Counted from the first letter of the stretch, positions 1-21,139 are shown. The stretch: DNA of 21,139 nucleotides from Candidatus Micrarchaeota archaeon (GCA_037444485.1 JBBIMI010000014.1:1-21139), one strand, 5' to 3'. The notes: generated by a model from the sequence alone, not told the origin. Made by a program: numbers and translations.

Positions 1-155
1 CAGTCCCAAAAAAATAATAAAAATATAACGATAAAAAGCAATAAAAAAAATAACAGAAAAATAATAAAAAAAGCAATAAAGTATAGTAATAAAAGTATAG
101 TAATAAAATTTTGTTGCGTGAACTTGTTTTTAATTGTTTTTAATTGTTTTGCGCG

Positions 156-896
156 TCAATCGTTTCCGCGTTGCTTGCGGAAAAAACGTTTTTTATTTGC
201 GCGTGCTTGTTTGAAATAATCCGTTTTTGAATAATTTGGTACGTAACCAAATTTTTTCTTAAAGTAGTCTGCAGCTTTACTGTAAGCTCGTTCAGCGTCT
301 TTATCAAAAGGAAATCCTCCTGCTTCATATAATTTAGCTGCTTGCAAAAGGTAGCCGTTGTTTTCGAGGAGTTCGCCGCCTTCCTTATGCAAGCCGGCAG
401 AGTGAAAGAAAGCGAGTAATAAATCATGGTCGAAATCAAAATGTTTTATTTTTTCTCTTGTTTCTAAAAATTTTTGGACGTGTTCGAGCGCTGCTTGCTT
501 TACTTCAGGTTTTTGGAGGAACTCCTGGTTTTTACTTAATATGCCACTCAAGTACCGCTTGGGCTCGGATAGGAATTCGTCAGTCAAGTGTTTTTCTTCA
601 AATAAATTGTTTTTCGCTAGGAAGCCTAGAATTGAAAGCAACGTGGCCTCGCTTTTGAAGTGATTTTTAGCTAAGAGTTTTACACCTTCATCGTATTTTC
701 CGCCTTTAAATAATAGTTTTAACGCCGCGCGTGGACTTAAAATGTTTATAAGGTATTTCGCGCCCTCCAAGTGTTTTCCTTTCTTGTGAAAGTGACTTAT
801 TACTGTATCGTAAAATTCTCTAGCTTTCTTTTTATGTCTCTCGAGCTTGCTTGTAAAAAGTTCTTTCGGCCATCTTTTTTCAACTTTTTCCACCAA
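156..896 (-). CDS. Hypothetical protein, 246 aa, lysine-rich, probably alpha-helical
   Basis: Long ORF with TTG start preceded by SD-like AGGTGGTG (minus strand, ~902-909). No family recognised. The segment LLQAAKLYEAGG...AERAYSKAADYF is loosely helical-repeat-like. Confidence 0.7.
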   Translation of the reverse strand: MVEKVEKRWPKELFTSKLERHKKKAREFYDTVISHFHKKGKHLEGAKYLINILSPRAALKLLFKGGKYDEGVKLLAKNHFKSEATLLSILGFLAKNNLFEEKHLTDEFLSEPKRYLSGILSKNQEFLQKPEVKQAALEHVQKFLETREKIKHFDFDHDLLLAFFHSAGLHKEGGELLENNGYLLQAAKLYEAGGFPFDKDAERAYSKAADYFKKKFGYVPNYSKTDYFKQARANKKRFFRKQRGND

Positions 897-937
897 TTAA
901 ACACCACCTGCTTTTAGCTTTCAAACGAAAGTTTTAA

Positions 938-1960
938 GGCACTGTTTAAGTAATTTCGGGTTTTCTTTAAAAGCCTTCGCTGCCGCTGTTTTTCCTCGTT
1001 TAACCCGCTTTCCGAGCTTTACGCCGCGCTCGGAATACTGGCGAGCAAGGCTCGCGCTAAGCTCGCAACGAAGCGCGAGTTCCAAACACGCGCCAAACAA
1101 TCGAAGAAACGCTTGGTGCACTCAAGCGTTTTGACGCCGCGCTTGCGGCGCAAGCAGTCTCTCAACCGCGAGTTGAGAGACTCCGCAGGATTATTCGACA
1201 AACACCAACCCGCGCCTTGCCAAAAGAAGTTCAAGCTTTTGAAGTGCGCTTGAACGTGCAACGCGCCGCGCAAAACCGCGCGAACCGCGCGCGGGACGCC
1301 GCAAACTCGTCGCTAACGATTACGCGCGGCACGAAGCCCGCCGCGTGCCGCGCTTTCGCGAGCGCTTGCTTCGCAGACTGCAAATCGCGGTTTTCAGTGT
1401 GAAGCAACGCGATTACGCGTTGTTTGTCGTCGCTCACAACCCACAAGTAAGTGAAAAACTTGCGCTTGCTGTTCTTCAAACGCCGCTCGTGCTTCAAAAA
1501 CATTTCGTCGACGTGCCAAACGCGCGAGTACTCGACTCGCGGGAGTTCAACGCTCGCCGCGTTGAACTTCCGGTTCCACAACGACAAATCCGCTTTGCTC
1601 ACGCTGAATTTGAACAAACGCTCGACAAGAATCTGGGTTTGAGCGAGGCTCAAACAGAAGGTTTGCATGAACTCGAGCGACCACGCTACTATTTCAGGCG
1701 GCGCGTTCAAGTAGTAGAAAACAGTGTTCGTGAACGTGCTGAAATACTTTTTGCAGTGCGGGCAAAAGTATTTCTTCGCGCTTGCTTTCTTTATCTTCAA
1801 GCAACCGTCTCCGACGGTTGCTTGCCCGCAACGCGGGCACGGTGGGTTTCGCTTCATAGTTTATCAGACTCCGTGAAGCGTTTCCCACCGTTAACGCTTT
1901 CACTTGAAAACCAAGTTACGCTGGTTTTCAATTAAAAACCAAAGTTAACCGAACAGTCCC
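938..1960 (-). mobile_element. IS6-family insertion sequence, ~1023 bp
   Basis: Imperfect terminal inverted repeats GGCACTGTTTAAGTAATTT (from 938) and GGGACTGTTCGGTTAACTT (reverse complement from 1960), resembling the IS26-type GGCACTGTT end, enclose a DDE transposase. No target-site duplication is visible. Confidence 0.85.
1019..1857 (-). pseudogene. IS6-family (IS240-like) DDE transposase with a 1-nt frameshift
   Basis: N-terminal zinc ribbon CPRCG...YFCPHC and motifs WHVDE, VIVSDE, SNNPAESLN. ORFs 1231..1857 and 1019..1273 join as ...SDEFAA(Y)PRAVRAVLRGALHVQAHF if one base is restored at ~1295/1296 (TC to TAC). Confidence 0.85.
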
Positions 1961-2033
1961 AGGCCACGGTTATTTAAACTTTATATTTTATATTAATAGT
2001 CTCCCAAAACTTTTTTCGTGAAATGCGTAGCAT

Positions 2034-2239
2034 AGCCCCGTCGTATAGTGGCCAAACGCCTTTTTTCTTGCGCTTGGCGCGGAAAGGCGGGCCTTGTATA
2101 ACGGGCTTTGGACCCGTAGACGGCGGTTCGAAACAAAAGCTTTTCTTTCTTGAAAAAAACCTTTTTTCTTTTGGGAAAAGAAAAAACCTTTGGAAAAGGA
2201 AAACTAAGAAAGAAAAATGCGAAAATCCGCCCGGGGCTA
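2034..2239 (+). tRNA. tRNA-Gln(UUG) with two BHB introns; exons 2034-2055, 2096-2132, 2226-2239
   Basis: Spliced 73-nt cloverleaf: acceptor AGCCCCG/CGGGGCT, D arm GTAT-AGTGGCCAA-GTAT, anticodon arm ACGGG-CT TTG GA-CCCGT (TTG at 2108-2110), T arm GGCGG-TTCGAAT-CCGCC. Introns are 2056-2095 (position 21/22) and 2133-2225 (59/60), each with a 4-bp central helix and 3-nt bulges. CCA is not encoded. Confidence 0.93.
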
Positions 2240-2392
2240 TAACTATTAAAGAAAAAAAGAGAAATAAAATAGAAGAAAAAAATAAGATAAAAAAGAGAAA
2301 AAAAGAGAGGGAAAGAAAAAAAAGAGGAGAAGAAAATATGAAAGTGAGGGAGGAAAGAAAAAGAGAATTTGGGTTTGAGGGGTTGCTTGAAT

Positions 2393-2659
2393 TTGGGTAG
2401 GCAGAAAGGACGTTACTTGAACGTAACCGCGAAAAAACTGTTGGAGCAAAACCCTGGTTTGTTTTCAACTGACTTCAACGCGAACAAAGAACAACTTCGA
2501 AAACTAGGGATTCTCGCGGGCGCGATTCAAGAACGGAACAAGCTCGCAGGCGAAATAACGAGTTTGGTTAAACGATTGCGCGCTGAAGCTGAAGCGCGAG
2601 AGGAAAAACGCGCGCCAGCTGCGACTACAAGTGAAGCTGCGGCTGAAGCTACAGTTTGA
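2393..2659 (+). CDS. rps17e: 30S ribosomal protein S17e
   Basis: From TTG 2393 (SD-like GAGGGG upstream): MGRQKGRYLNVTAKKLLEQNPGLFSTDFNANK...RNKLAGEITSL, matching the S17e F-x-x-D-F-x-x-N-K and RNK[IL]AG signatures. Confidence 0.92.
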   Translation: MGRQKGRYLNVTAKKLLEQNPGLFSTDFNANKEQLRKLGILAGAIQERNKLAGEITSLVKRLRAEAEAREEKRAPAATTSEAAAEATV

Positions 2660-2990
2660 ATGCGGTTTAAAGCTTGAATACGGTTTGAAACTAGTTTTGT
2701 TTTCGAATGCCGATTCAGAACCAGTTTCAAATTTTCGAGTCGATTTAATAATTTATTAATAATTTATTTTTCCCCAATAATTTCAATAATTTATTTTCCT
2801 AACGAATTCATCCCAACAATTTTTAAACATAATTAAAAACAACTTCCCTAACGCTTCTACTAACAGACACCCAACAAACGCTTTCCCTAACAACTCTCAA
2901 TAACTCAAACAGTTTTTTCAAAGTTTTTTTCCAAGTTTTTCTTTTTTTCTTTTTTTCTCTTATTTTTTTTCTTTTTTTCTTCTTTTTTTT

Positions 2991-4442
2991 TCAATAACTT
3001 TTCGCGAATAACGCAGTCACGCGCGCTGGCTTGCCGCAGTAAACGCATTTCCCGCCTGCTTCGCTTAACGCTTCAGGCTTGCCTTCAGCGCCGAACGGAA
3101 TTACTCGGATCGTCGCGCCTGAGTCTTCCTTTATTGCTTCTTCGCACCGCGCGTCGAGACACCAACCCGTCTTGACGAAGCCTTTCTTTGTTTCGAGAAG
3201 TTTTTTAAACTCGTCGAAACCGCGTGCTGGCCGAGTGTTTTCGGTTAGAAACGCTTTCGCGCGGTTAAACAAGTTTTCTTGAATTTCTTGCAGTAGTTTC
3301 TCGATGAACGCGGCGGCCTTGTCGTCTGAAACGAATTCCTTCGCGCCCGAATCGCGGCGCGCGACAGTCACGCCTTGCTTTGCGAGTTCCTTCACGCCTA
3401 TTTCCACGCGTACCGGCACGCCTTTGAGTTCCCAGTCGTTGAACTTGAATCCGGGCGTGCGTTCTTCGCGGTCGTCTATCAGCGTGACTATTCCGCGGGC
3501 TTCGAGCGCGCTGCAGAGTTTCTTCGCGCTTATTAAAGCCATTTTGCGTTCTTCGTTCGAGTAATATACTGGCACGATGACGACGTGTAACGGCGCTGCG
3601 TGGGGCGGGAGAATTAAGCCTTTGTCATCGCCGTGAATAGCTGCAACCGCGCCTAAGAGGCGCGTGCTGACTCCCCAACTCGTCTGCCAAGCGTACTCTT
3701 CTTTTTCGTTTTCGTCTTTGAATTTGATGTCGAATATTTTCGCGAAATTTTGGCCAAGCAAGTGTGAAGTGCCGCATTGGAGTGCTTTGCCGTCAGGCAT
3801 GAGTGCTTCGATTGTCGTAGTGTATTCGGCGCCAGGAAATTTTTCAGCCTCGCTTTTGACGCCAGCGTAAACTGGAATTGCGAGAACTTCTTCGCATAAA
3901 GCTTGATACCACTCGAGCGCGCGAGTTACTTGCGCTTCAGCCTCGCTTTTCGACTTGTGGACAGTGTGGCCTTCCTGCCACAAGAACTCGCGCGTGCGCA
4001 GGAATGGTTTCAGTGTTTTCGTGTCCCAACGGACGACGTTGCACCACTGGTTTATTTTGAGGGGCAAGTCGCGGTGCGAGGAAATCCATTTTGCGAAAAG
4101 CGCGTACATTATTGTTTCGCTCGTGGGGCGCAGCGCGAGGCGTTCGCCGAGCGCGTCGTTGCCGCCGTGTGTGACCCAAGCGACTTCAGGCAGGAAGCCC
4201 GCGAAGTGTTCTGCTTCCTTCTGCAATAACGATTCTGGAATGAATAGTGGAAAGTAAGCGTTTTTCACGCCGTCGGACTTGAAGCGTTGGTCTAGGAAGC
4301 CTTGAATTTTTTCCCAAACAGCGTAAGCGCGTTCGCGAATCGCCATGCAGCCTTGCACTGGCGCGTAGTCCATCAACTCTGCTTTCTGCACGAGCTCCAA
4401 GTACCACTCGCTGAAGTCAACAGATTTCTTGTTTTCCATCAT
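2991..4442 (-). CDS. proS: Prolyl-tRNA synthetase, archaeal/eukaryotic type
   Basis: DFSEWY, LRPTSET, FLRTREFLWQEGHT, QTSWGVSTR, KFNDWELKGVP, C-terminal Zn-binding Cys residues and terminal FAKSY. Confidence 0.97.
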   Translation of the reverse strand: MMENKKSVDFSEWYLELVQKAELMDYAPVQGCMAIRERAYAVWEKIQGFLDQRFKSDGVKNAYFPLFIPESLLQKEAEHFAGFLPEVAWVTHGGNDALGERLALRPTSETIMYALFAKWISSHRDLPLKINQWCNVVRWDTKTLKPFLRTREFLWQEGHTVHKSKSEAEAQVTRALEWYQALCEEVLAIPVYAGVKSEAEKFPGAEYTTTIEALMPDGKALQCGTSHLLGQNFAKIFDIKFKDENEKEEYAWQTSWGVSTRLLGAVAAIHGDDKGLILPPHAAPLHVVIVPVYYSNEERKMALISAKKLCSALEARGIVTLIDDREERTPGFKFNDWELKGVPVRVEIGVKELAKQGVTVARRDSGAKEFVSDDKAAAFIEKLLQEIQENLFNRAKAFLTENTRPARGFDEFKKLLETKKGFVKTGWCLDARCEEAIKEDSGATIRVIPFGAEGKPEALSEAGGKCVYCGKPARVTALFAKSY

Positions 4443-4596
4443 GTTTTTTACAACCTAATTTTTTTACGCCTTAAACTTTCTAGGTTTTTCTAGGTTTTAA
4501 GTGCAATGCGGTATTTTAATGTTTTATATTTAATGTTTGATTTCGCGTTTGTTTCCCGACTTTCACGCCTCTTTCCTCGGCTTTCGCTCAGACTTT

Positions 4597-5196
4597 TCAG
4601 TTTTGCAGGACTCCGCCGACGAATCCGGAAACGCGTTTGACGACAGCGTAATTGTCTTTCACGTAAAACGCTTCGTTGCCTTCAACTTCAATCGAATCGC
4701 TGTTAGCATTCAAACCGATTTTGATGCAGTTGCAGCCGCCTTGCGCGACTTCTTTTACTGTGACGATTATTTGCGCTCCTTTACAGTAATTCGTTTTCGC
4801 AGTGCACGTTTCGTTCAACGGGATTCCTTCAACGACGCCGTACACTGAAACGTTTTTACCTAGCACGCGCAGGGTTTTAACGATTTCCGCGGTTTGAATC
4901 GCGACCGCGCTGTTTTTAGTAGAGTTGCCGGAGTAAAGGTTTTCTTGCACTACGATTAGTTGGGGTGCGAGAATGCGTTTCGCTTCGCTGACTGGGTCGC
5001 TCTTGGCGAGCACGCGGAGTCCGCCGACTTCATACTCGTTGACGCGCAGCGTCTTGAACGCGATGAATGCGGTGAGGAAAGCGAGAATGACTACCAAAAT
5101 TATTATCGCGGTCGTGTAATCGCGTTTTTTCCCGCTTGCTTTAATCGTTTTTGCTTCCTTTTTTTCTCCACTCGAATTTTCTTGAGCCAAAAACAA
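4597..5196 (-). CDS. Hypothetical protein with a single N-terminal TM helix and a Cys-containing, probably extracellular, domain
   Basis: Hydrophobic AIIILVVILAFLTAFIAF follows a basic N-terminus. Cys pairs C-x6-C and CNC. Lies between rnz and proS on the same strand. Confidence 0.75.
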   Translation of the reverse strand: MFLAQENSSGEKKEAKTIKASGKKRDYTTAIIILVVILAFLTAFIAFKTLRVNEYEVGGLRVLAKSDPVSEAKRILAPQLIVVQENLYSGNSTKNSAVAIQTAEIVKTLRVLGKNVSVYGVVEGIPLNETCTAKTNYCKGAQIIVTVKEVAQGGCNCIKIGLNANSDSIEVEGNEAFYVKDNYAVVKRVSGFVGGVLQN

Positions 5197-5258
5197 TCAC
5201 GCTCGTTTAAAAACATCGTTTAAAAAAAATCACGTTCTTTAAACTAGTTTGAATGGCT

Positions 5259-6152
5259 TCAAACGAGTAACTCCATTCCTTCTTCCGCGAGTTCGCTTTC
5301 TGTGAAAACCTCGCGCGCTTCCTTCAACAAAACGCTGCGGTCTTCATTGTAACGATTGCTGAAATGCGTTAAGAGTAGTTTTTTGACGCCTGCTTTTTTC
5401 GCGAGTTCTGCAGCTTGCCGAGCTGTGCTGTGCGCCTTGTCTTTCGCCAGCGTTTCGTGAATTGTCGCGAAGCAAGAGTCGTGCACCAGCAAATCAGCTT
5501 TTTTTGCTTCGCGCGCGAGCGACGCGCACGGCATCGTGTCGCCCGAGAAAACGAGTTTCTTTCCTTCCTGCACGAACGTGACTTGCTCGAGTTTGACTTT
5601 CTTGCCGCTCGCTACAGTGACAACGCCTTTTTCCGTGATTTCCGTAAACAACTTGCCGTGAATGCCTGCGGCTCGAGCTTTCGCTTCGTCGAACTTGCGG
5701 CGCGCGTGCTCGACGAACGCGTATCCTACTGCCGGCGTGTTGTGTTTTACTGGAAAAACGCGGACGTTAAACAATTGTTCTTTCAGCGCGACGCCTGTTT
5801 TCACGTCCTTGAATTCGATTGGGAAAAGGGGGCGTAGTTCTCTTGCTTTAAAGAAGGTAGTGAAGAGCTTTTTTGTTCCAGTGGGGCCGAAGACGAGTAA
5901 CGGCTCTCGGCGTCCGACTAGCCCAAGCGTTTGCGTCAACCCGAACAAGCCGAGAAAGTGGTCGGCGTGCAAGTGCGTGACAAAGACGGCTCGTAGTTTA
6001 GCGTAACTAACGCCGTAACGCATCATTTGTTGTTGTACGCCTTCGCAAGCGTCGACGAGGTAAACGCCTCCGTACTTTACTGCAAGGCACGCAGGCAGGT
6101 GCTTGGGGCTGGGAACAGAACCGCCTGTTCCCAAAACAATTACGCGAATCAT
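5259..6152 (-). CDS. rnz: Ribonuclease Z (tRNA 3' processing)
   Basis: VLGTGGSVP, DACEG, metallo-beta-lactamase motif THLHADH, flexible-arm insert, FSGDT, HST, LTHFSNRY. SD TGGTGA upstream. Confidence 0.95.
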   Translation of the reverse strand: MIRVIVLGTGGSVPSPKHLPACLAVKYGGVYLVDACEGVQQQMMRYGVSYAKLRAVFVTHLHADHFLGLFGLTQTLGLVGRREPLLVFGPTGTKKLFTTFFKARELRPLFPIEFKDVKTGVALKEQLFNVRVFPVKHNTPAVGYAFVEHARRKFDEAKARAAGIHGKLFTEITEKGVVTVASGKKVKLEQVTFVQEGKKLVFSGDTMPCASLAREAKKADLLVHDSCFATIHETLAKDKAHSTARQAAELAKKAGVKKLLLTHFSNRYNEDRSVLLKEAREVFTESELAEEGMELLV

Positions 6153-6355
6153 TTTTGTTTGTTTTCACCAGTTTAAGAAAGTTCAATAAAATAATTTTTT
6201 TTGAAGAAACTGGATTTTAAAACAGTTTTAAAGCTTACGGCACGAAGCAGGATGACGCCGGCAAGCATTTCTTTAATCACGAACACGAATACGTGAATAA
6301 AACATAAATAAAAATAAAACATAAATAAAATTTCGGCGTTTATAAAACGTTCAGT

Positions 6356-6410
6356 CAACGCAACGCATGCAACGCTCGCGCAACGCAACCAACGCAACGC
6401 ATGCAACGCT
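6356..6410. repeat. Degenerate CAACG tandem repeat with a duplicated CAACGCAACGCATGCAACGCT unit
   Basis: Read directly in the rnz-lonB intergenic region. Confidence 0.7.
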
Positions 6411-6749
6411 TAGGCGACGAAGAGGAAAAAAGCATTTAATGAAAATTAATGAAGGAAATAAATATGAAGGCAATGAAGGAAATAATCGTTTACGAAAGCA
6501 ATGAAAGAAAAAGTGTTTAATAATTGTTTCTACATAAAAAAAGAATGGATGCGGGGAATGCAAATAAATCAGTAAATAAAATAAATCAGTAAATAAAAAA
6601 TTAATTTAATTCAATAAAAATTCAATAAATTCAATAAATTTTTCAGTTGAATTAACTGCTTTTTTTTAGTCAACTAGTTTTTTGTGTGAGAAGAGAATTC
6701 GTGTAAGAAAAAAATTGGAAAAAATTTGTGGTTAGAAGGGAATCTTAAA

Positions 6750-8000
6750 GTGGCTGGAAAGAAAAAAAAGAAAATCAAGGAAATCAAGGTCAAGAAATTC
6801 AAACCAACACCAGCAGCGTCAGCTGCAGCTCCAGCCGCAGCTCAAGCCGCAGCTTCGGCAGCGCCCGCTCCTACAACAACGCTTGCTGCAAGGCGTGCTG
6901 CAAAGCGTGCTACAAGGCGTGCTGCAGGGCAGGCGGCAGGGCGCGCACCAGCGCTTGCAGCGAAACAAGATTTAAGCAAAATCGAGTCTACAGCTGAAGT
7001 AGTCGTGAGTGACAAGCTCATTAACCAAATCATCGGCCAAGAAAAAGCGGTTGACATCATCAAGAAAGCCGCTTCACAGAAACGCAACGTACTCTTGGTT
7101 GGTTATCCTGGAACCGGAAAATCGCTTATTGCGCAAGCGATGAGCGAGTTGATGCCTGTCGAAGAACTCCAAGACGTCCTAGTTTACCCGAACCCCGTCG
7201 AGGAAAACAACCCGAAAATCGAGGTACTCAAAGCAGGCGAGGGACGCAAGCGCGTCGAGCAAGAACGTGCGCGCAAACAACTCGGCGCGTCAAACATTAG
7301 CCTTGTTTACGTCTTCTTTATTTTTATTGCCGCATTCTTTCTCTTGTCGTTCGGACGCTCGCAATTAGGTGACGTGATTACAGCAGCAATGCTTATAGGC
7401 TTGTTTGTAGTCGGCGGCGTAGTGTTGCTCGGCGCGCAGTTAATGCGCGGACGCTTCATGCAAGAAGCAGACGGGGTAAGGCTCTTAATAGACAATTCAG
7501 ACAAGAAAACAGCGCCCTTCGTTGAAGCAACAGGCGCGCGCGCAGGCGCGTTGCTCGGCGATTGCAGGCACGACCCGTTTCAAAGTTTTAAAGATGCTGG
7601 CGCCTTATTCTTCCAAAATAAGCATTCTAAAGGCTCTAAAAAGAAAAACAAATCTAAATATAGCTTTTTGAAGTTAGATTCTGTTTGGCGTAAATACGCT
7701 AAGAAATACCCCGAGTTGATTGAACGAAACTCCGACGGTTACCAGGCGATAGTACTGCCTAAAAGCGAGGAACTTTTCGTGCTCGGTTTGAAGAATGGGC
7801 AGGCAGTCGCGAGTCGGGTGTTAGTCATAAACCGCAGACCGTACGACGGCGAGATTGTGGAGGTCAGAGCGGGCGCAAGAAAACTCGAAACAACCCCAGA
7901 ACACGCATTCATAATCAAGAACCGCGACAAACCCGCGCGTAACGTCAAGAAAGGCGATGTTTTAAGCATTTTAAGAAAAACTGGTTTTTCCGCAGCCTGA
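6750..8000 (+). CDS. lonB: LonB protease N-terminal fragment (extein to 7583) fused to an N-terminal split intein (7584-7997, 138 aa)
   Basis: QIIGQEKA, Walker A GYPGTGKS, two TM helices, ATGARAGALLGDCRHDPFQ. Then intein Ser1 (SFKD...), block B TTPEHAF, ARNVKKGDVL and stop TGA at 7998-8000. Start is GTG 6750 (alternative TTG 6726). Confidence 0.92.
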   Translation: MAGKKKKKIKEIKVKKFKPTPAASAAAPAAAQAAASAAPAPTTTLAARRAAKRATRRAAGQAAGRAPALAAKQDLSKIESTAEVVVSDKLINQIIGQEKAVDIIKKAASQKRNVLLVGYPGTGKSLIAQAMSELMPVEELQDVLVYPNPVEENNPKIEVLKAGEGRKRVEQERARKQLGASNISLVYVFFIFIAAFFLLSFGRSQLGDVITAAMLIGLFVVGGVVLLGAQLMRGRFMQEADGVRLLIDNSDKKTAPFVEATGARAGALLGDCRHDPFQSFKDAGALFFQNKHSKGSKKKNKSKYSFLKLDSVWRKYAKKYPELIERNSDGYQAIVLPKSEELFVLGLKNGQAVASRVLVINRRPYDGEIVEVRAGARKLETTPEHAFIIKNRDKPARNVKKGDVLSILRKTGFSAA

Positions 8001-8041
8001 TGCATCGTCACTTCATACCTTTTGTTCGAGAAAAAAAATTT

Positions 8042-8075
8042 TTCACCGGCATGGTGGCTGCCGCAAGTTTTTAAA
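8042..8075 (+). promoter_or_regulatory. Candidate TATA promoter for the endonuclease gene (TTCACCGGCA-N12-CAAGTTTTTAAA)
   Basis: TTTTTAAA at 8068-8075 lies about 25 nt upstream of ATG 8099. The same bipartite motif recurs at 10602-10635. Confidence 0.6.
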
Positions 8076-8111
8076 TCAATTTTTCGTCCTAATAAGTCAT
8101 GAACATCATCG

Positions 8112-9146
8112 ATGTTGAAAGCTGTTTTGAAGACATTTTCAGTCGAAGAACAAGAGTCCGCGCAGCAGTATTTCGCTTATCAAAAGTTGAAGAATGAAAA
8201 TCCCGAACGGGGTTACAAACGGTTGGCGAAAGCGCTAGGCGTGAATAAAACTAAAACGCGCGCTTGGAAACAATGGAATTCAAAACCTATCGGCGTAAAA
8301 ACGGTTGAAGAACTGCAAAAAGCAGGCGTCCTGCCTTTTTGTTTTGAAGACGAGAAAGCACCGATAATTGCGAGAATTTTCGGCACTCTATACGGCGACG
8401 GCGGGGTTGACGCGAATTTGAACAACGTTTTCTTCGGTTCAGGCGACCTTGAAGACATCGAACTGTGGAAGCGGGATTTGCTGACTGTTTTTCCTTTTGC
8501 AGAGCGAAACTTGAGTTTGGTCAAGAGCGGAGAGTACGGCGACGGAAATTGCTTGCGTTGCACCAACAGGATGGTAATCCGATTTTTTGTTGCTTTGAAA
8601 GCGCCGTTAGGAAGCAAGATCATACGCGAATATCAGCTTCCAGAATGGGTTAAACAAGCGCCAAACGATTTGACCGCCTTTTTTCTAGACGGTTTTCTAG
8701 CTTGCGAGGTTGGCACTCCGCAGTTCTATCACGACCGCAGGAACAATTCCGAATACCTGTATAACTTCAGTTTCAACTTAAGCAAGTGGGAAGCGCTCGA
8801 AGAAAGTCACTTGCTTTTCTTGTACGACTTGAAGCGCTTGTGCTCCAAAATAGGGGTGAAAACCCATGCCAAGCCGCGCAAGGACGTTCATTTGAAGACC
8901 GAACGAAAAGACGGCAGGACGTCGTACTCGTACCGCGTTCACTTTTGCACTTCATTGGACAACGTGCTCTTGTTCGACTCTTTATTTCCGCTGACATACG
9001 CGAAAAAGAAAAAACAAAACCTAGCCCGAGAAATAATCAAGTCCGTAAGACACCACGAACTTCTGCAACGGCCAGTTAACGCCCTTACCGCCGGACGCTT
9101 TAACGCAATAATTAAATTCCATAAAACCAACATTAATACCGCGTGA
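8112..9146 (+). CDS. Free-standing intein-type (DOD) LAGLIDADG homing endonuclease with N-terminal HTH
   Basis: HTH-like [28 protein letters not shown] motifs [13 protein letters not shown] and [10 protein letters not shown]. Located between the two intein halves. The original start may be ATG 8099 with a +1 shift at ~8120. Confidence 0.88.
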
Positions 9147-9196
9147 AAAATAAATTTTCCGCCGACTGTTTCAAGCATCTGTTGGGCGTAACTAAA

Positions 9197-10594
9197 ATGA
9201 AAAAAAGAGAAAAAAAATCGAAGCAGGAATTCAAGGTTGCAGGCGTTAAAGTTTCCCAAGTGGCAACCCGCAAGCACAAGGGCTGGGTTTACAACGTAAC
9301 TACGGAAACCGGCAACTTGTTCGCGAACGGCATTCTGGTTCACAACAGCGGGGGTCTTGGAACTCCCGCGTACTTGCGCATCGAGCCGGGCTTCGTGCAC
9401 AAAGCGAACAAAGGCGTTTTGTTTATCGACGAAGTCAGCACTCTCTCGCCCAAATCCCAGCAGGAACTGCTCACCGCAATGCAGGAAAAAAAGTACGCGA
9501 TTACGGGCCAAAGCGAGTTGTCAAGCGGCGCGATGGTGCGCAGCGACCCCGTTCCCTGCGACTTCGTCCTAGTCGCAGCCGGTAATTACAAGGACATTCA
9601 GCGCATGCACCCGGCGTTGCGCAACCGCATTCGCGGTTACGGTTACGAGGTTTACATGGAAGAATCAATGCCCGATTCGCCTGAAAACCGCTTGAAAATA
9701 ATTCAATTCATCGCCCAGGAAGTCAAGAAAGACGGAAAAATCCCGCACTTCGACCGCAGTGCGGTCGAAGAAGTAATCAAGGAAGCGAGAAAGCGTTCGG
9801 GAAGAAAAAACAAGCTCACGCTCAAACTCCGCGAACTCGGCGGCCTCGTCCGCGCAGCCGGCGACCTCGCCCGCGAGCGCGGCGCGAAGCTCGTCACGCG
9901 CGAGCACGTGCTTGCGGCGAAGAAACTCGCGCGCACGCTCGAACAACAGGTGGCTCAGCAGCTTATTGACGTGCGGAAGGATTACCAGATTTTCTTGACT
10001 AAAGGCGCGGCCGTCGGCAAAGTCAACGGCTTGGCCGTCATGGGCGATTCGGGTGTTATTATGCCCATCGTAGCGGAAGTCGCGCCTGCTGCTTCACGCG
10101 AAGAGGGGAAGATAATAGCAACCGGCAAGCTTGGTGAGATCGCGCGCGAAGCAGTCGAGAACGTCAGCGCGATAATCAAGCGACATACTGGAAAAGACAC
10201 TTCACGCTTCGATTTCCACATCCAATTTCTTCAAACCTACGAAGGTGGCGTAGAGGGAGACAGTGCAAGCATTTCGGTCGTAACCGCGGTAATCAGCGCG
10301 CTCGAAAACGTTCCAGTCTTACAAAACGTTGCGATGACTGGCTCGCTTTCGGTAAGAGGCGAGGTGCTTCCCGTAGGCGGAATCACACAAAAGATTGAAG
10401 CGGCAATTGATGCGGGGCTAGAGAGCGTGATCATCCCCTTCACGAACAAGGATGATGTAGTTCTTCCGTCAGAACAACAAAAAGTCATTAAAATCTTGCC
10501 TGCAAAAAACCTTGCAGACGTGCTTGAGTACGCTTTGAAAGAAAGCGCTAAAAAGCGAGAACTCATTTCGAAAATTCGGGCAGAAATCGCATAA
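9197..10594 (+). CDS. lonB: C-terminal split intein (9197-9346, 50 aa) fused to LonB C-terminal fragment (Walker B and protease domain)
   Basis: Intein blocks [23 protein letters not shown], then extein SGGLGTP (Ser+1 at 9347), [24 protein letters not shown], catalytic EGDSAS and GGITQK. Alternative start GTG 9143 overlaps the endonuclease stop. Confidence 0.93.
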
Positions 10595-10601
10595 GACAAA
10601 A

Positions 10602-10635
10602 TTCACCGGCAGCTACCTTACCTCAAGTTTTTAAA
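10602..10635 (+). promoter_or_regulatory. Second copy of the TTCACCGGCA-N12-CAAGTTTTTAAA promoter-like motif
   Basis: Identical 10-nt and 12-nt blocks with the same 12-nt spacing as 8042-8075. Followed by SD GTGGTG and ATG 10676. Confidence 0.6.
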
Positions 10636-10675
10636 CGCATTTCCAGTGAATACTTTGTCTATCGTGGTGTTTAAT

Positions 10676-11802
10676 ATGTCGAGAGCTGGCATCGAATGCT
10701 TGGATTTTGAATCTCTTTTCCCCAAAACTTGTTATTCCGGCTACCCTTTGCTTTTGCAGGCTCTTGACGATAAGTTGCTTGTCGAATTCCGCACGAAATA
10801 TCCCAATGGCAAAGACAAGTCTGAACGGTTCCAACCGCGTTCTGCTTTGCTTCCGCGCAGCATATGCTTGTCGAATGAATTAATTGAAATGCTAGGCGCG
10901 TATCAAGGCGATGGTCAGACTTCGACCGACTCCAAGAGCTATCAAGCCATTCGATTCGCAAATTCCTCTCCCGCGCTTGTAAAAACCTTTTTGAACTTCC
11001 TGCGCATTTTTGAAATAACTCCCAGCGAAGTTAAAGCTGAAGTAATCGCTTCAACAGCATTGCGCGAGCAAGAATCTGAAAAGTCATTGGCGGCATATTG
11101 GAGTAGCATAACTTGAATACCCCTCGAGAATTTTTACAAATGCCGCTGGAATCCAGCGAAGTATTCCAACTCGCATTGCGTTCCCCGCGGGGCGCTTGCT
11201 TTAATCTACGGAAATTCAAGCTTCCGCCTAGCGTTTGACGCGCTATTCAACGAAGTCAAAAAACGTGCTTTGCGTGATGCGCCATCACCGCCGCATTTTT
11301 ACGCGGTTGGATAGCTGCAGACGGTTGTTTTTACTACTCTGGCGCTTTACGTCAACTTATTCTTGCTGCTAAGGAGTCTGAAGATAGAACCTACGCACAT
11401 CAGCTATTTAAAAAGCTGGAAATTCAACCAAGCAAAGATGCTCTTCGCGCTGGAAAAGAAGCAGTCAATATAACCGGCTACACTAATATGAAAGTAATTG
11501 CGGATCTTAACCTCTGTCACTTGCACCCTGACAAACGACAAAAGTTTCAAACTGCTTTTCAAGCCTATCGGGGACCTTCATACCGCAAGGGAGAAGGCAA
11601 AAACCGAGTTAAGGAGTTGCTTGAAAACAACTCAAGAACAGTTACGCAACTCGCAAGTTTGCTCGAACGAAAGCCCAATGCAATCCGTGCACATTTGAGA
11701 GCTCTAGAGAAAGACGGAATCGTTTATCGTACAGAAACAATCCAAACAGCTAGAACTGGACGCTACGCTGAATGCTGGCGGCTTATTAATCCCGTAATTT
11801 AA
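10676..11802 (+). pseudogene. Two-motif LAGLIDADG protein with C-terminal winged HTH, disrupted
   Basis: Motif 1 LIEMLGAYQGDG, FANSSPALV and YWSSIT*IP (in-frame TGA 11114-11116). After a frameshift near 11280 come motif 2 AAFLRGWIAADG and an HTH TVTQLASLLERKPNAIRAHLRALEKDGIV. Confidence 0.85.
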
Positions 11803-11862
11803 GAAAAAGATTTGCAAAAGCGTTTTTAAACTAGTTCTCCGTTCTTTTTCTTGGTTGGTTTC

Positions 11863-12858
11863 ATGCTGAAGTACTTCGCGTCCGTCGCAGGTCGGCAAAA
11901 ACGCGGCGAGGGGATTGCGTACCCTAAACCGAAAGGCAGGGACTTCGTGTGGGTCTACGCCAACGCGCTTTCGGTTGGAGAAGAAAAGCGTTTGAGCAAG
12001 GACTTCGGAATTCCGCTCGAGTTGTTCAAGCGTTTTGGGCGCGAGCAACGCTCGCAAGCTTATTCGACTACGCCCTTGGTTTTCACTGTCGCAGATTATT
12101 ACGTTGAAGGCAACGAAGTGCGTTCGACAAACTTGTTGTTCGCGTTGACTAAAAACGCTTTGATTACCGCGGTTCCCGAGCGTTCTGCTTACTACGACAA
12201 GCTTTTCGAACGCGTTTGCAGGGAGTTTTCCGACTCGCTGAAAACGCACGAGACGCACTCGCACTACGGCAGCATGGCGCTGTTGTTGTACGAATTCTGG
12301 AATGCTGACGTGGAAGACAATTACGAAATCCTGCAGAAGACGGAAGATTCGATCACCGAGTTGGAGGCTGGCGCGGCTTCGTTCGGAACCGCAGTGAAAG
12401 TGCGTGAAATCACGGACTTCAAGCGATTCCTGTCGGCGATGGGAAAGCGCTTTTGGGCTTCAGCGCGGATGGTTTCCATAGTCCGCAGCGGCTTGACGCC
12501 GCTCGTGCTGGACAGCGAATTGACGCAGTTGTTCGAAAACGTTTACGAAAGCTACCTGCACCAAGTCGACTTGCTGTCTTCGCAGAAGGAAATGCTTTCG
12601 GACGCGCTAGCGATTTACGAAACCACTATTTCCAACCGCTTGGCGGTGACGTCCAACGAATTAAACCAAATAATGAAGAAGCTCACCGCGTTGACGGTAA
12701 TAATCATGATTCCAACGCTCATCGCAGGAATCTATGGAATGAATTTTTTGAACATGCCTGAATTACGGCACGAATTAGGTTATTACGCTGCGCTCGCGGC
12801 AATGCTTGCAACAGGCGCAATAACTTATTACGCGTTCCACAAACGCGACTGGATTTGA
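11863..12858 (+). CDS. corA: CorA-family Mg2+/Co2+ transporter
   Basis: NQIMKKLT...PTLIAGIYGMNFLNMPEL signature and two C-terminal TM helices. TATA at ~11823-11830. Alternative start TTG 11851. Confidence 0.93.
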   Translation: MLKYFASVAGRQKRGEGIAYPKPKGRDFVWVYANALSVGEEKRLSKDFGIPLELFKRFGREQRSQAYSTTPLVFTVADYYVEGNEVRSTNLLFALTKNALITAVPERSAYYDKLFERVCREFSDSLKTHETHSHYGSMALLLYEFWNADVEDNYEILQKTEDSITELEAGAASFGTAVKVREITDFKRFLSAMGKRFWASARMVSIVRSGLTPLVLDSELTQLFENVYESYLHQVDLLSSQKEMLSDALAIYETTISNRLAVTSNELNQIMKKLTALTVIIMIPTLIAGIYGMNFLNMPELRHELGYYAALAAMLATGAITYYAFHKRDWI

Positions 12859-12908
12859 GTGGCTTGATTTCCGAAATATTATTAACTAACGGCGTGCACT
12901 CTAATTTA

Positions 12909-13036
12909 CAGTGATGACTCAAACTTATGAGTTCCGAGCGCTCCCGAACGCGCCGCACGGCGCAGGCGCGCGGCGCAACTGCGCGGCGCGTGGCGCGCGG
13001 GTTCGCGTTGACGAAGACCTTGAGTGCTGATTTTTT
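12909..13036 (+). ncRNA. Box C/D guide sRNA predicted to 2'-O-methylate wobble C34 of tRNA-Met(CAU) and tRNA-Leu(CAA)
   Basis: Box C GTGATGA 12911-12917, D' CCGA 12934-12937, C' TGACGA 13009-13014, D CTGA 13027-13030, then T6. Guides are antisense to A-CT-CAT-AA and A-CT-CAA-GG-TCT, with N+5 on the first anticodon base in both. Ends are approximate. Confidence 0.8.
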
Positions 13037-13076
13037 GTGTTTTAAAGCGGCGGAAAGCGTTTTTTAAAACGCGTGA

Positions 13077-13140
13077 AGCAAGAATATAGCAAGGGTATAG
13101 CAAGAGTGTAGCAAGAGTGTACCGAGAGTGTAGCGAGGTG
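13077..13140 (+). repeat. Degenerate 11-bp tandem repeat (AGCAAGAGTGT, about 6 copies)
   Basis: Units start at 13077, 13088, 13099, 13110, 13121 and 13132. The last unit contains the SD GAGGTG. Confidence 0.8.
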
Positions 13141-13148
13141 TTTTTTGT

Positions 13149-13889
13149 TTGAGTATTTTAAGCAAGGAAACCGTTGCAAAACTGCGTTCGGCGTTGAATT
13201 CTGTTCCTGAATCGAAGAGGCTAGAGTTAATGAAGAAAAGTTGGTCGTGGACTTCTGTTTTGGGTATGCCGATTGGTTTTCCGCAGCTGCACAAAAAAAT
13301 TGTGGGCGAGGTTGAAGAATTGGCTAGACTGTGCGGTTTTGGAAAGCAAGACGTTGTTCTCGACGTTGGCTGCGGTAAAGGCGAATTAGTTAAAGCACTA
13401 CGGCTCAAGTCGTTCAACGCTTTAGGGGTTGACGTGGTCAAACACGAAAAAATGCCTGAAAACAGTTTTTTGATTGGTTCTGCGGAAAGCCTTCCAATCA
13501 AAAGCAATTCAGTGAAATTGTTGATTGATTCTTTCACGATGCATTACACGGACATCGACAAGTCCGCAAGCGAAGTGCTGCGCGTCCTAGAGAAAGGCGG
13601 TTTCGCGCTGGTTTTGCTGCAACACGCGGGGATGGTTAAAAAAGGAATGAAGAAAATCCTTGAACAAAAGGGTTTAGGCAGCGACTTAAATGCTTTTGTT
13701 TCGAAAAACGCTGAAAAACTAGCGTTTGAAGACTACCCTTCAGCGCGGTTGTTGCTTAACACGTTTAAAGACAAGGAAGAAGCTGAAAAGTTTTTCGAGG
13801 GAAAAGGATTCAAGGTTTTAGAGGCGACGGAAGAATTAATTAACGGCAAGCCAGTGGCTTTCAAACTATTGCTTAAAAAACTGCTTTAA
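13149..13889 (+). CDS. Class I SAM-dependent methyltransferase
   Basis: Motif I VLDVGCGKG, GVD, GSAESLP, EVLRVLEKGG. TTG start after SD GAGGTG. Confidence 0.88.
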   Translation: MSILSKETVAKLRSALNSVPESKRLELMKKSWSWTSVLGMPIGFPQLHKKIVGEVEELARLCGFGKQDVVLDVGCGKGELVKALRLKSFNALGVDVVKHEKMPENSFLIGSAESLPIKSNSVKLLIDSFTMHYTDIDKSASEVLRVLEKGGFALVLLQHAGMVKKGMKKILEQKGLGSDLNAFVSKNAEKLAFEDYPSARLLLNTFKDKEEAEKFFEGKGFKVLEATEELINGKPVAFKLLLKKLL

Positions 13890-14003
13890 AACCCGGTAAC
13901 GGGCAGGAAACGCGGCGAAACGCGAGCCGGTTGAAGCCTTAAGGCACGAGTAGACGCGGAAGTAATGCCGCATCCCGCACGAAGAAAAACAGTTTTTAAA
14001 TCC

Positions 14004-15686
14004 TTAAATCACTTCGATTCCGTAATACTTTTTGTCGCTGGCGCCAGCGTAACCGCCAGCCTGCCTCTCCTCGTTTTTTTCGACTGCAGCTCGCACGAGT
14101 CCCTTAAACAATGGCTCGGGTTCTTCTAAGCGAGAGTCGAACTCTGGGTGCGCTTGCGTGCCTACGAAGAACAAGTGCCCCTCTAATTCCATGAACTTCA
14201 TTATTTCCTTCTCTGGATCGCGTCCCGAGAACACTACGCCAGCTTCCTCGAGTTCAGAAACGTAGTCGGGATTCACTTCAAAACGGTGGCGGAAGCGTTT
14301 AGAAACAACGTCCCGGCCGTAAAGCGAGTGTACTAGCGTGCCGCGCTTGAGTAAAACGTCTCGCGCGCCCAAACGCATGGTGCCGCCTTTCTGCGTGACT
14401 TCCCGTTGTTCGGGAAGCAAGTCAATCACTGGATGCGTAGTTGACTCGTCGATTTCAGTAGTGTGGGCGTCACTCCAACCCAACACGTTTCGCGCGAATT
14501 CGACGACTGCCAACTGCATTCCGTAACACAATCCGAGGTAAGGCACTCCATTCTCGCGCGCGAATCGAATCGCTGAAATAATGCCTTCAACACCGCGTCC
14601 TCCGAAGCCGCCTGGAACAACGAGCGCGTCGAACGACTCCAAATCCGCTTGCCCCTCGCCGGAACCGATTCCTGATTGCTCGATTTCCTCGCTATCAACG
14701 AGAACAGCGTGCACGCGCGCGTCATTATGCACTCCCGCGTGCTTTAATGCCTCGAAAACACTCAAGTAAGTGTCTTTCGTGGTCGCGTACTTTCCAACAA
14801 CCCCTATTTTCACGGCGCGTTCCGCGTTATTCCACCGCGCGAGAAGCGAACGCCACTCGTTCAAGTCCCTCTCGCCTTCAGTGAGCCCGAGCTTGGCGCA
14901 CAACGCGTTCGAAAAACCTTGCGCGCTGAGCAGCAACGGCAGTTCGTAAACGTTTTCAACGTTCGGCGAATCGAATACGTTCGCTTTTTCAACGTTGCAG
15001 AACAACGCGATTTTCGCGCGCACCGAATCGCTTAACGGTTTTTCGCAGCGCGCGACCACGAAATCGGGCGCGATTCCGCGCGCCAACAGCGCGCGAACGC
15101 TGTGTTGTATTGGCTTCGTTTTTTGTTCGCCTGTCAGGATCGTGGGAACAAGCGCCAAGTGCACGTTTGCAACGTTGCCAGGCGTTTCTTCGAAACGCAT
15201 TTGGCGAATCGCTTCAAGAACGATTTCGCTTTCTATGTCGCCGACAGTGCCGCCTATTTCTACTACGAGCACTTCGCTTGCTGTTTTTTGCGCTGTCAAG
15301 CGAATGCGGTTTTTCACTTCGTTCGTGACGTGGGGAATTAATTGAATGGTTTTTCCGAGGAACTCGCCGCGCCTTTCCTTTTCGAGGACCGCGCGGTATA
15401 CTGTGCCCATCATTAGGTTTTGCTCGCGGCATGCGAACTCGTTCAAGAAACGCTCGTAATTGCCGACGTCGAGGTCGCACTCGAAGCCGTCGCGCGTGAC
15501 GAAGACTTCACCGTGCTCGAAGGGGTTAAGCGTGCCAGCGTCGCAATTCAAGTAAGGGTCTATCTTCATCGCGTTGGCGCGCACGCCAGCTGACTTCAAC
15601 AACTTTGCTATTGAAGAAACGAGGATGCCTTTCCCTAGCGACGACAGCACGCCGCCCGTCACGAAAACAAATTTAGGCAAACCCAA
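14004..15686 (-). CDS. pyrG: CTP synthase
   Basis: KFVFVTGGVLSSLGKG, KIDPYLNCDAGT, EIGGTVGDIES, KTKPIQHS, and glutaminase motifs LGLCYGMQ, RHRFEVN, QAHPEF. Confidence 0.98.
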   Translation of the reverse strand: MGLPKFVFVTGGVLSSLGKGILVSSIAKLLKSAGVRANAMKIDPYLNCDAGTLNPFEHGEVFVTRDGFECDLDVGNYERFLNEFACREQNLMMGTVYRAVLEKERRGEFLGKTIQLIPHVTNEVKNRIRLTAQKTASEVLVVEIGGTVGDIESEIVLEAIRQMRFEETPGNVANVHLALVPTILTGEQKTKPIQHSVRALLARGIAPDFVVARCEKPLSDSVRAKIALFCNVEKANVFDSPNVENVYELPLLLSAQGFSNALCAKLGLTEGERDLNEWRSLLARWNNAERAVKIGVVGKYATTKDTYLSVFEALKHAGVHNDARVHAVLVDSEEIEQSGIGSGEGQADLESFDALVVPGGFGGRGVEGIISAIRFARENGVPYLGLCYGMQLAVVEFARNVLGWSDAHTTEIDESTTHPVIDLLPEQREVTQKGGTMRLGARDVLLKRGTLVHSLYGRDVVSKRFRHRFEVNPDYVSELEEAGVVFSGRDPEKEIMKFMELEGHLFFVGTQAHPEFDSRLEEPEPLFKGLVRAAVEKNEERQAGGYAGASDKKYYGIEVI

Positions 15687-15864
15687 AACCCCTGACGCTT
15701 GATTGAAAAAAACAAAAACGTTAAAAAAACAAAAATGTTAAAAAAACAAAAACGTAGTGTTTGTGGAACGAAGGTTTGCAAAACGAAGAATAACAAACCG
15801 CGAGAGGTTAAAAAAACTTTTACGTTAAAAAAACTTTCTATGCCGCACGCGCGAGAACACGTAT

Positions 15865-16395
15865 TTAAATGAGTTTCGCCAACTCTTCAATTGAATCGAC
15901 GTAGATAACCGGAATTTCTTCAGTAATTTCTCGCGCGATGGGCGCTGAAATAGTGTTTTTAAACCAAATTACTTTCGTTTTATTGCCTAAATAACGGTAG
16001 TGGTATTTCAACGCGGCGAATTCGCGCATTATTCCGGGTGACATGCCGAAAACCACGCAAACGCTGCCTGAAGCTGCTATAGTGCCGTCAGCGTCATACC
16101 ATGAATCGACTTTAATGCGTTTGTCAAGCAAATGCAAGTATGGTTGAATGTGTTTCACGCCGTAAACCTTGTCTTTAGTGGGCACGACGCCCCAAACGCG
16201 TTTGCCGCCGTTCTGCTTGTAAACTCGCGCGACTTCGCTTGGAATTCCTCTGTCCGGAATGATGACGAGCTCGCAGCCTTTTTCCGCGAGCAAACGCGCC
16301 ACTTCATCAACGAGTTCGCGTAATTGTTTTTCCGAAATTTTAGTGAACCGCGGGATTTTAGTTAAATCGCCGGTTCCAAGAACTACTACTCTCAC
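15865..16395 (-). CDS. Probable SLOG/LOG-like Rossmann-fold nucleotide-binding protein
   Basis: Pattern beta-LGTG / VARLLAEKGCELV / GIPSEVARVYKQNGGKRVWGVVP / VVFGMSPGIMREF resembles LOG/DprA-like folds. Assignment by eye only. Confidence 0.6.
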   Translation of the reverse strand: MRVVVLGTGDLTKIPRFTKISEKQLRELVDEVARLLAEKGCELVIIPDRGIPSEVARVYKQNGGKRVWGVVPTKDKVYGVKHIQPYLHLLDKRIKVDSWYDADGTIAASGSVCVVFGMSPGIMREFAALKYHYRYLGNKTKVIWFKNTISAPIAREITEEIPVIYVDSIEELAKLI

Positions 16396-16576
16396 GTTCT
16401 TGATTAAACGCGTGCAGCAATATAAATTTTATGCTCTTTTTATGCCCAAGCCGCCTGCGCTGCCTGCCTCGCCTGCGCTGCAGGGGCTGGCTGTATAGGC
16501 GCTGCTGCACTGCTTGCGTTGCCCGCCTGGCGCCTGCTGCAAGACTCAATAAATTTAAATCAAGGTGAAACAATAA

Positions 16577-16724
16577 TAAAAGCAGTATACAAAAAAGCAG
16601 TATACAACAATAATACGAACAATAATACGAACAATAATACGAACAATAATAAGCAGCGTAAATAATTACTCAATAATAATTACTCAATAATACGAACAAT
16701 AATAAGCAGCGTAAATAATTACTC
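16577..16724. repeat. Nested tandem duplications (AAAAGCAGTATACAA x2, AACAATAATACG x3-4, ~40-bp unit x2)
   Basis: Read directly. Units are adjacent and lack unique spacers. Confidence 0.8.
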
Positions 16725-16734
16725 GGTGTTGTAA

Positions 16735-16908
16735 ATGGGTGTTTTAGCTCCAGACGTTTCTTCAGTGTTTGGCTTCGACTCGCCTGTACTCAATTTCTTT
16801 GCAGTCTTCCTGATAGCGTTAGTAATGTTTGGCTTGCTGAGTTTCGACAACTTCATTATTTTAGGCGTCGGCGGGTGGCTGGCGTTAAAGTGGGCGAAAA
16901 TAATTTGA
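16735..16908 (+). CDS. Small membrane protein, 57 aa (not in the ORF track)
   Basis: MGVLAPDVSSVFGFDSPVLNFFAVFLIALVMFGLLSFDNFIILGVGGWLALKWAKII*. SD-like GGTG upstream. The stop overlaps the next start (TTGA 16905-16908). Confidence 0.7.
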   Translation: MGVLAPDVSSVFGFDSPVLNFFAVFLIALVMFGLLSFDNFIILGVGGWLALKWAKII

Positions 16909-18251
16909 AGAAACCAAAGTACGTTGGAGTGCGAATAAGAATACCTAAACCCTTGTTTGGAAAGAAGAAAGAAATCGAAGAGAAAAAAGAAAAAGGAAAG
17001 CCTGCAGCGTCTTCAGGAGTGCCGGTCAAGAAATTCAGCGAGTCGCGCAGGGCTTTTCTCAAGCGAGCGCCCCTCGTTTTCGGCGCGGCCGTGCTCGCTG
17101 GATTAGGTTTCAAGAAATTTATTGACTGGAAAACGCGGGAGATAGAGCAAACAACGTTCACGCCCGCGCGCTCAAGCAAAAAACCAGAATTCACTCACTT
17201 AGAGCCTTCAGTAACGCTAGTAGAGAACGCGCTTCAAAACGTTTTAAAAAACCCTACTTACAACAAAATCGCGTTTGAACGCACTGCCTGGTTTTACGAT
17301 TTTATAGCAAAACACGCGCTTGAAAAGAAAGTGGACCCGTCATTGTTGTTCGCGTTAGTAGCGCACGAATCACGCGGAGCAGTAACAGCTGAATCACGAG
17401 CTGGCGCAAGAGGATTAGCGCAATTCATGCCGGAAACAGGCGCTGAATACGGGCTTTACCAACTCAAGCAACTCGTTTCAAGCAAGAAAAATTTATTTAG
17501 GGAGGTGGGAGACGAGCGTTTCGACCCGGACAAATCGCTTGCAGCTGCAGCCAGCCACTTGAGGGGCTTGATTGATTACTATGCTCAACGCAATTATTTG
17601 GAAGAAGAACAACGCCAAAAACTTTTAAACGGGATTGGACGCGACCCGTACGCCGTGTTTTTCGCGTTGGCTGCTTACAACGCTGGCCGCGCTAATGTTG
17701 ACAAGGCAATACTGAAAACGCTTGAAGAAAAAGGCTCACCTCTATCCTGGCACGCGATTGCCAAAGAACTGCCTAAGGAAACGCGTGATTACGTTCCTTT
17801 TATTCTAGCAAAAAAAATAATTTTAGAGAACTTCGAGCATTTCGCTAACGAACACAGGTTAAGCGTTTCAGAAAAAGCTTTCGGCGCTTACACGCGATTG
17901 CTTGAATTAACTGAACAGAAAAAACTCTGGGGAACCTCAACACGTTCTTTCGCGAAGTCAAACAAATTAAATGAAAAGCACTTGCAGTTGTTGAACCCTC
18001 ACTTGAAGACAGGCTTGTGGCTAAAAGAAGCATTATTGCGCGTGCCGAAAAAACAAGAACTCAAGAAGTTTCAAGAAGAATTCAAATACTTTGAAAACTT
18101 GCGTTGGAATGAATTTAAGTACTCGCCGCGTGAAAGAAAAAGCGAGAAAAAACAAGCGCAAGAAAGGCAAGCGCAAACAATATGCGAGCACGTTACGCAC
18201 AATGAAATAAAGAAAAGCTTGGTTGAATTATTGTTTAGTTCTATTGTTTAG
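16905..18251 (+). CDS. Lytic transglycosylase (SLT domain, MltD-like) with twin-arginine-like membrane anchor
   Basis: SRRAFLK plus a hydrophobic helix. SLT motifs VAHES (catalytic Glu 17367-17369), SRAGARGLAQFMPETG, DERFDP, ALAAYNAG, LPKETRDYV. Alternative start GTG 16875. Confidence 0.9.
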   Translation: MKKPKYVGVRIRIPKPLFGKKKEIEEKKEKGKPAASSGVPVKKFSESRRAFLKRAPLVFGAAVLAGLGFKKFIDWKTREIEQTTFTPARSSKKPEFTHLEPSVTLVENALQNVLKNPTYNKIAFERTAWFYDFIAKHALEKKVDPSLLFALVAHESRGAVTAESRAGARGLAQFMPETGAEYGLYQLKQLVSSKKNLFREVGDERFDPDKSLAAAASHLRGLIDYYAQRNYLEEEQRQKLLNGIGRDPYAVFFALAAYNAGRANVDKAILKTLEEKGSPLSWHAIAKELPKETRDYVPFILAKKIILENFEHFANEHRLSVSEKAFGAYTRLLELTEQKKLWGTSTRSFAKSNKLNEKHLQLLNPHLKTGLWLKEALLRVPKKQELKKFQEEFKYFENLRWNEFKYSPRERKSEKKQAQERQAQTICEHVTHNEIKKSLVELLFSSIV

Positions 18252-18467
18252 TTTTCTTAGTTTCACTGCTTCCGCAGCGTTAAACAAATTTTTTCGGCGA
18301 GCAAAAGCCGCCAAAAGCAGCTAAAACCATGCGAAAACAAGCGAAAATAAGCGAAAACAAGCGTTTGACAAGAAAAGATTGCATTAACTCGTCATTAATT
18401 TTTTCTTTTTTTCTTGCGCTTTTCCCCACTTTTTTTCCTTTTTCCCACTTTTCCAGTTTTTTTTCAA

Positions 18468-19628
18468 CTATTCTTTATCTTTTTTTCCAAAAAGTTTTTT
18501 CAGCCATAAGGGAGTAGCGATAGTCGTCAGCAACGCCATCAACAACACGCTCGAGTACACGTCCTGTCCGACAAAGCCAGCGTTCAAACCAATGAGCGCG
18601 ACGATCATTGCAACTTCGCCTCGCGGTACCATTCCAACGCCGATGACAAGCGCGTCCTTGCTTGAAAATCCGAGAGCGCGCGCTGGAAGCCAACACCCGA
18701 TAAGCTTCGTTAAAATTGCGGTGAGGGTTAAAACAATCACCAACAACCAAGCTCCAAGCGCCGCATTCACGTTGACTAACACGCCAAGCGAAACGAAGAA
18801 AATCGCTGCGAACACTTGCTCGAGGAACGCTGCACCCTCGCGGTAGCTTTTAATGCGCACGCTCTCAAGCGAAACGCCTGCAATGAAAGCGCCTACAATC
18901 GCGCTCAACCCAACGAGTTCAGCGATTGTCGCGTAAGCGAACGCGAATCCTATTGCAGCCAGGAACGTTGACTGAGGTATCGCATGGCGTTCCGCGTACT
19001 TGTTCCAACGCTCTAACGCAACGGCAATTATTTTGCTTCCGAAGAGGGTTGCTACGACTAGAAAAGCCACTGCCTTTACCGAAGTCAAGAAAATGGCTTG
19101 GTAAGAAATGCTTGCGGCCGCTACGTCGCTCGCCAAACTCAAAGCGAGTAAGCTGAGCACATCGTCTACAACTGCGGCACCAACGATTGCTTTCGCGGCC
19201 GGCGTTTTCAGTTTTCCCAATTCCTTCAAAACCTGCGCGGTGATCGCGATGCTCGTCGCCGTGAGCGCGGTTCCAGCGAACAAGCTCGTCACAAAGTTGT
19301 ACTTAAAAAAACTCGCGGCGAGAAAACCGCCGGTCCAAGGCACGACGACGCCGAAAAAAGCGATTACGAAAGACTTGAGCGTGTAAACTTCCTTGAACTT
19401 CGTTTCGAGGCCGACCACGAACAGCAGAAAGACAGCACCCATTCCGGCGAGAGCACTCACGAAGTCCGTGTAAGTAATTAGTCCCAGCACGCTTGGACCC
19501 ATAAGCAAGCCGACGAGAATCTCGCCAATGACAGCGCTTTGACCGAAGCGCGTTGCGATGAAGTACCCTATCAACGAGACGAACAACAAGAGGCTGATTT
19601 GGAAATCGATGCTAGACAAGACTTCCAT
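18468..19628 (-). CDS. Cation/proton antiporter, CPA2 (NapA/Kef-like)
   Basis: Polytopic membrane protein with FVVGLE, ATSIAIT, GAAVVDDV and GMVPRGEVA. Confidence 0.92.
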   Translation of the reverse strand: MEVLSSIDFQISLLLFVSLIGYFIATRFGQSAVIGEILVGLLMGPSVLGLITYTDFVSALAGMGAVFLLFVVGLETKFKEVYTLKSFVIAFFGVVVPWTGGFLAASFFKYNFVTSLFAGTALTATSIAITAQVLKELGKLKTPAAKAIVGAAVVDDVLSLLALSLASDVAAASISYQAIFLTSVKAVAFLVVATLFGSKIIAVALERWNKYAERHAIPQSTFLAAIGFAFAYATIAELVGLSAIVGAFIAGVSLESVRIKSYREGAAFLEQVFAAIFFVSLGVLVNVNAALGAWLLVIVLTLTAILTKLIGCWLPARALGFSSKDALVIGVGMVPRGEVAMIVALIGLNAGFVGQDVYSSVLLMALLTTIATPLWLKKLFGKKDKE

Positions 19629-19671
19629 TTAGTTTGACCACTCACTCGATTTATACTCGATTTATTTCAAA

Positions 19672-20943
19672 CTAGCTGTAAATTATTCTAGGCCGCTTCA
19701 AATTCTCGACAGCTGCAGCAGGCGCGGCTGCAGGAGCCTGCTTTTGTTGGCTTTTCTTCTTGTTTCCTTGTTCGAAAGCGAAAGCGCCGACCATCGCGAT
19801 GACGTTAGTAAACAGTATCACCAGGAAGGCCACCTCCACGAAAAAGGAAACCTGAATTCCGTAAGCGGCCGGCATGAAAGCGAGAACCGAAGCGGCGAGG
19901 CCGCGTGGAAACAGCGTGGCAATGACCAGCGCGTATTTCTTCACGTTCGCATCGAAAAAGCCGACTAGCTTCGTAGACGCGATTCTCGCCAGCAAAAGCA
20001 CCGCGGTCGACGCTCCCGCGATTACGATGATGTGTTGCTTGAGGGCTGCTGTGTTGAAGATTACGCCGAGAAACACGAAGAAGAACGTTCTCACGAAGAA
20101 AGTTATTTCCCTCTGGACGACTTTAATGCTCTTGTCGACTTCAAACTCGCCTTGCATTCGCAGCATTTTGGCTAGCTCTACGGAGTTGCCGAGAACGAGC
20201 CCAAACACGAGTGCGGAAACTGCGCCGCTTCCCTTCACCGCCTCAACCAACGCGTAGAGGATGAAAAGCATTGCGAGCGTAACCATGTAGCCGAGCGGCT
20301 TTCCGTAAAACTTGCGGAGAATGATAACCCAAAACAATCCCGCGACGAACCCGACTACCGCAGCGATGGAAAAAGCGCCTACAATCGCGTTTGCGGCGAC
20401 GCTCAAGTCAACGGAACCCAGTTGAATGACTTGAATTATCGTAATCGCGGAAACGATTGTTAAAACATCGTTGATTATCGACTCCAAGCCCAACAAGATT
20501 TTAGTTTCTTCGCTTACGTTCAAGCGCGAGACTATCGTCAGTACAGTCGCGCTGCTGGTTCCGCTTACGACCACTCCAAGCAATAGCGCTTGCATGAAAT
20601 TCCAGGAGAAGGCGTAGGACAAGAGAAACGCCACGCCGGCCGCGCTCAAAGCAAAGACGAGGACAGTGAAAGCGGTTGTTTTCCACAGGCCCGTCAAAAC
20701 TTTAAACAAGTTTAAGTCCAAACCGCTGTCAAACAATATTATGATTAAGGCAAGCGAGCCTACGAGGGAAGCGAACGCGGTGAACGGCGCCGGGTCTATC
20801 ACGTTCAACACTGGGCCGAGCAGCATTCCGAAAACGAGGAGTATCAGCACGTCGGGAATTTTAGTTCGGTTAAAGAAAATCAGGCTGAAAAAACCTAGGA
20901 AGATTATCAAGCCGAGCAACAGAAACAATTGAATTATATTCAT
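19672..20943 (-). CDS. Cation/proton antiporter, CPA1 (NhaP-like)
   Basis: Polytopic membrane protein with ILFDSGL, SGTSSA, LESIIND, FFFVFLG and PRGLAASVLA. Confidence 0.9.
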   Translation of the reverse strand: MNIIQLFLLLGLIIFLGFFSLIFFNRTKIPDVLILLVFGMLLGPVLNVIDPAPFTAFASLVGSLALIIILFDSGLDLNLFKVLTGLWKTTAFTVLVFALSAAGVAFLLSYAFSWNFMQALLLGVVVSGTSSATVLTIVSRLNVSEETKILLGLESIINDVLTIVSAITIIQVIQLGSVDLSVAANAIVGAFSIAAVVGFVAGLFWVIILRKFYGKPLGYMVTLAMLFILYALVEAVKGSGAVSALVFGLVLGNSVELAKMLRMQGEFEVDKSIKVVQREITFFVRTFFFVFLGVIFNTAALKQHIIVIAGASTAVLLLARIASTKLVGFFDANVKKYALVIATLFPRGLAASVLAFMPAAYGIQVSFFVEVAFLVILFTNVIAMVGAFAFEQGNKKKSQQKQAPAAAPAAAVENLKRPRIIYS

Positions 20944-20959
20944 GCGAACACCGAACTAG

Positions 20960-21008
20960 TTTTAGTCTCCATCTATTTCTTTATTTTTTTAGTCTCCATC
21001 TATTTCTT
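20960..21008. repeat. 22-bp direct duplication TTTTAGTCTCCATCTATTTCTT
   Basis: Copies at 20960-20981 and 20987-21008, in the antiporter upstream region. Confidence 0.8.
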
Positions 21009-21139
21009 CGTCTATTAATCCCTTTGGCTGAGAAATCCGTTGTCCTTCAAGGCAACGGATGAATCAGCCACTAATTTTTTTTGAACGCGTAATTACCTCT
21101 AGCGGCGCGGATGTTGCGCCGCCGGAGGTAACGAAGTAT

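Follow-up and report, generated by a model that had tools for sequence, protein, structure and literature searches.

A lonB gene fractured by a split intein, probably trans-spliced, around a free-standing LAGLIDADG endonuclease gene in a Micrarchaeota archaeon

How is a LonB protease made when its gene is divided between two reading frames and an endonuclease gene lies between the pieces? This question is raised by the lonB locus of a Candidatus Micrarchaeota archaeon (GCA_037444485.1). To our knowledge, the natural split inteins of cellular organisms are essentially those of cyanobacterial DnaE and Nanoarchaeum PolB. The window, that is, the whole stretch of DNA analyzed (JBBIMI010000014.1:1-21139; 21,139 nt), carries three genes on the plus strand, at 6750-8000, 8112-9146, and 9197-10594, which form a fractured gene as defined by Dassa et al. 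(2009). The layout is that of a naturally split intein, in which the intein N-half (IntN) and C-half (IntC) are encoded in separate genes with their own stop and start, and each half is fused to an extein. From the sequences compared, we estimate a probability of roughly 0.85 that this intein arose by fission at both endonuclease borders and that its halves are trans-spliced; LonB is very probably joined after translation.

Gene 1 (6750-8000), delimited by its open frame, Pfam matches, and relatives' starts, encodes the LonB N-extein fused to IntN. The open frame extends from 6690 to 8000 and ends with TGA at 7998-8000. The listed start is TTG 6726. GTG 6750 is the likely start, because the resulting MAGKKKK... 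resembles the MAKKK/MARK of relatives. The N-extein (6750-7583, 278 aa) ends in ...HDPFQ (7569-7583), is 51-72% identical to relatives' N-exteins, and contains Walker A GYPGTGKS (7101-7124) and two hydrophobic, predicted membrane segments (7296-7352 and 7383-7442); Pfam AAA-type matches cover residues 94-151. IntN (7584-7997, 138 aa) was assigned by alignment, profile, and fold model. It has Ser1 (codon 7584-7586) and block B TPEH (7893-7904), carries a lysine-rich insert absent from most relatives, and is free of cysteine. In the 31 aligned IntN sequences, the Thr and His of the block B TxxH are invariant, and residue 1 is Ser in 27 and Cys in 4. The profile of this alignment matched solved inteins (2jmz, E 1.4e-8). 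For an AF2 model of IntN only (pLDDT 77.1), the best Foldseek matches were archaeal inteins (4e2t, TM 0.65, rmsd 2.4) at E values of about 1e-3, none of them at or below 0.001. The Pfam Intein_splicing model (PF14890) scored 21 bits on IntN, below its cut-off of 35.8.

Gene 3 (9197-10594, ATG to TAA) lies in a different frame from genes 1 and 2 and encodes IntC and the LonB C-extein. The ATG at 9197 is the start we favor, and most relatives' IntC starts align with it in a 34-IntC alignment; the alternative GTG at 9143 overlaps the gene 2 stop and would give a C-half of 68 aa. IntC (9197-9346, 50 aa), assigned by alignment and profile, has block F VYNVTT (9287-9304) and block G ...LVHN (9335-9346), and lacks cysteine. 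The block F/G residues Y, N, TT, and G and the terminal Asn are invariant in 34/34 aligned IntC sequences, as is Ser+1, and the penultimate residue is His in 27/35. The IntC profile matched the NrdJ-1 split intein (8ubs, 0.0021) and the Nanoarchaeum equitans (Neq) PolB IntC, NEQ528 (5oxx_B, E 0.022). Intein_splicing aligned to IntC at model positions 110-155 of 155 with 22.6 bits, also under the cut-off. As judged from the sequence, this is a class-1 intein, with Ser1, TxxH, blocks F and G, terminal Asn, and Ser+1 all present. The C-extein (9347-10591, 415 aa; delimited by Pfam and relatives) begins with the Ser+1 of SGGLGTP (9347-9367) and contains Walker B VLFIDE (9416-9433) and the Lon_C protease motif GDSAS (10256-10270). 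Pfam recognized Lon_C (1.5e-31) and LonB_AAA-LID (3.6e-11), with AAA-type matches on both LonB pieces. The C-extein of the window is 68-80% identical to those of split genomes and 69-77% identical to those of intein-free genomes. The archaeal LonB architecture, namely AAA+ with a membrane insertion, LonB LID, and Lon_C Ser-Lys protease domain, is complete across the two pieces.

The original prediction had placed the LonB break at DPFQ/SGGLGTP, which is correct to the base. Its intein halves, an IntN of 138 aa with Ser1 and TPEH followed by a stop and an IntC of 50 aa running from VYNVTT to VHN before Ser, agree with these coordinates. The exteins it held to be intact, with a sum of about 693 aa, measure 278 and 415 aa, that is, 693 aa. 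It had also put gene 3 in a different frame; this holds, with the refinement that gene 2 is read in the frame of gene 1, so the shift concerns gene 3 only.

The separate endonuclease ORF expected between the halves is intact. Gene 2 (8112-9146, ATG to TGA) encodes a LAGLIDADG homing endonuclease of 344 aa, as assigned by fold and homology. Its two LAGLIDADG motifs both end in an acidic residue and are separated by about 100 residues: motif 1, LYGDGG, at 8388-8405 (residues 93-98), and motif 2 at 8685-8714 (residues 192-201). At the N terminus, about 80 aa form a helical extension. The AF2 model (pLDDT 92.4) had its best Foldseek matches with I-Tsp061I (4e-7), the TliVMA intein endonuclease, E-DreI, I-DmoI, PI-SceI, and PI-PfuI. 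By sequence, the family is divergent; Pfam returned no family for gene 2 even at E 10, a PDB sequence search gave no match, and a PF14528 search of the window's genome missed this endonuclease. Gene 2 is 53% identical to the free-standing copy of a related genome (G016) and 31-32% identical to the LAGLIDADG domains of contiguous LonB inteins of Thermococcales/Euryarchaeota. Its alignment with the endonuclease domain nested in the contiguous LonB intein of one relative (G035) is end to end, spanning residues 5-320 (35% identity, E 3e-53). The endonuclease is probably still active, since its ORF is intact, the motif 1 Asp is invariant, and most of the 19 homologues in the alignment retain the motif 2 Glu. 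A frameshifted LAGLIDADG gene is situated immediately downstream of the split lonB locus.

The two spacers, anticipated as about 100 nt with a TATA box and about 50 nt, are 111 nt (8001-8111, between genes 1 and 2) and 50 nt (9147-9196, between genes 2 and 3). Genes 1 and 2, although in the same frame, are separated by two TGA codons (7998 and 8100-8102). Spacer 1 holds the A/T-rich TATA-like word TTTTTAAAT (8068-8076), about 40 nt 5' of the gene 2 ATG, a candidate promoter of gene 2. It has no counterpart in the G035 contiguous intein, in which IntN passes directly into the endonuclease domain. In spacer 2, the A/T-rich AAAATAAATTTT (9147-9158) is a candidate promoter of gene 3. A TATA-like word occurs 25-55 nt 5' of the IntC start in 19/35 C-pieces, as counted with a loose pattern and no control.

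A survey of 68 genomes of the window's order (Micrarchaeota-like) found lonB split in 29, interrupted at the same site by a contiguous intein in 5, and intein-free in 31; no LonB was found in the remaining 3. Both halves were located in 25 of the split genomes. They are adjacent in 4, distant on one contig in 3 (by 90 kb in G051, where they lie on opposite strands, by 29 kb in G004, and by 22 kb in G002), and on different contigs in 14, with at least 2.2 kb past the N piece free of a C piece; in the other 4, one half is too close to a contig end to judge. This makes at least 17 genomes with dispersed halves. The three-ORF layout was sought in related genomes, as the original prediction proposed, and recovered in G060:C47, L053, L059, L060, and L064. 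G043 has a contiguous mini-intein (822-aa frame) in which the region matching window IntN residues 29-131 adjoins the region matching IntC residues 10-50; IntN and IntC thus make up one whole intein. Same-genus comparisons gave dN/dS values of 0.10-0.22 for IntN and 0.05-0.14 for IntC, with dS of the pairs at 0.5-1.1, near saturation, which suggests purifying selection on both halves. On this sequence comparison, the split is no one-off lesion but an inherited state under selection, because it occurs in 29/68 genomes, is dispersed in at least 17, and shows low dN/dS. Chance was considered as the origin of the split layout and rejected as implausible, given that a further 28 genomes of the order have the same halves.

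The original prediction had named an intact lonB elsewhere, combined with a lack of trans-splicing, as a finding that would count against it. None was found in the 95%-complete genome with N- and C-extein queries; the former returned the window copy only, and the latter a Lon_C-only protein on contig C25. Trans-splicing is strongly backed by the recurrence of the split, the dispersal of the halves, the retention of splicing residues, purifying selection, and the lack of a second LonB in these searches.

Three other explanations of the split layout were weighed. A sequencing or assembly error, or recoding by double TGA read-through and a frameshift, would leave one contiguous cis-spliced precursor; the frame common to genes 1 and 2 and the overlap of the gene 2 stop with a GTG in the gene 3 frame would fit such a precursor. 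Recoding would require two read-throughs plus one frameshift, and an Rfam search of the window returned no intron and no recoding element. Contiguous relatives have no counterpart of the 111-nt spacer, and other genomes break at the same domain borders, many with halves kilobases apart. An independent assembler also gave the identical sequence: a Logan contig (10,244 nt, depth 23), a re-assembly of the probable source run, spans 7400-9600 with 0 differences. As the data are the same, this agreement excludes an assembler artefact only. Taken together, an error or recoding is hardly credible. Decay of a contiguous LonB intein by stops and a frameshift, which would make lonB a pseudogene in a reduced genome, is very improbable. 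It accords with gene loss in small symbiotic archaea, with the frameshifted LAGLIDADG gene directly downstream, and with the decayed endonuclease of G063, reduced to an 81-aa remnant. Against it stands the intactness of both exteins, on which the original prediction had already set decay or a single indel aside. They are full length, and their conservation equals that in relatives with an unsplit lonB; moreover, every piece starts and stops with codons of its own, no other LonB was found in the genome, and the design is kept in 29/68 genomes, including dispersed halves under purifying selection.

It is also conceivable, although distinctly unlikely, that the intein halves are a mere dimerization module that holds the LonB pieces together without a peptide bond. 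Intein-derived domains described as assembling a fragmented ribonucleotide reductase offer a precedent (PMC3045599), and both halves of the present intein are basic and carry lineage-specific insertions. Non-covalent docking needs no Ser/Cys1, no Thr and His of TxxH, no terminal Asn, and no Ser+1, yet the 31 IntN and 34 IntC sequences aligned retain every one of them.

If the halves are trans-spliced, the locus would work as follows. The three genes keep the original order of N-extein plus IntN, endonuclease, and IntC plus C-extein, and the two LonB polypeptides would be synthesized separately, with gene 3 relying either on transcription from the A/T-rich promoter-like element in front of it or on translational coupling at the GTGA overlap. 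IntN and IntC would associate into a HINT fold. Splicing would then proceed through an N-O acyl shift at Ser1, attack by Ser+1, cyclization of the terminal Asn, and an O-N shift. The predicted product is a 693-aa LonB in which the Walker A/membrane anchor of the N piece is peptide-bonded to the Walker B/LID/protease of the C piece. DnaE-type split inteins pair an acidic IntN with a basic IntC, whereas both halves here have a basic net charge (IntN +16, IntC +8); hence, their association may be slow, or dependent on the exteins or the membrane. The endonuclease would cut intein-free lonB alleles, and the IntN-endonuclease-IntC cassette may home as a unit.

The history of the split is a separate matter. 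Fission of one bifunctional intein seems to lie behind it rather than invasion by a foreign endonuclease, given the end-to-end match between the free endonuclease and the in-frame domain of a relative's LonB intein. Invasion of a mini-intein or of an already split intein by a free-standing endonuclease, which concerns history only, is rather doubtful. It is the model of Dassa et al. (2009) for marine fractured genes, as given in the main text (PMC2677866), and contiguous mini-inteins do occur at the LonB site (G043 and G040). The collinearity and homology of the free endonuclease with the in-frame LonB-intein domain extend over its full length, N-terminal extension included, and the G017 endonuclease is still fused to IntN; both observations speak against invasion. 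Under fission, the window would represent an intermediate stage, with the contiguous bifunctional intein before it and, after it, the prevailing form in the order, a dispersed split gene without an endonuclease. The proposed series leads from the contiguous intein to an endonuclease fused to IntN (G017, broken at the IntC border only), to three genes as in the window, to a stage in which the C piece has moved away and the N piece keeps the free endonuclease (G016, with the C piece on another contig), and to dispersed halves without endonuclease. More tentatively, in Micrarchaeota and Iainarchaeota the LonB locus may record the birth of split inteins by fission, with a cassette that may still home and with dozens of split inteins of use as tools. 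If so, the three-gene cassette may convert an intact lonB to a split gene in one step, and dozens of natural split inteins, presumably mesophilic and many of them cysteine-free with Ser1/Ser+1, would be available for protein ligation.

Among known systems, the split PolB of Nanoarchaeum equitans (NEQ068/NEQ528; 5oxx, 5oxz) is similar in being a naturally split intein in a housekeeping gene of an archaeal DPANN member, and many relatives of the window likewise have dispersed halves and no endonuclease. N. equitans is a hyperthermophile, and its split intein is, as far as we know, a single case. The host protein and insertion site differ, and the window's order, unlike Neq PolB, shows stages from contiguous to dispersed. 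The cyanobacterial DnaE inteins (Ssp, Npu) resemble the LonB intein in being clade-wide and vertically kept in an essential gene with halves far apart, and their canonical split site is the endonuclease insertion point. They are bacterial and have Cys1/Cys+1 and charge-complementary halves. The LonB intein differs from them in its Ser1/Ser+1, its two basic halves, and its surviving endonuclease-bearing intermediates.

The original prediction gave the site as that of the contiguous Lon intein of Pyrococcus. In Thermococcus, the genus compared here, two MAG loci have a contiguous LonB intein at this site (L065 and L066; DPFQ/CFSG..., single frame of 1118-1146 aa). In Thermococcales and other Euryarchaeota, contiguous LonB inteins occupy this conserved AAA+ site (DPFQ/...N/SGGLGTP) and have a homologous block F/G; unlike the window, with its three genes and Ser1, they are single-frame and cis-splicing with Cys1. 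Ten LonB inteins are listed in Novikova et al. (2016; PMC4760082). In agreement with the original prediction, full-text literature searches found no description of a split archaeal Lon intein.

The fractured genes from marine metagenomes, as presented in the main text of Dassa et al. (2009; PMC2677866), share with the window a split enzyme gene whose halves lie in order and orientation at one locus, an endonuclease ORF between them, and short spacers that may hold control elements. Their hosts are DNA synthesis/repair genes from uncultured, largely phage-like sources, their proposed origin is invasion, and their endonucleases are GIY-YIG or Vsr-like, LAGLIDADG being absent from that text. In the window, by contrast, the host gene encodes LonB protease and belongs to a cellular archaeal lineage; the LAGLIDADG protein is a homologue of the domain nested in the intein itself, which makes fission the likely origin. 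The IntC length is near theirs (50 vs. 33-54 aa), and IntN is longer (138 vs. 88-105 aa).

A split intein underlies a housekeeping membrane protease across an archaeal order in which 29/68 genomes are split. The window represents the three-gene stage, with the intein's own LAGLIDADG domain now a separate gene; the choice between fission and invasion as the origin of split inteins therefore becomes directly testable. It also raises the question of how a membrane-anchored AAA+ hexamer is assembled from halves that need prior ligation. The practical interest lies in the Ser1/Ser+1, cysteine-free halves. [quoted passage not shown] The intein of the window resembles the CL, CLm, LCGC14, and PolB16 OarG inteins described there in having Ser1, Ser+1, and no cysteine in either half; those four are characterized biochemically, and the present one is known from sequence alone. 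Within the split LonB intein family, 17/31 IntN and 33/35 IntC sequences are free of cysteine.

The lonB locus of the window comprises three genes on the plus strand. The open frame of gene 1 spans 6690-8000 (+) and ends in TGA; the gene probably starts at GTG 6750, giving MAGKKK..., because this resembles the MAKKK/MARK starts of relatives. It encodes a 278-aa LonB N-extein that contains Walker A (7101-7124) and two hydrophobic segments (7296-7352, 7383-7442) and ends in ...HDPFQ. The N-extein is followed by the 138-aa intein N-half (IntN; 7584-7997), whose first residue is Ser and whose TPEH motif lies at 7893-7904, and then by the TGA. A 111-nt spacer, with a TATA-like TTTTTAAAT at 8068-8076 (+) and a second in-frame TGA at 8100, separates gene 1 from gene 2 (344 aa; 8112-9146, +), which uses the frame of gene 1. 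After a further 50 nt, gene 3 runs from ATG 9197 to 10594 (+) in a frame that differs from that of genes 1 and 2; GTG 9143, which overlaps the gene 2 stop, is an alternative start. Gene 3 begins with the 50-aa intein C-half (IntC), which ends in ...VHN directly before SGGLGTP. The 415-aa LonB C-extein follows, containing Walker B, the LID and the Lon_C protease domain (Pfam). The three-ORF layout, the two intein halves and the 693-aa LonB (278 + 415) claimed in the original prediction agree with these frames and coordinates. Two minor features of gene 1 were observed. The LonB N terminus (6834-6960) has a low-complexity tail rich in Ala/Pro/Thr. IntN carries a lysine-rich insert (NKHSKGSKKKNKSK; 7629-7658) that is absent from most of the 31 aligned IntN; an insert of other sequence and of similar or greater length occurs at the same point only in the IntN of genomes G059 and G060 (loci L136 and L151).

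The intein nature of the halves was evaluated by profile and structure searches. Both window halves score under the cut-off of the Pfam intein model. A profile built from 31 IntN matched solved inteins, the best being the KlbA intein 2jmz (E 1.4e-8). In the structure search, the predicted IntN model (pLDDT 77) most resembled archaeal inteins, with E-values of only ~1e-3, and gave a TM of 0.65 (rmsd 2.4 Å) against the Pho RadA intein. A profile of 34 IntC matched the NrdJ-1 split intein and the Nanoarchaeum PolB IntC. Residue 1 of the aligned IntN is Ser in 27 of 31 and Cys in 4, and all 31 keep both the Thr and the His of TxxH; the 34 aligned IntC all share the terminal Asn, Ser+1 and the core of block F. 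In G043, whose mini-intein is contiguous, the segment that matches window IntN 29-131 is immediately followed by the one matching IntC 10-50; hence, the window halves sum to one complete intein. The halves of the DnaE split intein are charge-complementary, whereas those of the window are both basic (net charge +16 for IntN and +8 for IntC). Thr at intein position 1 is very unusual. The contiguous LonB intein of G035 (L153, G035:C7) and the two-piece intein of G017 (L152, G017:C38) start with Thr (TFWPYS... and TFFPST...) and end in SN and KN, respectively, each followed by S.

Gene 2 as a single sequence had no Pfam match (E up to 10) and no PDB sequence match, and a profile of aligned homologues gave a weak match only (7qsu, 0.0085). 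Its identity as a LAGLIDADG enzyme is settled at the level of the predicted model by the fold search. The model (pLDDT 92.4) has the fold of a two-motif LAGLIDADG enzyme, and its top structural matches were I-Tsp061I, the TliVMA intein endonuclease, I-DmoI, PI-SceI, and PI-PfuI. Acidic residues are present in both LAGLIDADG motifs. PF14528 (LAGLIDADG_3) matched nine places in the 0.96-Mb genome of the window (contigs C42, C12, C2, and C6). Gene 2 is not among these nine and is more divergent than they are, since the PF14528 search misses it. Two of the matches belong to long ORFs of 781 and 1180 aa, which are probably further intein-bearing genes.

Several explanations other than a split intein at work were weighed. 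An assembler artefact is ruled out, since a Logan contig (depth 23) from the probable source run matched 7400-9600 with 0 differences, this re-assembly being from the probable source sample and not independent data; Logan contigs of three DNA runs, all from one study, were compared, and the other two gave no coverage. An intron removed at the RNA level has no support, as the Rfam scan of the whole window found no family. In the window's genome (0.96 Mb, 58 contigs, 95% complete), no second LonB was found with the C-extein or N-extein query. The only other Lon-related sequence found was a protein of at least 713 aa on contig C25 (L002, G000:C25:8741-11217, -), which matched the C-extein weakly; it has a Lon_C-type protease domain only (E 1.7e-8), with no AAA+ module, and was rejected as a second LonB. 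Neither LonB piece alone would be a working AAA+ protease, because Walker A and Walker B lie on opposite sides of the break. Split and unsplit genomes do not differ in their C-extein identity to the window. Same-genus dN/dS (Nei-Gojobori, custom script) was 0.10-0.22 for IntN and 0.05-0.14 for IntC; these values are rough because dS was 0.5-1.1, and distant pairs, with saturated dS, were dropped. A TATA-like word lies upstream of 19/35 IntC starts, a hint only, from a loose pattern without shuffled control. The feature of the window is real: it is a split intein in a fractured gene. Judged from sequence, it is predicted to be a functional trans-splicing intein, with a probability of about 0.85.

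The distribution of split LonB was surveyed with the C and N pieces as queries against each of the 68 genomes of the order, after which the frames in the fetched loci were read. LonB is intein-free in 31 genomes (one frame, ~620-720 aa). A contiguous intein occupies the same site in five: G035 and G067 with endonuclease, G043 and G040 as mini-inteins, and G042 cut by a contig end. LonB is split in 29, with both halves found in 25, the C half only in G044, and the N half only in G015, G038, and G046. Neither query found LonB in three genomes (G028, G056, and G064). The halves are adjacent in 4 of the 25 genomes with both, that of the window included. G060 has the three-gene layout of the window, G017 still has the endonuclease fused to IntN, and G063 retains an 81-aa endonuclease remnant. 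In three others, the halves are far apart on one contig (90 kb on opposite strands in G051, 29 kb in G004, 22 kb in G002). The remaining 18 have them on different contigs; in 14 of these, the N piece is followed by 2.2 kb or more in which no C piece lies, and in four (G023, G020, G053, and G059) a half lies near a contig end, so that separation cannot be judged. As read in these loci, split LonB is a lineage trait of the order. Among the best 80 of 430 relatives, from which the picture beyond the order was drawn, the three-gene order recurs on Iainarchaeota-like contigs (L053, L059, L060, and L064), and Thermococcus contigs carry a contiguous intein exactly between DPFQ and SGGLGTP, with N as its last residue. 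The three-ORF layout sought in related genomes is thus present in G060 and these four contigs.

The origin of the three-gene state was considered in terms of fission of an intein with a nested endonuclease or invasion by a foreign endonuclease gene. The contiguous LonB intein of G035 is 497 aa long, and its residues 130-437 align with residues 5-320 of the free endonuclease (35% identity, E 3e-53), which aligns likewise with other nested LonB-intein domains. One domain border is broken in G017 and both in the window and G060; in G016, the C piece has moved away and the endonuclease is kept beside the N piece; in G063, the endonuclease has decayed. These alignments and states argue for fission of a bifunctional intein. 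By contrast, the main text of a study of marine fractured genes explains them by invasion of a foreign endonuclease, of the GIY-YIG or Vsr-like type, and LAGLIDADG is absent from that text (PMC2677866). The split state was further placed on a C-extein tree (FastTree only; 103 non-identical rows, with identical duplicates and C-exteins <380 aa or running off a locus left out), in which 34/100 inner forks were unsupported. On this tree, the split state is clustered, with whole clades split, and needs at least eight changes on well-supported branches; in some cases, e.g. G063 and L050, a split allele is the close sister of an intein-free one. This is consistent with vertical inheritance together with occasional gains or losses, for which homing of the whole cassette is a speculative route.

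The original prediction knew of no described split intein in an archaeal Lon, and full-text searches of the literature likewise yielded no published account of one in LonB or in Micrarchaeota. The 10 LonB inteins listed by Novikova et al. (2016; PMC4760082) are all in Euryarchaeota. The window adds a three-gene stage in which the LAGLIDADG gene stands free, together with an intein half pair with Ser1/Ser+1 and no cysteine.

In six loci (L131, L134, L138, L139, L141, and L142, from G020, G008, G018, G004, G002, and G011), which belong to three genera and have dispersed halves, a LonB-like AAA+ paralogue (~50% identity to C-extein residues 4-214) lies upstream of the N piece on the same strand and stops ~2 kb short of the frame of the N piece. 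The C-piece search found this paralogue in most genomes of the order, in frames of ~470-620 aa, and did not find it in the window's own genome. The Micrarchaeota contig L086 (JAJZKW010000003.1) carries a single-frame LonB of 1476 aa with a second break in its N-extein match (query 4-51, then 51-207, ~1.1 kb apart), suggesting a putative second intein at another LonB site.

The neighbours of lonB in the window are ordinary housekeeping genes, encoding prolyl-tRNA synthetase, a metallo-beta-lactamase-fold protein, an ArsR-type regulator, CorA, CTP synthase, and two Na+/H+ exchangers. Directly 3' of lonB lies a second free-standing LAGLIDADG gene (10646-11560, +) broken by frameshifts. One half-domain, with LGAYQGDG, lies in the frame of 10646-11116, and the other (FLRGWIAADGC) is in a different frame at ~11287-11439; both match PF14528 weakly. 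The loci fetched from relatives showed no homologue of this gene. A 208-aa ORF (1231-1857, -) located ~5 kb upstream of lonB encodes a DDE transposase domain (PF13610, E 1.4e-6) and may be the relic of an insertion sequence.
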